NCBI GenBank assembly: GCA_963792415.1
Contig: CAWBVY010000006.1
Span: 480,001-544,000, forward strand
Length of the DNA stretch: 64,000 nt
Source of the DNA: Candidatus Deferrimicrobiaceae bacterium
GTDB taxonomy: Bacteria; Desulfobacterota; Deferrimicrobia; Deferrimicrobiales; Deferrimicrobiaceae
Direction of reading: 5' to 3'
Shown here: positions 1 through 64,000 of the stretch, in pieces
Layout of the letters: each line of letters starts with the position of its first letter
How positions within the stretch are numbered: position 1 is the first letter of the stretch
Notes under the pieces: model-generated
Told to the model about the DNA's origin: nothing
Databases searched by the model: none
The model's input: the letters and a program-made list of their open reading frames with translations, nothing else
Position numbers and translations under genes: made by a program

Positions 1-1054
1 GAGCCTCCAGGTTCCGCAGCGCGAGGCCGATCGACACCGTTGCGGAGGTGTTGAGTACGCCAACCACGGACGGGTCGGCGGCCTTGTCTTCCACCGTCAA
101 CCCCTCGAACGGATCGAAGATCTCCACGTCAACCCCGATCTTTTCCGCCAGCATCTCCTTCAGGAAAGAGGACCTGGACGCCCCGCCGGTCAGGTACACT
201 TTCGTGACCAGGCGGTCCGGATAGGTCGCGGAGAAGAAGTTGCAGGATCGCTGCGCCTCGGTGGCGAGAAGGCTGGAAACGACCTTCATGATCTCGGTGA
301 CTTTCTCCGAGCGCTCCCCGGGGTCCTTCTTTCCCGTCTTGTACTCTTCCGCCGTCTCGAAGCTGACGGCGACCTGCTTCTGGATCTCGGTGGTGTACAT
401 CCCCCCGCCCATGGGGACATCCCGCGTGAAGAGCGGGACTCCGGCGTGAAGGATGTTGATGTTCATGAACGACGCTCCGACGTTGACGACCATCGGCACC
501 TGGTCGTCGGAAACCGGATGGGTGAGCTCGAAGGCGTTTCCCGCGGCCAGCGAGTCGATGTCGACGATCCGGGGGAGGAGACCGGCATCCTTCACGACGG
601 AGATGTAATCGTTGATCAGGTCGGTTTTCGCCGCCACCAGAAGGACGTCCATCTTGGAGGGGTCGTCCTTCAGCGGACCGATCACCTGGAAGTCGATCTT
701 GACGTCCTTGATGTCGAAGGGGATGTACTGCTCAACCTCCCACTGGATCGACTCCTCGAGCTCCTCGGCGGTCGTCGTTGGCAGCTGCACCTTCTTGATG
801 ATCACGGAGTGCCCGGAGAGGGAGATGGCTACCTCCTTCTCGTGGATCTTCAACTCCCGCAAGGCGGTCTTGATCCCCTCGACGACGGCACCGTGGTCCA
901 TGATCGCCCCGTCGACGATCGCGTCGGCCGGAAGGGGGAAGACCCCGAATTTCCGGAGACGGTTCTCGGCGCCCACCGCCTTGACGTGGGCCATCTTGAC
1001 GGAACTCGACCCGATGTCCAGCCCGACGATCTCCTTGCTGCCGAACAGCCCCAT
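1..1054 (-). CDS. pilM: Type IV pilus assembly protein PilM (3' end runs off window)
   Basis: Manual translation from ATG at 1054: MGLFGSKEIVGLDIGSSSVKMAHVK... ending ...SATVSIGLALRNLEA at the window edge; actin-like PilM motifs; absent from ORF track because no stop is in the window. Confidence 0.93.
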   Translation of the reverse strand, partial: MGLFGSKEIVGLDIGSSSVKMAHVKAVGAENRLRKFGVFPLPADAIVDGAIMDHGAVVEGIKTALRELKIHEKEVAISLSGHSVIIKKVQLPTTTAEELEESIQWEVEQYIPFDIKDVKIDFQVIGPLKDDPSKMDVLLVAAKTDLINDYISVVKDAGLLPRIVDIDSLAAGNAFELTHPVSDDQVPMVVNVGASFMNINILHAGVPLFTRDVPMGGGMYTTEIQKQVAVSFETAEEYKTGKKDPGERSEKVTEIMKVVSSLLATEAQRSCNFFSATYPDRLVTKVYLTGGASRSSFLKEMLAEKIGVDVEIFDPFEGLTVEDKAADPSVVGVLNTSATVSIGLALRNLEA

Positions 1055-1076
1055 CGACGCCCCCGTGATCCCGCCG

Positions 1077-1307
1077 CTATTCCTTGGTGAACACCTTGTC
1101 CCGGTCGGACAGCTTCAAGCCCAGCGACAGGATGATCTTGCGCTTCGTGTCCATGCGGCACGCCAGTCCTTTTTCCACCCGGTCGATCGTCAGGACCGAG
1201 ATCTTCGCGCGCCGCCCCAGTTCCGCCTTGCTTAACAGGAGCCCTTCCCTTATCTTTCGGACGTTGTTGGGCTCAACTTTTCCATTTTCTTTTCCGGGGG
1301 TACCCAC
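1077..1307 (-). CDS. Small XRE-family helix-turn-helix protein
   Basis: NNVRKIREGLLLSKAELGRRAKISVLTIDRVEKG is a Cro/C1-type HTH; sits directly upstream of pilM; exact start uncertain. Confidence 0.85.
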   Translation of the reverse strand: MGTPGKENGKVEPNNVRKIREGLLLSKAELGRRAKISVLTIDRVEKGLACRMDTKRKIILSLGLKLSDRDKVFTKE

Positions 1308-1507
1308 CGTGTTCGGATCCTCCGACCTCTACCTGATCTTGATCTTGGCACGCCAGCTCCGCCTTGCTTTCCGGGACCTCTCCCCCTGCTTTTCGGACGA
1401 TGGTGGGCGCAACTTTAACATTTTTTTCCGGGGGTTCCGTGGATATACCGGTTTCCGGCCCCTTCAACCTCTTTTCGTTTCGACGCCGAACGACCTCCCC
1501 GTGAGCA

Positions 1508-1535
1508 AGTATAGTCTGCACAAAGTACGTGTCAA
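1508..1535 (-). promoter_or_regulatory. Sigma-70-type promoter for the HTH-pilM unit
   Basis: Minus strand TTGACA-N16-TATACT in an AT-rich intergenic stretch. Confidence 0.65.
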
Positions 1536-1577
1536 GGTATGTTCAAAGGACCCTAAATGAAGCATACTTATGCGATC

Positions 1578-2975
1578 TTATACTCCCTCGATCCCGAACT
1601 CCTTCGCCTTGTAAAGGAGCGTCGGGTGACTGATCCCCAGCATCTCTGCCGCCTTGGGCCGGCTCCCCCCGGTCCGCTCGAGGGCGATCCGGATCAACTG
1701 GCGCTCGAGTTCCCGAACCGCGGCCTTGAGATCGGGCCGCTCCGGGGAGACGGGAACCCGGATTTCAAATGCCGGTCCGGTCTCCCCTCCCTCGGGGGAT
1801 CCGCCCCCCTTCCACACGGCGAGCAATCCGGCGCGGGTAACTTCGACGCCCGTCGCCAGGAGGGTGCATCGCTCCATCAGGTTGCGAAGCTCGCGGACGT
1901 TCCCCCGCCACTCGTGGGCGGCCATCGCCGCAAGCGCGTCCGCCGACAGGAGCATTTCACGCTTCCCGTACTTCCCGCAATAGTGCGACAGGAAGTGTTT
2001 CGCGAGGAGCGGAATATCGTCGTGCCGTTCCCTCAGGGGAGGGACATGGATCCGGATCACGTTCAGGCGGTAGAAGAGGTCCTCGCGGAACCGTCCCCCG
2101 GCCACTTCGCGCTCGAGGTCGCGCGCCGTGGCGGCCACCAGCCGCACGTTGACCTTCCTCGTCTCCGTGTCGCCGAGGCGGCGGATCTCCCCGTCCTGGA
2201 GGAAACGGAGCAGCTTCGTCTGCAGCGGCAGGGGGAACTCCCCGATCTCGTCGAGGAAGAGCGTGCCGCCGCCGGCCTCCTCGATCAGGCCGGCCCGGTC
2301 GGATCTCGCCTCGGTGAAGGCCCCCCGGCGGTGTCCGAAGAGCTCGCTCTCGAGAAGCGTCTCCGGAATGGCGCCGCAGTTGACGGCGACGAACGGCTTC
2401 CCTTTCCTGCGCCCCCCGAAGTGGAGAAGGCGCGCCACCAGCTCCTTTCCGGTCCCGCTCTCCCCGGTGACCAGCACCGTGGCGTCGTAATCCTTCACCT
2501 TGCCCGCCGTCCGGACCACCTCTTCCATCGGCCCGGAGGCGTAGAGAATCTCCTCCGGGCGGGCGGTCTTCTCGATCTCGCTCCGCAGGAAGGCGTTTTC
2601 GGTCCGCAGCCGCTCCCGCTCCGCCGCCTTCCGGAGGGTGAGGAGGATCTCGTCGCTCATGAACGGCTTCGAAACGTAGTCGTAGGCGCCCAGTTTCATC
2701 GCCTCGATGGCGGTTTCCACGGTGCCGAACGCCGACATCATGATGACGGTCCCGGGGATCCCGCGCGCGGTGATCTCCCGCAGGAGGTCGAGACCCCCCA
2801 TCACGGGCATCCGCAGGTCGCACAGGAGAAAATCGAACGTCGAAGCGCCGAGGACGGCGAGCGCCTCCTTCCCGTCCCCCGCCTGCCGGACCTCGTACCC
2901 TTCCGCGGTCAGGATTCTCGCCAGCGCGTCCCGCAGCGACGCCTCGTCGTCCACGATCAGGATCCGGTCAGCCAT
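1578..2975 (-). CDS. Sigma-54-dependent response regulator (NtrC family, PilR2-like)
   Basis: Receiver domain, GESGTGKE, GAFTEA variant of GAFTGA, C-terminal Fis HTH; position between pilD and pilM as in the M. xanthus pil cluster. Confidence 0.9.
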   Translation of the reverse strand: MADRILIVDDEASLRDALARILTAEGYEVRQAGDGKEALAVLGASTFDFLLCDLRMPVMGGLDLLREITARGIPGTVIMMSAFGTVETAIEAMKLGAYDYVSKPFMSDEILLTLRKAAERERLRTENAFLRSEIEKTARPEEILYASGPMEEVVRTAGKVKDYDATVLVTGESGTGKELVARLLHFGGRRKGKPFVAVNCGAIPETLLESELFGHRRGAFTEARSDRAGLIEEAGGGTLFLDEIGEFPLPLQTKLLRFLQDGEIRRLGDTETRKVNVRLVAATARDLEREVAGGRFREDLFYRLNVIRIHVPPLRERHDDIPLLAKHFLSHYCGKYGKREMLLSADALAAMAAHEWRGNVRELRNLMERCTLLATGVEVTRAGLLAVWKGGGSPEGGETGPAFEIRVPVSPERPDLKAAVRELERQLIRIALERTGGSRPKAAEMLGISHPTLLYKAKEFGIEGV

Positions 2976-4515
2976 GGATTCTCTTTCCTCCCCCGCTCCC
3001 CGCCGCTCCGCGGGCGGACGGCAGCACCACGACGAAGGTCGCCCCCTTCCCTTCCTCGCTCTCCACGCGAATCTCCCCCCCCGCCCCCTCGACGATCGTC
3101 CGCGAAACGGAGAGGCCGAGCCCCGTCCCCTTGCCCGGCTCCTTGGTCGTGAAGAACGGGTCGAAGAGGAGCGGGAGATCGCAGGCCGGGATCCCGCCCC
3201 CGGAGTCGGTCACGGCAAGCGCGACGCCTCCTCCCGTCCCTGCTCCGGCAGCGCGCAGCCGGGTGCCGTCCATCTCCGCCGGGTCCGTCGCCCGCCGGCG
3301 CAGGGGGGATCGTCCCCCGGGGCTCCACCCCTCCATCCCCCAGGTTCGCACGGTCACCCTTCCGCGGCCCTTCATCGCGTCCACCGCGTTGATGACCAGG
3401 TTCAGCAGCACCTGGCGGAACCGGTCCTCGAGGATCGCCGCCCGGGGCGTTTCGCCGAGGTCCAATCGAACCTCAACGTCGCGGAAGAGGTCCCGGTGCG
3501 AGAGCATCCCGACCGTCTCATGCACCACGGCGTTCACGTCCGTCGCCCCCGCCCTCCCGTCGCCGGGTGACGCCACGGAGAGGAGCCCCCGGACGATGTT
3601 CTCGATCTTCCTCGTCTCCTCGACGACCTTGTCGAGGCACACCTTCGACTCCGCGACGGTCGGTTGATGCCTCAGCAGGTGCTCCGCGTACCCGCGGATC
3701 GCCATCAGCGGGTTCCCCACCTCGTGGGCGACCCCGGCCGCGAGTCGCCCCACGGTGGCGAGCTTCTCGGATCGGAACGACTCCTTCTCGGAGCGGCGCA
3801 GCCGTTCCTGCGCCTCGAGTATCCCCTCGACCATCCGGTTGAAGGAGGCGGCGAGCTGCCCCACCTCGTTCCCCTCGACGCCTTCGACGCGCAGCGAGTA
3901 ATCCCCCGCCGCGACCTTCTCGGCGGCGGACGCGAGCTTGCGCACGGGGGAGATCACGGTCCGGTCGAGAAAGATCCCCCCGAAGAGGACGATGACGGCG
4001 ATGTCGATCGCCGCCAGCAGCAGCGTGACGTTCACAAAGGTCCCGACCTCGGCGGCGATCCCGGGGGAATGGAAGCGGACCCGGATGCCGCGAGGCACCG
4101 ACGAGGCGGCGGATGCGACGGGCGGGGGGAGCGGACCGAACGGCAGGATCACATCCACGGTCGGATACACCGGGAGGAGCGGGAACGCCTTCTGTCCCAC
4201 GGGGACGACCTTTGGAAGACCGTCGGGCGGCGGTTCCGGCAGCAGGACGACCTCGTTGACGTACGGGGAGAGGGACCGGAGGAACATCCCGGCGGGGAGG
4301 TTCGGGGACCCCGGGTTCTCCGCGATCTCCCTTTCCACCGTCCTTCGGACGACCCCGGCGACGGAGATGCCGGCTTCCACGTGGCGGCGCTGCAGGGTGA
4401 CCTCGATCACCTTCAGCGCGAAGACGGCGAGGAGCGCGAGGGATGCGGTGGCCACCAGCGCGAGCTGCAGCACGACGCCGGCGCGGATCGAGAGGGGGCG
4501 CCTCAGCGGTCCCAT
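2968..4515 (-). CDS. HAMP-domain sensor histidine kinase (PilS2-like)
   Basis: Two TM segments, HAMP, H-box AHEVGNPL, N-box, FDPFFTTK, GTGLGL; start placed at MGPLRR (4515). Confidence 0.9.
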   Translation of the reverse strand: MGPLRRPLSIRAGVVLQLALVATASLALLAVFALKVIEVTLQRRHVEAGISVAGVVRRTVEREIAENPGSPNLPAGMFLRSLSPYVNEVVLLPEPPPDGLPKVVPVGQKAFPLLPVYPTVDVILPFGPLPPPVASAASSVPRGIRVRFHSPGIAAEVGTFVNVTLLLAAIDIAVIVLFGGIFLDRTVISPVRKLASAAEKVAAGDYSLRVEGVEGNEVGQLAASFNRMVEGILEAQERLRRSEKESFRSEKLATVGRLAAGVAHEVGNPLMAIRGYAEHLLRHQPTVAESKVCLDKVVEETRKIENIVRGLLSVASPGDGRAGATDVNAVVHETVGMLSHRDLFRDVEVRLDLGETPRAAILEDRFRQVLLNLVINAVDAMKGRGRVTVRTWGMEGWSPGGRSPLRRRATDPAEMDGTRLRAAGAGTGGGVALAVTDSGGGIPACDLPLLFDPFFTTKEPGKGTGLGLSVSRTIVEGAGGEIRVESEEGKGATFVVVLPSARGAAGSGGGKRIHG

Positions 4516-4576
4516 GGGAAGAGGATGCACGTTGACTCTGGGGTCACGTCCGTTAGAATAGCAAAAACCGAAAGGG

Positions 4577-5065
4577 GTGGGGAATTTGGGCACGTTCGAA
4601 CATCGCCGCCGCAAGAGGATCGTGGATCCGGGACTCCAGGTCGGGCTGGCCGTCCGGCTCCTCCTTGTCCTCACCGCTCTGCTTGCGGCGGGGATCGCCC
4701 TCGCGTTCGCCCCGTCGGCCTACATCCTCGCCACGACGAACGACCTGAAATCCCTCGAGCCGGCGGCTGCCGAGTTCCTCGTGCTCCACATGCGCCTCTG
4801 GCCCGCCGCGCTTCTCTCCTTCGCCGGGATCTTCGTCTACGCGATCCTTTTCAGCCACCGGATCGCGGGACCCGTCTACCGGATCAACGCGGTACTCCGG
4901 GCGCTCATCGACGACCGGGATCCCCCCGTCGTGAAATTCCGCGACGGCGACTACTTCCACCCCACCGCAACATTGCTGGGAGAGTTGTCGGAAAAGATGC
5001 GCTCCTTGCGGCGGACCCCGGCACCAGGCGAAACCGGCGATCCCCCGCAAGGCGACGAGAAATGA
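4577..5065 (+). CDS. Small two-TM protein with HAMP-like segment (SHRIAGP motif)
   Basis: RRKRIVD N-terminus, two hydrophobic helices, SHRIAGPVYRI...KFRDGD; no signalling output domain; stop overlaps the next ATG. Confidence 0.7.
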   Translation: MGNLGTFEHRRRKRIVDPGLQVGLAVRLLLVLTALLAAGIALAFAPSAYILATTNDLKSLEPAAAEFLVLHMRLWPAALLSFAGIFVYAILFSHRIAGPVYRINAVLRALIDDRDPPVVKFRDGDYFHPTATLLGELSEKMRSLRRTPAPGETGDPPQGDEK

Positions 5066-5487
5066 GCACGTCCCGCGGGATCTTCCTGCGTCCCTCCCCT
5101 GCAGATCGTGGCAACGGCACGCGCGGGTTCACGCTGATCGAGCTCACCATCGTCGTCGCCCTCATAGGCATTCTGGCGGGATTGGCGGCGTACACCTATC
5201 GCATGATGATCAACAAGGCGCGGATGACGCAGGCGAAGACGGTGCTTAGCCACCTCAACAAGATGGAGGCCACCTACTACAGCGACCACGACCGGTACAC
5301 GGACAACGTCGTGCTGCTCGATTTCGACCCGGTGAAGTACCCCTACTACGATATCTCGGTAGTCCTCGACAACGATGCGAGGAATTTTCTGGGGATCGCA
5401 ACGGGGGTCGGCCCCATGACGGGGGACTGGTGGACGATCACCAAAGACGGGCAGCCGGTCCAGGCCGACAACTCGGTGTTCAGATGA
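5062..5487 (+). CDS. Type IV pilin-like protein (prepilin N-terminal methylation motif)
   Basis: ATG at 5062; RG|FTLIELTIVVALIGILAGLA followed by KARMTQAKTVL. Confidence 0.85.
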   Translation: MSTSRGIFLRPSPADRGNGTRGFTLIELTIVVALIGILAGLAAYTYRMMINKARMTQAKTVLSHLNKMEATYYSDHDRYTDNVVLLDFDPVKYPYYDISVVLDNDARNFLGIATGVGPMTGDWWTITKDGQPVQADNSVFR

Positions 5488-6259
5488 GGATCCACCTCCA
5501 GAACACCCCCCCCAGATACCGGGCACCGAAAGCGGCGACGCACAAGTAGGGCCCGAACGGGATCGCCGTCTTCAGTCCCTCCCCGCCCTTTCGCATCGCC
5601 AGCATCCCCCCGGTTGCACCGAGGAGCGCGCCGAAGAAGATCGTGGCGAGCGTCCCGCGCCACCCGACGAACGCACCGATCATCGCCAGCAGCTTGATGT
5701 CGCCGCCTCCCATCCCCTCGGCCCCGCGGATCTTCTCGTACAGGAACGCAGTGGCGTAGAGGATGCCGCCCCCCAGCAGCGCACCCGTGAAACTCCCCTT
5801 CCAATCCCCGCCGGGGAGAAAGGAAAGGAGGAGCCCCGCGGCGAGTCCGCCGAGGGAGAGTTCGTCGGGGATGATCCGGTGGTCGATGTCGATGAAGGCG
5901 ATCGGTATGAGGAGGGAGAGGAAGAGGAGGTCGCGCAGCAGCGGGACCCCGGGCCCGTCCAGTAGAAAGATCGCCACGAACCCGGCCGCGGTGAACAGCT
6001 CGACCGCCGGATACCGCCAGGAGATCGCCATCCGGCACCCGGCGCATTTCCCCCCGAGGGCGAGGAAACCGACGATGGGGATATTCTCCCACGCCCGGAT
6101 CGCCCGGCCGCAGCCGGGACAGCGCGACCGTGGGGAGACGATCGACTCCCCGCGCGGCAGGCGGTGAATCACCACGTTCAGGAACGACCCGATGCACGCG
6201 CCGACGAGGAACATCGCCGAAACGGCGAGGAGGAAGACGCCGGCGGGCAACGCGATCAT
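5480..6259 (-). CDS. pilD: Prepilin peptidase / N-methyltransferase
   Basis: GSFLNVVIHRLP, CPGC/CAGC zinc motifs, IDIDHRIIPD, GMGGGDIKL, IPFGPYL. Confidence 0.95.
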   Translation of the reverse strand: MIALPAGVFLLAVSAMFLVGACIGSFLNVVIHRLPRGESIVSPRSRCPGCGRAIRAWENIPIVGFLALGGKCAGCRMAISWRYPAVELFTAAGFVAIFLLDGPGVPLLRDLLFLSLLIPIAFIDIDHRIIPDELSLGGLAAGLLLSFLPGGDWKGSFTGALLGGGILYATAFLYEKIRGAEGMGGGDIKLLAMIGAFVGWRGTLATIFFGALLGATGGMLAMRKGGEGLKTAIPFGPYLCVAAFGARYLGGVFWRWILI

Positions 6260-7032
6260 TTGAAGTCTTTACGGGAGAAGAGGAGACAGGAAAGGCAGAG
6301 AACGCATGCGGCGTAGGCCACCAGGTACCCCGCCGCCCATCCGAGGATCGAGAACGACTTCAGGCCCCCGTACGCCACCTCGTTCTTCCAGTTGAAGTTC
6401 TCAAGGTTCGGAAGGAGAAAGAACAGGAAACGGCTCCCCCACCGCAGTGCCGTCCCCTTCGACTGCTCCCCAAGAACGTAGAGATAATTCGTCAGATGGC
6501 CGACGAGGAAGAGGGAGAGCGTGAAGATGGCGCTCAACACCGGCGTGGTGAACGTCGAGAAGAGGGAGGCGAGGCACGTGAGCAGCACGAGCTCCATGTA
6601 GATCCCCGCGGAGGCGATGAAGATGCCGACCTCCGCCCTCCCGCCGTGCCGGTAGGAAAGGTGCACGAGGAAGAGGACCGCCGCCATCGCGAGCGTCGTG
6701 AGCAGAAGGGTTACGCTCAGCCCGAGCGTCTTTCCGAAGATGAACTCGAAGCGCCGCACGGGCTTGGAGAGGAGGATGTAGATCGTCTTCCGGTCCACCT
6801 CGTTGCTGACGAGGTTGATCCCGAGGAAGACCGCCATGATGACCCCGAATACGTGGATGCTGGCCAGCCCCACGTCGGCGATGATCCGGGCGAAGTCGCC
6901 GACCGACAGGTCGGCGAGGAAGAAGGTCATGCCGATGACGAAGAGGGCGAAGGCCAGGATCGCGTAGAGGATCTTGTTCCGGATCGTCTCCCGGAAGGTG
7001 TTGGCGGCGATGGAGAAGATCCTGCGGAACAT
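6256..7032 (-). CDS. pilI: Pilus-associated ABC transporter permease (PilI-like)
   Basis: MFRRIFSIAANTFRETIRNK...EVDRKTIYILLSKPVRR...FSRKDFK; synteny pilA-G-H-I-D. Confidence 0.8.
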   Translation of the reverse strand: MFRRIFSIAANTFRETIRNKILYAILAFALFVIGMTFFLADLSVGDFARIIADVGLASIHVFGVIMAVFLGINLVSNEVDRKTIYILLSKPVRRFEFIFGKTLGLSVTLLLTTLAMAAVLFLVHLSYRHGGRAEVGIFIASAGIYMELVLLTCLASLFSTFTTPVLSAIFTLSLFLVGHLTNYLYVLGEQSKGTALRWGSRFLFFLLPNLENFNWKNEVAYGGLKSFSILGWAAGYLVAYAACVLCLSCLLFSRKDFK

Positions 7033-7033
7033 G

Positions 7034-7999
7034 TCAGGACGCCGTTCCCGTCGCGCCGGGGTTCCCGACACGCTCCATGAAAATCTCCTCGAGGTTCTTC
7101 TTCACCGGGACGCACGAAAGGACGTGAACACCCCTCCCGCAGAAGACCCGCGATCCACCGGTTCGCCTGCCCGTTGTCCGGGGCCCGCAGCACGAGGAGA
7201 GCGCCCTGCGACGTATCCGGCGTCCGGAGGAATCCCCGCCGCCGCGAGCCGGTCCGCGCGGGAGGACCGGCGAGACAACCAGCTCGATGTAGAGCGTCTC
7301 CGCCCCGATCAGCTCCTCCACCCGACCCTCCGCCACCTTTCGACCCTTGTGCAGCATGATGACCCGGTCGCAGAGGGCCTCCACGTCGGAGAGGATGTGG
7401 GAGCTGAAAAACACCGTCTTCCCCGCCGCCTTGAGATCCCGGATGATGCCGCGCACCTCCATCCGGCCCATCGGGTCCAGCCCGGACATCGGCTCGTCGA
7501 GGATCACGAGCTCCGGGTCGTGCAGCAGCGCCTGTGCCAGCCCCAGCCGCTGCATCATCCCCTTGGAATATTTCCGGATGGCCGTGTCCCGGGCCCCCGA
7601 AAGCCCGACCCGGGCGAGGAGCTCCGAAGAGCGGGACTCCGTGTCCGCGCGCGACATCCCGCACAGCTGGCCGCAAAGGCGAAGGAACTCCCCGCCGGTG
7701 AGATATTCGTAGAAGTACGGCTGCTCCGGCATGAAGCCGATGCGGCGGCGAACGTCGGCCCCGTCCCGGACCTGCCCGCCGAACAGGGTCACCTTCCCCG
7801 CGTCCGGGAACGCGAGGCGGTTCAGGATCTTGATCGTGGTCGTCTTCCCTGCGCCGTTGGGCCCCAGAAACCCGACGATCTCGTTCTCGCGCACCTCGCA
7901 CGACAGATCCGACAGGACGCGGACCGGTTTCCTCCAGAATCCGGTCGGGTACGATTTCGACAATCCCTCGATGACGAGGATCGGCTTTTCGTGGATCAT
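7034..7999 (-). CDS. pilH: Pilus-associated ABC transporter ATP-binding protein (PilH-like); compensating frameshifts near the 3' end
   Basis: MIHEKPIL start at 7999; GPNGAGKTT, YSKGM, ILDEPMSGLDP, SSHIL; garbled stretch about 7130-7260 before LEEIFM. Confidence 0.85.
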   Translation of the reverse strand: MIHEKPILVIEGLSKSYPTGFWRKPVRVLSDLSCEVRENEIVGFLGPNGAGKTTTIKILNRLAFPDAGKVTLFGGQVRDGADVRRRIGFMPEQPYFYEYLTGGEFLRLCGQLCGMSRADTESRSSELLARVGLSGARDTAIRKYSKGMMQRLGLAQALLHDPELVILDEPMSGLDPMGRMEVRGIIRDLKAAGKTVFFSSHILSDVEALCDRVIMLHKGRKVAEGRVEELIGAETLYIELVVSPVLPRGPARGGGDSSGRRIRRRALSSCCGPRTTGRRTGGSRVFCGRGVHVLSCVPVKKNLEEIFMERVGNPGATGTAS

Positions 8000-8875
8000 T
8001 TCTTCTGGAACACCCGGAGCCGCTGCGTGACCCGGTCGCTGCGCACCTTTCCCCCCGCGTTCGATGACGTATCTCCCCCCGTTGGGTTCCGCCGGTATGC
8101 CCGGCAGGATCCCCGCCCGGACGAGATCCGACAGTTCTCGCGGGACGGCCCCCATCTTCTCCCGATACGATTCCACGGCCCACTCCAATGCCTGGAGGTC
8201 CCGCTCGACGGTCACCTCCCGGATCCGGCGCTCCAGGACCGCCCGCCGCAAGGGATCGCTCTCCTGCCGGACGATCGTCTCCAGCATGGCTAACGCTTTC
8301 CCCGGGTCCTTCGCCTCCGACAACATCCGCGACGCGAGTCCCGGCAGATACGCGGGGCTTCCGGGCAACTGCGCCGCCTCCGCCATCGCCTTCCCCGCCG
8401 TTTCCGTTTCACCGAGGGAGAAGTAGTGCGTGTATCCCATGTAGAAGGGGAAACGCCAGTCGGCCGGGTACTGCTCCTTGCCCCGCCCGAGAACGCGCAG
8501 CGCTTTCCGCGCATGATGCGTCGACTCTCCGAGGACGAGGCCCCCGAGGAGGTAGGGCATCTCGAACTTCGGGTCGAGGTCCGCCTCCACGTTCAGGAGC
8601 ACGTAGAGCCGGTCGTACTCCGTGGGGGTCATCTTCCGGTTCCCGGCCACCTGGACCGCCTGGAGCCAGGCGATATCGGCCAGGAACGTTCCGGAAGCCG
8701 AACGCGAACTCCGGCCTTCGGCTGACCGCGCAGAGCAGACCCGGCCGCTTCCGGACCTGCCGGCCCGAATCCCGGCAAGTCACGCAAGGGGAGCAGTCGC
8801 CAGGAGAAACCCATGGAAACCAGGAGCGCGAAGTGCGGCTGCCCACCCCCACGCTCCCCTCGATGCCTCGTTCAT
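7996..8875 (-). CDS. pilG: PilG-like pilus accessory protein, frameshifted
   Basis: In-frame segments ADIAWLQAVQV, DLDPKFEMPY, YPADWRFPFYMGY, LVRAGILPGIPAEPNGGRY; reading frame broken near 8050 and 8700-8840. Confidence 0.65.
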
Positions 8876-9171
8876 CCCGGCAGGATCCTCTCCATGGATC
8901 GTATACGGTGATCATATCTTTATCAGGTTCTTATCATGGAATCGCTCGCGGGCGTCAAACACGTGGTTACGATACAGCGGGCCAACGTAGTGCGCAAGTG
9001 CGTTCCCCGAACTCACCAAGGGGTACGAAGCATCCTCCGGCCTTCTCCAGACAATACTTGGGAGGGTACAAATCGCGGTGGGTTATGTCCCGTCGCCGGT
9101 CCGTGCAGGATTCCTGATCCGGGTGGATGCACCGGCCATCGTGCGTTTTCGCGATTCGGGAAGCTGTGGAA

Positions 9172-9205
9172 AAGGAAAAGGCGGCATCGCTGCCGCCTTT
9201 TCCTT
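9172..9205 (-). terminator. Rho-independent terminator after pilA
   Basis: AAGGAAAAGGCGGCA-TCGC-TGCCGCCTTTTCCTT perfect 15-bp inverted repeat with T-tracts, about 30 nt downstream of the pilA stop. Confidence 0.85.
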
Positions 9206-9232
9206 CCTGAACACGGTCCTGTTCAGATCAGG

Positions 9233-9735
9233 TTAATTTACCACGTCGTCGGGGTATTTACGAGGGACCTCTGCTCGTCGATCGTCCACTGATCAATCGG
9301 CGGGTTGTCGTTGTCGATTTCCCCGCCGCTCCTATCAGGAAAGTGTTGTCAGTGCGCGCAGGAGTCGTGGCGGTCACGGCATACGCGGGTGGTATTGCCC
9401 GCATTGTCCGTCCACGCGGTCACGACAGCAAAGGTGCCACCGCGCCTGTATCGGTAAAATCTCCGCTAATGTACGAGTACCGCGCCGTCCCGGTCGGCGA
9501 CCAGGCGATCTGCGCGAAAGTTTCCGAAGAAGTTGTGTTCGCCGAAATACGAGATCTCGGCCGTGAAGATCCCGCCGAGGTTCGTCTTGGCCTCGGACTG
9601 CTTCGACTTCGCCTGGAACCGCAGGAAGTTCGGGATGGCGATGGCGGCCAGGATGCCGATGATCGCGACGACGATCATCAGTTCGATCAGGGTGAACCCC
9701 TTCTTGCCCTTCTTGCCCCTCAGCATGCTCAGCAT
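9233..9735 (-). CDS. pilA: Major type IVa pilin (long form), several indels in the sequence
   Basis: KKG|[40 protein letters not shown]; other frames continue [15 protein letters not shown] and [29 protein letters not shown]. Confidence 0.88.
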
Positions 9736-9786
9736 CTTTGTCTCCTCCTTTTGGATCTGGAAAATCGGTTTTGTTGCCCCCCTTAT

Positions 9787-9803
9787 CGCAAGGGGCGGGC
9801 CAA
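9787..9803 (-). promoter_or_regulatory. Sigma-54 (-24/-12) promoter of pilA
   Basis: Minus strand TTGGCCCGCCCCTTGCG = GG-N10-GC about 50 nt upstream of the pilA ATG, downstream of pilR. Confidence 0.8.
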
Positions 9804-9829
9804 AACTTCAGTCCCACCGGAGGAGAAGG

Positions 9830-11219
9830 TCACTCGATCCCGTGTTTCTGCAACCGGTACCGGATCGACCGAAGGGAAATGTTCAACAATTTCGCAGCTT
9901 CCGTGCGATTTCCCCCCGTTTTTCCCAGGGCGTTCAAAAGGTGGATCTTTTCCAGGCGGTCCATCTCCGTGTCAAGAAAGACCCCCTCATTCGGGAAGGA
10001 TTCCTGATTATTCTCAACGGGTGCACCCTCCTGGGTGACAAATTTTGTCACATTCGGGGGGAGGGAGCCGATCGAGATGACATTTTTTGTCTCCATGATC
10101 GTCGCCCGCTCGAGGAGGTTTTCCAGCTCCCGTACGTTGCCCGGGAAAGTCGTAGGCGAGCAGCGCCCGCATCGCCTCCCCGTCGATCCGCTCGATCGGC
10201 TTGGCGTGCTTCTCCGAGAATTTCCGCAGGAAGTGGGCGGCCAGCGCCGGGATGTCCTCGCGGCGATCCCGCAAGGGGGGAACGGACACCTGGATGACGT
10301 TGAGGCGGAAGTAGAGGTCGTCCCGGAAGCGCCCCTCGACCATCTCCCGGTGCAGGTCCCGCTTCGAGGCGCAGACGATCCGGATGTCGATGGAGATGTC
10401 CTCGTTCCCGCCGACCCGGCGGAACGACCGCTCCTGGAGGGAGCGCAGCAGCTTGCTCTGCATCGGCTGCGGAAGCTCGCCCACCTCGTCGAGGAAGAGG
10501 GTCCCGCGGTGCGCGGTCTCGAACAGCCCTTTTTTCGTCTGCACGGCCCCGGTGAACGCGCCGCGAACGTGCCCGAACAGTTCGCTCTCGATCAGCGTCT
10601 CGGGGATGGCGGCGCAGTTGATCGGTACGAAGGGGAAATCCTTGCGGGGGCTGCGCGCGTGGAGGGCGGCGGCAACCAGCTCCTTTCCCGTGCCGCTCTC
10701 GCCCAGGATCATCACGTTGGCGTCGGTGGGGGCGACCCGGTCGATCAGCTCGAAGACCCCCAGGATCGACTCGCTCCGACCGACGATCCCCTCGTAGGAG
10801 GAGGTCCCCCGGACCGATTCGCGCAGCGCCTTCCGCCGGCCGGCGGCATCTTCCTTCCGCGCGAGGGCGGCCCGCACCAGCTTGCGGAGGTTCGCGTTGT
10901 CGAACGGCTTGGTGAGGTAGTCGTACGCCCCGTACCGGATCGCCTCCTTGGCCGTCTCGACGGTCGCGTAGGCGGTGAGCACGATCACCTGGGTCCACGG
11001 ATTTTTCTGCACGGCCGCGCGCAACACCTTCAACCCGTCGTCGGGACGCGCCATCCGAAGGTCGGTGAGGACGAGGTCGTACGCGTTCGCCGCGATCGCG
11101 GCTTCCGCCTCGGCGAGCGAGGAAGCCATGTCGACCTCGAACCCCTCCTTCTTGAAGAAGAGCTCCAGTACCTGCCGAAGGCTTTGCTCGTCGTCGACGA
11201 CGAGAACGTACTCTTTCAA
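9830..11219 (-). CDS. pilR: Sigma-54 response regulator PilR (frameshift near 10141)
   Basis: Receiver, GESGTGKE, GAFTGA; YDFPG|NVRELEN split by one extra base; C-terminal HTH GNRTEAAKLLNISLRSIRYRL in ORF 9830-10096; adjacent to pilA. Confidence 0.88.
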
Positions 11220-11290
11220 CCTGCCTCCTCGCTCTTTGCGGGAGCCGGCTCCCCCGCCCGCCCCTTCCGCCCCCCGGCCGGACCGCGGGG

Positions 11291-12362
11291 TCAGCTCCCG
11301 GGTGCGGTCAACTTCTTATAGTAGTTCCCCGGCCTTTTTTCCACCAGATTCGCCAGTTCCATTTCCATCAGGGACGGAAGGAGTTCCCGGACCGGCACGG
11401 ACAGGGCCTCCGAGATCTCCCCCACGTGCAGCTCCCCCGAGAGAGCGGCGAGCACCCGCTCCGCGATCCCGCCGACGGCAACGGGGGGCGGACACCCGAG
11501 AACGCCATGAACGTCGGCGACCGAGCAGACCGGGGGCGCCCCCTCCCGCAGCAGGCGGTTGCTCCCGGCCGTGTGGGCGAACCATGGGTTCCCCGGCACG
11601 ACCATCACATCGCGCCCCTGCTCGAGCGCGAACCTCGCGGTGATCAGCGCACCGCTGCGCTCCGGCGCCTCGGCCACGATCACCCCGCGCGACAACCCGC
11701 TCACGATCCGGTTCCGCTCCGGGAACCGGTGGGGCAGGGGCAACGACCCCGGCGGGTATTCCGAGAAGATCGTCCCGTTTTCGAGGATTTCTTCGCGCAA
11801 TTCCGCGTGTTCCCGGGGGTACGCCACGTCCACGCCGCAACCGAGGACCGCCACCGTCGTCCCCCCGGCGTGGAGGGCCCCCCTGTGCGCCGCCGCGTCG
11901 ATCCCGCGCGCCATCCCGCTGACCACGGTCCATCGGGCCGCGGCGAGTTCCCCCGCCAGAATGCGGGTGAATTCCCTCCCCGGCCCCGTGGGGGCGCGGC
12001 TCCCGACCACCGCCACCGCCTCCCCGCCGGTCCATGCCTTCCCGGCGCGGTAGAGGAGGAGCGGCGCCCCGGGAATCTCCCGGAGCGGGACGGGGTAGTC
12101 GCTCGCACCCCAGGGGAGGATCGCGATCCCCAGCCGCTCGCACCCCTCCCGCACGGTTTCCGACCCGCCGGTCCGCCTCCGCGGAGCCGAGCGCCGCCTT
12201 CGCCTTCCCGAGAAGGGAAACGCCCCGCGGCGTCATGCCGGGGAGGAAACCGCCCGCCCCGGAAGCGCGGAGGCGCCGGAGGTGATCGACGGTGAACCCC
12301 TCGATCAGCGACAGGCGGAGGAACGTGTCGAGGAGGGAATCGGTGCTTGCGGAATCATCCAC
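11291..12362 (-). CDS. dprA: DNA-processing protein DprA (frameshift near 12160)
   Basis: AVVGSR, VSGMARGIDAAAH, FPERNRIVSGLS, SGALITA; N-terminal part in ORF 11316-12362. Confidence 0.92.
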
Positions 12363-12441
12363 GGGGGAACCCCTGGCCGGTTTCCCCCGTTATGTCTTCA
12401 AATGTCGTGCCGTCATGGAATCGCCAGGTGCGGCGAAATAA

Positions 12442-13536
12442 TTACTTCGGGGGTAACCCCCGCATGGCCGAGGCGCCCGCGGCGAACGACTCCGTGCTGC
12501 TGGTGACGTACGCCGAGGAGAAGTCCGGCGAGACACGGACCACGACCGCCCTGGCCACCGGTGCGTACAGGACCTTGCCCGATACGGTCGTCGGCGCAGC
12601 CCCTGCCGCCGCCCCGGTCGGGACGAAAAGACGGAAGACGTTCCCCACCGCAACGCCCGCGGACCCTCCCTGGTCAAGGTAGACGAAATCGCCCTGCGCG
12701 AGTTCCTTGTTCTCGAGGCGGGCGGTGATCACCGAGCACGGGATGCCGTCCGCTCCCGGGTCGATCCGCACCGGCGTATATGCCGGGATCTCCTCCGAAA
12801 TGAGGTCGGCGCGCGTGAGGTCCTCGAACGATTGCCGGACCCATCCGGTCGGCTGCCCGTCACGTATCGGCCCCGCCTGGATCACCCCGATCAGGTATTT
12901 CACATATCCGGAAACCGGACGTTTCCCCGGACTATCGATCGGTCCCCGGACCCGGTAGACGCCGAGCAGCTGGCCCTCCGGGATCTCCTTCCGGAGCGAA
13001 AGGTAGACCTGGTCGCCTTTGACGAATCCGACCTTCGGGTCCCTCCCTGCCTGGATGTTCCCGATCCCCTTCGGCGCCTCCTTCAAAAACTCCCCTGCAC
13101 GGACGAAATCCTCCGGCATGATGTCGAGGTACGGCACGCGGGGAGGGGCAACGGGTTGGACCACGGGTTTGGCCGCCTCCACGGGCGGAGCGACAGCGGC
13201 TAACGTTTCGGCGGGGCCGGAGGCGGACGCCGGCTCCTGCCCGAGCGCGAACTCTCTCGGACCGGGCGGGACGATAACGACCTGGATGCCGGGATAGATG
13301 TAGTGCGGATTGGTGAGGAAGCGGTTTTGCTCCCAGATTTCCGTCCATTTCCACGGGGACCCGAGGTATTTCGCGGAAAGATCCCAGAGGGTGTCCCCCG
13401 CGACCACCGTGTGGACGATCCCCTCGGACGGTTTCGCCGTGTCCGCCGGCGCCTGCTGTGCGAACGCACCGGACGGGAGAAGGATCAAGGTGCAAAGCAC
13501 CGTGAACACTACCCTATTCAACGACGCACGTTTCAT
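12442..13536 (-). CDS. Exported LysM peptidoglycan-binding protein (TsaP-like)
   Basis: Signal peptide; HTVVAGDTLWDLSAKYLGSPWKWTEIW...NPHYIYPG; LysM-dprA pairing. Confidence 0.85.
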   Translation of the reverse strand: MKRASLNRVVFTVLCTLILLPSGAFAQQAPADTAKPSEGIVHTVVAGDTLWDLSAKYLGSPWKWTEIWEQNRFLTNPHYIYPGIQVVIVPPGPREFALGQEPASASGPAETLAAVAPPVEAAKPVVQPVAPPRVPYLDIMPEDFVRAGEFLKEAPKGIGNIQAGRDPKVGFVKGDQVYLSLRKEIPEGQLLGVYRVRGPIDSPGKRPVSGYVKYLIGVIQAGPIRDGQPTGWVRQSFEDLTRADLISEEIPAYTPVRIDPGADGIPCSVITARLENKELAQGDFVYLDQGGSAGVAVGNVFRLFVPTGAAAGAAPTTVSGKVLYAPVARAVVVRVSPDFSSAYVTSSTESFAAGASAMRGLPPK

Positions 13537-13617
13537 CGTCCACACCCCTGTTTCCCCGCCCGGACGGCGTTATGTATCACTCTTATCGGTGAAACGGCCG
13601 TGCATCTTCAAGAAAAA

Positions 13618-14421
13618 TTACCTGCCGTACCTCCCGAAGTCAAGCGGACCTTTCCCACCGCCCGGCCATCGCAGGTGCAGGAACACCTCGCGGTTCCCCT
13701 TCGGGCCGGGAACCCGGCTCTCCGCCTCGCCGAGGACTTCGTATCCGATTTCCCGGGCGAACGCCGCGATCCCGTCGACCGCCTCACGCCGCAATTGATG
13801 GTCCCGGACGACGCCCCCCCTGCCGACGCGGCCCTTCCCCACCTCGAATTGCGGCTTCACGAGGGGGAGCGCCCAGGCGACGGGGGCAAGGAAGCGCGGG
13901 AGCACCGGGAGGATGTGCCGAAGCGAGATGAAGGAGACGTCGACGACCGCGAGCGTCACCTTTTCCGGCAGCAGATCCCCGGCCGCATGGCGGAAGTTCA
14001 CCTTTTCGAGAGAGACGACGCGCGGGTCGCGCAGCAGCCGGTCGTCCAGCAGGCGCTCCCCGACGTCGAGCGCGTAGACGCGGGAGGCGCCGCGTCGGAG
14101 CAGGCAGTCGGTGAAGCCGCCCGTCGACGCGCCCACATCGAGCGCCACGCTCCCCGCCGGGTCGATCCCGAAATCGTCGAGCGCTCCCGAGAGCTTCCCG
14201 CCGCCCCGCGAGGCGAACGGACGGGGGGCCGGCAGAAGCGCGATGTCCACGCCCTCCTTCACGGCCGTCCCGCATTTCGTGCAGACGACCCCGCCGAGGA
14301 GGACCCTCCCGGCCAGGATCAGCCCCTGGGCCTTCGCCCGGGTCTCCGCGATCCCCCGCGAGACGAGCTCGGCGTCGAGCCGGCGGCGCGAGCCGGCGGA
14401 GGGGTGCGGCGGATCAGACAA
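13618..14421 (-). CDS. tlyA: TlyA family rRNA 2'-O-methyltransferase
   Basis: S4-like RLDAELV, SRGGGKL, DVGASTGGFTDCLL, DVSFISL, KPQFE, GPKGNRE. Confidence 0.93.
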   Translation of the reverse strand: MSDPPHPSAGSRRRLDAELVSRGIAETRAKAQGLILAGRVLLGGVVCTKCGTAVKEGVDIALLPAPRPFASRGGGKLSGALDDFGIDPAGSVALDVGASTGGFTDCLLRRGASRVYALDVGERLLDDRLLRDPRVVSLEKVNFRHAAGDLLPEKVTLAVVDVSFISLRHILPVLPRFLAPVAWALPLVKPQFEVGKGRVGRGGVVRDHQLRREAVDGIAAFAREIGYEVLGEAESRVPGPKGNREVFLHLRWPGGGKGPLDFGRYGR

Positions 14422-16372
14422 TCTTCTCGAGGCGGGACCGGATACCGTCGAGGAGCGAGGGGATCAGGGACTTCCCTTCGTGGCAGATCCGCAACGCCTC
14501 GGAAACGATGTGTTCGGACGTCAAACCGCACGCTTCACGCAACTGGGCGAGGGATCCGTGCTCGACGAACCGGTCGTGGACGCCGATCCGGCGGAATCGC
14601 TGTGGATGCTCGTCGTGCTCCTCGAGAAGCTCCATGATCGCGCTGCCGAACCCGCCCGCGAGCAGGTTCTCCTCCACGGTTACGACCCGCCCGATCCGGC
14701 GGACCAGCGGCAGGAGGAGGTCGGCGTCGAGGGGCTTTACGAACCGGGCGTCGACCACCGCCGCGGAAACACCCTGCTTTCGCAGCTCCTGCGCCGCGTG
14801 CAGGCACGTCAGGACGGTCGAACCGATCCCGACGAGGAGCACGTCTTTCCCTTCCTCCAGAAGCTCGCCCCTCCCCCAGGGAATCGTCTCGTCCCCGGAG
14901 GGGATCGCGGCCCCCGTTCCGGAACCCCGTGGATAGCGGATCGCAACGGGACGACCGGCCCCAACCGCCGTGCGAAGCATCCGGACCAGCTCGGCCTCGT
15001 CGCGCGGCGCCATGAGCGACATTTCGGGGATCTGACGCAGGAACGACATGTCGAACAATCCCTGGTGCGTGGCCCCGTCGGCCCCGACAAGGCCTCCACG
15101 GTCCACGGCGAACACCACGGGGAGCTTCTGTATGCAGACGTCGTGGATGATCTGGTCGAAGGCGCGCTGCAGGAAGGTCGAGTAGATCGCCACCACGGGG
15201 ATCTTCCCCTCGCGGGCAAGCCCCGCGGCGAAGGTCACCGCGTGGGCTTCCGCGATCCCCACGTCGAAGAACCGGTCGGGAAACGCCTCTCGAAATTTCG
15301 TAAGACCCGTCCCGCCGCACATCGCCGCGGTGATGGCGACCACTTTCGGGTTTTCCCTCGCGAGCTCTACGATCGCGTCGGAGAAGACGTCCGTGTAGGA
15401 CGGCGCCGGCGCCTTTCCGATCCCCTTCCCGGTGTCCGGGTCGAAGGCGCCCACCCCGTGGAAATATTCCGGGTTCCCCTCCGCCGGCGCGTACCCCTTT
15501 CCCTTGGAGGTCACCACGTGGACGAGCACGGGCCCTTCGATGTTTCCGAGGTTCTGGAGCGTTCCGATGAGGGCCTCGAGGTCGTGCCCGGGGATCGGGC
15601 CGATGTAGGTGTAGCCGAGCTCCTCGAACAGGAGGCCGGGGACGATGAACCCCTTCGTCAACTCCTCCGATTTTTTCGCGATCCGCGCCAGGAACGCGCC
15701 GTGGGGCATCGATTTCAGGAGCGTCTCGACCCGCTTCCGGAACGAGGTGTACAGCTTTCCGGTCATCATCCGGTTGAGGTACCCGGATAGGGCTCCGACG
15801 TTCTGGGAGATCGACCACTCGTTGTCGTTGAGGATGACGATGAGGTCGCGCTTCTGGTGACCCGCGTGGTTCAGCCCTTCGAGGGCGAGACCGGAGGAGA
15901 GGGAGCCGTCCCCTATGACGGCGACGACACGGTTCTTCTCCTTCCGGAGATCCCGGGCGACCGCCATCCCGAGGGCCGCGGAGATCGACGTGCCGGAATG
16001 CCCGGTGCCGAAGGCGTCGCAGGGGCTCTCGGAGATGCGGGGAAATCCGGAGATCCCCCCGAAGGTCCGCAGCGTCGGAAAAACGTCCCGCCTCCCCGTG
16101 AGGATCTTGTGGGCATAGGCCTGGTGCCCGACGTCCCATATGATCCGGTCCTTCGGGCAATCGAACACGTAGTGGAGGGCGACCGTGAGTTCCACCACGC
16201 CGAGGCTCGATGCGAGGTGCCCCCCGGTGCGCGCGATGTTGCGTACGATCGTCTCCCGCAGCTCCGCGGCGACGCCCGGAAGCTTGTCGCGAGGTACCTT
16301 CTTCAGTTCCGCCGGCGACTGGATCGCTGCCGGTAGGATCGGCGCCAAGCGGGGAGAATCTGCCACCGTCAC
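14414..16372 (-). CDS. dxs: 1-deoxy-D-xylulose-5-phosphate synthase
   Basis: GGHLASSLGVVEL, WDVGHQAY, GHSGTSISAALG, ILNDNEWSI, DVGIAE, YSTFLQRAFDQ; GTG start overlaps the ispA stop. Confidence 0.97.
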   Translation of the reverse strand: MTVADSPRLAPILPAAIQSPAELKKVPRDKLPGVAAELRETIVRNIARTGGHLASSLGVVELTVALHYVFDCPKDRIIWDVGHQAYAHKILTGRRDVFPTLRTFGGISGFPRISESPCDAFGTGHSGTSISAALGMAVARDLRKEKNRVVAVIGDGSLSSGLALEGLNHAGHQKRDLIVILNDNEWSISQNVGALSGYLNRMMTGKLYTSFRKRVETLLKSMPHGAFLARIAKKSEELTKGFIVPGLLFEELGYTYIGPIPGHDLEALIGTLQNLGNIEGPVLVHVVTSKGKGYAPAEGNPEYFHGVGAFDPDTGKGIGKAPAPSYTDVFSDAIVELARENPKVVAITAAMCGGTGLTKFREAFPDRFFDVGIAEAHAVTFAAGLAREGKIPVVAIYSTFLQRAFDQIIHDVCIQKLPVVFAVDRGGLVGADGATHQGLFDMSFLRQIPEMSLMAPRDEAELVRMLRTAVGAGRPVAIRYPRGSGTGAAIPSGDETIPWGRGELLEEGKDVLLVGIGSTVLTCLHAAQELRKQGVSAAVVDARFVKPLDADLLLPLVRRIGRVVTVEENLLAGGFGSAIMELLEEHDEHPQRFRRIGVHDRFVEHGSLAQLREACGLTSEHIVSEALRICHEGKSLIPSLLDGIRSRLEKIV

Positions 16373-17259
16373 TTCCTCCTGTTCCGCACCATGCCGACGA
16401 GTTCCCGGAGCGGATCGGCTTCCGCCCCGAACGTGGAAACCGCGTCGAGCGCAGCCCGTTCGAGCACCGAGGTCCGCTCGATCGCGGCCGGCATCCCGTG
16501 GGCCACGGGGTAGGTCCACTTCCCCCGCGCCCGATCCTTGGCGATCCCCTTTCCCATCTCCTCGAAGCTCCCCGTCTCGTCGAGGATGTCGTCGGTGACC
16601 TGGAAGAGCAGACCCAGCCGCGTCCCGTACTCCCCCAGCGTCCCGATCTGCGCCGGCGAACCGCCGCCCAGGATCGCCCCCATCCGCGCGCAGGAGGCAA
16701 GGAGGGCGGCGGTCTTCCGCAGCTCGATCTCGTCGACCTCGGCCGCCGTGGAGCTCCCGGGCGCGGCGGACAGGTCCATCTGCTGGCCGCCCACCATCCC
16801 GCCCCCGCCGGCCGCCCGCGCGAGGTCGGCGATCGCCCGAACCACCCTGCCGGGATCGGCCTGCGCCAGCGGGGATTCCGCCATCACCCGAAACGCGTCC
16901 GTCAGCAGCGCGTCGCCGGCCAGGATCGCCGTTCCCTCGCCGAACATCTTGTGGGAGGTCGGCTTTCCCCGCCGGAAGTCGTCGTCGTCCATCGCCGGCA
17001 AATCGTCGTGGATCAGCGAATACGTGTGGATGTACTCGACCGCGCTGGCGAACGGAAGAAGGGCGCCTACTTCTCCACCCACCGCCAGGCCGGCGGACAG
17101 GAGCAAAACCGGCCGCACGCGCTTCCCCCCCGCCATCAGCGAGTATTCCATCGCCTCCCGGAGGGGAGACGGGATCCGGGACGCCTCGGAAGCGAAGGTT
17201 CCGGCCAGGCTCTCCTCGACCAACCCGCGCAGACGGGCGATGGTGTCGGCCGGCGTCAC
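16369..17259 (-). CDS. ispA: Farnesyl diphosphate synthase (polyprenyl synthetase)
   Basis: GGKRVRP, SLIHDDLPAMDDDDFRRGKP, FQVTDDILD; xseB-ispA-dxs synteny. Confidence 0.95.
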   Translation of the reverse strand: MTPADTIARLRGLVEESLAGTFASEASRIPSPLREAMEYSLMAGGKRVRPVLLLSAGLAVGGEVGALLPFASAVEYIHTYSLIHDDLPAMDDDDFRRGKPTSHKMFGEGTAILAGDALLTDAFRVMAESPLAQADPGRVVRAIADLARAAGGGGMVGGQQMDLSAAPGSSTAAEVDEIELRKTAALLASCARMGAILGGGSPAQIGTLGEYGTRLGLLFQVTDDILDETGSFEEMGKGIAKDRARGKWTYPVAHGMPAAIERTSVLERAALDAVSTFGAEADPLRELVGMVRNRRK

Positions 17260-17510
17260 TCTTCCTTCCCTAAGATATCGTCCTCCTCCGCGGTCTCCCG
17301 GGAGACGCCCCCCGGCTTCCGCAGGAGGAGCTCGATCTTCCGGTCGGCCTCGTCGAGGCGCTTTCGGCACGCCTCGGAGAGGCGCATCCCCTCCTCGAAC
17401 AGGCGGATCGACTCCTCCAGGGGAGGCTCCCCCGACTCGAGTCGCTCCACGACGGCTTCGAGTCCCTTCAACGCCTCCTCGAAGGAGGGCTCCTTCACTT
17501 TACCCGCCAT
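17256..17510 (-). CDS. xseB: Exodeoxyribonuclease VII small subunit
   Basis: SFEEALKGLEAVVERLESGEPPLEESIRLFEEG. Confidence 0.95.
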   Translation of the reverse strand: MAGKVKEPSFEEALKGLEAVVERLESGEPPLEESIRLFEEGMRLSEACRKRLDEADRKIELLLRKPGGVSRETAEEDDILGKEE

Positions 17511-17596
17511 CGCGGACCGCCTCCGAAACGCTCAGCCGCTCGGCCCGTGTGCGGTCCCGTCGGTGTTGAGCATCGTATTTCATTATAGTTCACCCC

Positions 17597-18469
17597 TCAT
17601 CGGCCCGGAAGGGCGAACAGTCGCGTCGGGTCGACGCGACCACCCGGAACCCTCACGCCGAAATGCAGATGCGGCCCGGTGGCCCGTCCCGTGGAGCCGA
17701 CCGACCCGATACGGTCCCCCCGGGAGAGTTCCTGTCGCTCCGCGACGGAGAACTCCTTCAGGTGATAGTAGACGCTGAAGACACCGCCGCCGTGGTCGAT
17801 CACCACGGATCGCCCGCCGAAGAACTGCTCTCCCGCGAAGGCGACCCGACCGTCGGCGATCGCACGGACCGGCGTCCCCGAGGGCAGGTTGATGTCCACC
17901 GCGGAGTGCGGCATCCGGGGATGTCCGTTGATCACCCTGCGCGCGCCGAAGTTGGCGGGACGGTACTCCTCCACCGGCGGAAGGAACGGGGTCCGCCAGC
18001 GCGGGGGGGTCACGCGGGAGAAGCGCCGGGAAAGCTCCGCCGCCTCCGCACCGATCCGGACCAGCGTCGCGTTGTCGAAAACCGCCATCCCTTCCGGGAG
18101 GGTCAGTTCCTGGACGGCGAACTCCCGGGGGGAGACCGTCACCTCCGCCTCCGCCCGGACCCGGTCCCCGTCGTGGAACCCTTCGACGGCCACCACCGCC
18201 GGTCCCGCCGGATCGTCGAGATCCACGCCGATCAACCCCTCGTACCGTCCCGGGGCGATCTCCCGCATCGGCCAGGACGCGCGCTTCCACCGGAGGACCA
18301 GGTTGTCGACGACCCCGCTCGCCGCGACCTCCACGAGCACGGGATCGCCCACCGCCGGGGTGCCGGTCGAAACGGCGATCGACAACCTCCCTCCGGGCGC
18401 GGCGAGCGCGGGGACCCCGACGATCAATCCGAGGAGGACACCTGCCAGCATGCGGCGCAATCGCCACAC
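17597..18469 (-). CDS. Exported M23 family metallopeptidase
   Basis: Signal peptide; PHSAVD, VIDHGGGVFSVYYHL, TGRATGPHLHF; start uncertain (18469 or 18451). Confidence 0.88.
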   Translation of the reverse strand: MWRLRRMLAGVLLGLIVGVPALAAPGGRLSIAVSTGTPAVGDPVLVEVAASGVVDNLVLRWKRASWPMREIAPGRYEGLIGVDLDDPAGPAVVAVEGFHDGDRVRAEAEVTVSPREFAVQELTLPEGMAVFDNATLVRIGAEAAELSRRFSRVTPPRWRTPFLPPVEEYRPANFGARRVINGHPRMPHSAVDINLPSGTPVRAIADGRVAFAGEQFFGGRSVVIDHGGGVFSVYYHLKEFSVAERQELSRGDRIGSVGSTGRATGPHLHFGVRVPGGRVDPTRLFALPGR

Positions 18470-18475
18470 GACAGA

Positions 18476-18565
18476 GGGGGACATTCCTTCCAGGGGGGGA
18501 CATTCCTGGTCTGACCCGGGTCGAAGGGAAGGAGTGTCCTCCCACTGCGGGAAGGAGTGTCCTCC
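18476..18565. repeat. Compound inverted-repeat (REP/BIME-like) intergenic element
   Basis: Two copies of GGGGGACATTCCT, palindrome GACCCGGGTC, then two copies of the near-complement AGGAGTGTCCTCC. Confidence 0.7.
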
Positions 18566-18591
18566 GCCAAGGCGAAATCGCAGGGAGCGAG

Positions 18592-19950
18592 TCACGCTTT
18601 ATTCCTTTCCACAATCGCTCCGAATACGCCGTCGGAAACCCGGATATCCAGCCCCCGGCCGGGACGCGCCTCCGATATGGAACGGACAGCCTTCCCGGTG
18701 GCGCGATCGAGCACGATCGCGTACCCCCTGGTGAGCACGGCGGTCGGATTGAGGGACGCCAGCTTGCCGCCGAGAATATCGAGGGCGGATCGGAAGCGGC
18801 GGTTCCGTGCGTCCGCTTCGGTGCGTGCGCGGCCGAGAAGGACCGCGAGTTCCCCACGCCTTCCGGAAACCCACGCCGCGGGGGAGTGGATCCGCACCGA
18901 GGCGGAGAGACGCTCGACGGCCTCCCGCCCGTCCCGCACCGTCGAGCACGCAAGTTCCGAGAGCGAGGACGACAGCGCGTCGACGGCGTACCGCTTCCCC
19001 TGGAGGAGGGGGCGCGGATCCGACAATTTCCCCGCGGCGATCCGCCACTCCTGACGGGCCGTCTCCCTCGAACGCGCATCGGCCCGGCGCGCCCGCAGAG
19101 AGAGGGCCGCGACCCGGTCGAGGAGCTCGACCCGATCGGGGACGGCCATCTGCGCGGCGGCGGTCGGGGTGGGAGCGCGGTGGTCCGCGGCAAGATCGGC
19201 CAGCGTGAAGTCGGTCTCGTGCCCGACCGCACTGATGACCGGAACGGGCGAACGGAGGATGGCCCGCACGACCGCCTCCTCGTTGAACGCCCACAGGTCC
19301 TCGATCGAACCACCCCCGCGCCCGACGATAACAACGTCCGTGTCGCCGGAGGCGTACAGCGCGTCGAGCGCCGCCGCGATCTCCACCGCCGCGCCTTCCC
19401 CCTGGACCAGCGACGGCGCGAGAACGATCGCCACCCCCGGGAAGCGGGAGCGCGCCACCCGGACCATGTCGCGCAGGACAGCGCCGTGCAACGAGGTCAC
19501 GATCCCGAGCCGCCGGGGGAAGGGGGGAAGCGGGCGCTTGCGGACCGCGTCGAACAGCCCCTCCTCCGTGAGGCGGCGTTTCCGCCGCTCGAGCTCCACG
19601 AGAAGGTTCCCGACGCCCCGGACCTCGGCGGACCGGGCGTAGATCTGGTACTCCCCCTTCTTCTCGAACACCCCGAGGGATCCGGTGACGATCACGGTCT
19701 GCCCGTCGCGAATCTCCCCGAGGATGTTCCGCTCGTTCCCGCGGAACAGGACGACGCGTATCTGCGCCCCCTCGTCCTTCAGGGAGAAATACCGGTGGCC
19801 GGACGCCTCGTACCGTTTGTAGTTCGACACCTCTCCCTCGACCCGCACGGTCCGGAAGGACGACTCGAGGAGCCTCTTGATCTTTCCGGTCAGTTCGGTG
19901 ACGGAATAGACGTCCCCGGAGGGCGATGCGCCGAAAAGGTCACGTTCCAC
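18592..19950 (-). CDS. xseA: Exodeoxyribonuclease VII large subunit
   Basis: VEGEVSN, SGHRYFSLKD, GRGGGSIEDLWAFNEE, SAVGHETD, APTPTAAA. Confidence 0.97.
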   Translation of the reverse strand: MERDLFGASPSGDVYSVTELTGKIKRLLESSFRTVRVEGEVSNYKRYEASGHRYFSLKDEGAQIRVVLFRGNERNILGEIRDGQTVIVTGSLGVFEKKGEYQIYARSAEVRGVGNLLVELERRKRRLTEEGLFDAVRKRPLPPFPRRLGIVTSLHGAVLRDMVRVARSRFPGVAIVLAPSLVQGEGAAVEIAAALDALYASGDTDVVIVGRGGGSIEDLWAFNEEAVVRAILRSPVPVISAVGHETDFTLADLAADHRAPTPTAAAQMAVPDRVELLDRVAALSLRARRADARSRETARQEWRIAAGKLSDPRPLLQGKRYAVDALSSSLSELACSTVRDGREAVERLSASVRIHSPAAWVSGRRGELAVLLGRARTEADARNRRFRSALDILGGKLASLNPTAVLTRGYAIVLDRATGKAVRSISEARPGRGLDIRVSDGVFGAIVERNKA

Positions 19951-20862
19951 TCAATGCTCCCGGGCGATCCGGGCGGGTACAGCCAGAAGCTCCTCGACGG
20001 TCACGGGGCGGATTCCTTCCGTGCGCAACTGCGTGAGGAGTTCGAGAAGGGCCTTGCGCGTCTCGCGGCGGGCGTGGCACAGGAGAATCGCCTCGCCCCG
20101 CTCCTTCGCCAAAGCGATAACGGCGGCCCACTGGCGCCGCATCTCCTCGGGCCGGCCGTCGTCGTCGAGGAAGGCGTCACGCCGGGTCGCGCGGACCCCC
20201 GCGTCCTCCATGGCCATGGATGCGACGGTGCCCGCCGAGGTTACGCTGTCGACGAAGAAGAACCCTTTCCTCTTGAGCGCCCGCGCGAAGGATGCCATCG
20301 CGCCGAGGTCGGAGGTGAACGCCGACCCCATGTGATTGCACGCTCCGTTCGCCTGGGGAACGTCGGCGGCCATCCGGGCGAAACGGTCCGCGATCTCCTC
20401 CGGCGTCATCCCCCGGCGAAGGAGGAACGGCTTCGTCCGGTCGGCGACGCCGCCTTCCGCCTCCATCGGGACGTTGAGGATCACGCCGAAGCCGCGGGTC
20501 CGGGCCGAAGCCGCGAACGATTTGGAGGAGGGACCGTACGGTAAGACGGATACGGTGATCCGCTCTGGAAAGTCGAGCCACTCGGCGTCCCGCACCGGAT
20601 CGTACCCGAAGTCGTCGACGACGATCGCGAGCCGGGGACCCGGAGGCGGCCCGGCCGCCCCGTTGTCCGAGGCGACCGGGGACATCGGGACCACGGCGGG
20701 GGAGTCCGCGAGCTTATCCCCCGTCGACCGCTCCGCCTCGGGCGCCCGGAACAGGACGACACCCACCAGCAGCAGGCCTGCGAGGAAAGCCCCGGCCATC
20801 AGGACGCCCCACCCCCACCGCTTCCTTCCCCTGCCCTTCCTCCCGGCGACGGTTCCCGGCAT
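19951..20862 (-). CDS. Divergent polysaccharide deacetylase family protein
   Basis: N-terminal TM; AIVVDDFG, NHMGSAFT, FFVDSVT, RRDAFLD; follows ctpA. Confidence 0.85.
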   Translation of the reverse strand: MPGTVAGRKGRGRKRWGWGVLMAGAFLAGLLLVGVVLFRAPEAERSTGDKLADSPAVVPMSPVASDNGAAGPPPGPRLAIVVDDFGYDPVRDAEWLDFPERITVSVLPYGPSSKSFAASARTRGFGVILNVPMEAEGGVADRTKPFLLRRGMTPEEIADRFARMAADVPQANGACNHMGSAFTSDLGAMASFARALKRKGFFFVDSVTSAGTVASMAMEDAGVRATRRDAFLDDDGRPEEMRRQWAAVIALAKERGEAILLCHARRETRKALLELLTQLRTEGIRPVTVEELLAVPARIAREH

Positions 20863-20873
20863 ATTCCGACCGG

Positions 20874-22271
20874 TCAGGACGCCTTCCGCTTGTCGATGAA
20901 CCGGGACTTGAAGATTTCCCACCCCTTCAGAAGCTCGACCGCGCGGTCGAGCTGGGGGTCCTTCACTTCACCCGGACGCACTTCGGACTCCCGTGGGGTT
21001 TCCTTCTTCCCGCCGTTCCGGTCCTCCTTTTTTCCCGCCTTCGGAACGACGACCGGCGTCGGCGGTTCCTCTCCGTCCCCCTTCAGGTGCCGCTCGATGT
21101 CCTTCTCCCGCAGCATCCCCGCATGACCTTCGGGCGGCTCCCTGCCGTCCGAAACAAGGATGTCGGGCTCGATCCCCTTCGCCTGGATCGACCGCCCGTT
21201 GGGGGTGTAGTACCGGGCCGTCGTCAGCCGGAGCGCGGAGCCGTCCTCCAGCGGAAGGATCGTCTGGACCGACGCCTTGCCGAAGGTGGTCTGGCCGATG
21301 ATGATCGCCCGTCCGTGGTCCTGCAGCGCGCCTGCGACGATCTCGGAGGCGGAGGCGGACCCGGCGTTCACCAGCACGACGATCGGGAACCCGGTGTACG
21401 TCCCCTCCTTGTGGGCGACGTACTTCGTCTTCTGGGCCTCGACCCGGCCGTCCGTGTAGACGATGAGCCCCGATTCAACGAACTCGTCCGCGATCCGGAC
21501 CGCCTGGTCGAGCAGTCCGCCCGGGTTGTTCCGCAGGTCGAGGATGAGGCCTTTCAGCCCCCCCTTCTCCTTCAGGAACGCCTGCAGGGCCCGGTTGACC
21601 TCCTGGTGGGAGTCCTGCTGGAACTGCGCCAGCCGGATGTAGCCGATCCCGTCCCCCATCGGCTTGGACTTGACGCTCTTGATCTTGATGATGTCGCGCG
21701 TGATGGTGTATGCCTTCGGCTCGGGCAGCGATTCCCGCACCACCGTGATCGTGACCTTGCTCCCCGGCTCTCCCCGGAGCCGCTTCACAGCGTCCATCAC
21801 ATTCATGTTCTTGGTCGACTCGTTCTCGATCTTCACGATCTTGTCCCCGGCGAGCAGGCCCGCCCGGGCCGCCGGGGTGTCCTCGATCGGTGCGATCACC
21901 GTGAGAAAGCCTTCCTTCATCCCGATCTCGATCCCCAGGCCCCCGAACGTCCCCTTCGTCTCGACCTCGACCTGCTTCAGCATCTCCGGTGTGAGGTAGG
22001 AACTGTGCGGATCGAGCGTCTGGACCATCCCGTTCACAGCCCCCCGGACGAGGTTGTCGACGTTCACCTCCTCGACATAGCTGCTCTGGATGATCGAGAG
22101 GACGTCGCCGAAGAGCTTCAGCTTGCTGTAGGCGACGTTCGCCTGCGCGCCATGCCGGGAGGTCGTGAGGTCTCCCACCACGAATCCTCCGACGAACACC
22201 GCGACGATCAGGACGGTTCCCAGCCACTTGCTCCCCGTTGTCTTGCGGGGTGCGGCTCCTTTTGGCTCCAT
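20874..22271 (-). CDS. ctpA: Carboxy-terminal processing protease, S41A
   Basis: LDPHSSY, PDZ GGLGIEIG, DLRNNPGGLL, SASASEIVAGALQD, TFGKASVQ. Confidence 0.95.
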   Translation of the reverse strand: MEPKGAAPRKTTGSKWLGTVLIVAVFVGGFVVGDLTTSRHGAQANVAYSKLKLFGDVLSIIQSSYVEEVNVDNLVRGAVNGMVQTLDPHSSYLTPEMLKQVEVETKGTFGGLGIEIGMKEGFLTVIAPIEDTPAARAGLLAGDKIVKIENESTKNMNVMDAVKRLRGEPGSKVTITVVRESLPEPKAYTITRDIIKIKSVKSKPMGDGIGYIRLAQFQQDSHQEVNRALQAFLKEKGGLKGLILDLRNNPGGLLDQAVRIADEFVESGLIVYTDGRVEAQKTKYVAHKEGTYTGFPIVVLVNAGSASASEIVAGALQDHGRAIIIGQTTFGKASVQTILPLEDGSALRLTTARYYTPNGRSIQAKGIEPDILVSDGREPPEGHAGMLREKDIERHLKGDGEEPPTPVVVPKAGKKEDRNGGKKETPRESEVRPGEVKDPQLDRAVELLKGWEIFKSRFIDKRKAS

Positions 22272-22286
22272 GCGCTTGTCGGCTCC

Positions 22287-23510
22287 TTAACGGTCTAGTG
22301 GGATAACGGAGGTCGGATCGATGGCGGTGCCTCCCGCCCGCAGCTCCAAGTATAACACCGATTTCCCGGACGGCGATCCCGGCAGTCGCCCAACCACCGT
22401 CCCTTTATTCACGGCCTCGCCCTGCTTCACGAGGAACGAATCCAGGCGGCCGTACACGGAAAAGAGCCCGCCACCGTGCTGCACGATCAGCACGTTTCCG
22501 AACCCGGAGACGGCCCCGGCGAACGCGACCTCCCCCTGCCCGACCGACTTCACGGACGCCCCCGAAGGAGCTTCGATCTCCACCCCGCGGTTCTCGATCG
22601 TCACGTCGAACGTCGTGTCGTGCTGTCGTCCGAAGCGGGTGACCACCTTTCCCGGCAACGGCGCGGAAAGCCCCCCCGAAAGCGACGCGAACCGTCGCGG
22701 GGCTTCCGCGGCCCCCCCCGCCCCCGATTTCCCCGCCGCCGCCTTCCGCGCGCGCCGTTCCCGCTCCTTCACTTGCCGTTCCACCCGGGACACGACGGAC
22801 TCCATCCGGGCGATCTTCGCGCGAAGGGATTTCAGCTCCTTCTCCTTCCGCTTCTTCTCCCGCTCGATCCCGGCGAGGCGCCGGCGCTCCGCCTCCTGCC
22901 GGGAGAGGAGCGTATCGCCGACCTGCTTCTCCCGGGTCCTCTTCTTCTCCGTGACGGCGACCTGCCGCTCGAGCCCGGTGAGTTCCTCCTCCTTCCGGTC
23001 CCGGTCCCGGGTGATCCTGGCGACACCCTCCGCGTCCGCCGCGAGGTAGACACGCATGAAGTGCCGCTCCCTTTCCCGGTCGGACGGGTGCCACGGATCC
23101 CCCTCTCCGGCCCCTTGCCCGGCGAAGGCGACGACTACCGCCCGGCGGAGGTCGGTCCTGGCCTGCCCGTGCGCCGCCTCGAGTTCCCGCACCGCCTTCT
23201 CCGTCCGCTCCAGCCGGTCGTTCAAGGCCGAGACCTTCCGTTCGATGCCGGAGAGCAGGCGTTTCTGGCGCTTCAGCCGCCCCTGCAGTTCATCGACGCG
23301 CCCCTTCGAACGTTTCTCCTTCCGGAGCGCCTCGGTCAACTCCCGGGCCGTCTTCTCCTCCCGCTCTTTCATCTCGAGCAACCGGCCTTTCTCCCTGCGA
23401 AGTTCGGCCGCGACATCCCGCGCCCCCCTTGCCGCAGGTGGGAAGAGGACCCCAAGCGACACCATCGCGACGAGGAACGCGGAGAGGATCCGGCGGGCTC
23501 CCGGTGTCAT
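22287..23510 (-). CDS. envC: Murein hydrolase activator EnvC-like (coiled coil plus degenerate M23)
   Basis: Signal peptide, long coiled coil, C-terminal LytM domain lacking zinc ligands; follows ftsX. Confidence 0.8.
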   Translation of the reverse strand: MTPGARRILSAFLVAMVSLGVLFPPAARGARDVAAELRREKGRLLEMKEREEKTARELTEALRKEKRSKGRVDELQGRLKRQKRLLSGIERKVSALNDRLERTEKAVRELEAAHGQARTDLRRAVVVAFAGQGAGEGDPWHPSDRERERHFMRVYLAADAEGVARITRDRDRKEEELTGLERQVAVTEKKRTREKQVGDTLLSRQEAERRRLAGIEREKKRKEKELKSLRAKIARMESVVSRVERQVKERERRARKAAAGKSGAGGAAEAPRRFASLSGGLSAPLPGKVVTRFGRQHDTTFDVTIENRGVEIEAPSGASVKSVGQGEVAFAGAVSGFGNVLIVQHGGGLFSVYGRLDSFLVKQGEAVNKGTVVGRLPGSPSGKSVLYLELRAGGTAIDPTSVIPLDR

Positions 23511-24397
23511 TTCCGACCGGCGCGGGCCGCACTCCATCCGAGGAGGGACGCCGCCGCGCAGAGCAGGGCCGCGCCGATGGAGAAGAGAACGGCCGCCGCA
23601 ATCGTCCGGGGAAGAAGGAGGTCGGCCGGGGGACCGATCACCCTTTCAAGGAACGGGAATTTCCGAAGGGAGAGGAACAGCGCCCCGCCGCCCGCCGCCG
23701 TTCCGGCCGCCGCGAGGAGGAATCCGGAAATCGCCGCCCCCCCCGCGCGGAGAAAGGCCAGGCGGCCCGAGGAAACCCCCCGCTCCGCGAGAAAGGCGAA
23801 ATCCGTTGCAAGGGCGACCGCGCGCGCCCGCTCCTGGAGGCGGCCGACGAGGAAGAAGCCGGCGAGGAAGGCGCCGAAGATCCCCCAGCACGCCCAGGAT
23901 GCCAGACGGCCGGCGCGCAGCAGCCGGGGAAGCCATTCCTCCCCCGCCAGTACCCGCTCGACCTGGGAGACGGCCCGGAGGGCGGAGGCGACGAGGTCGA
24001 CATCTTCCCCGGTCAACCGGTCGGGACGGATCCGGATCTCGATGTAGCCCGGCAACGGATTCTCTCCGGCGCCGCGCAGCGGTTCCAGACCCGGATACGC
24101 CAGCAGGAACTCCTTCCACGCCGCCTCCGGGTCCCGGTACGTCGCGGAGCGCACCTGGGGGAGTGCGGCGGCCTTCCGCGCCAGTCCTTCCGCCTCTGCG
24201 GAAGGGACCTCCGCGCGCAGTACCGCGGTAATGGCGTACCGGTCGGCAAGGATCCGGCTCACCCCTCCCGACAGGACCAGGGTAAGGAGCGCGAAGCCGA
24301 GGAGGCAGAAGTAGAGGAACCGCCCGATCGTCTCCCGCACGAGAGGATCCCGGGAAAGACGCCAGTCGATCCACAACAGGGAAGGCCGTTCGCTCAA
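23507..24397 (-). CDS. ftsX: Cell division permease FtsX-like
   Basis: TM1, periplasmic domain with ENPLPGYIEIR, three further TMs; TTG start overlaps the ftsE stop. Confidence 0.75.
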   Translation of the reverse strand: MSERPSLLWIDWRLSRDPLVRETIGRFLYFCLLGFALLTLVLSGGVSRILADRYAITAVLRAEVPSAEAEGLARKAAALPQVRSATYRDPEAAWKEFLLAYPGLEPLRGAGENPLPGYIEIRIRPDRLTGEDVDLVASALRAVSQVERVLAGEEWLPRLLRAGRLASWACWGIFGAFLAGFFLVGRLQERARAVALATDFAFLAERGVSSGRLAFLRAGGAAISGFLLAAAGTAAGGGALFLSLRKFPFLERVIGPPADLLLPRTIAAAVLFSIGAALLCAAASLLGWSAARAGRK

Positions 24398-25089
24398 CCG
24401 GGTTCTCCTTTCGCTGCCGCCGCCGCACCGGGGAGGCGGTACACGCGGAATGGCCCGACGGGCTCCGGATTCCCTGCCGCCAGGGCCCACCGCTCCGGGA
24501 TCCTGCGCTCCACGAGAATGACCGTGTTCCCTTCCCGGGCCAGGGCGCGGAACAGCCCCCAGAGCATCTCCCAGAAAGGGACCCCCGCGCCCGCGACCAG
24601 GCCGTCGCAGAACAGGACCTTCGGACCGCGCAGCAGCTCCGCGGCAAGGCACGCCCGTCCCCGCTCGGAGATCGACAGCTCGGCGATCCTCCACCCCGAC
24701 GCGCCCTGCAGGCCGACCATCTGGAGGAGGCGATCCGTGCGCTCCTTCCGCTCGCTTTCCCGCACGCCGCCCCCGGCAAGGGCGGAGCGGCGAAAGAGGT
24801 CCCCCACCGTCAGGCGCGCGTCGGCGACCGTTTGTTCCGGGATGTAGCCGCAGGAAGCGCGCCAGGCGCGGGCAAGGGCGGCGTCCCCCCGGTACAGGGA
24901 CTCCCCGGAGACGACGACGTCCCCGGCATCCGGCCTGCGCTCCCCGCGGAGGATGGAGAGGAGCAACGTCTTTCCCGACGACGGCGGTCCCGTGACGAAC
25001 CACGCCGCGGCGTCCCCGAACGCAAAGTCGAGTCCGTCCCAGAGGGTTGCCCCCCGGGAGAAGACCCCCAGCCGGAACCCCTCGATCAT
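24394..25089 (-). CDS. ftsE: FtsE-like ABC ATPase with degenerate motifs
   Basis: Walker A GPPSSGKT, LSISE, VLFCDG; directly upstream of ftsX-envC. Confidence 0.65.
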   Translation of the reverse strand: MIEGFRLGVFSRGATLWDGLDFAFGDAAAWFVTGPPSSGKTLLLSILRGERRPDAGDVVVSGESLYRGDAALARAWRASCGYIPEQTVADARLTVGDLFRRSALAGGGVRESERKERTDRLLQMVGLQGASGWRIAELSISERGRACLAAELLRGPKVLFCDGLVAGAGVPFWEMLWGLFRALAREGNTVILVERRIPERWALAAGNPEPVGPFRVYRLPGAAAAAKGEPG

Positions 25090-25382
25090 CGGTCCCCGGG
25101 GTCCCCTTCGGCAGGCACGATATCCCCGGACATCAGCCGCCGGATCTCCTCGAGGTGCTGCGCCTTCATCCGGTCCTTGAGCTCGGCCTGCCAGTTCGGC
25201 AGCCCGAGCAGGTCCTCGTACGACGTGCGGACGCTGTCGAGGATCGCGCCGCCCTGGAACGCGTGGGTGATGATCTGCGGGTTGTCCTTCCCCCCGTCCT
25301 CCGTCTGGACGTGGTACACCTTTCCCCGGAACCGGATGTTGTGGTTGAATCCCGAGAGCATCCTCATCTGCGGTCCGCCCAT
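25086..25382 (-). CDS. Conserved hypothetical protein (GFNHN...HVQTED motif)
   Basis: MLSGFNHNIRFRGKVYHVQTEDGGKDNPQIITHAFQGGAIL; GAAGGGG RBS; stop overlaps the ftsE start. Confidence 0.75.
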   Translation of the reverse strand: MGGPQMRMLSGFNHNIRFRGKVYHVQTEDGGKDNPQIITHAFQGGAILDSVRTSYEDLLGLPNWQAELKDRMKAQHLEEIRRLMSGDIVPAEGDPGDR

Positions 25383-25423
25383 CGCCCCTTCGCCTCTCCC
25401 CTTCCGGTTCGTGGTTGGATCCG

Positions 25424-26218
25424 CTACAGGGACACGCGGACCACGTCGTGCAACTCCATTCCGAAAAATCCCTTCCCCACCCGCGCGAACCGCTCCGGAT
25501 CGTCCGTCACGAGGAATTCGACCACTCCCGGTGCCACGGCCCGGCGAACCTGCGTCTCGGAGAGCAGGATGTCGACAACCCGCGCGGCTTCCTCGGCGGA
25601 GTCGATCAGGACGGTGCCGCCCCCGAGGTAATCCCGGATCGGCGCCTTCAGCACGGGGTAATGGGTGCACCCGAGGATCAGCGCGTCGGGCGGATCTTCA
25701 AGGAACGGGGCGAGGTATTCCGCGATCACGGCGCGCGTGATCGCGTTGTCGGTCCACCCCTCCTCCGCCAGCGAGACGAGGAGCGGACACGGGATCGAAC
25801 GGACCCGGGCCGATGGAACGGAGAGCCGCAGCGCCTCTTCGTACGCCCCCGAACGAACCGTGCCGAGCGTCCCGATGACGCCGATCGTCCGGTTTCCGGG
25901 CAGGGCGGCGGCGCGCCGCACGCACGGGTCCACCATCCCCACAACCGGGATCTTGTAGATCTTCCGAAGCACGGGAAGGGCGAGGGAGGAGGCGGTGTTG
26001 CACGCGACAACGAGGAGCTTGATGTCGCGGGCCCGGATCAGGTGATTCGCGATCTCGATCGCGTACCGCGTGACGGTTTCCGCGGACTTCCCCCCGTAAG
26101 GCACGCGGGCCGTGTCGCCGAGGTACACGAACCGCTCCGACGGAAGCGCGGACACCAGCTCCCGCAGGACGGTCAACCCTCCCACGCCGGAATCGAACAC
26201 GCCCACCGGGTTTTCCAA
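25424..26218 (-). CDS. murI: Glutamate racemase
   Basis: GVFDSGVGGLTV, DTARVPYG, VVACNTAS, LILGCTHYP. Confidence 0.97.
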   Translation of the reverse strand: MENPVGVFDSGVGGLTVLRELVSALPSERFVYLGDTARVPYGGKSAETVTRYAIEIANHLIRARDIKLLVVACNTASSLALPVLRKIYKIPVVGMVDPCVRRAAALPGNRTIGVIGTLGTVRSGAYEEALRLSVPSARVRSIPCPLLVSLAEEGWTDNAITRAVIAEYLAPFLEDPPDALILGCTHYPVLKAPIRDYLGGGTVLIDSAEEAARVVDILLSETQVRRAVAPGVVEFLVTDDPERFARVGKGFFGMELHDVVRVSL

Positions 26219-26302
26219 GCCTGCTCCTGAAACCTTTGATTTTTTTAAGGTAAAACGCTATCGTATCAAAGTCAACCGAGCGTCGTCCGAAAGGGGGACA
26301 CC

Positions 26303-26587
26303 GTGGATCAGATAATCGATTTTCTCACCAACAAGAACCTGGTGGAAATGGCCGCCGACCCCCGGGTCCTTTTCGGCACCGCGGTCGTCTTCGTCCTGGC
26401 GATCCTGTTCCGCTGGAAATACGTGCTCCTCTTTCTCTTCGCGATCGGCGCGACGATGACGGTCCTTCGGTACACGGGGGGAGGGGGCACCTCCGATACG
26501 ATCGTCGACCAGAACATGATGCTGTTCATCGGCGGGACGATCGTGATCGCCATCGTCCTCATCTACTTCCTCTTCATCGCGGACTGA
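26303..26587 (+). CDS. Small hypothetical membrane protein (3 TM)
   Basis: AGGGGG RBS, GTG start, three hydrophobic segments, high-GC3 codon usage. Confidence 0.7.
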   Translation: MDQIIDFLTNKNLVEMAADPRVLFGTAVVFVLAILFRWKYVLLFLFAIGATMTVLRYTGGGGTSDTIVDQNMMLFIGGTIVIAIVLIYFLFIAD

Positions 26588-26591
26588 TCCC

Positions 26592-27572
26592 ACGTCGCGC
26601 GTCGGCTTCACCACCACGATCCCCGTCGAGATCCTCTTCGCGGCGGGGCGCGTCCCCGTCGACCTGAACAACGTGTTCATCGGGTCGGACCTCCCCGCGG
26701 AGTACCTCCGGGCCGCCGAGGCGGACGGCTTCCCGCGAAACAGCTGCGGCTGGATCAAGGGGATCTACGGCGTGGCCCGCCGGAACGATTTCCGCGAGAT
26801 CGTCGCCGTCACGCAGGGGGATTGCAGCTTCACCCAGGCGCTGATGGAGGTGCTGCGGTACCGGGGGGTGTCCGTGGTGCCGTTCGCCTTCCCGTTCGAC
26901 CGCGACCCCGACCTCCTCTCCAGGGAACTGGCGAAGATGGCGGCCCACTTCGGGACGACGGTCGCCGAGGGGGAGCGATGGAAGGAGCGCCTCGTCGGCG
27001 CCCGTCGCCTCGCCCACCAGATCGACCGCCTGACGTGGGAAGGGGGGAAGGTGACCGGGGAGGAGAACCACCGGTGGCTGGTCGCCTGCTCCGACTTCGA
27101 CGGCGACCCGGACGATTACGCGCGGAGGGCCGCCGCGTTCCTCGCCGAGGCGTCGGCGCGGCCCGCGCGGAACGACTTCGTCCCGATCGCCTTCGTCGGC
27201 GTGCCCCCGATCGTGACCGGGCTGCACAGCTGCTTCGAGGAGGCGGGCGCCCGGACCGTTCTGAACGAGGTGCAGCGGCAGTTCTCCATGCCGGGGACCA
27301 CGGGCTCGCTCGCCGAGCAGTATCTGTCCTACACCTATCCCTACTCCTTCTTCGAGCGGCTGGCGGACATCAAGGCGGAGGCGGCGCGGCGGGAGGTGCG
27401 GGGGATCGTCCATTACGTCCAGTCGTTCTGCTTCCGCCAGATCGAGGACATTATCTTACGGGAAGAGGTCGGTGTGCCGGTCCTTACGCTGGAGGGCGAC
27501 GCTCCCGGCCCGGTGGACGGCCGGACGAAAATCCGGGTCCAGGCGTTCGTCGAAATGCTTCAGGGGCGCTGA
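26592..27572 (+). CDS. 2-hydroxyacyl-CoA dehydratase (HgdAB-like) family subunit
   Basis: VGFTTTIPVE, GFPRNSCGWIKG, TQGDCS, HYVQSFCFRQIED, LTLEGD; conserved N-terminus lies upstream of the first canonical start (26673); in-frame ACG at 26592. Confidence 0.85.
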   Translation, partial: TSRVGFTTTIPVEILFAAGRVPVDLNNVFIGSDLPAEYLRAAEADGFPRNSCGWIKGIYGVARRNDFREIVAVTQGDCSFTQALMEVLRYRGVSVVPFAFPFDRDPDLLSRELAKMAAHFGTTVAEGERWKERLVGARRLAHQIDRLTWEGGKVTGEENHRWLVACSDFDGDPDDYARRAAAFLAEASARPARNDFVPIAFVGVPPIVTGLHSCFEEAGARTVLNEVQRQFSMPGTTGSLAEQYLSYTYPYSFFERLADIKAEAARREVRGIVHYVQSFCFRQIEDIILREEVGVPVLTLEGDAPGPVDGRTKIRVQAFVEMLQGR

Positions 27573-27837
27573 GCCCTAAGGACTCCGGGCTCGCGGGGGG
27601 CTTCCACTCCGCTACGTTCGCGACCTTCGACCGCTCACTGCGATCCCGCTCGACGCAATCGATGCCTCGCTCCATACGCCGCCCCACTCCCGGACAATGG
27701 TCGCTCCCTGGGGTACTCCTGATGAAACAAGACCGGGGAGCACTGCGTGGCCCCCCCGCTGTGCCCCCCGTTTTTCCTGCTGCGGGGGTACCCCAGCAGC
27801 GCGGAGCTCGTATTGGGGCGCCCTTCGTCCCAGAAAC

Positions 27838-29268
27838 TTACCACGCACCGGTTTTCAGATACTCATGCATCGCCGCGGCGGCCTTCCGGCCGGCCCCCAT
27901 CGCGAGGATGACGGTGGCCGCACCGATCACGATGTCCCCCCCGGCGAAAACCCCCTTCTTGCTCGTCTTCCCCGTCTCCTGGTCCGCGAGGATGTTCCCC
28001 CACTTGTTCGTGTCGAGCCCCGGCGTCGTGGAGGGGATTAGCGGATTGGCGCCGTTCCCGATGGAGACGATGACCGTGTCCACCGCGAGCTTGAACTCCG
28101 AGCCTTTTATGACGACCGGGCGACGGCGCCCCGAGGCGTCGGGCTCCCCCAGCTCCATCTTCTGGCACTCCACCTCGGTGACCCGCGACTCGTCGTCCCC
28201 ATGGTAGATGATCGGGTTCGTCAGCAGGTGGAATTCGATCCCCTCCTCTTCCGCGTGGTGCACCTCCTCGACCCGGGCGGGCATCTCCTTCTTCGAGCGG
28301 CGGTAGACGAGGTACACGTTCTTCGCCCCCATCCGCTTCGCGGTGCGCGCCGCGTCCATCGCCACGTTCCCGCCGCCGACGACCGCGACGTTCGTCGCCT
28401 TGTTCAGCGGCGTGTCGGACTCGGGGAACCGGTATGCCTTCATCAGGTTCGCCCGGGTAAGGTACTCGTTCGCCGAGTAGACCCCGATGAGGTTCTCCCC
28501 CGGGATGTTCATGAAGTACGGAAGTCCCGCGCCCGTGCCGACGAAGACGGCGTCGAACCCCTCCTCTTCGAGAAGTTCGTCGATGGTGATCGACTTCCCG
28601 ATGACCGAGTTGCATTCCAGCTTCGCGCCCAGCTTCTGGATGTACTCCACCTCGGCCTGCACGATCTCCTTGGGGAGGCGGAACTCGGGGATGCCGTACA
28701 TGAGCACCCCGCCCGGCTTGTGCAGCGCCTCGAAGATCGTCACGTCGTGCCCGATCTGGACGAGGTCGCCCGCCACGGTCAGCCCCGCGGGGCCCGCTCC
28801 GACCACCGCGACGCGCTTGCCCGTCGGCGCCCCAACTCCTGGGATCTCGACGTTCCCGGTGACGCGCTCGAAGTCTGCGACGAACCGCTCGAGGCGCCCG
28901 ATGGCCACCGGGTCCCCTTTCTTCCCGAGGACGCACGGCTTCTCGCACTGCTCCTCCTGGGGACAGACGCGGCCGCACACCGCCGGGAGCGCGTTGGTCT
29001 CCTTGATCTTCCTCGCCGCCTCGACGAACTTCCCCTTCGCCACGAGGTCGATGAACTCGGGGATCTGGACGCTGACGGGGCACCCCGGCACGCACTGGGG
29101 CTTTTTGCACTGGATGCAGCGGCTCGCCTCCAGGATGGCGAGGTCCGGGGTCAGTCCGTACGGGACTTCCCGGAAGTTCCCGACCCGCACGTTCGGCGGT
29201 TGCTCCGGCATCGGCTGCTTGGGGATGCTGAACGGCTTCGGGCGCGGTTTCGGGGTGGCGTCGGCCAT
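27838..29268 (-). CDS. nfnB: NfnB/SudA-type NADPH-dependent flavoprotein (glutamate synthase small subunit homologue)
   Basis: EASRCIQCKKPQCVPGCP, CGRVCPQEEQC, VGAGPAGL, GGGNVAMD, GAATVILAMGAG; paired with nfnA. Confidence 0.88.
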   Translation of the reverse strand: MADATPKPRPKPFSIPKQPMPEQPPNVRVGNFREVPYGLTPDLAILEASRCIQCKKPQCVPGCPVSVQIPEFIDLVAKGKFVEAARKIKETNALPAVCGRVCPQEEQCEKPCVLGKKGDPVAIGRLERFVADFERVTGNVEIPGVGAPTGKRVAVVGAGPAGLTVAGDLVQIGHDVTIFEALHKPGGVLMYGIPEFRLPKEIVQAEVEYIQKLGAKLECNSVIGKSITIDELLEEEGFDAVFVGTGAGLPYFMNIPGENLIGVYSANEYLTRANLMKAYRFPESDTPLNKATNVAVVGGGNVAMDAARTAKRMGAKNVYLVYRRSKKEMPARVEEVHHAEEEGIEFHLLTNPIIYHGDDESRVTEVECQKMELGEPDASGRRRPVVIKGSEFKLAVDTVIVSIGNGANPLIPSTTPGLDTNKWGNILADQETGKTSKKGVFAGGDIVIGAATVILAMGAGRKAAAAMHEYLKTGAW

Positions 29269-30140
29269 CAGTTTCCACCTCCCGCGGGGACGGCGGGTTC
29301 GCCCAGGCACTTCCCGTCCTTGTGTTCGATCCGCTCCATCGCCGTCTTCTCCTCCCGGAGGTACGCGCGGTTGCGCATCACCAGTTCCTTGAAATCGACC
29401 TGGTGACCGTCGAATTCCGGGCCGTCGACGCAGACGAACTTCGTCGTCCCGCCCACCGTGACCCGGCAGGCGCCGCACATCCCGGTCGCGTCCACCATGA
29501 TCGGATTCAGGCTCACCATGGTCTTGATCCCGTGGGGGCGGGTCACCTCCGCCACGGCGCGCATCATCGGCACGGGGCCGATGCCGATGCACAGGTCGAT
29601 CTTCTCGCCCCGGTCGATGAACTCCTGCAGCGCGGTCGTCACGAACCCCTTCTTCGCGTACGACCCGTCGTCGGTGGTCACCACGATCTCGTCGGAGACC
29701 GCCCGCATCTCGTCCTCGAGGATCAGGAGGTCCTTCGTCCGGGCCCCGACGATCGAGAGCAGCCGGTTCCCCGCCTCCTTGATGGCCGTCGCGATGGGAA
29801 GCAGGGGCGCGGTCCCGATGCCGCCGCCGATGCCGACGACGGTGCCGAACTTTTCGATATGGGTGGCCAGCCCGAGGGGACCTACGACGTCGAGGTAGGT
29901 GTCGCCCACCTTCATCTCCGCGAACTCGGTCGTCGATTTCCCGACCGCCTGGAAGATGATCGTCACGGACCCTTCCGCGGCGTCGGAGGAGACGATCGTC
30001 AGCGGGATCCGCTCGCCGTTCTCGGTGTGGCGGAGCACGAGAAACTGGCCGGCTTTCCGCTTTTTCGAGATGCGGGGAGCCTGGATCCGCTGCATGTAGA
30101 CGTTTTTCGCGATCTCTTTCGCTTCGAGGATGGGGAACAC
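29268..30140 (-). CDS. nfnA: NfnA/SudB-type FAD/2Fe-2S subunit
   Basis: GERIPLTI, GGGIG, MVDATGMCGACRVTVGG...CVDGPEFDG. Confidence 0.9.
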   Translation of the reverse strand: MFPILEAKEIAKNVYMQRIQAPRISKKRKAGQFLVLRHTENGERIPLTIVSSDAAEGSVTIIFQAVGKSTTEFAEMKVGDTYLDVVGPLGLATHIEKFGTVVGIGGGIGTAPLLPIATAIKEAGNRLLSIVGARTKDLLILEDEMRAVSDEIVVTTDDGSYAKKGFVTTALQEFIDRGEKIDLCIGIGPVPMMRAVAEVTRPHGIKTMVSLNPIMVDATGMCGACRVTVGGTTKFVCVDGPEFDGHQVDFKELVMRNRAYLREEKTAMERIEHKDGKCLGEPAVPAGGGN

Positions 30141-30256
30141 GGAGTCTCCTCCACGTCCGCCGTGAAGCGGGGCGGACCGATGAGATTGCCGAGCGTGACT
30201 GGCGGGTGGATACCGACGCTAAATCTGGGCGAGTCTACCCCTTCACCCGACGGGAA

Positions 30257-30841
30257 TCAAGCGGAAAAAGCGGCCCGGACGTCCCGCCAGAGCAGGTCGA
30301 TCCCCGCCTTCGTCCGCGCGGACGTCAGCAGCACCGGCCCGCCGCCGGCAAGCCACGGCTCGCCGTCGAACCGGGCGACGGCCTCCGCCTTCTCGCGGGC
30401 GGAGAGTTTGTCCCCCTTGGTCCCCACCCATCGGTACGGCACCGCCCGCGCCGAAAGAAACGCCGCCAGCTGCCGTTCCTCGTCTTCCGGGCCACGCCGC
30501 GCGTCCACCAGCACATAGACGCGCCGCAGGGAAGCACACTCTTCGAGGTAGCCCTCCACCAGCCCTTTCCACGATTCCCGCTCGGAACGGGAGACTTTCG
30601 CGAACCCGTACCCGGGAAGGTCGGCGAAGGCAAACCTCCCCTCCACCTCGAAGAGGGCGATGCCGCGCGTCCGGCCGGGGGTGTTGCTGACGCGGGCAAG
30701 GCGGGATTGACCGACCAGGGCGTTCAAAAGGGACGATTTCCCGACGTTGGAGCGGCCGGCGAACGCCACCTGCGGAAGCCGGACGGCGGGCCACGCGTTC
30801 CCGACGGGGTCGAACAGGAGGAACCGGGCGGAGGTCGTCAT
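30257..30841 (-). CDS. engB: Ribosome biogenesis GTPase YihA/EngB
   Basis: GRSNVGKSS, SNTPGRT, DLPGYG, TKGDK. Confidence 0.93.
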   Translation of the reverse strand: MTTSARFLLFDPVGNAWPAVRLPQVAFAGRSNVGKSSLLNALVGQSRLARVSNTPGRTRGIALFEVEGRFAFADLPGYGFAKVSRSERESWKGLVEGYLEECASLRRVYVLVDARRGPEDEERQLAAFLSARAVPYRWVGTKGDKLSAREKAEAVARFDGEPWLAGGGPVLLTSARTKAGIDLLWRDVRAAFSA

Positions 30842-30863
30842 CGGGGATTCGGGGCCCTTCCTT

Positions 30864-31451
30864 TCATTTTTTCAGGAGGGAGGAAACCGCCTTCTCGAGC
30901 TCGTCCTCCCGGATCTTTCCCCCCTTCCGCAGCACCACAGTCCCGCCTTTTCCCAGTAGCAGGAGTGTCGGGGTCACCGCCACGCCATACGCGTCGGCGA
31001 CCTTCCACACCCCCTTCGCGTCCAGTTCGTCGACCAGTACCTTGAAGGTATACCCCTCCTGCCGCGCGAATCCCCCGATGACCTGCCGGAGGGGCTCCCC
31101 GTCCACGGCGACGGCGACGACGGCCAGGTCCCCGCCCGCGTACCGGTCTTGCGCCTTCTGCAGGATCGCCATTTCGGCGCGGCACGGATCGCAGAATACC
31201 GACCAGAAGAGAAGCAGGACCGGTTTCCTCGAAATCTCCTCCGAGAGGCGGAACGGATGCCCCTCGACATCGAGGACCGTGAAATCGGGGGCGATCGTCC
31301 CCGGCTCCGCGAGCCGGGTTCCTCCCCCTCCCTGGACCCCCGTGACGGGCGGGGGCTTCTCCACCTCCGCGGCCACGGGGCCGGCAAGGATCGCGAGGAG
31401 GGCAAGTATCGCCGCGAACACCGGAAAGCGTGCTCCCATAATCGCGGTCAC
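30864..31451 (-). CDS. Exported TlpA/ResA-family thiol-disulfide oxidoreductase
   Basis: Signal peptide, APDFTVLD, FWSVFCDPCRAEM, YGVAVTPT. Confidence 0.85.
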   Translation of the reverse strand: MTAIMGARFPVFAAILALLAILAGPVAAEVEKPPPVTGVQGGGGTRLAEPGTIAPDFTVLDVEGHPFRLSEEISRKPVLLLFWSVFCDPCRAEMAILQKAQDRYAGGDLAVVAVAVDGEPLRQVIGGFARQEGYTFKVLVDELDAKGVWKVADAYGVAVTPTLLLLGKGGTVVLRKGGKIREDELEKAVSSLLKK

Positions 31452-31486
31452 GACGCTCCTTCCCTTCCGAACGGCGGGTCGGCAGC

Positions 31487-32599
31487 TCAAACCTTGGGGA
31501 GAACGGCGTCGTCCACCGTGATCTTCGCGTTCTTCCTCAGCTCGGCAATGTACGCGTCGAGAACCTTCTTCCCCTTTTCGTTCCGCAACGCCGCCCGGAT
31601 CTGCTCCTTGACCATGGCCAGGGGAATTTTCTTCCCGTCCCGCACCATCGCCGCGGAGTGCTCCGCGTAGGCCGCCTCGACCTCCTTGTCCGTGACCTCG
31701 ACGTTTTTCCCGACGACATTCTCGGCCATCAGTCCACGGAGAACGAACCGCTCCATCTCCTGCCGCACCGACGTATATCCCTCGGAGCCGTCGATCCCCT
31801 GCTTCTTCGCGTACGCCGAAAGGGCCCGGATCGTCAACTCCCGTTCCAGGATGTTCCCTACCATCACCGGGTTTTTCGAAAGGTCGGGCTGTCCTTGCGC
31901 CCCCCCTCCCGGGGACAGACCGCGGAGGATCTTCTTGACGTCGCCGTACCGGATCTTCTCGTCCCCGACCGAGGCGAGCACGACGTTGTCGGGCACGTTC
32001 TCCGCCTTGCCGATCCGGGCCACCGCCTGGTTGTCCACTGCAGCCCCCGTCTCCTTCTTCGCGGCGGCGATCAGGTCTCCCTGGATCTTCTGGAGCCGGT
32101 TCCCGGAGACCGACTTCACCGCCTGCATCGCGGCGTCCGCGTCGGAGATCCCCTGATTCGCCTCCTTGACCTTGGCGATCTCCGCCTTGATCTCCTCGTT
32201 CGTCACCTTGAGCTTCGCCCGGATCTCCTTGCGCAGCAGCGCCTTGATCCGGACCAACGGGTCGTTCTGCTGGAGGATCTCCTTGAACTCCGACGTGTTG
32301 TCGATCCCGCGGGAACGGCCCTCCTGGGCCAGCAGCCTCACCGCCACGAGCTGGTCGAGGGCTTCCTTCTTCCGCTCCACCGGAATGTCCGGGACCGCGA
32401 ACACGCCGCCAGGAACACCGAGGAACTCCCGGAGTTCGGCGGTCTTGATCGGGTCGCCGTTCACCGTGGCGACCGTCTCCTGCCCCACATCCTTGCTCGA
32501 ACACCCCGCGACGAACATCCCCCCGGCGATTCCCGCCGCGAGGAGGAGGATCGGGAACTTTCGCTGCCGTCGATTCACTTCGGTTCTCCCTTCGATCAT
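31487..32599 (-). CDS. SurA-N/PrsA-like chaperone lipoprotein
   Basis: Lipobox VAGC, VATVNGDPI, duplicated SurA-N-like segments, ELRKNAKITVD; no clear parvulin domain. Confidence 0.75.
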   Translation of the reverse strand: MIEGRTEVNRRQRKFPILLLAAGIAGGMFVAGCSSKDVGQETVATVNGDPIKTAELREFLGVPGGVFAVPDIPVERKKEALDQLVAVRLLAQEGRSRGIDNTSEFKEILQQNDPLVRIKALLRKEIRAKLKVTNEEIKAEIAKVKEANQGISDADAAMQAVKSVSGNRLQKIQGDLIAAAKKETGAAVDNQAVARIGKAENVPDNVVLASVGDEKIRYGDVKKILRGLSPGGGAQGQPDLSKNPVMVGNILERELTIRALSAYAKKQGIDGSEGYTSVRQEMERFVLRGLMAENVVGKNVEVTDKEVEAAYAEHSAAMVRDGKKIPLAMVKEQIRAALRNEKGKKVLDAYIAELRKNAKITVDDAVLPKV

Positions 32600-32639
32600 C
32601 TGAAAACGTGAGATTGCACCATAAACCCCGGGGTGGAGT

Positions 32640-32996
32640 TCAACCGGCCCGACGGCCGGGCGCCGGCGACGCGTCGGGCTTCTCCACGAGCCTCACCCAC
32701 CCCTTCTCCTCGATCCCCCGGAGGAACTCGAGCACCGCCTCTTCCGCCTCTTCCGGATCCCATGAGAAGAGCGCCGCGACCTCCGCGGAGATTTTCCCGA
32801 GCGCGCTGATCCCGTTCAGGCGGGTCCAGATCTCGGCGCCCACGAGGTTCAGCTGGTGGATCTTTCCCTCGACCATCAGGGTGAGCACGCCAAGGTCCTC
32901 GTACTCCTCCTCCTTGCGCGCCTTCTCCCACGCGATCTCGTGCAGCCCCTTTTCGAGGCGCCAGACCACCTCGGGGTTCCGTTTCGGCACGATCAT
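32640..32996 (-). CDS. PqqD family peptide chaperone (resembles GeoRSP-system PqqD)
   Basis: PKRNPEVVWRLEK...GKIHQLNLVGAEIWTRLNG...VLEFLRGIEEKGW. Confidence 0.8.
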   Translation of the reverse strand: MIVPKRNPEVVWRLEKGLHEIAWEKARKEEEYEDLGVLTLMVEGKIHQLNLVGAEIWTRLNGISALGKISAEVAALFSWDPEEAEEAVLEFLRGIEEKGWVRLVEKPDASPAPGRRAG

Positions 32997-33008
32997 TCCG
33001 ACCCTCCC

Positions 33009-33953
33009 TCAGCCCTCTACCAGGCGGATCTGCGCGACGGAAGAAACCCCCAGCCCCGACTCCATCGCTTTCCCGATATGTTCAACGTCCCGGGGCGCAA
33101 GGCGGAAGATCTTTTCGGCCGCGACCACGTCCGCCGCGACGACGTCCCGGGAAGCGAACGCCTTGCCGAACGACTTCACGTCCGCGAGACTCCCCCCGGT
33201 GGGGCCGTTCCGGACGAGGACCCTCCCCGCGTCGATCACGGTGAGGGCAACCGGGACCCGGCGGTTGACGTCCACGAGGCACTCCGGCAGCCGGTAGTGG
33301 ATCTGGCCGCGGTTTCCGCCCATGATCCCCATCATGTTCTTGAGCCCGAGCGTGATGCCGGCGAGCGAGTGATGCTTGGCGATCGGCACGTTGACGATCT
33401 TGTCCGCTTCGAGCGCGTCCCGGTAGAGATCCCACTCCTTGATCGACAGCGCGTTCGGAATGGACGTGCGGACGAACTTCCGGTCCTCGACGTGGTAGAT
33501 CCGCAGCGCATCCTCGACGCGATTCTTCCGGGCGAATCGCTCGACGGCCTCCTTGATGCCGCTATTGACGTAGCAGCGCCGCGCGTCGTTGCAGGTGCGG
33601 TCGAAGACGCGCACCGATCCGGCGCCCGCCGCGAGGCACATCTCGGCGACCGCGACGACGAACTCCGGGTCGGTGTTCGCCGCCTGCTCCGGCGCCCGGT
33701 CCCACCCGATGTTCGGCTTGAGGACGACGACGTCGCCGCGGGAGACGAACACCTTCATCCCCCCCACCAGCGCCACCGCCTGGCGTGCCCGCTCCGCCGG
33801 GGTCGCCGCCGAGGATACGCCCACGTCGACCGTCTTCCCGCCCGCCGCGCGCAGGAGTGACGGGAAGAGGCCCGCGGCAGCCACCGCTCCCGCCGCGCCT
33901 CCCGCCGCCTGGAGGAACCGCCTCCGGCTGAAGGGACATCCGTCTGGGGTCAT
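33009..33953 (-). CDS. DUF362 protein with Tat signal
   Basis: SRRRFLQ twin-arginine motif; VVLKPNIGWDR, ANTDP, DRTC, VPIAKHH, LGLKNMMG. Confidence 0.88.
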   Translation of the reverse strand: MTPDGCPFSRRRFLQAAGGAAGAVAAAGLFPSLLRAAGGKTVDVGVSSAATPAERARQAVALVGGMKVFVSRGDVVVLKPNIGWDRAPEQAANTDPEFVVAVAEMCLAAGAGSVRVFDRTCNDARRCYVNSGIKEAVERFARKNRVEDALRIYHVEDRKFVRTSIPNALSIKEWDLYRDALEADKIVNVPIAKHHSLAGITLGLKNMMGIMGGNRGQIHYRLPECLVDVNRRVPVALTVIDAGRVLVRNGPTGGSLADVKSFGKAFASRDVVAADVVAAEKIFRLAPRDVEHIGKAMESGLGVSSVAQIRLVEG

Positions 33954-34005
33954 CAGGACATGATACGCGCCGGCGAAGGCAATTTCCACCGCCGGGGACG
34001 CGTTT

Positions 34006-35567
34006 TTATTTTGCGAGAACCCCGGTCGAACGGGTTTCGCCCCGGGAGGTGACGAGCACGGCGGCGCGATCGCTCAGCGGGCACTTCGTCTCGCAGACCC
34101 CGCACCCGACGCAGAGATCCTCGTCGATGTACGGCTTCTTGAACATTCTCCACTCCCCCCGCGTCGTGAGCGTCCTCTCCTCCTTGAGTACGATCGCCTT
34201 GCTCCACGTCGGGCAATGCTCCTCGCAGACGATGCAGTCGGACTGCCCCGCCCACGGGAGGCAGCGGCTCCGGTCGACGTACGCGAGGCCCAGCTTCGTC
34301 TTCCTCTTCTCCGGGAGAGGGAAGACGCCGGATCGCGCCGGTCGGGCAGACCTGCCCGCAGAGCGTGCAGTTGTATTCGCAATACCCGATCCTGCGACAC
34401 GAGGATCGGGCTCCACATCCCCTCGATCCCCGCCTCGAACCAGGTCGGCTGGAGGCCGTTCGCGATGCAGACCCGCATGCACTCCCCGCACCGGGTGCAG
34501 CGGGCGAGGAACTCCCCCTCCGGCAACGCGCCGGGGGGCCGGATCAGCAGGGGATCGGGCGCCTTCCCGTGCGCCTCCACCCGGAAGAAGGGAACGGTGA
34601 TCGCCCCGAGCGCGGCCGAGGCGAGAACGCCCCGGCGCGTGAGGTCGACGGCCGCCGGCTTGCGCCCCTCCGTGCCGGAGAAGTGGATCACCTCCTCGGG
34701 GCAGACCGCCTGGCAATCCATGCACTCGATGCATTCGCCGTGGTCGGTCACGGCGACGTCGCCGCCGATCGCCGCCATGCGGCAGTCCGATTCGCAAAGG
34801 CCGCAGCGGGTGCACCCCGCCTCCGTGATCCGCCGCCGGAAGAGACCGAACCGTCCCACGAGCGCCAGCAGTCCCCCGAGAGGGCACAGGTTCCGGCACC
34901 AGAACCGCCGCTGGTACCGCTCCATGGCGAGGATGCCGAGGAAGAGGAGGCCGACGAACGCGGAGGTCCGGAAGACCGGTTGCTCGAAGGCGAGGAAGTG
35001 GGACTTGAGGAACCCGTAGACCGGCTCCGAGATCGCGGGGATCGGCCCGGGCGCCCGGTAGAGCCCGTCGAAGATCCCGTGGATGACAAAGTTCAGCGCG
35101 GGGAAGACGGAGACGGTGAACGTCCGGATGAGGATGCTGATCGGGTCGAAGAGGAAAACCCATTGCAGGGTGAACAGCGAGGAGGCGGCAAGGAAGAAGA
35201 GGATGAGGAACTTGTACCGCCGCCAGGATTCGGGCACCGTGTCCTTTCGCCGGACCTTCCGGGCCTTCCGGAACACCGTCGCGTCCGCGGCGTCGATCAC
35301 GGCGCCGAGCGGGCAGAACCAGCCACAGAAGAACCTTCCCAAAAGAATAGTTAGTCCCACGGTGACCAGCGCGGGCCAGACCAGCCCGATGAGCGCCCGC
35401 CCCGCAAGGGTGGCGGCCCCGGCCATCAGCGGATCGAGCCGGAGAAACAGGTTGACCGCGTACGGAAGGACGTCGTTGTCCTTGTACTCCGTGTTCAGGA
35501 AGAGGAAGACGAAGAGAAGGAACACGAGCCACTGCGAGGCGCGCCGAAGCGTCCGCGTCGTCTTCAC
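34006..35567 (-). CDS. Membrane polyferredoxin (NapH/MauN plus NapG/MauM-like fusion), two frameshifts near 34320-34395
   Basis: GRFFCGWFCPLG, WCRNLCPLG, several CxxCxxCxxxCP motifs, IRPPGA; C-terminus in ORF ending at 34006. Confidence 0.85.
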
Positions 35568-35717
35568 CCGGGAACCCCCGGCGTCGTCATGTTACGGAAC
35601 GCCACGTTTTTATTGTAGCAACGGTTCCGACGCTGTGGCCACATTACTTCCAGCCGAACCTGCGGAGGACTCTCCGCGTGTTCGACTTGCCCCATGCGAT
35701 CCTGATACATTCATGGT

Positions 35718-36439
35718 ATGACTCCCGGGATGGAAGGAACTCCCCCGCGCATACTGGTCGTCATCCCGGCGTACCAGGAGGAGCGGTCGATCGGGGGGCT
35801 GGTCCGCTCGCTCCGGGAGCGATCCCCCTACGACGTGCTCGTCGTGAACGACGGGTCCACGGACCGGACCTCCGAAGCCGCGAGGGAGGCGGGGGCGATC
35901 GTGCTGGACCTGCCGTGCAACCTCGGGATCGGCGGCGCGGTGCAGACCGGGTTCCTCTACGCCAGGGATCGCGGCTACGACGTCGTCGTGCGGATCGACG
36001 GGGACGGGCAGCACGAGGTCGAAGACATCCCCAAGGTTCTGGAACCGATCCTGGCGGGACCGGGCGGACGCGGTCATCGGTTCCCGCTTCCTCGGGGAAA
36101 CGGGATACCGGGGGAGCATTCCACGGATCTTCGGCATCCGCTTCTTCCGCCTCCTCGTCAACGTGACCACCGGGTACCGCGTGACCGACCCGACCTCGGG
36201 CTTCTTCGCGATCAACCGCCGCCTGGTCGAGTTCTACTCCGAACCATTATCCCTCGGATTACCCGGAGGTGGACGCCTACATCCTGATGCAACGCCTCAA
36301 GGCGCGGACCGTCGAGGTGCCGGTGCGCATGTACGACCGGACCGAGGGAAAATCGTCGATCACCGCGTTCCGGGCGGTGTACTATATGGTGAAGGTGACG
36401 CTTTCCTTCCTCATCAACTGCATCCGGAGATTCGGGTGA
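35718..36439 (+). CDS. GT2 glycosyltransferase (DPM-synthase-like), frameshifts near 36060 and 36245
   Basis: VVIPAYQEE, VNDGSTD, NLGIGGAVQTG, DGDGQH; VIGSRF, TDPTSGF and DYPEVD segments lie in shifted frames. Confidence 0.85.
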
Positions 36440-36783
36440 ACCGGGTAACCCTTTTTTCGATCTGCGCCTCCGCCGGGTTCCTTCTCTACATCCTGGAGAT
36501 GGTGCGTCGTCGGAAACTGCGGGAGGAGTATTCGATCCTCTGGCTCTTCGGCAGCGTCGTGATCCTCGTCCTCTCGCTGAAGCAGGACTGGCTGGTCGTC
36601 CTCGCCCACGCCGTGGGGATCGTCTACCCGCCCTCGTTCCTCTTCCTGGTCGGGATCCTCTTCATCCTGCTGATCCTGATCCACTTCTCGATCGCCATCT
36701 CGAAGCTCCACCAGATGAACAAGAAGATGGCGCAGGAGATCGCGCTGATGAAAAACCGGCAGGGGCAGAAATCAGACGAATAG
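36436..36783 (+). CDS. DUF2304 family membrane protein
   Basis: VRRRKLREEYSILW, GIVYPPSFLF, KMAQEIAL; typical partner of the upstream GT2. Confidence 0.85.
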   Translation: MNRVTLFSICASAGFLLYILEMVRRRKLREEYSILWLFGSVVILVLSLKQDWLVVLAHAVGIVYPPSFLFLVGILFILLILIHFSIAISKLHQMNKKMAQEIALMKNRQGQKSDE

Positions 36784-36799
36784 TTTTTCGATTAATCGC

Positions 36800-38119
36800 T
36801 CAGCGGATTTCGGATGCCGGAGATCCTGATCCGCCCGAAAGACCGTCGGCGGGCCCCCCGAGAAATCCCCAAAGCTTTTTCGCGTTTTCCCGGGCATCGT
36901 GGTATGTCTTGAACATTTTCAAGGCATTTTCAACGCACCGGCTCCCGCGCGACGGGTCCCGTAAAAACTCCCGAACGGCGCCGGCAAGGACCCCCACATC
37001 GTCCTGGTCCACTACGATACCGACATCGTGTTCTCTCGAGTACCGAGCGATATAGGAATAATCCGGTGCATGCACGAGCATCGGCCTTCCGGATGCCAGG
37101 TAATCGGTGAACTTCCCCGGCGAAGCCGTGGCGATGATGTCGGGAGCGTCCGTTCCCCAGGCCAAGGGAAGGAAGAGCAGGGTGGCCTCGCTTTGCACTC
37201 TGGGCATCTCCGACTGCGGAGCCGATGTCAATCGCACATTTGACCTCCCGATTCCCGCACTCCGGATCGTTGCTGTGGCCTGGGGGCAGTACAGATCAAG
37301 TTCCACCGGGAGATCTCGCAGGAGGTCCATCGCACGTATCATGCTCAGGACCGCCCCTTCCTGGGCCCAATAGACATTTCCGGTGAACAGGATTTTACAT
37401 GGAAGCTCCCCAGGAGGGCGCGCCCGGAGTCCCTGGAAATCGTGGGGGAAGGCGGAGTTATGTACGATTTCCAGACGAAACGAACCCCCGTACCGTCGGC
37501 GGAGATACTCCCCGGTCCCCTCGTTCGTTACGATCACTACCTCTGCACTCCGTATCAGCCGGGGTTCGAGTATGCGCGCAACGGTTTTGTTGAAACAAGT
37601 AAGATTGTTCCCCCGATAAAGATCGAACAGGTACAGGGAATAGGGAAGACCTGAAATTTTGTGGGCCAGATACGTCCCGAGAAGGGCCAGCCCCTCGTCG
37701 GAGATCCCCAGCAGACGGGTGATCCCGTCCTCGCGGATGACCTTCCGGGACGATCGGATGATCTTCGGGAGATTCAGAAGCAGGTACAACGCATCCAGGA
37801 GCGCTTTTCCGAACAATGGGATCCGCTGGATCAAGACGGACATTCTTCTCCTGATGGGTATCCGGTCCCTTTCTCCTGCCGATGATTCCTTTTTAGATAA
37901 CGACTCACCATCCTTTCGATCGAAATAAACATATTTCCCGGGAAGCCAGGAGCCTGTCGCGGCGGACAGCGGGTCGATCGCGTTCGCGGAGGTCAGGATG
38001 ATGTAGGAGTCCCGGGGAAACAGGGAAAACAGGTTGTACAGGTTCTTCGGGCCGCCGATCATCGGGGGCGCCCAGTTCGTGATGACGAGAATCTTCGTGG
38101 GATCTGCCCGTCGGGTCAA
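36800..38119 (-). CDS. GT-B fold glycosyltransferase (GT4-like)
   Basis: KILVITNWAPPMIGG, ILFTGNVY, SPGKFTDYLASGRPML; TTG start overlaps the upstream stop. Confidence 0.8.
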   Translation of the reverse strand: MTRRADPTKILVITNWAPPMIGGPKNLYNLFSLFPRDSYIILTSANAIDPLSAATGSWLPGKYVYFDRKDGESLSKKESSAGERDRIPIRRRMSVLIQRIPLFGKALLDALYLLLNLPKIIRSSRKVIREDGITRLLGISDEGLALLGTYLAHKISGLPYSLYLFDLYRGNNLTCFNKTVARILEPRLIRSAEVVIVTNEGTGEYLRRRYGGSFRLEIVHNSAFPHDFQGLRARPPGELPCKILFTGNVYWAQEGAVLSMIRAMDLLRDLPVELDLYCPQATATIRSAGIGRSNVRLTSAPQSEMPRVQSEATLLFLPLAWGTDAPDIIATASPGKFTDYLASGRPMLVHAPDYSYIARYSREHDVGIVVDQDDVGVLAGAVREFLRDPSRGSRCVENALKMFKTYHDARENAKKLWGFLGGPADGLSGGSGSPASEIR

Positions 38120-39243
38120 GGAAACCGGAACCAGACCGTCCTGTTGACGTACTCGACGTAACTCAGGATGATCCGAACAACCTTCTTTGAAACGTTCCGG
38201 GGCTCGTAGTCCGGGACCGGTCGGAACGGGGAATTCTCTTCCAGGGATTGTGTGACGACCACCCCAACCGCATTCAGGACGTTTTCCGGCTTTAGACCGC
38301 ACATGATGAGGGTCCCCTCGTCCATCCCCTCGGGGCGCTCGTGGGCCTGGCGTATCGTCACTGCCGGAAAGCACAAGATGGAGGATTCCTCCGTGATCGT
38401 TCCGCTGTCGGAGACCACGCACTGGGAATTCTGCTGGAGTTTGACGTAGTCGAAGAATCCCAAAGGCTTCAGGAACCGGATCCGGGGATCTTCCATTGCA
38501 ATGCCCCGTTCCTCAAGACGTTTCCGGGTCCGAGGATGGGTGGAAACGATCACCGGCTTGTCGTACGCACCGGCGAGGGCCGCCAGGGTCCCGATCAGGT
38601 CCCTGAAGTTCCCCTCGTCATCCACGTTCTCTTCTCGGTGGGCGCTGACGACGAAATATTCCCCAGGAGAGAGTTCCAGCCTGGAAAGGACGTCCGAAGC
38701 GTCGATCCCGGACCGGTAATGTTCGATCACCTCCCGCATCGGAGAACCGGTCTTGATTACAGTTTCCGGACGCAGCCCTTCCCGGAGAAGGTACCGCCGG
38801 GCATGTTCGGTATACGTGAGGTTGATATCGCTCACGTGGTCGATGATCTTCCGGTTGACCTCCTCCGGGACCCGCTGGTCGAAGCAGCGATTCCCTGCCT
38901 CCATGTGGAAGATCGGGATCTTCCGTCGCTTGGCCGGGATCGCGGAGAGGCAGCTGTTCGTGTCCCCGAGGATCAGAAAAGCGTCCGGCTTCTCTCTCTC
39001 CATGACATCGTCGGCGCGTATGATCACGTTCCCGATGGTCTCCGCCGGCGTTCCTCCCGCCACCTCCAGAAAGTGGTCCGGCTTGCGGATCCCGAGGTCC
39101 CGGAAAAAAATCTCGTTCAGTTCGTAATCGAAGTTCTGCCCGGTGTGGACCAGCTGGTGGTCCACATGCCTGTCCAGTTCCGCGATCACCCGGCTGAGCT
39201 TGATGATTTCCGGGCGGGTGCCCAGGATCGTCATGACCTTCAT
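38116..39243 (-). CDS. Non-hydrolysing UDP-sugar 2-epimerase (WecB family, FnlC/WbjD type)
   Basis: MKVMTILGTRPEIIKL, HTGQNFDYELN, HMEAGNRCFDQRVPEE, SDSGTITEE. Confidence 0.92.
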   Translation of the reverse strand: MKVMTILGTRPEIIKLSRVIAELDRHVDHQLVHTGQNFDYELNEIFFRDLGIRKPDHFLEVAGGTPAETIGNVIIRADDVMEREKPDAFLILGDTNSCLSAIPAKRRKIPIFHMEAGNRCFDQRVPEEVNRKIIDHVSDINLTYTEHARRYLLREGLRPETVIKTGSPMREVIEHYRSGIDASDVLSRLELSPGEYFVVSAHREENVDDEGNFRDLIGTLAALAGAYDKPVIVSTHPRTRKRLEERGIAMEDPRIRFLKPLGFFDYVKLQQNSQCVVSDSGTITEESSILCFPAVTIRQAHERPEGMDEGTLIMCGLKPENVLNAVGVVVTQSLEENSPFRPVPDYEPRNVSKKVVRIILSYVEYVNRTVWFRFP

Positions 39244-40172
39244 CGGTCCTCCACCTGCCATGGGAAATGCTCCTTCCCGAGTTCCTCCACCATCCTGGGT
39301 ACCGACGGCGGGGTCGGATACCCTGCGGCTTTCCAGAGGGCGAGGTTTCCTTCCTCATTGTCCGTCCCAAGCGTCCGGTCCACCACCGTTCTCGCATGAA
39401 CCGGGTCGATCGTGATGTCGCCGCGCCTGACGGCCGCTGCGAAATGGCGGAGAAGGGCCGCCTTGGTGACGGTTCCGTCGGGGACGACGTGCTGGAGGTG
39501 GGACAGAGGGAGATTTTTCCGGACGATCCCGAGGCAAATCCGGGCAAAATGGAGCGTCGTCACGCCGTTCCACTCATGGTTTATGTACCCGCCGACCTTT
39601 GCATTCCCCGGCTGCCTGCGGAACCACTCCAAGAGGGAAAGGAACGACTTGTGCTCCGGTCCGATGATGGAGCAGCGCAGATGATGCACGTTCGGGATGT
39701 TCGCCTCTCCGAGGCTTTTCGTCTTCCCGTATACGTCCAGGGCATCGTGAGGATCGCCCTCCCGGTACTTCCCTTTCGCCCCGGAGTAGACGCAGTCCGT
39801 GGCGATCTGGAGGACCTTCGGGCCGGACTTAATTGCCGCCCGGCCAAGGAGATACGGGAACAACGCATTGACCCGGACCGCCCGTTCGACTTCCGCCGCC
39901 CGGTCGTCCCGGATGTACGGCTTGATGACCCCGATGCAGTTGACCACCCAGAGGCAACCCTCGACCGCCGAGGCGATCTCCTCCTCCGTGGATCTCTCCG
40001 CGTCGAGCATCGACCAGGAAACCGCGGGGTAGAAGGCCCGCCACCGGGACAACAGCGCCTCTTCCCTGACCGTTGCGGCGATGTCCACACCCGGGTCCCG
40101 GGAGAAGGTGTCCACGACCATCGCGCCCAGCATCCCGGAGCCGCCGAGAACAAGAACCTTCTGCCTGCCCAT
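39240..40172 (-). CDS. RmlD-like sugar-nucleotide 4-reductase
   Basis: GGSGMLG, NCIGVIK, ATDCVYSG, YGKTK, WNGVTT. Confidence 0.88.
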   Translation of the reverse strand: MGRQKVLVLGGSGMLGAMVVDTFSRDPGVDIAATVREEALLSRWRAFYPAVSWSMLDAERSTEEEIASAVEGCLWVVNCIGVIKPYIRDDRAAEVERAVRVNALFPYLLGRAAIKSGPKVLQIATDCVYSGAKGKYREGDPHDALDVYGKTKSLGEANIPNVHHLRCSIIGPEHKSFLSLLEWFRRQPGNAKVGGYINHEWNGVTTLHFARICLGIVRKNLPLSHLQHVVPDGTVTKAALLRHFAAAVRRGDITIDPVHARTVVDRTLGTDNEEGNLALWKAAGYPTPPSVPRMVEELGKEHFPWQVEDR

Positions 40173-40176
40173 AGCC

Positions 40177-40617
40177 TTACCGTTCCTCGACCTTCCAGGG
40201 GTCCCAATATCTCGCATCGTACCGGATATCGTCGTTCCGGCTCTCCTCCACGGTCGAGGTGGAGAAGAAGACCAGGACGGCGTCCCCGGTCAGGGACATG
40301 AAGCCGTTGGCGTGCCCCTCGGGAATGTACAACACCGCGGGTTTCTCCGCGGAGAGGACGAATCGCTTGACCGGGAGGTCCTTCGAGGGATTTTCCCAAT
40401 CGTCGATCTTCACGGCGCCAACCAACGCGCTCCCCCGGGCCACGAACACGTACTTCGCCTCCCGCCGGTGTGCGTGCCAGGCCCTGACAAAGCCGGCAGT
40501 GTGGTTCCTCACCACGTAGAAACGCCTGACCCCCGCGAAGTCGAAACCGTTCACGAAGGACACGGCCCCCCTGTCGTCCACCGCAAGACCGCCCTCGATC
40601 AGCCTTGCTCCTTCCAT
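40177..40617 (-). CDS. RmlC-like cupin sugar epimerase/isomerase
   Basis: DDRG, VRAWHAH, LYIPEGHANGF. Confidence 0.85.
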   Translation of the reverse strand: MEGARLIEGGLAVDDRGAVSFVNGFDFAGVRRFYVVRNHTAGFVRAWHAHRREAKYVFVARGSALVGAVKIDDWENPSKDLPVKRFVLSAEKPAVLYIPEGHANGFMSLTGDAVLVFFSTSTVEESRNDDIRYDARYWDPWKVEER

Positions 40618-40627
40618 GCCCCACCCC

Positions 40628-41591
40628 CTAAATATTGGAACCGGTCCCGGACGGCACGTGAGTGCGGAACCGCTCCAGGAAGAGCTGGTTCGTGTACCGC
40701 GGATTGTTGACGTCCTTGATCCGGCAATTCACGACGAGTTCCTTGACCTCCTCGATCCCCCCGTCGATGGACTCGACCGGCTGGAAGCCGAACACCCGTA
40801 TCGCCTTTTCGCTCTGCACCCGGTAATTCCGGGCGTCCTGGAATTTCATCTCGGTCCGCTCGATCTCGATGTCCGGGAAATGGTTCCGGACCTGGTAGGC
40901 CAGGTCGATGATCCGGACGTTCTGCCTGTTCAGATTGAAAACCCCCGTGTGGGGAGTCTCGAGGTTCGAGATCACGGCCCGGGCCGCATCCCGGACGTGC
41001 AGCAAGGGGCGGAATTGGTCGCCGCCGAATACCCGGATAACTCCGTCCATGGCGGCGCGAACCACCAGGGTGTTCACCACTAGGTCGAGCCGGATCCGGG
41101 AGAAAAGGTCCCCCACGCCGAATAAGGTCCCCAAACGAAAGATGATCGCGTTTTTTCCCAATAGAGCCTTCTCCGCACCAAGCTTCGTGGATGCGTAGAC
41201 GGAGAGGGGGTTGATCCGGGGACTCTTCATCGAGTTCCTTGTCCTGCGCGCCGTAGACGGAGCAGGTGGAGAGGAAGATGATGCGTCCATCGAAGTTTTT
41301 TGCGAGCCACTCGACCGAGCCCTGGTTGATCTCTGTCGCGATGTCCGGATTCAGGGCGCAGGCGCCGTCCCCCACGATGGCGGCAAGCCAGACCACCGCA
41401 TCCGCCCAATCCAGACAGGTCCGAAGCTTCTTCCGGTCGCGGATGTCTCCCGAAACGAATGGGACCTGTTTCCGGTAATCCTCCTCGTACAGTAGCGCAT
41501 CGAATACCTTTATATCGTGACGCGTCGCAGCGAGGACGTCCGTGACCGCGCCTCCGACATACCCCGCGCCTCCGACAATCAATACCCGCAT
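40628..41591 (-). CDS. NAD-dependent epimerase/dehydratase (frameshift near 41220)
   Basis: GGAGYVG, LAAIVGDGAC, STCSVYG, then NPLSVYASTK and RIRLDLVVN in the second frame. Confidence 0.88.
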
Positions 41592-41691
41592 GATTTCTCC
41601 ATTCAGGGTTAATTATAGCTTCAAGAATATTCGGGAACCCGGGGGAAAACCACCGTTGCTGCCGAAGTGGGACCCCCGATCCGGATCGTCC

Positions 41692-42597
41692 TCATCGCGA
41701 GTCAGGGTTGGAAGGGAGATCGCCTTCCATCCCGGACTCCGGGTAGTGGAGCCAGGAAACACGTTTGTAGCTGCGTGCCGGATCAGAAACTTTTCGGGCG
41801 TACCCAAGCGAGGAGAAGAACGTATCTATCGGGAGGCCACAGCCGCTTCCCACATAGCCAGGTGCACGGCAGCCGACCTCTCTCTTCCACCATTCATCAT
41901 CGAACCACACCCTGACGACCTCCATATCGCAAGAATCATCGGTATAGACAATTCCTCCGTCGATCAACAATGGCCAAATATGCCGGATGCAGTCTCGCAT
42001 TGAGGTAACAAGATCCACGTCGAGGAAAGCAAACGCGACAGGATCGCCTATTGACTTCAAGGACTCGGAAAAAAATCCCGGGAGGAACCGGCAGACGGAG
42101 GCATCGCCGTGGAGGAAGATGTTCTCCTTCACTTCTTCCATCCGCGCAGAATACATCCCCTTCCGGTAGTATCCATATACACCGATATGGGGGTATTCAT
42201 GCGTTACCTTGCCGTCATCTTCCGGCAGGCCCTCGAAGGAATCGCAGACAATGAGTTTTCGTCCGACTTTCTTGCATGCCAAGGAGAGGTTTGCGGTACT
42301 CCCTCCTTTCCAGCAACCGCACTCGACGACATCCCCCCGGACAGAAGGCGGTATGCAGAAGATCTCGGTTGCCAGAGCGACGTGGTACAGCCACGAGGTC
42401 GCGGATGGTATTACCCGCGTGTTATTCCGGAATTTCCGGACCAGGTCGGCCTTTGCCTTCCGGTCTATACCGTACTCCTTGCCAACGCCTTCCTCGTGGA
42501 ATCGCGCCAATACCATCCCGTGGATCGGGTTCAATGCCTGGTAGATCAACTTGCGTGCGGTGTTGCGAAGTCCATCGGACCTTCGAAATATACGCAT
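41692..42597 (-). CDS. TylF/MycF family O-methyltransferase
   Basis: GDVVECGCWKGGS, CDSFEGLP, GFFSESL, FLDVDL. Confidence 0.85.
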   Translation of the reverse strand: MRIFRRSDGLRNTARKLIYQALNPIHGMVLARFHEEGVGKEYGIDRKAKADLVRKFRNNTRVIPSATSWLYHVALATEIFCIPPSVRGDVVECGCWKGGSTANLSLACKKVGRKLIVCDSFEGLPEDDGKVTHEYPHIGVYGYYRKGMYSARMEEVKENIFLHGDASVCRFLPGFFSESLKSIGDPVAFAFLDVDLVTSMRDCIRHIWPLLIDGGIVYTDDSCDMEVVRVWFDDEWWKREVGCRAPGYVGSGCGLPIDTFFSSLGYARKVSDPARSYKRVSWLHYPESGMEGDLPSNPDSR

Positions 42598-42749
42598 TAT
42601 TTCCTGTCACCCTTGTCGATTTCCGGGATTCGTCCTACTCGCCCGGTATTCGAAGATTGTATCTCGATGTACCGACCAAAGGGCCTGGGAGATCTTGTGC
42701 CCCTGCATTTCTTTGCCGCAAAGGACCAGGATCTGCACGATCTACGGAT

Positions 42750-44063
42750 TCACTCCTCCCCGCCATGTGGCGTGGCTCCCCTGTTCTCCCCCCTGTAGTT
42801 CCCTGCAATCCCGCGGACCAGGTATTTTATGGATTCCGAGTTCATCGAACTGTCGAATTCGCGGGCAACCAGTTCCAGCCCCATATCCGTGATCCGGCGG
42901 ATCCTGTCCGGTGGAAGTTCCAGAACTTCCACGATTTTTCTCGATAACTCCCCGGGAGTTCTGGGTGGAACCAGGAACCCGTTTCGCCCATCGGAAATCC
43001 ACTCCCGGATTTGCGGTATATCCCCCATGATGACAGGGGTTCCACAAGCCAGAGCCTCCATCATGCAATTAGGCAGAGAATCATTGGATGAAATGGAAAC
43101 CATCAGATCGGAGGCGCTGTAATAAAGCGGCATGCGTTCCCAAGGAACCTGGCCACTCCACCGGAAGTTCTTCTCGATGCCCAACTTCCTCGTCCTTTCC
43201 TTATGTTTTTCCAACACATTTTCCCCCCCTGCCCCGGAAACGAACACGAAGAGAACACCGGGGGTTTTTTCCACCACATCAGCAGCCGATTCCACGATCA
43301 CATCACTGTTTAGATACCCCCCGAGCCCTCTGGGGCAGAGGATGACCTTACTTGCTTCGATATCAAGCGCAGATTTCGCTTCGGTTTTCGATGAAGGTTT
43401 GAATCTACCCCTGTCCACACCTGGATACCGTACCAAGTGGATTTTATCACCCGATACTCCATACCTGAGACAGGCATCCCGGGCGACGGTGGAATTCACC
43501 GTCATAGCTATCGCCCTTCGCACACCATAGGTGACCAATTTTTTCTTGAACACCCTTTCGATACCGTTCGACATCGCCCACCATGTGACATCTCCATTCC
43601 AGAAAGTAATGATGATCGGAATCGATTTCGGTAGCAGGAAGGCCAGGTAGCAAGGGTATACCAGTGTTTGCAAGATAATGACCTGGGGGGTGTATTTCCT
43701 TACTGCCTTCCTTAGAGTCATCGCATCCTTGGCCGACTTCATTAGATCAAACGCGAGCCAGACAAATGTGAGCCGGGCTAGGATTTTTTTTACCTTTTCA
43801 AAGGGAAGCGATTTCCCCTCTCTGCTTTCGCGGTGGATGTCCATCCCTTCAGAGGAAGTTTCCTCTTGCCGGTTTCGCCGTGCACCATGCAGGAGGACAT
43901 TTGTCGCTCGTTCAAAACCAAAGTCGTGTGTGGAAGCGACGGTAACCGAAAAACCTGGATCGCTCTCGAATATCCGGATCCGCCGCCATGCGTGTATGGA
44001 GGGACCCCATGAAAGAATAAGCACCCGGATCGGAGAATGTAGTTGCTGTCCGGAATCGCTCAA
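42750..44063 (-). CDS. GT4 glycosyltransferase
   Basis: YPGVDRGRF, YSASDLMVSIS, PNCMMEALACGTPVI. Confidence 0.88.
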   Translation of the reverse strand: MSDSGQQLHSPIRVLILSWGPSIHAWRRIRIFESDPGFSVTVASTHDFGFERATNVLLHGARRNRQEETSSEGMDIHRESREGKSLPFEKVKKILARLTFVWLAFDLMKSAKDAMTLRKAVRKYTPQVIILQTLVYPCYLAFLLPKSIPIIITFWNGDVTWWAMSNGIERVFKKKLVTYGVRRAIAMTVNSTVARDACLRYGVSGDKIHLVRYPGVDRGRFKPSSKTEAKSALDIEASKVILCPRGLGGYLNSDVIVESAADVVEKTPGVLFVFVSGAGGENVLEKHKERTRKLGIEKNFRWSGQVPWERMPLYYSASDLMVSISSNDSLPNCMMEALACGTPVIMGDIPQIREWISDGRNGFLVPPRTPGELSRKIVEVLELPPDRIRRITDMGLELVAREFDSSMNSESIKYLVRGIAGNYRGENRGATPHGGEE

Positions 44064-46036
44064 GAGGCAATCTCCAATCGTGGGCCCGTAAGGTCAACAG
44101 GACGATCCAACACTTCTCGGCACCACAATTCGGTCATCATCAGTAACCAAGGCCTCGCCCAGTCACTGCGGCATCGAAGGAAATTCTCTTTTATCGACTG
44201 CGACATACCGAAGTCGAATAATCCCCTCTCACGGACCGCAACAGGTGATAAGGCATCCTCAAAGACATCCCGTAACGGACCACTCAACCAGGAACCAAAG
44301 GGCATCCCGAACCCACGTTTTCCCTGCAAATCCATCCCTTCCGGCAGAAGTCCCTTCCCGGCATCGATGAGGATCTTCTTGGCACCCGTTTCCCTGTAGG
44401 TTCCCGTTCCCGGGGGCTTTCGATGCGGCGGATCCCCAAGTTTCGCATTGGGTGGAAGGGATAAAGCCAGGTCGACCAGTGCAGGATCGAGGAAAGGAAC
44501 ACGCACCTCAAGAGAGTGGGCCATGGAAACCGCATCGATATCCCGGAGCAGTTGGTTCTGTGTGTAGCCGCGAAGGCACAAAGCGGTGACCCTCTCGACC
44601 GGCTTCGCTCCCGGAAGTTCGTCGCCCAGGATGTCCATCGCCGGCTCGCGGCCTATCCGGACGACTTTTCTCAGGTCGGGCGAGAGGATTTTCGCGGCCC
44701 CGCGCGGCCCGAAGATCTGGTAACACCGTGCGTACCTGGACACAAAACCAGTAAGGGAACGTCCCATCTCGATTGGGATTCCTGCCGGGCCGTCGATCCA
44801 TGAATCGAAATGACTCCTTTGGCACATGGAACCCAACGATCTTTTCAGCGAAGCCGCCCTGGGGTGCAGCCGGTCGTTTTCGGAAGCAGCGGACATCGAA
44901 AGAAACCAGGGATAACCGGCGAACAGTTCGTCTCCTCCTGTCCCGGATATCGCGACCGTCACTGCCTGCCGGGCGGCCAGAGAAACGAAATAGGAGTTCA
45001 CCCCGTCGACCGAGGGCTGGTCCAGGGAGGACGCGATGTGGGCAATCCTGTCCCGTACATCCTCCCCAGTTACGAGAACCCTTCGGTGGTCCGTGCCGAT
45101 AAACCTTGCAACCTGTTCCGCATCATCCGTCTCGTCCATGTGGGCCCCTTCCGCGCCGAATCCGACGGAGAAGGTCTTCACCTTGCGTGCACCGATCCGG
45201 GACATCAACGCAACCAGCAGAGAGGAATCCACACCGCCACTCAGGAACGCGCCCAAGGGCACGTCGCTGATCATCTGTAATCGAACGCTCTCCTCCAGGG
45301 CAGAACGGACCTCATGGACTAGGTCTTCATACGGTCGATTCCTCAGGTCCTCCCTTCTGTCGGTTTCAAGCTTCCAATATCGCTCGATCCGTTCGACTCC
45401 TCCCTCCATGATCAGTCGATGCCCCGGAAGGAGCATCCTCACCCCCGCCAGGATCGTCAACGGTTGCGGGATCGAGCCGTGAGTCAAGAGCAGCCGCAAT
45501 GCCTCGGGGTCGATGTTCCTCTCCACGAGTCCGCTTGCGAGTAGCGATTTGATCTCCGAGGCGAAAAGGAACCGGGAACCCGCCCGAGTGTACAGAAGGG
45601 GCTTGATGCCGATCTGGTCCCTTGCCAGAACCAATCGTTCCTTCCCTTGGCCTTTCCTTCGGTCGTAGAGGGCCAGGGCGAACATACCCCGGATTCTTCC
45701 CAGGAAATCATCACCGTAGTCCTCATACATCCGGAGGACCACTTCCGTGTCCGATGCCGAGGTGAAGTTGTACCCTTTCTTTCGCAGGATCTCGCGTTCG
45801 GGTTGGAAATTATAGGTTTCGCCGTTGTAGACGATATGTATCGAACCGTCCGGGTTGGACATGGGCTGGTGGCCAGTGGGGGTGGTGTCGATAATGGCCA
45901 ACCTCGCCATGCCGAGCATTATCCCATCATCCCGGAAGACACCGGCGTCGTCAGGCCCCCGATGACGCATGGCAGATATCATGGATTCGGCGGCCTGCCA
46001 TGGAGCGGTCCCGAGAATGCCGCATATTCCGCACAC
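44060..46036 (-). CDS. asnB: AsnB-like glutamine amidotransferase (glycan amidation type)
   Basis: Start (M)CGICG, HRGPD, YNGE, RDQIGIKPL, FLSGGVDSS, SGTGGDELFAGY, EVRVPFLD. Confidence 0.92.
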   Translation of the reverse strand: MCGICGILGTAPWQAAESMISAMRHRGPDDAGVFRDDGIMLGMARLAIIDTTPTGHQPMSNPDGSIHIVYNGETYNFQPEREILRKKGYNFTSASDTEVVLRMYEDYGDDFLGRIRGMFALALYDRRKGQGKERLVLARDQIGIKPLLYTRAGSRFLFASEIKSLLASGLVERNIDPEALRLLLTHGSIPQPLTILAGVRMLLPGHRLIMEGGVERIERYWKLETDRREDLRNRPYEDLVHEVRSALEESVRLQMISDVPLGAFLSGGVDSSLLVALMSRIGARKVKTFSVGFGAEGAHMDETDDAEQVARFIGTDHRRVLVTGEDVRDRIAHIASSLDQPSVDGVNSYFVSLAARQAVTVAISGTGGDELFAGYPWFLSMSAASENDRLHPRAASLKRSLGSMCQRSHFDSWIDGPAGIPIEMGRSLTGFVSRYARCYQIFGPRGAAKILSPDLRKVVRIGREPAMDILGDELPGAKPVERVTALCLRGYTQNQLLRDIDAVSMAHSLEVRVPFLDPALVDLALSLPPNAKLGDPPHRKPPGTGTYRETGAKKILIDAGKGLLPEGMDLQGKRGFGMPFGSWLSGPLRDVFEDALSPVAVRERGLFDFGMSQSIKENFLRCRSDWARPWLLMMTELWCREVLDRPVDLTGPRLEIAS

Positions 46037-47037
46037 TACGGACGTTCCTCGGAAAAGTCTTCCTTTCCAATTCCCGTGGAAACCGACGGTTTCCACGCCA
46101 GGGCCTCGACCCCGTTTCCAGCGTATGCCGTCCGGATGCCCACCATTCCACAACGCTGAAGATGACCCGATATATCCTCGGCGCTTCGTAAATGCTTGTA
46201 GACATCGGTCAACGTGTCGTGCGTATCCAGTATGGCCCATTCCTCCAACAATTTCGGGCCGAGGGCAAGATAGGAGTCGTGATAATCGACCAGGGGAGAC
46301 AGTTGAAGGAACGCGGGCCGCACCTTCCCTAGAACGGGCAGATCCCGGATTTTCCAAAGCCATCTATGGAACGGCCAAAGGGATGTCGTCACTCCCTTGC
46401 TGATGCGATAAGCGAATCCGCTCGGCAACCGGGTCAGGATGGCGCGCAAGGCCCGCCGGGAGAATGTCAGGGAGTAGTCATACGAATAATGGTCAAGGAC
46501 CAGCATTCCGCCGGGTCGAACCTGGGAGCAAAGCGAGGACATGGTCTTCTCCGGGTCCGGGGTGTGCTGTACGACGCCGATGCAGATGACGATGTCGAAC
46601 TGTCCCGGGGGGAACGGAAGCTTCAGAATATCCGCTTGGCAGACATGATATTTTGGGTATTGTTTACAGTTTTCATAATTGGCTTCGACAGCTTCAGACA
46701 AATCCACCGCGCACAGATCTGCTCCCGATTCCAGTATCACCTCGCTGAAGCGACCCGCTCCACATCCTGCCTCGAGAACTTTTTTCCCCTCGAGAATCCC
46801 GAGCCGCCCCCCCAGAAGGCGGGCCAGTCTATCCCTCGAGATCGGAACTCCCGTATGGGAATCCATCTGGGTTTTTGAGAAGATCCGCCATTGCAACCCG
46901 AAGGAAGAGGCGTAATGCTTCTCCGAAATGAATCGGGGAATCATTGAAACCGTCCGATACCTGCAGCCGGAATCGCAGGAAAGGTGACCATTAATGCTCT
47001 GGAGCGGAGTCTTGTGGACCGGGCAGGACCAATTCAT
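46036..47037 (-). CDS. Class I SAM-dependent methyltransferase with N-terminal Trm112-like Cys motif
   Basis: CPVH...CDSGC, SFGLQW, VLEAGCGAGRF, GVVQHTPDP. Confidence 0.85.
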   Translation of the reverse strand: MNWSCPVHKTPLQSINGHLSCDSGCRYRTVSMIPRFISEKHYASSFGLQWRIFSKTQMDSHTGVPISRDRLARLLGGRLGILEGKKVLEAGCGAGRFSEVILESGADLCAVDLSEAVEANYENCKQYPKYHVCQADILKLPFPPGQFDIVICIGVVQHTPDPEKTMSSLCSQVRPGGMLVLDHYSYDYSLTFSRRALRAILTRLPSGFAYRISKGVTTSLWPFHRWLWKIRDLPVLGKVRPAFLQLSPLVDYHDSYLALGPKLLEEWAILDTHDTLTDVYKHLRSAEDISGHLQRCGMVGIRTAYAGNGVEALAWKPSVSTGIGKEDFSEERP

Positions 47038-47831
47038 CGATGGGATTTTTCCGGCACGCGCCACGCCGCCAGCAGGAGATACTGATCGAATTCGTTTGGC
47101 AACTTGCCGGGCCGGTGCACCAGATCACGCCAGGCGCCATAGGAGTTCACAGACACGGAAAATCCTGCATCCCCCAGCACATGGAGTAGGCGAGCAAACG
47201 CATTAACATTATCGTTCGACAGGTGGCATTCCACGATCAAATTGCCCACCAAAGACAAGCGGTCAGCGATATGCGGGATGACTTTGAATTCGGCGCCCTC
47301 TATATCCATCTTGATAAGATCGACAGGACCCGCGAGGAAGTCCTTCAGGTCGATGGACTCCACTAGGGTCGCGGAGGCCATTTCCCCGGACAATACCCTG
47401 CCGCCGTCGGCGCCTTCCATGAAAAACGGGACCCTCCCCGTTTCGGTCCAGACGGCCGCCTCGACCACGCGAACCTCGCTGGCCCCGTTGACGGACAGGT
47501 TGCGGCGCAATGCCCTCGCGGCGCACGGATCGGGCTCGAAAGCAGTTATTGACGCCTTGGGGTGACGTCTCAGGTAATTCAACACGCTGATGCCGATGTT
47601 CGCACCGCAGTCGAGAATGACGGGGTGTTCACTCTCCGTCATGAAATCGTTCCACCCCCGATACACCAGAATGTCGATGGAGGAGGCGATTGCAGCGCCG
47701 TCCAGATACTCCAGTTCCCATCCGACAATTGAAATATTTCCGGGGGTAAACCGGGGCCTTTTCGCCAGCGTCTTCAGCGAGCGCCGTCTCTTCTTCTCCG
47801 TCAGAAATGGGATCACATCCGATGGCCTCAT
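47034..47831 (-). CDS. FkbM family methyltransferase
   Basis: ILDCGANIG, AFEPDP, IKMDIEGAE. Confidence 0.9.
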   Translation of the reverse strand: MRPSDVIPFLTEKKRRRSLKTLAKRPRFTPGNISIVGWELEYLDGAAIASSIDILVYRGWNDFMTESEHPVILDCGANIGISVLNYLRRHPKASITAFEPDPCAARALRRNLSVNGASEVRVVEAAVWTETGRVPFFMEGADGGRVLSGEMASATLVESIDLKDFLAGPVDLIKMDIEGAEFKVIPHIADRLSLVGNLIVECHLSNDNVNAFARLLHVLGDAGFSVSVNSYGAWRDLVHRPGKLPNEFDQYLLLAAWRVPEKSHR

Positions 47832-49117
47832 GACATTCCCCCGAAGATCCGTATGTCATGTTCAAAATCGCAAGCGTAGGCTCCCGGGAACGGGTTCGTG
47901 AACCGGATGTCGTCGTGTCGGGCCTCCATGCGAAACATCGTTGCATAGCGCACGCCGTCATAGTCCGCATGGTTCAATATGCCGAGCCATAGCGCAACGG
48001 TATACGTGTCGGGCTTGAGAAGCAGGTTCTTCAGGCGGAAGCGACCCAACGCACTCTCCCCCGCATCCAGAGAGACGGAGTCGCCCCGAATCAAGGTATT
48101 GACGTCTACAATGCGATTTCCGAGATCGTCGTAGATAATGACCGCCACCGTCGCATTGGCGATCTTCTTTCGTGCCCGAAACTTAACAAGGATTTCCAAG
48201 TCGCACCCTGTTGCCGGGAGGTAAATCACTTTGCCGTCGACATTGAAACAGGTCAACTGGATTTCTTCGAACCGAACATCACCGGTTCCATAATGCTCCG
48301 CCGTGGTTAGATCAGACCGCCCAAAAGAACTCTCCCCCACCGTATTTTGATAACGGGAAACGGTATCTCTCGGCATTCCATATTCGACGACCCGCCCCTC
48401 GGACAATAAAATGCATTTCGTGCTCAACTCAAGTATGGACATCATGTTATGACTGACGAGAAGAACGGTTTGTCCGCTACGTGCGACATCCCCTAACTTA
48501 TCCAGGCATTTTTTTTGAAAGGCAACATCACCAACTGCGAGCACTTCGTCCACAATGAGAGTCTCCGGTTCGAGATGTGCCGCCACCGAAAACGCAAGCC
48601 GCACATACATCCCTGACGAATACCGTTTCACGGGAGTATCTAGGAATTTCTCGATCTCTGCGAAATCCACGATTTCATCGAATTTCCTCTTGATCTCCGC
48701 CTTCGTCATCCCGAGGATGGCGCCGTTGAGGAATATGTTCTCCCGCCCGGTCAGTTCCGGGTGGAATCCCGTTCCGACTTCCAACAAACTTCCCACCCTG
48801 CCTTTTATCCGCACCCGCCCCCCGGTCGGCTCCGTGATGCGGCTGAGGATTTTCAGCAAGGTGGACTTCCCCGCCCCGTTCCGGCCGATGATGCCGACCC
48901 GATCCCCTTGCTTCACCTCAAAAGAAACATCCTTCAGTGCCCAGATCTCCTCGACGCTGTTTCCCCGGGATCCGACTCGCATCGGGTGGAGGATCCGCCG
49001 GCCGGCATTTTTCGCGGTCTCGACCATGACGTCCCGCAGGGCGAGATACGGCTCGCGGGATTGATGCCCGATCAGGTAGCTTTTCGAGAGGTTCTCGACA
49101 TGGATCACCGTTCCCAT
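47828..49117 (-). CDS. wzt: Polysaccharide ABC exporter ATP-binding subunit with C-terminal Wzt_C domain
   Basis: WALKDVSF, GRNGAGKST, YSSGMYVRLAF, DEVLAVGD; about 170-aa C-terminal extension. Confidence 0.93.
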   Translation of the reverse strand: MGTVIHVENLSKSYLIGHQSREPYLALRDVMVETAKNAGRRILHPMRVGSRGNSVEEIWALKDVSFEVKQGDRVGIIGRNGAGKSTLLKILSRITEPTGGRVRIKGRVGSLLEVGTGFHPELTGRENIFLNGAILGMTKAEIKRKFDEIVDFAEIEKFLDTPVKRYSSGMYVRLAFSVAAHLEPETLIVDEVLAVGDVAFQKKCLDKLGDVARSGQTVLLVSHNMMSILELSTKCILLSEGRVVEYGMPRDTVSRYQNTVGESSFGRSDLTTAEHYGTGDVRFEEIQLTCFNVDGKVIYLPATGCDLEILVKFRARKKIANATVAVIIYDDLGNRIVDVNTLIRGDSVSLDAGESALGRFRLKNLLLKPDTYTVALWLGILNHADYDGVRYATMFRMEARHDDIRFTNPFPGAYACDFEHDIRIFGGMS

Positions 49118-49124
49118 CGACGCC

Positions 49125-49979
49125 TCAGATGATGTCCGCGAAAAATCGCTCGGTCCGGCGGAAGTAGACCAGACCGTACCAGCAGAGAGCGACCGTCAGG
49201 CCGATGGAGGCGAGGAATCCCGGCATGTAGAGTTGGGGGGACTGCCCGATCAATGCCCATCGGAATCCATCGATGACCCCTACCATGGGGTTGAGCGAAT
49301 AGAGCAGCCGCCACGAATCCGGGACGACGTTGCTGGAAAACCCGACCGGCGACACGTACACGCCGAACTGGACAACGAACGGCACCACATAGCGGAAGTC
49401 ACGGTACTTGACATTTATGGCCGAGAACCAGAAGCCCGCTCCCAGCGAGAGGAGGAGCACCAGCAGGGTGAAGAAGGGGAGAAACAGGACGCGCCAGCCG
49501 GGGACGAACCCGTACCATACCATGAGCCCGATGAGAATGCCGAACGAGATCAGGAAGTCGACGAGGCTCACTGCCACCGAACTGGCCGGCACGATCAACC
49601 GCGGGAAATAGATCTTGGAGATGAGCGCCGAGTTCCCGATGAGGGAGTTCGAACTCTCCTGCAGGGCGTTGGAGAAGAGCTGCCACGGCAGCATGGCCGC
49701 GAAGACCAGGATCGGGTACGGCGCGCCCTCGGACGGGAACTTCGCCAGCCGCCCGAACACCAGCGTCAAGACGACCATGGTCAGGAACGGGCGCAGGACA
49801 GCCCACGCCACCCCGATGGCCGTCTGCTTGTACCGCACAAGGATGTCCCGCCAGGCGAGGAAGAAGAACAGCTCCCTGAACCGCCACAGGTCGGCCCAGT
49901 GCCGTCCGAACCCACCCCCCGGCTCGATCACGAGGTCGAACGTCGGGGCAATTTCCGCTGCCTGATGCGTGTCGGTCAT
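49125..49979 (-). CDS. wzm: Polysaccharide ABC exporter permease
   Basis: WRDILVRYKQTAIGVAW, KIYFPR, LNPMVGVIDGFR, ERFFADII. Confidence 0.93.
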   Translation of the reverse strand: MTDTHQAAEIAPTFDLVIEPGGGFGRHWADLWRFRELFFFLAWRDILVRYKQTAIGVAWAVLRPFLTMVVLTLVFGRLAKFPSEGAPYPILVFAAMLPWQLFSNALQESSNSLIGNSALISKIYFPRLIVPASSVAVSLVDFLISFGILIGLMVWYGFVPGWRVLFLPFFTLLVLLLSLGAGFWFSAINVKYRDFRYVVPFVVQFGVYVSPVGFSSNVVPDSWRLLYSLNPMVGVIDGFRWALIGQSPQLYMPGFLASIGLTVALCWYGLVYFRRTERFFADII

Positions 49980-49987
49980 AGCGTTCC

Positions 49988-50581
49988 CTACCTGATCTGT
50001 TCTTTTTCCGAATCTCTACTGTGGGTACGTATTCCCGCCCCCTTGTCCCACAGTCTGACGACCGGGTCGAGGCTCTTCTTGTCCCTCAATTGCTCGAACT
50101 CCTCGCTGTTCAGGACCAGGGACCGGATCTTCCGCTGGATGTACGCCTCGGTCTTCTGCGAGAAATCGTCGAGCTGGACCTTGTCGATGTCTCCCACCAG
50201 CACGACGTCGATGACGCCGGTGTCCACGCCGCGGGCGTAATCGCCCACGAGGTAGGCAGCCTCCAGGTTTCCGAGCCGGTCCACCACGGACCTGACCATT
50301 TCGTCGATGCCCGTGATTTTGCGGACCATCGAGAAGAGTTCCGGGAACAGGGGATGGTCCGTGTTCGCCTGGTAGTAGACGTTCCGGCCGCTGCGCTCCG
50401 ACGTCAGGATCTTGTGCTCCGTCAGATGGTTGAGCTCGACGCGCACGGCGTTCGTCGATACCTCGAATTCCGAGGCCAACTCCCGCAGATAGGCTTTGAG
50501 CCCCGGGTTGAGAAACAGCTTGACGAGGATGCTGACCCTCGTCCGGGAAGGGATCACAGTATTGAGCGCACTTATAACCAT
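49988..50581 (-). CDS. Winged-HTH plus nucleotidyltransferase-like protein (regulator common in glycan loci)
   Basis: SRTRVSILVKLFLNP...YLRELASEFEVSTNAVRVELN; C-terminal GDYARGVDTGVIDVVLVG. Confidence 0.8.
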   Translation of the reverse strand: MVISALNTVIPSRTRVSILVKLFLNPGLKAYLRELASEFEVSTNAVRVELNHLTEHKILTSERSGRNVYYQANTDHPLFPELFSMVRKITGIDEMVRSVVDRLGNLEAAYLVGDYARGVDTGVIDVVLVGDIDKVQLDDFSQKTEAYIQRKIRSLVLNSEEFEQLRDKKSLDPVVRLWDKGAGIRTHSRDSEKEQIR

Positions 50582-50723
50582 TTCCGCCTTCCTCAATACG
50601 AGCATTATATCTACTCAATACCAAGCAGTCCAGCTTGTCAAGCTTATTCTATGCATTCCATTTTCCATGCATGATTTGCGAACGAGTATTCAGGGGAGGA
50701 GGAGGTATGCTATGCCCATGAAA

Positions 50724-51569
50724 TCACAACAAGTATCTTCTAATTCTATAATATTTCCTCCCGAAAAGATTCTCCTGCACAATCAATACCTTCCAGAGCA
50801 AAAGCAATATGGACTGTTTTGCGATAAATATCTTTTGCTTCAACAACAAAGACCGGTTAGTTATTAATTTTCGATGCCTTCTATGTATCTCCTTCGCCGT
50901 TTTTAAGAAATTAGCTCTTTTTTGAGTTGTTGCAGAAGAGTCATCTAATTTTAACCTGTATTCGCACGTAATTTTTCTTACATGCCCAAACGAATATAAG
51001 GAAGATAATCTAATAAAAAAATCCCAATCCTCATGCGTAAATAAATTATCGTCAAAATATCCAATATTTTCAACACAATCCTTGCGATGAGAAACACAAA
51101 TAACAGGTATATAGTTTGAAACCAGCAGTTTTTCCGCATCAAAATCCATAGAATGCATGTGCTCCGATTCTTTTTTGAAATATTCGCCATCCGACTTGTA
51201 CTGTAGGGCCTTCGCCGCATCCGAGTAAGCAACGGAAAAGCGGTGGTTCTCCAGGAAATTTATCAACTCTGAAATGTGATCCGGATAATAAACGTCATCA
51301 TCATCCAGGTAGGCGATATATTTTCCCTTTGCTGCCTTGATTCCGCTGTTCCTCGCTGCCGCAGGCCCTTTCCTGACCTCGTGATCGATGAATTGTACCT
51401 CTCTCCCAAATTCCAATGAGGAAACCATTTCCCGGATGGATTCGCCCCCGTCATTCACGACGACAATCTCTAAGTTTCCATACGTCTGCTGCGCGATGCT
51501 TCGTAGGCATTCCCGAAGCATGGCAGGACGGTTACAGGTTGGCACGATGACGGACACGATAGGATTCAT
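50724..51569 (-). CDS. GT2 glycosyltransferase (AT-rich)
   Basis: VSVIVPTCNR, VNDGG, AYLDDDD, HEDWDFFIRL. Confidence 0.9.
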   Translation of the reverse strand: MNPIVSVIVPTCNRPAMLRECLRSIAQQTYGNLEIVVVNDGGESIREMVSSLEFGREVQFIDHEVRKGPAAARNSGIKAAKGKYIAYLDDDDVYYPDHISELINFLENHRFSVAYSDAAKALQYKSDGEYFKKESEHMHSMDFDAEKLLVSNYIPVICVSHRKDCVENIGYFDDNLFTHEDWDFFIRLSSLYSFGHVRKITCEYRLKLDDSSATTQKRANFLKTAKEIHRRHRKLITNRSLLLKQKIFIAKQSILLLLWKVLIVQENLFGRKYYRIRRYLL

Positions 51570-52492
51570 CCCGGTATTTTATCCGAACCCCTTCTTCCCA
51601 TCCTGGAGTTCCTGTAATCCCCCACACCGTCCAGCGTCGCCCGAAATCCTTCCCAAACGCCGGATCGCAATTTGAATACGGAGAAAAGGTAAACCATCTC
51701 GATCAGCAAATTTCTCAGACACCCCCGTAGCGCCGATGGAGCCGGGTCATTGGTGTTCAGCGCATAAAGCGTGTTCCGGACCCCGTAATAGAATGCGTCA
51801 GGATGGCTCTCCTTGCCGACCGTAGCCGAGACTTTATGCCAAACGGCGGCTTTTGGCGCGAAGAATGCCTTGAACCCTTTCTTTTTCGCTCGCAACATCC
51901 ACTCGATCTCGTCCATATACAGAAAAAGAGACGGGTCCATCAACCCCGCTTCTTCGCACAGGCGCCGCGACACCAGCACAGCGCACCCGCAGGGCCGGTC
52001 GATCTCACGGATCTGGTCGTACTGGCCATGGTCTGTCTCCCGATACCCCTCCATCCTTCCGTAACCGCACCAGGTGCGGAATCGGGCCCCCGCGAACCAC
52101 AGGAGATCCGGGGGATCCTGGAAATAGATCTTCGGGCTGACGAAGCCGATCCTTTCCGATCGTGATGCAACCGCAAGCATTTCCCTAATGAATCCCGGGT
52201 CGACGATGGTATCGTTGTTCAGGATCAGCACATAATCGGCACCCAGCTCAAGAGCCCTCCGGATTCCCGCGTTGTTACCTCCCGTGTATCCGAGGTTTTC
52301 CCCCGTTTCAATGAGCTTGATCCCGGGAAATTCCATCTTTACGGCATCCGCGGTCCCGTCGGTGGAGCCGTTATCCACCAGGAGGACCGTGGTATCCGGA
52401 TCCGTGACCCGAGCCAGGGAACGGAGGCATTCGAGCGTGTCCTCCCTCCTGTTCCAGGCAAGGACCACGATGCAGACCCTTGGAGGTGTCAT
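51566..52492 (-). CDS. GT2 glycosyltransferase
   Basis: LVDNGSTD, NLGYTGGNNAG, LNNDT, FLYMDEIEW. Confidence 0.9.
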   Translation of the reverse strand: MTPPRVCIVVLAWNRREDTLECLRSLARVTDPDTTVLLVDNGSTDGTADAVKMEFPGIKLIETGENLGYTGGNNAGIRRALELGADYVLILNNDTIVDPGFIREMLAVASRSERIGFVSPKIYFQDPPDLLWFAGARFRTWCGYGRMEGYRETDHGQYDQIREIDRPCGCAVLVSRRLCEEAGLMDPSLFLYMDEIEWMLRAKKKGFKAFFAPKAAVWHKVSATVGKESHPDAFYYGVRNTLYALNTNDPAPSALRGCLRNLLIEMVYLFSVFKLRSGVWEGFRATLDGVGDYRNSRMGRRGSDKIPG

Positions 52493-52669
52493 CCTGTCCC
52501 CGGCACAGGAGGCGTGCGACATTTGCCGTCTCGTTTCGGATAAATATCCGCCCCGGGATCAAATAGGATCATCGATCCGGAAAAATGCATACTGAAGGTA
52601 CCCGACATGTCGGTGTATATTAACATTTCATATGCGCAGTCATTTCCATGGTGTGGAGAACGGTAGAAA

Positions 52670-53629
52670 ATGAAGCGCGCCATCATCGCGGGCATCGCCG
52701 GACAGGATGGTTCCTACCTCGCCGAACTCCTTGTGGAAAAGGGGTACAAGGTCCTCGGGTTCCTCAAGAAGGGCGAGGACACGTCGAACCTGGCCCAGAT
52801 CGTCAGGGACGTCGTCCTCGAGGAGACCGAACTCGTCCGGAAGGATGACATCATCCGATGGACCCGCCTTTTCGGCCCTGACGAGGTCTACAATTTCGCG
52901 GCCATGTCCTTCATCCCGGAATCCTGGGACGACCCGTACGGGGCATTCCAGGCCAATACGCTGCTGGTGGCCGCCTTCCTCGAGGTACTCAAGAACCACT
53001 GCCCTTCGGCACGTTTCTACCAGGCGTCCTCCTCGGAAATCTTCGGCGACCCTCCGCATTCCCCGCAGGACGAGGAGACGCCGCACAACCCGGTGACACC
53101 GTACGGGGTGAGCAAGCTCGCGGCCCACCTTCTCGCGGGGCTCTATCGGCGGAGATACGGCATGTACGTCGCCAGCGGGATCCTGTACAACCATGAATCT
53201 CCCCGGAGGCAGGATCATTTCGTCACGCAAAAGATCGCCAGGGCTGCGGCCGAAATCTCGCTCGGCTGGTCGGAGAAATTGAAGCTTGGATCCATCGACG
53301 CCCGGAGGGACTGGGGATACGCCGGCGATTTCGTCCGCGGGATCTGGCTGATGCTGCAGCAGCCCGCGGCCGCCGACTATGTCCTCGCGACCGGGGAAAC
53401 CCATTCCATCCGTGATTACCTGCAGGAGGCTTTCTCCCGCGTGGGGCTACGCTGGGAAGATTGGGTGGAAACCGACCCGACCCTTGTCCGTCCAGTGGAA
53501 GTGGGGCGACTGGTCGGCAACCCGTCACGGGCAAAGGAATTTCTCGGCTGGATTCCCAAGGTCACTTTTCCACAACTGGTGCACATGATGGTGGACTCGC
53601 AACTGGATCGATTGAAAAACCCACGTTAA
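52670..53629 (+). CDS. gmd: GDP-mannose 4,6-dehydratase
   Basis: GIAGQDGSYLAELL, QASSSEIFG, PYGVSK, NHESPRR, FVTQKI, RDWGYA. Confidence 0.9.
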   Translation: MKRAIIAGIAGQDGSYLAELLVEKGYKVLGFLKKGEDTSNLAQIVRDVVLEETELVRKDDIIRWTRLFGPDEVYNFAAMSFIPESWDDPYGAFQANTLLVAAFLEVLKNHCPSARFYQASSSEIFGDPPHSPQDEETPHNPVTPYGVSKLAAHLLAGLYRRRYGMYVASGILYNHESPRRQDHFVTQKIARAAAEISLGWSEKLKLGSIDARRDWGYAGDFVRGIWLMLQQPAAADYVLATGETHSIRDYLQEAFSRVGLRWEDWVETDPTLVRPVEVGRLVGNPSRAKEFLGWIPKVTFPQLVHMMVDSQLDRLKNPR

Positions 53630-54726
53630 GCGCCGATCCTTCGGCCCCCTGCGAGATCGAGGTATTTCCGGATCGAGCTTTCCTGCCGGTAGATCGAAGC
53701 CCTCTCCCGCCCCCTTTTCCGAAGAGAGTCTGACAGACCGGAATCATCAAGGACCTCCCTGATCCCCCCCGCGATCGACTCGGCACGGTTCGGGTCCACG
53801 TAGCGAACGGCGTCCCCGTACACCTCCCGGAAGACGGGGATGTCGGAGCACACCACCGGGACGCCGGAAGCCATCGCCTCCAGCGGCGGCAGCCCGAACC
53901 CTTCCGCGAAGGAAGGGAAAATGAACGCTTTCGCCCGGGAAAGCAGCCGCACAATCTCCTCGTCCGTCGGGTCGGCAATTTCGATCAACCGGTCTTTCAA
54001 CCTCGGATCGGTATTCCACCGGTCGACCATGTCGGGAGTCGAGTACCGGCTTCCCGCAATCACGAGCTTCAACTGCGGGAAATCATCCAGCAACAGGAGA
54101 AATGCCCTGATGGCTCCCTCGACATTCTTGTGGGCGATCCGCAGGCCCAGGTAGAGGAGATACTCCCCGGAAACCGGCGACCCCCCAGTCGGAGGAGGCT
54201 CGAAGAAGGTCTCCTTGACCCACGGGTAGATCACGCGGATCTTCCCCGGCGGGAGCCCGAACTCCCGTACCAGGTCCTTCTTTACCGAATCCGAGATCGT
54301 CACCACCGCCTCCGCCCCGCGGACCGCCCGCGAGAGGAGCCAGTGAAAACCGGCCTTGCGATACCACGGCAGCCAGAAATGCGGCGAGAAGACTGTGACG
54401 TCGTTGACGCTGACGATGTATCTCCCCGGTACGGAGAGCGGGACGTTGTGCCCAGGGAAGAAGAAGACCCGCTCCTTTCCCCGAAGGGATCGCAGGACCA
54501 TCGACTTCAGGACGAGGTCACCGAACCCCATCGGGCCGTAGCGAACGAAGAACGGAACGATCATCGGATGAGGGAACTGTTCGATGAACCTCTCCTTGTG
54601 CAAGGCCGGAACGATCGTGTGTATCTCCCCGACGTCGGCGTTCCCCGCGAACGCCGCCAGGAGGTTCTCGTAGACGCGCCCTACCCCGGAACAGCGGTAG
54701 AACATCCCGTCCAGATAGATGCTCAT
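53626..54726 (-). CDS. GT4 glycosyltransferase (mannosyltransferase-like)
   Basis: Start MSIYLDG; HKNVEG, FPSFAEGFGLPPLEAMASGVPVV. Confidence 0.9.
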   Translation of the reverse strand: MSIYLDGMFYRCSGVGRVYENLLAAFAGNADVGEIHTIVPALHKERFIEQFPHPMIVPFFVRYGPMGFGDLVLKSMVLRSLRGKERVFFFPGHNVPLSVPGRYIVSVNDVTVFSPHFWLPWYRKAGFHWLLSRAVRGAEAVVTISDSVKKDLVREFGLPPGKIRVIYPWVKETFFEPPPTGGSPVSGEYLLYLGLRIAHKNVEGAIRAFLLLLDDFPQLKLVIAGSRYSTPDMVDRWNTDPRLKDRLIEIADPTDEEIVRLLSRAKAFIFPSFAEGFGLPPLEAMASGVPVVCSDIPVFREVYGDAVRYVDPNRAESIAGGIREVLDDSGLSDSLRKRGRERASIYRQESSIRKYLDLAGGRRIGA

Positions 54727-55883
54727 TCGACCGGGGCGCCACAAAGGCGCCGATAAAACGGAATGGCGGCGTCCCTCATCGCGGTGTAGGAAAACTTCTC
54801 GAAGGTCCGCCGGCGCGCATTCTCTCCGAGCCGTTCCCGGAGGGACGCGTCGGAAAGGAGTCGGTTGCACGCCTCCGCAAACCCCGCGGCGTCGCCAACG
54901 TGGAACGTGAGCCCGGTCTCGCCGTCGACGTTCACGTATGTGACCCCGCTCGGAAGGTCGCTGCTGACGACGGGTTTCCCGAGCGCCATCGCCTCGATCT
55001 GGACGATCCCGAACCCCTCGAGCGCGGTAACGGATGGCAGGACGAAGAAGTCGCACCCGAGGTAGTACGGGCGGAGGTCGTCCACTCTCCCTAAAAGGCG
55101 AACCTTCTCTTCCAATCCCCTTGCCGCGATCTCCTTCCGGAGGGGTGTATCGAGGGGCCCGGTGCCGATGATGGCGATCCTGTAGGGGATCCGGTCCGCG
55201 GCCCGCAGGAGCGTTTCCAGCCCCTTGTACGGGACGAGGCGACCGACGAAGAGCAGGAAGCTTCCTCCGATTGCCTTGCGGGTCTTCTCCGCGGACGATC
55301 GGTCCGCATCGGAAATATCGAACCACGGATCGGGGATCGCGTACGGGATGATGACGGTGCGGTCGGCGAACCGGCGGAACGTGTCCGAACACGCCACATG
55401 ATGGGGGGTGGCTGCCACGAACGCGTCGGTCCGGCGGAAGAGGAACTCTTCGATCGGTCGGAACAGGGAGTACAAGGCCCTCTTCCAGACCTCCTCGAGA
55501 AGGACGTCCGCATGGTGCCAGAGGACGATCTTCTCCGACTTTCGCCGCAAGAGGAGTGACAGAGCCAAGGCAGCGACGGCCATGGGGTTCGGGTAATGAA
55601 GCAGGATCGCCTGGAATCGCCGCTCCTTCCGGAGACGGTGGAGAACCCATGGAAGCGATGGAAGGATCGGCGTGAGCAGAATCGTACCGCGCTCCTTTAT
55701 GGAATGAACGGTGGCGCCGCCGGAGCTCTCGACGCGGGTGGGGCCGACCTTTGAAGCGACGAGGCAGTAATTATCGAGCCTCCCCGCAGTCGCCTCGGCG
55801 AAGCTCTTCACGACCACTTCCATCCCCCCGGGTTCGGGCGGGTAATATTTCCCGAGGTGGAGTATCCCGATCGGTTCGCCCAT
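54723..55883 (-). CDS. GT4 glycosyltransferase (WbaZ/MtfC-like)
   Basis: HLGKYYPPEPGGME, FVGRLVPYKG, EGFGIVQIEAMALGKPV. Confidence 0.9.
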   Translation of the reverse strand: MGEPIGILHLGKYYPPEPGGMEVVVKSFAEATAGRLDNYCLVASKVGPTRVESSGGATVHSIKERGTILLTPILPSLPWVLHRLRKERRFQAILLHYPNPMAVAALALSLLLRRKSEKIVLWHHADVLLEEVWKRALYSLFRPIEEFLFRRTDAFVAATPHHVACSDTFRRFADRTVIIPYAIPDPWFDISDADRSSAEKTRKAIGGSFLLFVGRLVPYKGLETLLRAADRIPYRIAIIGTGPLDTPLRKEIAARGLEEKVRLLGRVDDLRPYYLGCDFFVLPSVTALEGFGIVQIEAMALGKPVVSSDLPSGVTYVNVDGETGLTFHVGDAAGFAEACNRLLSDASLRERLGENARRRTFEKFSYTAMRDAAIPFYRRLCGAPVE

Positions 55884-55891
55884 CGCGGCGA

Positions 55892-57802
55892 TCAGCGGGC
55901 CCTGTTGCCCTGGCCCTGCTCCAGCTGCTTAAGGCGGCCGCGCAGGTACGGATCGTTCACCTCCTCCAACCCCATGCGCAGGCTTTCAATCGCCCCCTTG
56001 CGATCCCCCATCATCAGGTACATGTTGGCCATCGTCTGGTAGGCGACGACCGGGGAGACACCGAGAAAGGTGTAATGATAGGCCTCCCGGATGATGTGCC
56101 TCGGCAGGATCCCCTTCGGGATCTCATGGGCCTTGACGTACCCTCGCAGTTCCGGAGTGTTGCGGACGAAGATGACGAACAGGCCGTCGGAGAAGACCAG
56201 CGACCAGTTCGGGTCGTTGGCGAGAAGGGGCACGATGGGGAGGATCATCCCCGAGGAGTCCATCGTCTTCAGCACCATGTACGTGATCCCGTACTTGTCG
56301 ATGACCCCCTCCCACCCGGGCATCCCCCCGGTGACCGACTGGTGCTCCATGAACACCTGCTGGTTGTACGTCCGGCCGTCGAGAAAGGTAAGGGCGCCAG
56401 GGTAGAGCTGCCAGTCGAGGAACCCGCCGATGTCGAAGAAGTTGAACATCTTTCCCGGGACGGGATTCCTCCGAAGGAATTCCGCCGCCTTGAAGGAGAA
56501 CTTGTGCTCCGTGATTCCCACGCCGTACTCCAACTGGGAGAAGGAGAACGCGAGCGTTGTTCCGCCGAAGGCGACGAGGGCGAGGACGACGACGCCGATG
56601 AGGATCGCGTGGACCGCTGCGAAGCGCGGACGGGGATCGGGTCGAACGGCGACCGCCGCCGGTTGAGGGCGCTTCTTCCCCTTTTTCTGCCGTTTCTCTT
56701 CCGGCGCCTCCGCTTTGGGTGTCACCTTGGCGGAAAACCATCCCGCCGCCTCCGACAGGAATCCGGTCAGGTGAAGCGATACCCCGGGAGAGAGGAAGAG
56801 TCCCATCATCGACACGGCCCGCGCCGAACCCCACGCCCCCTTGAATGCGATGGCGAACAGGAAGAGGTCGAGAAGGTAGACACGGCGCCCCGCCATTCCC
56901 AGGCAGAGGGACACCGCGGCGAAGACGACCGCAGCCTTGAAGTATATGTAGAATCCGGTCCCCTTCACCGGGGTCAGCTCCGAGATCGACATCAAGATGT
57001 TATTGGTGTTCCCTCCCGCTCCCCGGGAGATCATGTGGAGCGGCGCCAGCAGCCAGCCGTAGCCGTGCGGGTTCAGGCCGGAGAGGACGAGACCCGCGAC
57101 GCCCGTAACCAGGGGGGGGAGGATCCACGTCCGAAGCCTCGCCCACTGGAACTCCTTCTTCCAGGCCGCCCGGACGAGGGCGTCGGCGAAAAACGCGCCG
57201 TAGAGGCCGAACGCCATCAGGTAGGTCGGGTGACTGTTGGCCCACACGAGGATCATCGGGGGGAAAAGGTAGATCAGTTTTTTGCGGCTCCCGAAGTAAT
57301 ACTCGCTCAGGAGGAAGATCGTCATGGCGGTGAACAGGTACGTGAAGATCTCCGGCCGTGGCTGGATTCGGATGCGGAGGAACCCCGAGAACGCGAAGAT
57401 GGCAAGGACCGCGAGGAGGGGGTGCGCCCCGCGAAGCACCATGGCCCGGTAAAGGAAGAGGAAGATCCCGAAGACGACCGCCCAGACGAGGAACGAGGCC
57501 CCGTACTCCCCTGTCGCGGCGAACACCAGGTACAGAACCGCCTGGAACCCCCACTCGCCGCCGCTCCCGTTCTCCATCCCGAGGGACGGGTAGTTCCAAT
57601 GCTCGATCGACGGGATCTCTTGCTGCTTGACGATGAACCTTCCCAACGCGATGTGCGTCCCGAAGTCGCTCGTGAAGATCTTCGTGAGCATCGGCAGCGT
57701 GATGAGGAAGAGAAGGGTGAAGGCGACGATGTTCAGTTCCTTCGGGGTGAGGTCCCACCAGCGGCGTGGCGCACCGCCGGCTTCGAGCACCGGTTCCGCC
57801 AT
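55892..57802 (-). CDS. Polytopic membrane protein, putative GT-C fold glycosyltransferase with C-terminal TPR-like helices
   Basis: SDFGTHIALGR, RIQPRPEIF, WANSH, ISEL, FNFFDIGGFLDW...FLDGR; more than ten TMs. Confidence 0.65.
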   Translation of the reverse strand: MAEPVLEAGGAPRRWWDLTPKELNIVAFTLLFLITLPMLTKIFTSDFGTHIALGRFIVKQQEIPSIEHWNYPSLGMENGSGGEWGFQAVLYLVFAATGEYGASFLVWAVVFGIFLFLYRAMVLRGAHPLLAVLAIFAFSGFLRIRIQPRPEIFTYLFTAMTIFLLSEYYFGSRKKLIYLFPPMILVWANSHPTYLMAFGLYGAFFADALVRAAWKKEFQWARLRTWILPPLVTGVAGLVLSGLNPHGYGWLLAPLHMISRGAGGNTNNILMSISELTPVKGTGFYIYFKAAVVFAAVSLCLGMAGRRVYLLDLFLFAIAFKGAWGSARAVSMMGLFLSPGVSLHLTGFLSEAAGWFSAKVTPKAEAPEEKRQKKGKKRPQPAAVAVRPDPRPRFAAVHAILIGVVVLALVAFGGTTLAFSFSQLEYGVGITEHKFSFKAAEFLRRNPVPGKMFNFFDIGGFLDWQLYPGALTFLDGRTYNQQVFMEHQSVTGGMPGWEGVIDKYGITYMVLKTMDSSGMILPIVPLLANDPNWSLVFSDGLFVIFVRNTPELRGYVKAHEIPKGILPRHIIREAYHYTFLGVSPVVAYQTMANMYLMMGDRKGAIESLRMGLEEVNDPYLRGRLKQLEQGQGNRAR

Positions 57803-57828
57803 CTACCTGTCGCCTCCAATACGCACGA

Positions 57829-58791
57829 TCATCTCCGGATACCTCGCTGGGATTTTCTTCCGGGGGAATGCTTCCGGGCGCTACGCCTTCCGACGGCGGC
57901 TCGCGAACATGAAGATATCATAGGGTCGACGTCAGTGGGCGGGCGCCCCCGTGGCGCTGCCGGCAACGGGGCCGGGAGGGCGGCATTGCCGAACGGCCGC
58001 CGGTGAAACACCGTGGTGAGCTTGAGGCTCGGGCACCGGGTGCAGTCGAGGCAGCGCAGGCAGTCCGGGTCGGTCGGGTTCCGGTCGGGACGGATGTCGA
58101 CCGGGCAGAGATCCTGACACTTCCCGCACCGCGTGCAGGTGTCGGGATCCCAGGCGAGCTGCAGGAAGCTCGACTTGTTGAACAGGGAGAAGATCGCACC
58201 GAGGGGGCAGATCGCCCGGCAGAAGGGGCGTTTTACCATCGTCGACGTCGTGACGAAGAAGAGCACGATCGCGATCTTGACCCAGAACAGCGACCGGACC
58301 ATCGAGCGGATGCCGGCGTTCATCGTGACCCACGGAAGCCCGCCCATCAGCGTTCCCACGGGACACAGCTTCGAGAACCAGTTCTCGTGGGTGAGATACG
58401 GGATGACGAACACCAGCCCGGCCAGGACGGCATACCGCAGATACCGCGTCCAGTGCGGCAGGGACGCCTTCCACCCCCGGAACTTGTACAGGAGATCCTG
58501 TAGGGCGCCGAAGGGGCACAGGGTCCCGCACGTCATCCGCCCCACGGACGCGCCGACGACCGAAAGGGTCCCGACCGCGTACCAGGAGACGTTCCCGCCC
58601 GCCGCGAAATGCTGCAGCGTGCCGATGGGACAGGAGAGCAGCGCGGAGGGGCAGGCGTAGCAGTTCAGCAACGGGGTGCAGACGCTCTTCATCGGCCCCT
58701 GGTAGAGCGACGTCGACAGGAACCCGGGAAGCCAGGCGTTGGGAAGGACGGCCCCCAACCCCTGGAAGATCCGTCGTTTCAGATATCTCAC
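57829..58791 (-). CDS. Membrane 4Fe-4S binding protein (NapH/YccM-like)
   Basis: CTPLLNCYACP...CPIGTLQ, GRMTCGTLCPFG, FCRAICPLG, CTRCGKCQDLCP, CLRCLDC; C-terminal tail may be over-long. Confidence 0.88.
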   Translation of the reverse strand: MRYLKRRIFQGLGAVLPNAWLPGFLSTSLYQGPMKSVCTPLLNCYACPSALLSCPIGTLQHFAAGGNVSWYAVGTLSVVGASVGRMTCGTLCPFGALQDLLYKFRGWKASLPHWTRYLRYAVLAGLVFVIPYLTHENWFSKLCPVGTLMGGLPWVTMNAGIRSMVRSLFWVKIAIVLFFVTTSTMVKRPFCRAICPLGAIFSLFNKSSFLQLAWDPDTCTRCGKCQDLCPVDIRPDRNPTDPDCLRCLDCTRCPSLKLTTVFHRRPFGNAALPAPLPAAPRGRPPTDVDPMISSCSRAAVGRRSARKHSPGRKSQRGIRR

Positions 58792-58808
58792 GGGATCACC
58801 CGATCCCG
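58791..58808 (-). promoter_or_regulatory. Candidate bacterial SECIS hairpin
   Basis: CGGGATC-GGGT-GATCCCG: 7-bp stem with G-rich tetraloop starting 11 nt after the in-frame UGA. Confidence 0.65.
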
Positions 58809-58936
58809 ATGCACGACAGTCAAAGCAGCGCGCCGTTGATCAGCACCTCCGCGATCTCCTTCCGGAAGATGCCGAGCATAAGAGCCGAGACGGCCAGCAC
58901 GGCCGTGACCAGAAAGGCGACCGGGCGTCCCTTCAT
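58796..58936 (-). CDS. Putative selenocysteine-containing membrane microprotein (CD1871A-like CxxC family, here UxxC)
   Basis: MKGRPVAFLVTAVLAVSALMLGIFRKEIAEVLINGALL-TGA-LSCIGIG-stop; TGA at 58822-58820 occupies the first Cys position of CxxCIGIG; G-rich RBS; SECIS-like hairpin follows. Confidence 0.82.
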
Positions 58937-58955
58937 GCCCCCCCCGAACCCGGGA

Positions 58956-59795
58956 TCAGCCTCCGCCGTAGGAGTGCAGGCCGGAGAGAAGGAGGTTGAC
59001 GCCGAGGTAGCACATGATCGTCGCCAGGAACCCGACGATGGAGAGGATGGCGGCGCGCTTGCCGTGCCACCCGCGGGTTACCCGCGCGTGGAGGAACGCC
59101 GCGTAGATCAGCCAGATGATCAGGGACCAGGTTTCCTTCGGGTCCCACGACCAGTAGGTCCCCCAGGCGTAGTTCGCCCAGGCCGCGCCGGTGATGATCC
59201 CTACGGTGAGGAACGGGAATCCCCAGATGATCGACCGGTAGACCAGTTCGTCGAGCATCTTGCACGCCGGCAGAAGGCCCACGACCCCTTCGGAGATCTT
59301 CGCATTTTCCTGCCGGGCCTTCAGCAGGTACATCACGGCCACCCCGGCGGAGACGGCGAACGCCGCGTACCCGACGAAGCAGGTGATGACGTGGGCGTGG
59401 AGCCAGTACGACTGGAGGGCGGGCACCAGCGGCTGGATGCTGCTGTCGTTATAGACGGCGAAGACCATCGTGAGGAAGGCGATCGGCATCACGAAGCCGC
59501 CGAGGGTCCGGTTCCGGTACTTCCTCTCCACGACCAGGTAGAAGAGGTTCACCGACCAGGCGAAGAAGACGAGCGACTCGTAAAGATTCGTGACGGGGAT
59601 GCGACCGATCCCCATCTGGTACGACTCGTACCAGCGCACCCCGAGCGCCGCGGTGGATACAACCGCCCCGAGGAGGCAGACCCAGGTGCCCATGACGCCG
59701 AGCTTCTCGTTTTTCGCGTAGAGGGCGCCGAGGTACATGGCGGACGCCACACCGAACAGGACCGTGGTGAGATTGAACAGGATGACGTTGCTCAT
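58956..59795 (-). CDS. ccsA: Cytochrome c biogenesis protein CcsA/ResC (System II)
   Basis: PVTNLYESL, LQSYWLHAHV, GAAWANYAWGTYWSWDPKETW, GLHSY. Confidence 0.96.
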   Translation of the reverse strand: MSNVILFNLTTVLFGVASAMYLGALYAKNEKLGVMGTWVCLLGAVVSTAALGVRWYESYQMGIGRIPVTNLYESLVFFAWSVNLFYLVVERKYRNRTLGGFVMPIAFLTMVFAVYNDSSIQPLVPALQSYWLHAHVITCFVGYAAFAVSAGVAVMYLLKARQENAKISEGVVGLLPACKMLDELVYRSIIWGFPFLTVGIITGAAWANYAWGTYWSWDPKETWSLIIWLIYAAFLHARVTRGWHGKRAAILSIVGFLATIMCYLGVNLLLSGLHSYGGG

Positions 59796-59832
59796 TTCGA
59801 GGGGGCTCCTGCGGCGGTCCGCGGCCAGGCGG

Positions 59833-61197
59833 TCATTGGCCTGTCGCCTTCACGCCGGTCTGTAGTTTCTCGAATCTCTTCTCGAAGGCAAGCCGGTTGC
59901 GGCTGGCGGACCCCGCGAGGACGACCTCGACACGGCCGTCGGTCCCCTGCGCGAGGCGGACCCAGACGCGCTGGTGCGAGAGGAAGAACGCCATGATCAG
60001 CCCGATCACCATCAGGGCGCACCCCAGCCAGACGATGTTCACCCCGGGGTCCTTCGCGACCTGGAGCCCGGTGAACATCTTCGAACTTAAGCCCCGGAAG
60101 GAGAATACCAGGGAGTCGGCGCGTTGCCGGTCGAGGTCGGGTCGGCGCTGGACGAGCCAGAACGAGGCGGCCGGCTGCCCGGGCTTCTCGACGACCACCT
60201 GGAGGGCCGGACCGTTTCCCTGGAAGTTCTGATTGTAGTTCACCCCGGTCACGATCCCGTAGCCGTCGATCGGAACCGGCTCGTTGGCCGCGAGGGAGAG
60301 CATGTTCACCGGGGTCCCGTCCTTGCGGGCCACCGCCACCTGGGCCTTCGCGCCGCCCCCCGCCTGCCCGTAGCTCGACTGGTAGAACCAGATCCCCTTG
60401 TACTGCAGCGGGTCGTTCACCACGATCGTCTTCCGGACCACTTCCCGCCCCCCGTCGAGGACGCTGAGGTCGGATTTGTACGCCTTGGGCTGGCCGCTCG
60501 GGTACGTCTCGACGCTGAAGGAGTTGCACCGAAGCGTGAATCCGAGGTCCTGAATCAGGGTCCCCCCCCGGACGGGGACCTGCGTGATCGCGTCCCCCTC
60601 GGGGATGTTCACGTACCCCTTGAAACCGGCGACGTTGCCGACGATCGCCCCGATGAAGATGATGATGATGGAGAGGTGGGTCACATAGACGCCGAACCGG
60701 GAGGCCACACCGGTCTCGGCGTACAGGTGCACCTCGCCGCCTTCCTCGGTGACTTTCGGCTTCGCGAAGGCGCCTGAGAGCGTCTCCGCGTATTTCCCTG
60801 TCCACTCCGAAACGGTCCCCTTCTTCTTCCACCGGTCCGAGAGCGACAGCGATTTTTCGAGGCTCCCGTCGAGCTTCGTCCGCGGGTTCCGCACGACCTT
60901 GAGCATCTTCGGGAAACGGTCGATGGTGCAGCAGGTCAGGTTCACGGTGAACAGGACGAGAATCAGCAGGAACCACTTGGAGTGGTACATATCGAACAGG
61001 TTGATCCGGTCCATGAGGGCGAACGCCCAGTCCTCGTAGATCTGGTGGTACTTCTCGGGGGGCTGGTTCTGCTCGATGATCGTGCCGAGGATCGACGTGG
61101 ACGCAAGTACGATCAGGGTGAAGATCGCAAGCTTGACGGAGATAAAGAAGTCCCACACCCGATCCATCGGGGATGGAGTGCGTTTCTCATCAGCCAT
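59833..61197 (-). CDS. resB: Cytochrome c biogenesis protein ResB/CcsB
   Basis: FISVKLAI, SILGTIIEQ, DMYHSKWF, YVTHLSIIIIFIG, VNDPLQYKG, KDPGV. Confidence 0.93.
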   Translation of the reverse strand: MADEKRTPSPMDRVWDFFISVKLAIFTLIVLASTSILGTIIEQNQPPEKYHQIYEDWAFALMDRINLFDMYHSKWFLLILVLFTVNLTCCTIDRFPKMLKVVRNPRTKLDGSLEKSLSLSDRWKKKGTVSEWTGKYAETLSGAFAKPKVTEEGGEVHLYAETGVASRFGVYVTHLSIIIIFIGAIVGNVAGFKGYVNIPEGDAITQVPVRGGTLIQDLGFTLRCNSFSVETYPSGQPKAYKSDLSVLDGGREVVRKTIVVNDPLQYKGIWFYQSSYGQAGGGAKAQVAVARKDGTPVNMLSLAANEPVPIDGYGIVTGVNYNQNFQGNGPALQVVVEKPGQPAASFWLVQRRPDLDRQRADSLVFSFRGLSSKMFTGLQVAKDPGVNIVWLGCALMVIGLIMAFFLSHQRVWVRLAQGTDGRVEVVLAGSASRNRLAFEKRFEKLQTGVKATGQ

Positions 61198-61227
61198 GCG
61201 GGCCACCCTCAATTATTCGGAATAAAT

Positions 61228-61258
61228 ACTATATACTAGACTGATATCCTGACGTCAA
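61228..61258 (-). promoter_or_regulatory. Sigma-70-type promoter upstream of resB
   Basis: Minus strand TTGACG-N17-TATATA (overlapping TATAGT) in an AT-rich gap. Confidence 0.5.
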
Positions 61259-61298
61259 ACGGATACGCCATCCGCACCGAATCCGCACCGAAGAATAA

Positions 61299-61327
61299 GA
61301 GAGGGCGGGGATCTCCCCCGCCCTCTC
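61299..61327 (-). terminator. Terminator hairpin after the cytochrome c3 gene
   Basis: GAGAGGGCGGGG-ATCTC-CCCCGCCCTCTC 12-bp stem followed on the minus strand by TTATTCTT. Confidence 0.75.
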
Positions 61328-61353
61328 CCGGGTTACGCTGGATCGGGGTTCGC

Positions 61354-61701
61354 CTACTTCTTGTGGCAGCCGTCACACTTGGTGGGGCCTTTGGCCATCT
61401 TCTGGTGGCACCCCTTGCACTTCGTGTGCATGGAGTCCTTCAAAGAGACTGCGTCGCCCTTCTTCTCGGCCTTGTGGCAGGCGAAGCACGACTGCTCCTT
61501 GCCCGCTGCGTCCTTGTGGTGGCACTCCGCGCACTTGATGCCCAGCTTTTCCGCGTGCGCCTTGTGGGGAAATACCACCGGCGACTTGGACTTCTGGACG
61601 TCCTTGATCGTAGTGCTGTCAGGAGCATCCGCCGCGACGATCATGCTGGCCGAAAACACCGTCATCATCACGACTGCCATCAACATCGCGAATTTCTTCA
61701 T
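61354..61701 (-). CDS. Periplasmic tetraheme cytochrome c3 family protein
   Basis: Signal peptide; VVFPHKAH; CAECHH, CFACH, CKGCH, CDGCH plus four distal His. Confidence 0.93.
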   Translation of the reverse strand: MKKFAMLMAVVMMTVFSASMIVAADAPDSTTIKDVQKSKSPVVFPHKAHAEKLGIKCAECHHKDAAGKEQSCFACHKAEKKGDAVSLKDSMHTKCKGCHQKMAKGPTKCDGCHKK

Positions 61702-61744
61702 CCCTGCTCACCCCTTTCGAGTTTGTGGTCTACAGCATCGTGCT

Positions 61745-63562
61745 CTACAGCGATAGATTGCACCGTGCGCACCGTTCCGCTTCCTCGCGCGCGCACCGAT
61801 CCGTAAAGCTTCTTTCGACCTCGTCGAACGTCCGGCGCGCCACTTCGGGAGAGAGCCTTTCCGCCCCGCGCCGAACCCGCCATTCGGGGCGGTCGGTCAC
61901 CTGGGGCTCGGGGCGCCTGCGGTAGTTGTCCCTGTATCGCGCCCTTTTGACCTCTTTGACGGCGAGATCCTCGAAGATATTCAACGCCGCCTCCCGCCCG
62001 GAGGCGGACGCCTCGACCACGGTGCCGGGGCCGCGGACGCAATCACCGCACATATAACCGGCGATTCTAGGTTCCCCCCTGGGGAATTGCAAGCGGAAAA
62101 CGTGGCGTCCCGTGTCCGTGGGCTTCCAGGAGACTCCATCCGGCAGGAACGAGAGGTCGGCCCGGGTTCCGATCGCCATCACGACGGTGTCGGCCGGGAC
62201 CTCGAATTCGCTCCCGGGGACGGTCCGTGGGACGACCCTCCCGTCCGGGTCGAGATCGACCCGCTCCACCTTCAGCGCTTCGAACGCGGCCACCCTTCCA
62301 CCCTTCAGGAGGAAACGGTTCGCCGCGGTGCCCGGAAGGATCTTGGCCCCCTCCGAAACGGCCGCATCGATCTCCCACGCGAACGCCGGCATCGCCTCCC
62401 TGGATTCGAGACAGGCGATCGTCACTTCCGACGCGCCCATCCGGAGAGCGCACCGGGCCGCGTCGATCGCGACGTTCCCGCCGCCGATCACGACCACCCG
62501 CCCGTGGAGCGGGGGAAACCGGTGTTCCCGGACGCGCACGAGGAACGAAAGCGCGTCGTGGAATCCCTGGTCCTCCCCTCCCGCGGCAGGCAGCCGCAGC
62601 GCTTCGCGGGCTCCCACGGCGATCAGGACGGCGTCGAACCCCTCCCCGGCAAGGGAAGGGAACGTCACGTCCTTGCTGAAGGTGACCCCGCCCCGGAAGC
62701 GCACACCCCGGGCAAGGATTCGCGTCACGTCCGCGAGGAGCGCGTCCGCGGGGAACCGGAACTCCGCGGCGCCGTACCGCATCATCCCGCCGGGTTCCCC
62801 GTACGGATCGAACACCGTGACGATGGCGCCGAGCCGCGCAAGCGTGTCGGCGGCCGACAATCCCGACGCGCCGGCGCCGACGACCGCCACCCTGGGTCCC
62901 CGGACCTGGCCGCTTTCCCCGGTGCCCGGGAAAATTCCCGCCGCGTACCCAAGGTCCGCCGCGTACCGCTTGATCGCCATGATGGAAATCGGCGCGCCGA
63001 ATTCGTTCCGCACGCACACCTGCTCGCACGGATGTGGACAGGCGCGGCCGCAGAACGCCGCGAAGGGAAGTCTGTCGTGCACCAGCGCCAGCGCCTCGAG
63101 AGGCCGTCCTTCGCGCACGAGGGCGATGTAGTCCGGAACGCGGATGCGGGCCGGGCAGGCGCTCTCGCACGGAGCGGCGGCTTCGCGGGGGCCGCGCCGC
63201 GCGTCGACATACGCCATCCACCAGATCACGCCCGCCTCTACCAGGAGGAAGCCGTGTCCGTAGGTGATCCCGGATCCCACGTTGAGGACGAGACCCAGGG
63301 TCAGGGGAAGGAGGGCCGCCCAGAAGACTCCGTAGGCGATCCGGCCCGAGTAGAGATGCCCGAGCCCCGGGTAGACGAGCGAAAGGACCCCCGCCGTTTT
63401 GCGGATCCGCTCCCGCCCGATCTCCCACAGGAGACGGTCGCGCTGATCCAGCCGGCCGGAGCAGTCCCGGCACCGCTCCTCCTCGCCCGGGCGCAGGACC
63501 TCGCAGAGAACGCAATCCTTGTAGCCCGTTCGGAGGAGGTTTTCCGGAAGGAGGAAATCCAT
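61745..63562 (-). CDS. GltD/NfnB-like FAD/4Fe-4S oxidoreductase fused to an N-terminal Cys motif and TM anchor
   Basis: CVLC...CRDC, SLVYPGLGHLY plus TMs, then APCESACP, FCGRACPHPCEQVC, VGAGASGL, GGGNVAID, EEAERCARC. Confidence 0.85.
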   Translation of the reverse strand: MDFLLPENLLRTGYKDCVLCEVLRPGEEERCRDCSGRLDQRDRLLWEIGRERIRKTAGVLSLVYPGLGHLYSGRIAYGVFWAALLPLTLGLVLNVGSGITYGHGFLLVEAGVIWWMAYVDARRGPREAAAPCESACPARIRVPDYIALVREGRPLEALALVHDRLPFAAFCGRACPHPCEQVCVRNEFGAPISIMAIKRYAADLGYAAGIFPGTGESGQVRGPRVAVVGAGASGLSAADTLARLGAIVTVFDPYGEPGGMMRYGAAEFRFPADALLADVTRILARGVRFRGGVTFSKDVTFPSLAGEGFDAVLIAVGAREALRLPAAGGEDQGFHDALSFLVRVREHRFPPLHGRVVVIGGGNVAIDAARCALRMGASEVTIACLESREAMPAFAWEIDAAVSEGAKILPGTAANRFLLKGGRVAAFEALKVERVDLDPDGRVVPRTVPGSEFEVPADTVVMAIGTRADLSFLPDGVSWKPTDTGRHVFRLQFPRGEPRIAGYMCGDCVRGPGTVVEASASGREAALNIFEDLAVKEVKRARYRDNYRRRPEPQVTDRPEWRVRRGAERLSPEVARRTFDEVERSFTDRCAREEAERCARCNLSL

Positions 63563-63729
63563 GGCCGGATTATTCTTTACTCGCCTTTAGGAAAAAGCAA
63601 CTGATGTTGTGGGATTGCCCTCCTGCGCTCAACCACGGCTGCGGCCTTCGCGGCGGGTGGATGGTACAAAAAGATCGAAGCGACTACGGCAGGAAGGCCG
63701 ACGTGTGGCAGGCAGGTGTCCGCAATGGA

Positions 63730-63900
63730 TTACCGGAGCGAGGAGTGCTTGCGCTTCTTGTGTCGTAAAAAAATGGCACCTCCAACGATCGATATTCCAA
63801 TGAGCATCAATGCCTCCGAGTTGGAGATGACGGAGGTGGATGTTCCGACGGCAACAACACCCACGATCACTCCTGCAATCGAAAATAACAATAGGATCAT
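63730..63900 (-). CDS. 56-aa hydrophobic microprotein ending in TM plus basic cluster
   Basis: MILLLFSIAGVIVGVVAVGTSTSVISNSEALMLIGISIVGGAIFLRHKKRKHSSLR; GGAAGG RBS; below the ORF-track length cutoff. Confidence 0.55.
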   Translation of the reverse strand: MILLLFSIAGVIVGVVAVGTSTSVISNSEALMLIGISIVGGAIFLRHKKRKHSSLR

Positions 63901-63962
63901 GTGACACCTTCCATATCAGCAGGTTCGGGTACGGGCCCTTTTTCTGAACTGGAGAATTTATA

Positions 63963-63978
63963 TGCAAATATCGCACCG
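63963..63978 (-). promoter_or_regulatory. Possible sigma-54 promoter
   Basis: Minus strand CGGTGCGATATTTGCA = GG-N10-GC, about 60 nt upstream of the 56-aa ORF. Confidence 0.45.
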
Positions 63979-64000
63979 TTGCAGATCCATTTGGATATCA

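Follow-up and report, generated by a model that had tools for sequence, protein, structure and literature searches.

Eight minus-strand features of the window (the window being the whole 64,000-nucleotide stretch of DNA that was analysed) surround or belong to the locus considered here, a very short gene lying between cytochrome c maturation genes and a gene for an Fe-S membrane protein, as follows:

61354..61701, minus strand: tetrahaem cytochrome c3-type gene (PF02085, NF045722), head of the same-strand cluster
59833..61212, minus strand: resB/ccsB-type cytochrome c biogenesis protein (PF05140 ResB, E = 2.3e-110)
58956..59795, minus strand: ccsA/ccsB, System II cytochrome c synthase subunit (TIGR03144, 300 bits; PF01578)
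58796..58936, minus strand: microprotein gene, 46 codons plus the true stop (Met1 at 58936..58934, putative Sec39, Cys42, Gly46)
58822..58820, minus strand: in-frame UGA at codon 39, putative selenocysteine (Sec) codon, in a column occupied by TGA or Cys in relatives and present in contigs of four runs
58798..58796, minus strand: true stop UGA of the microprotein
58791..58808, minus strand: SECIS-like hairpin (5' arm 58808..58802, loop GGGU 58801..58798, 3' arm 58797..58791)
57829..58791, minus strand: downstream partner, a NapH/MauN-like polytopic membrane protein of 320 aa with Fer4_5 (PF12801)

The original prediction described a 46-codon minus-strand ORF directly after ccsA, with one transmembrane helix and the ending UGA-LSCIGIG-UGA, and this description was borne out by the sequence, the ORFs and the translations, with ccsA/ccsB immediately upstream on the same strand. 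Translation of 58936..58799 (minus strand) starts with M-K-G-R-P, continues with one transmembrane helix (hydrophobic stretch at residues about 6-24) and ends in ...NGALL-UGA-LSCIGIG-UGA, where the codons past the first TGA are CTG TCG TGC ATC GGG ATC GGG and the second TGA comes next, giving the C-terminal motif L-U-L-S-C-I-G-I-G. The ORF listing of the window contains the truncated version, 38 aa up to the first TGA (58936..58820, minus strand). The flank N-terminal to the helix has a net charge of +2.0 and the C-terminal part of -0.96, and the N-flank is the more positive one in 50 of 53 sequences. Contigs of two DNA and two metatranscriptome runs, from four studies, cover 58796-58822 and show both TGAs with no other letter, so that TGC or TGT at codon 39 was found in none of them and the TGA is not an artefact of assembly.

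We compared the gene with relatives from two overlapping genome collections, 41 related genomes and 401 genomes of the phylum; because the relatives are phylogenetically linked and the collections overlap, the counts given below are not independent events. Codon 39 is TGA in 52/52 TGA-form relatives and Cys (TGC or TGT) in the same alignment column in 20/20 Cys forms, which confirmed the expectation that homologues would align Cys to the TGA codon. Among the best 30 loci from the 41 related genomes, TGA occupies this codon in 26 and TGC in 4. The family is present in 92 of the 401 phylum genomes; 32 matches, from 30 genomes, contain an internal TGA, which falls on this codon in every case. A DNA-pattern search extended the Sec form to 79 more species-level genomes, mainly of Desulfobacterota, with some labelled Bacteroidota, Zixibacteria, Eisenbacteria, Coatesbacteria and KSB1. 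Public protein sets yielded 42 matches, all unnamed or 'hypothetical': 24 are full-length proteins with Cys39 and 18 end at ...NGALL, these stubs being annotated as truncated 'hypothetical proteins' of 38 or 44 aa. Gene callers thus shorten or skip the microprotein, and adding its Sec form to annotation would correct many selenoproteome counts.

The predicted conservation of the LSCIGIG tail was also observed, in the form L-S-C-I-G-[IV]-G with mostly synonymous codon changes. Past the UGA of the 52 TGA forms, Leu is found in 48/52 (in four codons) and Ser in 47/52, and Cys, Ile, Gly, the last Gly and the stop are each present in 52/52, with I, V or L between the glycines. The tail Ser is encoded by TCG, TCC, TCT, TCA, AGC and AGT, that is by both TCN and AGY codons, and comparison of the 24 distinct tails gave 610 synonymous and 214 non-synonymous codon differences. 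The Cys forms of one family (f1, five sequences) correspond to at least two independent switches on the tree of a neighbouring gene, and all five carry an A.C mismatch in the stem of the hairpin described below.

The hairpin CGGGAUC-GGGU-GAUCCCG starts 11 nt past the first UGA, encloses the true stop and ends on a G that also opens the GTG start codon of the following gene (58791). It is short. The original prediction had called it a perfect 7-bp hairpin; all seven pairs form in the window, but only the inner six (58807..58802 with 58797..58792) constitute a conserved core, the outer C-G pair being present in 9 of 41 distinct sequences. Taken as a single sequence, the 61-nt stretch does not fold exceptionally well (z = -1.06; an equal or better fold in 32 of 200 shuffles), and support for the hairpin was therefore taken from the comparison with relatives. 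Bacterial SECIS elements are expected immediately downstream of the UGA and to have a G-containing apical loop, and this agreed with what was found: the loop in the window is GG-initial, and in 52/52 TGA forms a hairpin stem of 5 bp or longer begins 11-12 nt past the UGA (6 bp or longer in 51), with the loops GGGU, GGUU, GGC or CGGGUA. A stem of at least 6 bp at this position was found in 0/20 Cys forms, and the mean MFE of the 30-nt stretch was -10.5 kcal/mol for TGA forms vs -4.6 for TGC and -3.4 for TGT forms.

The covariation analysis suggested for the hairpin revealed compensatory changes, and the hairpin is specific to TGA forms. In the alignment of 48 TGA forms, pairing across the six core positions holds in 244 of 246 cells, the covariation score was reached by 0/500 shuffles, and controls slid along the alignment were paired in 35-58% of cells. 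Pair 19-28 is GC in 30, AU in 6 and GU in 5 sequences, and other compensated stems include GGGUUA-GGC-UAACCC, GGAAUC/GAUUCC, GGAGUC/GACUCC and CGGAUUA-GGA-UAAUCCG. The 5' arm lies within the codons of the conserved I-G-[IV]-G, so its conservation is confounded with coding; the GGG codons of the stem are nevertheless fixed in Sec forms (51/52 and 47/52) and free in Cys forms (13/20 and 9/20). In distant Sec forms the next gene is 23-300 nt away, and the hairpin is still kept. Among the 79 sequences of the DNA-pattern set, four have no stem of 5 bp or longer where the hairpin is expected and two have different arms; all six form other, longer structures. An Rfam scan of 58600-59000 matched no bacterial SECIS model and returned only two noise matches to snoRNA models.

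The genome encodes the machinery for Sec insertion that the original prediction had called for, namely selA (555 bits), selB (324 bits), selD and tRNA-SeC(tca). Its selD itself carries an in-frame UGA, i.e. it is Sec-containing, and Sec-type fdhA genes are present as well. The SECIS loops of selD and of two fdhA genes are GGU, GGC and GGG, all GG-initial like that of the microprotein gene, and lie 12-16 nt past the UGA. In the phylum sample each of the 30 Sec-form genomes has Sec genes, with selA in 25 and at least selB in the other five, which are 61-91% complete and in which selA was not found. Since selA is present in 371 of the 401 phylum genomes, co-occurrence with the Sec machinery is a weak test.

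Taken as a whole, the Cys alignment, tail conservation, covarying hairpin, sel genes and contigs support reading of the first UGA as selenocysteine. From this comparative sequence evidence we conclude that 58936..58796 (minus strand) is very probably a genuine selenoprotein gene. UGA39 would be decoded as Sec by SelB and tRNA-Sec, as suggested by the comparison and by the standard bacterial mechanism, and decoding would be directed by the 6-bp hairpin with its GG-initial apical loop 11-12 nt past the UGA. As the Sec codon is only eight codons from the end, the putative SECIS would extend over the final four sense codons, the true stop and intergenic bases, and in the genus of the window it would also span the start codon of the next gene. 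If real, the product of 46 residues would be among the smallest selenoproteins, membrane-anchored and with a SECIS that crosses the true stop into the next gene.

We then considered to which family the protein belongs. With Cys in place of Sec, it matched NF040920 (the CD1871A family) end to end at 25.4 bits (E = 9.7e-6, profile positions 2-38 of 38), below the curated cut-off of 32 bits, and the natural Cys form of a congeneric genome scored 22 bits. The same model was matched at E <= 0.01 by 43 of 53 natural Cys-form relatives (best E = 1.1e-15), and we read the microprotein as a putative divergent branch of this family. Among NCBIfam models, the listed selenoprotein families included, NF040920 was the only one that matched the window protein at E <= 1. 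Membership in TsoA (NF045695) was considered and rejected, as that model gave no match at this threshold. The name CD1871A has no function attached to it, the family is uncharacterised, and in the literature searched neither the name nor a mention of Sec was found. The accessible part of Haft & Gwadz (bioRxiv 10.1101/2022.07.06.499078) does not mention CD1871, NF040920 or CIGIG, and excerpts of a 2026 review (PMC13188914) do not mention NF040920. Transmembrane, 4Fe-4S and UXXC are absent from the portion available of the deep-Sep paper (PMC12013277). NF040920 and the CXXC motif are absent from the main text of BSepDB (PMC13326102), and CD1871A, NF040920, the CXXC motif and the tail motifs are absent from the searched part of its supplement, mostly Table S1, the family list of Table S2 possibly lying outside it. 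In the publications searched, we found the family listed as a selenoprotein nowhere.

The original prediction had also stated that small CD1871A-type proteins ending in CxxCIGIG precede a 4Fe-4S membrane protein, and in addition to the NF040920 match, Fer4_5 was detected in the downstream ORF of 32 of the 47 loci scanned, the window included. It was not seen in the other 15, some of which are possibly wrong ORF picks by our crude chooser. In the window the GTG start of the partner (58791) lies 4 nt past the microprotein stop, overlapping the last G of the hairpin, in line with the forecast that the next gene would start within a few nucleotides. The partner matched PF12801 at E = 2e-16, and TIGR02163 (NapH/MauN) at 64.9 bits, below its 213-bit cut-off. 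It contains an N-terminal C-x5-C-x2-C-P-x5-C-P motif, two CX3CP motifs and two ferredoxin-type 4Fe-4S motifs, and nine Cys residues outside the ferredoxin motifs are invariant (C38, C44, C47, C54, C88, C92, C143, C191 and C195).

An AF2 model of the partner had a mean pLDDT of 63.9, with residues 13-53 below 50, and a Foldseek search of the PDB with it returned 0 matches at E <= 0.001, with only partial ferredoxin-domain similarity. For complex prediction we used the natural Cys-form microprotein-partner pair of a congeneric genome. The score was 0.51 (best of three controls 0.00; at least 78% of contacts in agreement between runs; partner pLDDT at least 72), to be read against a mark that was passed by 116 of 157 solved complexes and 2 of 215 mismatched pairs, where passing scores of at most 0.60 came from only 18 of those 157 solved complexes and from both passing mismatches. 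The modelling thus lends weak support to a microprotein-partner complex.

The genes upstream of the microprotein pointed to a connection with thiol redox. Among 27 Sec-form loci, 22 have AhpC-TSA/Redoxin (18), CcsA (3) or ResB (1) upstream, the AhpC-TSA/Redoxin genes mostly carrying TPR and some matching CcmH/CycH TPR, and in one Sec form a Thioredoxin_2/DsbA-like protein is encoded next downstream. In the 14 Cys-form loci such a context occurs once (CcsA), the rest having TrkH, PilZ or Thiamine_BP. The microprotein would link the use of selenium to cytochrome c maturation and to redox control of periplasmic thiols.

By the positive-inside rule, the N-terminus would be cytoplasmic and the hydrophobic U-x-x-C-I-G-x-G tail would lie at the membrane's outer face, where the Sec/Cys pair could form a redox-active, periplasm-facing selenylsulfide. 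The microprotein may act as a small subunit of the adjacent NapH-like Fe-S membrane protein, and the pair might link Fe-S clusters in the cytoplasm, or the quinol pool, to thiol:disulfide oxidoreductases of the periplasm by passing reducing equivalents between them. These oxidoreductases would in turn work for the maturation of c-type cytochromes (CcsBA/ResB, ResA-like redoxin-TPR proteins). In the genus of the window, the overlap of hairpin and partner start may couple partner translation to completed Sec insertion. The explanation as a whole, a 46-residue single-pass membrane selenoprotein that is a Sec-form member of CD1871A, with the decoding and role proposed here, we hold to be probable, and its specific redox role taken by itself to be a tentative possibility. 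Rather unlikely, in so definite a form, is the proposal that the microprotein and its NapH-like partner constitute an unrecognised, Fe-S-based transmembrane (seleno)disulfide reductase feeding periplasmic ResA-like redoxins for cytochrome c maturation. The chemistry of such a reductase would resemble that of ferredoxin:thioredoxin reductase or heterodisulfide reductase, not the cysteine relay of CcdA/DsbD. If the proposal is true, it would provide the first concrete function for the CX3CP module of NapH/NosR/RdhC, and the SECIS/start overlap would make synthesis of the Fe-S partner selenium-dependent in the genus of the window.

It is also conceivable, though on balance we doubt it, that the Sec microprotein is real and its U-x-x-C serves as a ligand for a metal or Fe-S cluster, together with partner cysteines at the outer face, in a structural or metal-handling subunit comparable to the NosR/NapH-type proteins that support periplasmic metalloenzymes. 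The nine invariant Cys of the partner beyond its two ferredoxin motifs would suit such a role, the hydrophobic, invariant C-I-G-x-G tail suggests tight packing into a partner, and Cys forms are found in contexts without thiol-redox genes. Sec as a possible metal ligand has been discussed for several recent selenoproteins in the part of PMC13188914 available, but in selenoproteins resembling thiol oxidoreductases, according to the same source, U-x-x-C is the classical redox motif. The 22 of 27 Sec-form loci that adjoin thioredoxin-fold or cytochrome c maturation genes also argue against the ligand function, and no metal-handling genes were seen in the neighbourhoods scanned.

In System II cytochrome c maturation, reductant is supplied through CcdA/DsbD with ResA/CcsX. 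The microprotein gene directly follows resB-ccsA, and a search of this genome (100% complete) except for 72 kb gave no DsbD_TM match (the control was positive in 10 of 14 reference genomes), which could indicate that the microprotein together with its Fer4_5 partner takes the place of CcdA/DsbD as the sole route of reductant to the periplasm. Yet ccdA could lie in the 72 kb outside the searched sequence, and DsbD_TM is present in 340 of the 401 phylum genomes, including seven Sec-form genomes of the same genus or family (about E = 1e-43 to 1e-51). Since it is so common in the phylum, Sec-form congeners included, the pair is not simply a CcdA substitute, and we rejected replacement as a general explanation and regard it as very unlikely.

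That UGA39 is an ordinary stop, with a 38-residue membrane peptide as the product and the downstream bases a noncoding RNA element for translation control or stabilisation, agrees with the 38-aa form yielded by gene callers and with the overlap of the hairpin and the next gene's start in the genus of the window, but is extremely improbable, as constraint on RNA alone leaves the TCN and AGY Ser codons and the synonymous excess (610 vs 214) unexplained, the frame is always open and ends at the same stop codon in 52/52 forms, uninterrupted Cys-form homologues share the C-x-x-C-I-G-x-G end, and the hairpin is kept in distant Sec forms though the next gene is 23-300 nt off.

The putative membrane selenoprotein can be compared with several known systems. 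Like the members of the CD1871A family (about 40-50 aa), it is a small protein with one N-terminal transmembrane helix and a C-x-x-C-I-G-x-G end, and is located directly before a Fer4_5 gene; unlike that family, it has a putative Sec as the first Cys of the motif, scores below the cut-off, and in its Sec forms is surrounded by genes for cytochrome c maturation or thiol redox. The bacterial selenoproteins with UxxC and a Sec near the C-terminus given in Table 1 of PMC13188914 include Prx-like, thiol:disulfide interchange and 'UXX-star' families of Haft and co-workers. With known UxxC selenoproteins the microprotein shares the Sec/Cys pairing with homologues, the U-x-x-C motif, a SelB-type hairpin 3' of the UGA and a putative SECIS that reaches beyond the stop codon because Sec is so close to the C-terminus, but it has no thioredoxin fold, being a membrane anchor of 46 residues whose tail is hydrophobic. 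The local motif L-U-L-S/A-C recalls the L-U-L-A-x-C of TsoA (the 'LULAXC motif selenoprotein' NF045695 in a table of the same review), with the Sec-Cys spacing off by one residue.

The context of the pair, with resB, ccsA and ResA-like redoxin-TPR genes, and its proposed task of supplying periplasmic reducing power are like those of CcdA/DsbD with ResA/CcsX. The pair has no homology to CcdA/DsbD, its proposed chemistry is Fe-S and selenylsulfide in place of a cysteine relay, and most genomes with the pair also encode CcdA. Finally, the partner shares with the NapH/MauN/NosR/RdhC module its polytopic architecture, two CX3CP motifs, two C-terminal ferredoxin-type 4Fe-4S motifs and Fer4_5, but differs in its extra invariant N-terminal Cys motif and its pairing with a Sec/Cys microprotein, and, unlike in the NapH, NosR and RdhC systems, no napAB, nosZ or rdhA lies nearby. 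The CX3CP motifs of the NapH/NosR/RdhC module are described as having no assigned function in excerpts of PMC5928378, where disulfide chemistry is judged likelier than an Fe-S centre. The microprotein offers an experimental handle on this CX3CP membrane module common to NapH, NosR and RdhC.

The microprotein gene lies between CcsA/CcsB and a membrane Fe-S gene, referred to here as the partner, in a cluster whose other members were assigned by family and domain matches:

61701..61354, minus strand, tetrahaem cytochrome c3, in the same-strand cluster
61212..59833, minus strand, ResB, in the same-strand cluster
59795..58956, minus strand, CcsA/CcsB, directly preceding the microprotein
58936..58796, minus strand, microprotein
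57829..58791, minus strand, partner: NapH-like membrane protein of 320 aa with Fer4_5 and ferredoxin motifs

The minus-strand frame, opened by ATG at 58936, encodes MKGRPVAFLVTAVLAVSALMLGIFRKEIAEVLINGALL and reaches a TGA at 58822..58820 (codon 39); read in frame past this codon, it continues with LSCIGIG to a second TGA (58798..58796). The hairpin CGGGAUC-GGGU-GAUCCCG (58808..58791) starts 11 bases 3' of the first UGA and contains the second UGA in its loop and 3' arm; it ends on a G that doubles as the opening base of the partner's GTG start codon. Directly upstream of the cytochrome c3 gene is a 605-aa GltD-like NAD(P)H oxidoreductase (Fer4_20 and Pyr_redox_2; 61745-63562, minus strand), which has no Pfam match in its N-terminal ~115 residues and could be an electron input for the cluster. 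A 636-aa ORF without a Pfam match at E ≤ 1e-5 (55892-57802, minus strand) directly follows the Fe-S gene and, by its sequence, looks polytopic with a C-terminal soluble part. The polysaccharide genes further downstream appear unrelated.

The original prediction was that the first UGA is read as selenocysteine (Sec), with Cys aligned to it in homologues and the tail conserved; both expectations were borne out. Six-frame queries of 41 related genomes with the read-through peptide gave 30 good loci, 26 with TGA at exactly codon 39 (Sec forms) and four with TGC (Cys forms), and all 30 continue L-[SA]-C-[IV]-G-[IV]-G-stop. Across a phylum-wide sample of 401 genomes, a profile search detected the family in 92, representing 62 of 254 genera. 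Wherever a match was interrupted by a stop (32 matches in 30 genomes), the codon was TGA and fell in the same column, and the other matches are uninterrupted Cys forms; 20 Cys forms were studied in detail (the four, two accompanying loci and the 14 best-scoring others). Public protein sets held 42 matches, all labelled only 'hypothetical protein': 24 full-length proteins with Cys39 and 18 stubs ending ...NGALL. Screening 1.84 billion representatives gave 222 proteins at E ≤ 1e-3, and 15 among the 150 matches listed end immediately ahead of the Sec column of the profile. In the TGA forms all six Ser codons, spanning both codon families, are used for the Ser after the UGA, and the Cys, Ile and Gly codons vary at third positions; 24 distinct tails differ by 610 synonymous versus 214 non-synonymous codon differences. 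Judged from these comparisons, the codons 3' of the UGA evolve as coding sequence.

The selenocysteine machinery named in the prediction was found complete in the genome of the window, which encodes selA, selB, tRNA-SeC and a selD with its own in-frame UGA (C4:526405-527208, ...SSCAGUASKLGQG), as well as two fdhA genes encoding the classical ...U-H-S... site (C7:185155 and C8:77413). The SECIS hairpins of these three genes start 12-16 nt after the UGA, and their apical loops (GGU, GGC and GGG) are of the same kind as that of the microprotein hairpin. The fdhA on contig C8 matches the FdhA model as three consecutive pieces (C8:76849-78675, 78632-79354 and 79350-79961), pointing to frameshifts, gene splitting or misassembly. 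In the phylum sample, selA was found in 25 of the 30 Sec-form genomes, the other five being 61-91% complete with selB above the cut-off; since 371 of the 401 genomes have selA, this co-occurrence is a weak test. In one genus, g14 (G039, G117, G151 and G080; completeness 61-79%), selA was found in none of the four genomes even at E ≤ 1e-3, two selB-like genes pass the cut-off in G039 and likewise in G151, and the Sec microprotein ends in UAA in three of the four.

A misread TGC or TGT was contradicted by contigs from two DNA and two metatranscriptome runs (four studies), in which no other letter appears at either TGA. A Ser-to-Ala variant (U-L-A-C) known among relatives is present in two of the contigs. 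The RNA-library contigs run from ccsA through the microprotein into the first part of the Fe-S gene, compatible with transcription across all three.

Taken alone, the window hairpin is statistically unremarkable (fold z = -1.06). In each of the 52 TGA forms a stem of 5 bp or longer (6 bp or longer in 51) begins 11-12 nt downstream of the UGA and is capped by a loop whose first bases are GG or CGGG; at that place, the stem reached 6 bp in none of the 20 Cys forms. For the alignment we used 48 TGA forms, the four with a 3-nt loop being omitted because their 3' arm is displaced by one base. The six core pairs are formed in 244 of 246 cells, versus 35-58% in control alignments slid by 1-3 columns, and the covariation score exceeded all 500 shuffles. 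One core pair occurs as G-C (30), A-U (6) and G-U (5), another as G-C (35), G-U (5) and A-U (1). Double compensations that extend to the stop codon were seen in the four omitted forms and in others from a DNA-pattern scan (GGGUUA-GGC-UAACCC, stop UAA; GGAAUC/GAUUCC; GGAGUC/GACUCC; CGGAUUA-GGA-UAAUCCG). Thus the predicted 7-bp SECIS-like hairpin holds for its inner six pairs, but its outer seventh pair, formed in 9 of 41 distinct sequences, is not conserved. Sec forms almost always keep the GGG codons that lie within the stem, whereas Cys forms vary freely there, and all five Cys forms of the window's own family have an A.C mismatch mid-stem. These Cys forms are not one clade in the tree of the neighbouring gene, whose well-supported branches force at least two Sec/Cys switches within the family.

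The DNA pattern of the Sec form was found in 95 stretches in 185,579 species genomes, which overlap the six-frame and profile search samples, so that the counts are not independent. Among 80 fetched loci, 79 were family members and one was a chance match (Methanobrevibacter). Most records are labelled Deltaproteobacteria/Thermodesulfobacteriota, including Candidatus Deferrimicrobium, Deferrisomatales, Desulfobaccales and Syntrophobacteraceae, and a few Bacteroidota, Cytophagia, Eisenbacteria, Coatesbacteria, Zixiibacteriota or KSB1. Three loci labelled Actinomycetota (L125, L136) or Limnocylindria (L171) encode microproteins nearly identical to Deferrimicrobium-type forms, and their contigs may be mis-binned. 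A stem of at least 5 bp is at the usual place in 75 of the 79, with unusual arms in two (L120, L133), and is absent from L138, L140, L167 and L168. These six loci (...GNTLULSCIGVG* and others; labels including Desulfobaccales, Cytophagia and KSB1) do not form the canonical 6-bp hairpin and fold after the UGA into other, longer or bulged structures, which may represent a variant SECIS geometry.

CD1871A-type membership, also predicted, was upheld in profile coverage but not in score: with Cys for Sec, the microprotein aligns along all 38 positions of the NCBIfam profile NF040920 (CD1871A family CXXC motif-containing protein; E = 9.7e-6), at 25.4 bits, under the curated 32. At E ≤ 1 this was the sole NCBIfam match, the library's selenoprotein families, such as TsoA, giving none. 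Since 43 of 53 natural Cys-form relatives also match NF040920 (best E = 1.1e-15), we regard the microprotein as a divergent Sec-containing branch of this family.

The expected 4Fe-4S membrane protein follows the microprotein in most loci: in 47 of 69 downstream ORFs found (near-identical congeners were dropped), Fer4_5 was present in 32. The other 15 comprise three multihaem cytochromes, one Thioredoxin_2/DsbA-like protein and eleven without a match, some of which are probably wrong ORF picks. The cytochromes (Paired_CXXCH_1; L034, L035 and L041, genus g1) are the largest downstream ORFs, 160-264 nt after the microprotein; the Thioredoxin_2/DsbA-like protein follows a Sec microprotein in L073 (G358:C1, 1661-2494), with an AhpC-TSA/Redoxin protein before it. 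The invariant cysteines of the partner comprise an N-terminal C-x5-C-x2-C-P-x5-C-P, two CX3CP, one C-P-x-G-T and two ferredoxin motifs. No solved homologue of its membrane module was found, and its AF2 model is mediocre. The N-terminal flank of the microprotein has a net charge of +2.0 and the C-terminal part -0.96, with the flank more positive in 50 of 53 sequences; by the positive-inside rule, this would place the N-terminus inside and the CxxC/UxxC tail outside. Complex prediction for a natural Cys-form pair from a congeneric genome scored 0.51 (best of three controls, 0.00). The mark applied was attained by 116 of 157 solved complexes as against 2 of 215 mismatched pairs, but just 18 of the 157 attained it at 0.60 or under, where both passing mismatches also lie. 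The runs share at least 78% of contacts, with partner pLDDT of at least 72, and modelling lends weak support to a microprotein-partner complex.

Upstream genes were scanned in 41 of 70 ORFs found (27 Sec-form and 14 Cys-form loci).

Upstream families in Sec-form and Cys-form loci
AhpC-TSA/Redoxin (mostly TPR-fused, several matching CcmH/CycH TPR): Sec 18/27, Cys 0/14
CcsA: Sec 3/27, Cys 1/14 (belonging to the window's own family)
ResB: Sec 1/27, Cys 0/14
Trypsin_2: Sec 2/27, Cys 0/14
TPR only: Sec 1/27, Cys 0/14
TrkH: Sec 0/27, Cys 3/14
PilZ: Sec 0/27, Cys 3/14
Thiamine_BP: Sec 0/27, Cys 4/14
Fer4_5: Sec 0/27, Cys 1/14
No family: Sec 2/27, Cys 2/14

From this neighbourhood we tentatively propose that the microprotein would be a periplasm-facing selenylsulfide redox subunit, partnering the Fe-S membrane protein in cytochrome c maturation and in the thiol redox of the periplasm. 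In the portion of PMC5928378 covered, no function is assigned to the CX3CP motifs of NapH/NosR/RdhC, and disulfide chemistry is judged likelier than an Fe-S centre, a view that would fit this role. The searched contigs (all but 72 kb) of the window's genome, rated 100% complete and encoding ResB/CcsA and c-type cytochromes, gave no DsbD_TM/CcdA match; CcdA is present in most relatives. Replacement of CcdA by the pair was rejected, because DsbD_TM, present in 340 of the 401 phylum genomes, co-occurs with Sec forms in the same genus.

The Sec/Cys pairing, coding tail, covarying hairpin, sel machinery and unaltered TGA in contigs of four runs make it very probable that this is a genuine selenoprotein gene, as originally predicted. 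A literature search found no paper naming CD1871A. NF040920 is absent from the portion covered of a 2026 review (PMC13188914), which sets out prokaryotic selenoprotein families, both known and predicted, in its Table 1. Neither 'NF040920' nor 'CXXC motif' occurs in the BSepDB main text, and the family and its tail motif are absent from the part of the BSepDB supplement covered, outside which the family table may fall. Among the lists covered, we therefore rate the microprotein family as an unlisted selenoprotein family. Its anatomy is unusual for a selenoprotein: 46 residues, membrane-anchored, with a SECIS extending over the true stop codon and reaching into the following gene.

Follow-up and report, generated by a model that had tools for sequence, protein, structure and literature searches.

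A selenoprotein microprotein paired with a NapH-like polyferredoxin in a System II cytochrome c maturation gene block: a candidate transmembrane reductant module

Six co-oriented genes around a System II synthase

We analyzed a 64,000-nt stretch of DNA (the window) from Candidatus Deferrimicrobiaceae bacterium (GCA_963792415.1, contig CAWBVY010000006.1, forward positions 480,001-544,000). Six genes at positions 57829 to 63562 of the window, all on the minus strand, encode a GltD-like flavoprotein, a cytochrome c3, ResB, CcsA, a microprotein, and a NapH-like membrane protein. The intergenic gaps in transcription order are 43, 141, 37, 19, and 4 nt, and no terminator-like site was found on the minus strand inside the block. 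This agrees with a preliminary description of the locus, which had reported a tight, co-oriented block with gaps that we place at 4 to 141 nt. Contigs from three RNA-library runs bridge the NapH-like and microprotein genes, two of them (X17 and X18) extending into ccsA, and further RNA-library contigs bridge resB/ccsA and c3/resB; this is weak evidence of expression, because it consists of contigs only and such libraries may contain DNA.

The first gene (61745 to 63562, minus strand) encodes a membrane-anchored Fe-S flavoprotein of 605 aa, with matches to PF14691 (Fer4_20, E = 4.7e-22) and PF07992 (Pyr_redox_2, E = 2.5e-20). An N-terminal CxxC…CxxC is followed by a hydrophobic, putative transmembrane (TM) helix at approximately residues 75 to 99 (hydropathy), then by the Fer4_20 domain (2x[4Fe-4S]) and an FAD/NAD(P)H-binding domain. 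We rejected its assignment as GltD proper, since it scored 174.4 bits against TIGR01317 (cutoff 447.7), 221.7 against TIGR01318 (cutoff 482.95), and 367.2 against PRK12771 (cutoff 516). Every NCBIfam match fell below its cutoff, and the protein has only the Fer4_20 plus Pyr_redox_2 domain architecture in common with GltD. The second gene (61354 to 61701, minus strand) encodes a periplasmic tetraheme cytochrome c3 of 115 aa (PF02085, E = 1e-15, 58.3 bits versus a cutoff of 22.9). Its signal-peptide-like N terminus and four CxxCH motifs, at residues 57, 72, 95, and 109, are those of a class III cytochrome c; against the TmcA-like NCBIfam model it scored 66.8 bits, below the cutoff of 114. Both genes thus precede resB, as previously proposed.

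ResB (CcsB), a System II cytochrome c synthase subunit of 459 aa (59833 to 61212, minus strand), matches PF05140 with 370 bits (E = 2.3e-110). CcsA (ResC), the heme-handling subunit of 279 aa (58956 to 59795, minus strand), has a WWD domain (PF01578, E = 1e-56) with the motif WGTYWSWD at residue 211 and exceeds the curated equivalog cutoff of TIGR03144 (300.2 versus 187.6 bits). As judged from these matches, ResB and CcsA are a System II cytochrome c synthase. System II requires a transmembrane route that brings reductant to apocytochrome CxxCH motifs, usually CcdA or DsbD plus ResA. The earlier statement that the block lacks ccdA/dsbD and resA is correct, yet the genome has a DsbD_2-family gene within a cco-type cluster and two TlpA-like thioredoxins with an intact CxxC, one of them in the window at approximately 30864 to 31439. 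Twenty-six nucleotides 3' of the NapH-like gene lies a gene for a polytopic membrane protein of 636 aa (55892 to 57802, minus strand) that had no match in Pfam or NCBIfam. Close loci (for example L011, L022, L031, L036, and L039) also have it 3' of the NapH-like gene, and it may be an operon member in close relatives only.

A selenoprotein microprotein and its NapH-like partner

Between ccsA and the NapH-like gene, positions 58796 to 58936 (minus strand) encode a microprotein of 46 aa plus stop, with a TGA at 58820-58822 read as selenocysteine (Sec) and a second TGA at 58796-58798 as the true stop. Read through in this way, the protein has one TM helix and ends in the tail …NGALL-U-LSC-IGIG; its net charge is +1.6 in the N-terminal flank and -1.1 in the tail. 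A UxxC motif in which Sec and Cys alternate is a usual trait of redox selenoproteins of the thiol-disulfide type. At the column of the TGA, 64 of 74 related loci have TGA forms and 10 have Cys forms, and additional genomes contributed 12 Cys and 3 Sec forms. Residues G22, C/U39, L40, C42, I43, G44, and G46 are invariant in the alignment.

A SECIS-like hairpin (58792 to 58807, minus strand), with a 6-bp stem (GGGAUC/GAUCCC) and the loop GGGU, begins 12 nt past the UGA. Its 3' arm spans the stop codon and ends right before the start codon of the NapH-like gene. Among 58 distinct sequences, 96.8% of 348 cells are paired, 13 of them compensatory; none of 500 shuffles scored equally high, and slid positions were at most 65.2% paired. 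The hairpin is absent from the distant Cys forms and matched no Rfam family. The genome encodes SelB (324 bits), SelD (317 bits), and SelA (555 bits), each above its cutoff, as well as tRNA-Sec (ARAGORN). Because the microprotein motif recurs in 74 of 80 loci and the hairpin covaries, we consider the finding to be beyond chance. Given the UGA/Cys alternation, the SECIS-like element, and the Sec machinery, the sequence data identify the microprotein as a real selenoprotein with predicted selenium incorporation, bearing out the UxxC Sec microprotein of the preliminary description.

For the microprotein family an NCBIfam model, NF040920 (CD1871A family CXXC motif-containing protein), already exists. 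With Cys replacing Sec, the window microprotein matches this model at 25.4 bits (E = 9.7e-6) over profile positions 2 to 38 of 38; full membership was rejected, the curated cutoff being 32 bits. The model matches 32 of 34 microproteins at E ≤ 0.01 (best, 1.4e-10), and one Deferrimicrobiota homologue carries the family's name at NCBI. By profile score, then, the microprotein is a sub-threshold relative of the CD1871A family. Members resemble it in their small size, their single TM helix near the N terminus, and the CxxC at their C-terminal end, whereas it differs in falling below the cutoff and in having Sec instead of the first Cys. Our literature search found no publication on the family, and the literature found does not describe the Sec forms or the pairing with a NapH-like protein. 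The family takes its name from a protein of Clostridioides, an organism not known to make c-type cytochromes, so the original role would not have been tied to cytochrome c.

The last gene of the block (57829 to 58791, minus strand) encodes a NapH-like membrane polyferredoxin of 320 aa, with matches to PF12801 (Fer4_5, E = 2.1e-16) and PF00037 (Fer4); its relatives are mostly 262 to 306 aa. By hydropathy, three TM helices are clear and a fourth is possible. The NCYACP…CP motif noted previously is present at residues 43-55. Seventeen Cys are invariant across 58 sequences: those of two CX3CP motifs (C88/C92-P and C191/C195-P), those of two C-terminal 4Fe-4S motifs (C219/222/225/229-P and C244/247/250/253), and five others (C38, C44, C47, C54, and C143). 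NapH-type proteins are quinol dehydrogenase subunits. We rejected curated-level membership in NapH/MauN, for which the scores were 64.9 versus a cutoff of 213.05 bits (TIGR02163) and 60.5 versus 234 bits (NF007013). The loops bearing the CX3CP motifs are rich in K/R and therefore probably point to the cytoplasm, a charge-based topology that agrees with the one given for NapH in PMC5449189. The N-terminal Cys cluster may be placed either in the periplasm or inside the membrane.

Distribution and neighbors of the pair

Of 80 related loci, 74 have the microprotein motif immediately before the NapH-like gene, with two of the six misses having no upstream DNA, and both occur together in 15 of 16 further genomes. 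On this record of co-occurrence, we regard the microprotein and the NapH-like protein as an obligate, fixed pair. Among the 50 loci whose upstream flank reaches 5.5 kb or more, 37 have ResB/CcsA upstream of the pair and in the same orientation; the linkage by identity band is 22/22 (at least 60% identity), 12/17, and 3/11. Record titles among the loci include Deferrimicrobia, Deferrisomatales, and Rokubacteria. A GltD-like homologue is directly upstream of ResB in all 17 loci with room for it.

We also surveyed 151 genomes of the phylum, 42 with the pair and 109 without it, using DsbD_TM (PF02683) as the marker of CcdA/DsbD; neither protein of the pair matches this domain. DsbD_TM had no match in 17/42 pair-bearing genomes versus 7/109 genomes without the pair (odds ratio 9.9), an association that Fisher tests overstate because related genomes are not independent; per family, a hand tally gave absence in 11/23 versus 4/51. 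ResB is present in 41 of the 42 pair-bearing genomes. DsbD_TM is also present in 25 of these 42, the three closest relatives (G130, G065, and G099) among them, and in two Sedimentisphaerales loci (L085 and L090) a DsbD gene (DsbD_TM plus Thioredoxin_7) is immediately upstream of the pair, which there adjoins DsbD rather than substituting for it. The distributions of the pair and DsbD_TM are thus partially complementary, and the suggested anticorrelation with ccdA stands as an enrichment but not as mutual exclusion. As for the genome studied here, DsbD_TM had no match in the genome outside 72 kb of contig C6, and the CcdA of the congener G130 had no tblastn match. G130 has a dsbC-ccdA-tlpA cluster, of which dsbC alone remains here.

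The genes found beside the pair bear on its function. Twenty-four loci have an inserted block between CcsA and the pair that encodes a 12-heme cytochrome and a smaller cytochrome c, and the pair has cytochromes at its flanks in L061, L086, L074, and L082-L084. These neighbors, together with the NapH/MauN hallmarks of two CX3CP and two 4Fe-4S motifs, could be explained if the NapH-like protein were a quinol- or NAD(P)H-linked Fe-S subunit passing electrons between the membrane or cytoplasm and periplasmic multiheme cytochromes for metal reduction, with ResB-CcsA only maturing these cytochromes and the microprotein being structural or regulatory. The lineage is abundant in such cytochromes, according to PMC9386147 and to the 24 ORFs with at least 3 CxxCH in this genome, and PMC9012536 proposes that NapH homologues adjoining multiheme cytochromes are quinol:cytochrome c oxidoreductases. 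However, a respiratory role of this kind gives no function to an invariant redox-type U/CxxC motif that is kept as Sec despite its cost, and it leaves unexplained the enrichment of the pair in genomes without DsbD_TM, its DsbD and MauE/rhodanese neighbors, and its cytochrome-free housekeeping contexts; moreover, the block has no NapG-like exported Fe-S partner. We consider this explanation unlikely, though worth keeping in view. The inserted block also encodes Redoxin-TPR proteins with weak, sub-threshold matches to CcmH/CycH-type TPR; those of the relatives have no CxxC and therefore are not reducible clients.

Distant Cys-form pairs occur next to DsbD or MauE/rhodanese genes or in housekeeping contexts without ResB/CcsA (glmM-cdaA, TatBC-FdhE, and Thiamine_BP-Ham1), and the pair is thus a module wider than System II. 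The proposal of an undescribed redox arm for System II is upheld insofar as a fixed pair is linked to ResB-CcsA, but it was too narrow in tying the pair to that system. The TatBC-FdhE neighbors of one family hint at a connection with cofactor-protein maturation. CcoG has cupric reductase activity, and the Fe-S protein might by analogy reduce Cu(II)/Fe(III) or keep heme iron ferrous while the CxxC/UxxC microprotein binds and hands over metal during cofactor-protein assembly. The Fer4_5 membrane domain is common to CcoG-type proteins, a separate CcoG-like gene in the genome is a weak match (25% identity), CxxC is also a classic metal-binding motif, and the adjacency to a heme exporter/synthase would fit a role with heme iron. 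Yet metallochaperones do not typically alternate between Sec and Cys in UxxC, thiol chemistry is indicated by the DsbD, MauE, and rhodanese neighbors and by the DsbD_TM complementarity, and no metal transporter gene is found in the block. In our judgment, metal or heme-iron reduction is improbable.

Rhodanese and MauE/DoxX genes are upstream of the pair in L074, L082, L083, and L084. These neighbors, the retention of a DsbC-like gene in this genome, and the quinol interaction of NapH-type proteins reported in PMC5449189 would be compatible with an oxidizing, DsbB/VKOR-like module, in which electrons pass from periplasmic thiols to the U/CxxC tail and on to quinone or the Fe-S clusters. A cytoplasmic low-potential 4Fe-4S domain and a conserved upstream NAD(P)H flavoprotein suit reduction instead, and the pair is enriched specifically where the reductive DsbD_TM route is missing. 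System II, in addition, requires reduced CxxCH. An oxidizing module is accordingly the least credible of the readings considered here, and we give it very little weight.

A possible reductant route and its relation to known systems

The reading that we favor, while holding it to be somewhat short of probable, is that the pair is an Fe-S/selenothiol transmembrane reductant module, recruited here into a System II operon. Electrons would pass from NAD(P)H to the FAD and 2x[4Fe-4S] of the membrane-anchored GltD-like protein, a candidate for the electron input of the module, and would next enter the NapH-like protein through its CX3CP cysteines and its two [4Fe-4S] clusters on the cytoplasmic side. 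They would then reach the invariant C38, C44, C47, C54, and C143, in the membrane or on its outer side, and the U39/C42 pair (U-x-x-C) of the microprotein on the membrane's outer face. The final acceptors would be periplasmic thiol-disulfide clients, either apocytochrome CxxCH at ResB-CcsA or TlpA-like/DsbC-like proteins, and the module would do the job of CcdA/DsbD. Of this scheme, we infer which way the electrons flow, which clients receive them, that the two proteins touch, and what the flavoprotein does. A more specific version, in which the pair is a CcdA/DsbD-independent Fe-S transmembrane disulfide (selenenylsulfide) reductase, driven by NAD(P)H via the GltD-like flavoprotein and supplying both System II and periplasmic thioredoxin-like proteins, is tentative and rather doubtful. 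If true, it would account for many anaerobes that have dozens of cytochromes c and live without CcdA.

The job proposed for the pair is that of CcdA/DsbD plus ResA/CcsX, through which reducing equivalents cross the membrane and reach CxxC clients in the periplasm near ResB-CcsA; a redox-active dithiol-type motif is common to both. The pair differs from CcdA/DsbD in having no sequence relation to them (no PF02683) and in often coexisting with DsbD_TM (25/42). It combines 4Fe-4S clusters with a separate 46-aa Sec/Cys subunit, whereas CcdA/DsbD has six TM helices, two membrane cysteines, and a thioredoxin supply.

The NapH-like protein shares with NapH, of the NapGH quinol dehydrogenase, and with MauN a polytopic membrane domain with two CX3CP motifs and, at the C terminus, a ferredoxin domain with two clusters. 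Its Fe-S side is likely cytoplasmic, as in NapH (charge analysis; PMC5449189). What sets it apart from NapH/MauN is an additional, invariant N-terminal block (C-x5-C-x2-CP-x5-CP), together with a WFSKLCP motif, a CxxC/UxxC microprotein as partner, and the absence of NapG/NapAB or mau genes from the gene block. With CcoG/FixG/RdxB, the polyferredoxin of cbb3 oxidase assembly, it has in common a Fer4_5-type membrane domain and cytoplasmic 4Fe-4S clusters, and an assembly-factor role would be a further likeness. It differs in its low identity to the genome's own CcoG-like gene (25% over 224 residues), in the absence of a FixH/CcoI context, and in its Sec/Cys microprotein partner.

In ferredoxin:thioredoxin reductase and HdrB, a disulfide is reduced by a 4Fe-4S cluster next to cysteines. 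By mechanism, these enzymes offer a precedent for the chemistry proposed for the pair, although they are soluble or peripheral and of unrelated sequence.

Gene block and RNA coverage

Between positions 57829 and 63562, we distinguished six minus-strand ORFs. They encode a GltD-like protein (605 aa; Fer4_20, 4.7e-22; Pyr_redox_2, 2.5e-20), a cytochrome c3 (115 aa, four CxxCH motifs), ResB (PF05140, 2.3e-110), CcsA (TIGR03144, 300.2 bits versus a cutoff of 187.6, with the WWD motif), a microprotein whose small ORF halts at a TGA under translation table 11, and a 320-aa NapH-like protein with Fer4_5 and Fer4 domains, which scores 64.9 bits with the NapH/MauN model (cutoff 213). The GltD-like protein has a CxxC…CxxC arrangement at its N-terminus and a hydrophobic helix at residues 75 to 99, and it falls under the cutoff of every NCBIfam glutamate-synthase equivalog. 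Intergenic gaps measure 43 nt (GltD-like/c3), 141 nt (c3/ResB), 37 nt (ResB/CcsA), 19 nt (CcsA/microprotein), and 4 nt (microprotein/NapH-like), and we found no terminator-like sites on the minus strand within the block. Downstream of the NapH-like gene by 26 nt, a 636-aa polytopic membrane protein without a Pfam or NCBIfam match (55892-57802, minus strand) occupies the same position in close relatives (e.g., loci L011, L022, L031, L036, and L039).

Contigs from four metatranscriptome libraries (estuary and sediment) cover the stretch at 92 to 99% identity; parts of the stretch lacking RNA-contig cover, and runs that contained just small shares of its words, were not counted as evidence. X15 record 2 (58478-58961) spans the NapH-like gene and the microprotein, and X17 record 19 (58595-59168) and X18 record 27 (58667-59081) span the same two genes and reach CcsA. 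X17 record 21 spans ResB/CcsA, and X16 record 16 spans c3/ResB. These records are contigs rather than proof of a single transcript, from libraries that may contain DNA, and they hint that the block is expressed and cotranscribed.

A predicted selenoprotein and its NapH-like partner

With TGA read as selenocysteine (U), the microprotein has 46 residues and a tail of …LLULSCIGIG, and a second TGA comes next. We retrieved loci with the NapH-like protein, using the best 80 of 454 relatives, and searched upstream of the NapH-like gene on the same strand for the motif [U/C]-x-[SADTG]-C-[IVL]-G-[IVL]-G. It is present in 74 of these 80 loci; two of the six misses begin inside the NapH-like gene (L043 and L088), and the other four have no match (L063, L065, L068, and L076). 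The first motif position is TGA in 64 of the 74 loci and Cys in 10 (L014, L015, L030, L036, L039, L040, L085, L087, L089, and L090).

Of 63 unique Sec-form sequences, 61 have a 6-bp hairpin of the form GGGRTC-GGKT-GAYYCC that starts 12 nt past the TGA. Among 58 distinct 42-nt sequences, pairing holds in 96.8% of 348 cells, and both-side changes occur at two pairs (13 cells). None of 500 shuffles matched the observed pairing or covariation, and slid controls reached at most 65.2%. The hairpin is absent from four distant Cys forms (L085, L087, L089, and L090). Its 3' arm includes the stop codon and ends immediately before the NapH-like start codon. In the window it lies at 58792-58807 (minus strand); because only 7 codons follow the UGA, this SECIS-like hairpin extends over the stop codon into the 4-nt gap before the NapH-like gene. 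Bacterial SECIS elements are not usually placed in this way, and Sec insertion may thereby be coupled to NapH-like translation. Rfam returned no SECIS family match, its sole match being a chance SAH riboswitch (E 9.2).

The genome encodes Sec machinery, including SelB (324 bits, cutoff 242), SelD (317 bits), SelA (555 bits), and tRNA-SeC. The SelD gene (C4:526405-527208) has one in-frame TGA, so SelD is probably a selenoprotein too. The microprotein is a predicted selenoprotein, one that gene callers cut short at the UGA, and as a predicted membrane microprotein it would extend the bacterial selenoproteome. In Deferrisomatales-like loci (L049, L052-L060, L066, L067, and L069), the microprotein is 81 to 137 aa long, with one to three additional N-terminal TM helices followed by the conserved last helix and a U-LSC-IGVG tail.

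The window microprotein aligns to positions 2 to 38 of the 38-position NCBIfam profile NF040920 ("CD1871A family CXXC motif-containing protein") with 25.4 bits, under the cutoff of 32, and 32 of 34 aligned microproteins match this profile at E<=0.01 (best 1.4e-10). Of 4052 candidates in a profile search, 2041 were small Cys-form relatives at E<=0.001; almost none of them has been given a name, and one Deferrimicrobiota protein among them is named CD1871A. CD1871A is not mentioned in the open-access literature that we searched.

In the NapH-like protein, 17 Cys are invariant across 58 sequences. Eight belong to two 4Fe-4S motifs, four to two CX3CP motifs (C88/C92 and C191/C195), four to an N-terminal block (C38, C44, C47, and C54), and one, C143, to a WFSKLCP motif. 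Hydropathy places helices at approximately residues 68-84, 117-133, and 166-186, and the weakly hydrophobic segment 11-30 may be a fourth. Loops 85-116 and 187-215 are rich in K and R, so the positive-inside rule predicts a cytoplasmic position for them and, in turn, an outside one for loop 135-165; residues 31-62 would be either outside or intramembrane. This agrees with the topology of NapH as cited in PMC5449189, with four helices and clusters on the cytoplasmic side. For the UxxC end of the microprotein, whose side of the membrane the preliminary description had left to prediction, net charges of +1.6 in the N-flank and -1.1 in the tail would put the tail at the outer side. The predicted topology of the pair derives from hydropathy and charge. 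For the NapH-like protein, AlphaFold2 run on the single sequence gave a model too poor to use (mean pLDDT 45.4, pTM 0.25). A PDB sequence search matched the ferredoxin part only (best, FwdF, 2.9e-5) and yielded no solved relative of the NapH-type membrane domain.

Neighborhoods in relatives and the distribution of CcdA/DsbD

The closest loci are labeled Candidatus Deferrimicrobium/Deferrimicrobia, a lineage described as rich in multiheme cytochromes in PMC9386147. ResB and/or CcsA lie upstream on the same strand in 37 of the 50 loci whose upstream flank extends for 5.5 kb or more. The linkage to resB-ccsA put forward in the preliminary description holds for close relatives, at 22/22 loci with at least 60% NapH-like identity and 12/17 at 50 to 60%, and falls away below 50% (3/11), with housekeeping contexts elsewhere. 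In all 17 loci with room for it, the GltD-like gene immediately precedes ResB, whether or not c3 intervenes.

In 22 loci, as in the window, fewer than 400 nt separate the end of CcsA from the NapH-like gene, and in 24 loci an approximately 4-kb block is inserted between CcsA and the pair. The insert encodes a 12-heme cytochrome, a small cytochrome c, and two Redoxin-TPR proteins, the first a Redoxin/AhpC-TSA domain fused to TPR repeats. Similarity of the TPR regions to the CcmH/CycH TPR family is weak and under the cutoff, and the thioredoxin-like domains lack CxxC. Both secreted Redoxin-TPR proteins of one such block (L033:3917-4927 and L033:5678-6829; the same block occurs in at least 20 loci) have lost both active-site cysteines. 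For want of CxxC, the Redoxin-TPR proteins were rejected as ResA-type clients; they may instead act as chaperones of apocytochromes.

In loci that have no ResB-CcsA close by, the recurring contexts are cytochromes alone or, in four loci, an LptD-DUF1573-rhodanese-MauE/DoxX-cytochrome c554-like run. In two Sedimentisphaerales loci of this kind, a DsbD gene (DsbD_TM plus Thioredoxin_7) is immediately upstream of the pair. Strict or relaxed motif searches (strict only for L101) of 16 further genomes of the phylum found the pair in 15, in the Cys form in 12 and the Sec form in 3. Neighbors were annotated in 12 of the 16 genomes; all 12 have Cys-form pairs, and these lie in housekeeping contexts, namely glmM/cdaA/ybbR, TatBC with FdhE, or Thiamine_BP/Ham1. 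In three loci of one family (f38: L104, L108, and L110), a Cys-form pair directly follows tatC, with TatA/B (L104) and FdhE (L104 and L108) near it in two of the three genomes. Such neighbors may tie the module to the maturation of cofactor proteins that are exported.

We scored 151 genomes, an even sample of the phylum, for the pair (NapH-like protein at E<=1e-40; cross-tabulated by hand), for the DsbD_TM domain that marks CcdA/DsbD, and for ResB. The NapH-like protein was found in 42 genomes, DsbD_TM in 127, and ResB in 130. ResB accompanies the pair in 41 of 42 cases. DsbD_TM had no match in 24 genomes; every one of these encodes ResB, and the pair occurs in 17. The anticorrelation with ccdA that had been anticipated is visible as a skew: DsbD_TM is absent from 17 of 42 genomes with the pair versus 7 of 109 without it (odds ratio 9.9, p = 1.8e-6, Fisher's exact test). 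The corresponding figures are 17/41 versus 7/89 among ResB-positive genomes and 11/23 versus 4/51 by family (p = 2e-4), and all these p-values overstate the case because related genomes are not independent. Mutual exclusion does not hold, as 25 genomes have both pair and DsbD_TM (102 have DsbD_TM only) and DsbD adjoins the pair in two loci.

This genome is 100% complete by markers, and, with 72 kb (C6:792001-864000) outside the search, it gave no DsbD_TM match; tblastn with CcdA of a congener (G130) over the same sequence found nothing. The congener has a dsbC-ccdA-tlpA cluster beside multiheme cytochrome genes (L091, G130:C22), and at the syntenic place this genome keeps just a dsbC-like gene (C4:347466-348194). 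We weighed a DsbD_2-family gene (C1:274069-274704) as a hidden CcdA. It lies in a cco-type cluster with CcoG-like, FixH-like, and P-type-ATPase-like ORFs (assigned by eye), and it is more probably cbb3-oxidase- or metal-related. Two TlpA-like proteins with intact CxxC are encoded. One of them, in the window (approximately 30864-31439, minus strand) and approximately 27 kb from the block, is secreted, has a TlpA/ResA-like thioredoxin fold, and retains its CDPC active site. It could be served by any route that brings reductant across the membrane in this genome, where DsbD_TM has no match. The genome has 24 ORFs with at least three CxxCH motifs (maximum 26 in one ORF). A CcsA paralogue (C1:226289-227095, L094; 44% identity) was rejected as a second synthase; it adjoins hemA and hemC in a HemX-like arrangement, without ResB. 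A second ResB-like/CcsA-like pair, a short one, is encoded at C6:911097-912624 (L093).

A candidate route for reductant

Together, these observations fit best with the pair being a two-part membrane redox module. The NapH-type protein would accept electrons at its cytoplasmic 4Fe-4S clusters, and at the outer face the CxxC/UxxC microprotein would offer a selenothiol/thiol pair that is redox-active. Deferrimicrobia and their neighbors have this module, along with an NAD(P)H flavoprotein, within the System II operon. The reading we tentatively favor, at somewhat below an even chance, is a reductive CcdA-like function, in cytochrome c maturation here and in general periplasmic thiol reduction elsewhere. 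Against it stand the cooccurrence of pair and DsbD_TM and the two DsbD-adjacent loci, as well as a family broader than cytochrome c biogenesis and Redoxin-TPR neighbors that are redox-dead.

In the main rival reading, the module would serve the adjacent multiheme cytochromes as a NapH-like respiratory wire, a role proposed for other NapH homologues in PMC9012536. This reading gives no account of the Sec/Cys motif, of the neighboring DsbD and MauE genes, or of the complementarity with DsbD_TM, and we regard it as unlikely, though a serious contender. A CcoG-like reductase of metal or heme iron seems improbable to us, and an oxidizing, DsbB-like role of the thiol pair more improbable still.

In the open-access literature searched, we found no link of a NapH-like protein or a Sec microprotein to System II. 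Nor did we find mention there that the microprotein occurs with Sec, that it is obligately paired with a distinct clade of NapH-like proteins, that the operon GltD-like-ResB-CcsA-pair is conserved, or that the pair is skewed toward genomes without CcdA/DsbD. The parts all come from known families, namely System II, the polyferredoxins of NapH type, and a small-protein family in NCBIfam. Should the pair prove to be the missing route, a widespread small-protein family would gain a function, and so would one clade of the NapH/YccM-type membrane polyferredoxins, which are poorly understood. To our knowledge, every textbook scheme of bacterial cytochrome c maturation and periplasmic disulfide isomerization needs transmembrane reductant delivery of the CcdA/DsbD type; the pair would then be a mechanistically distinct solution, built from Fe-S clusters and a selenothiol microprotein.
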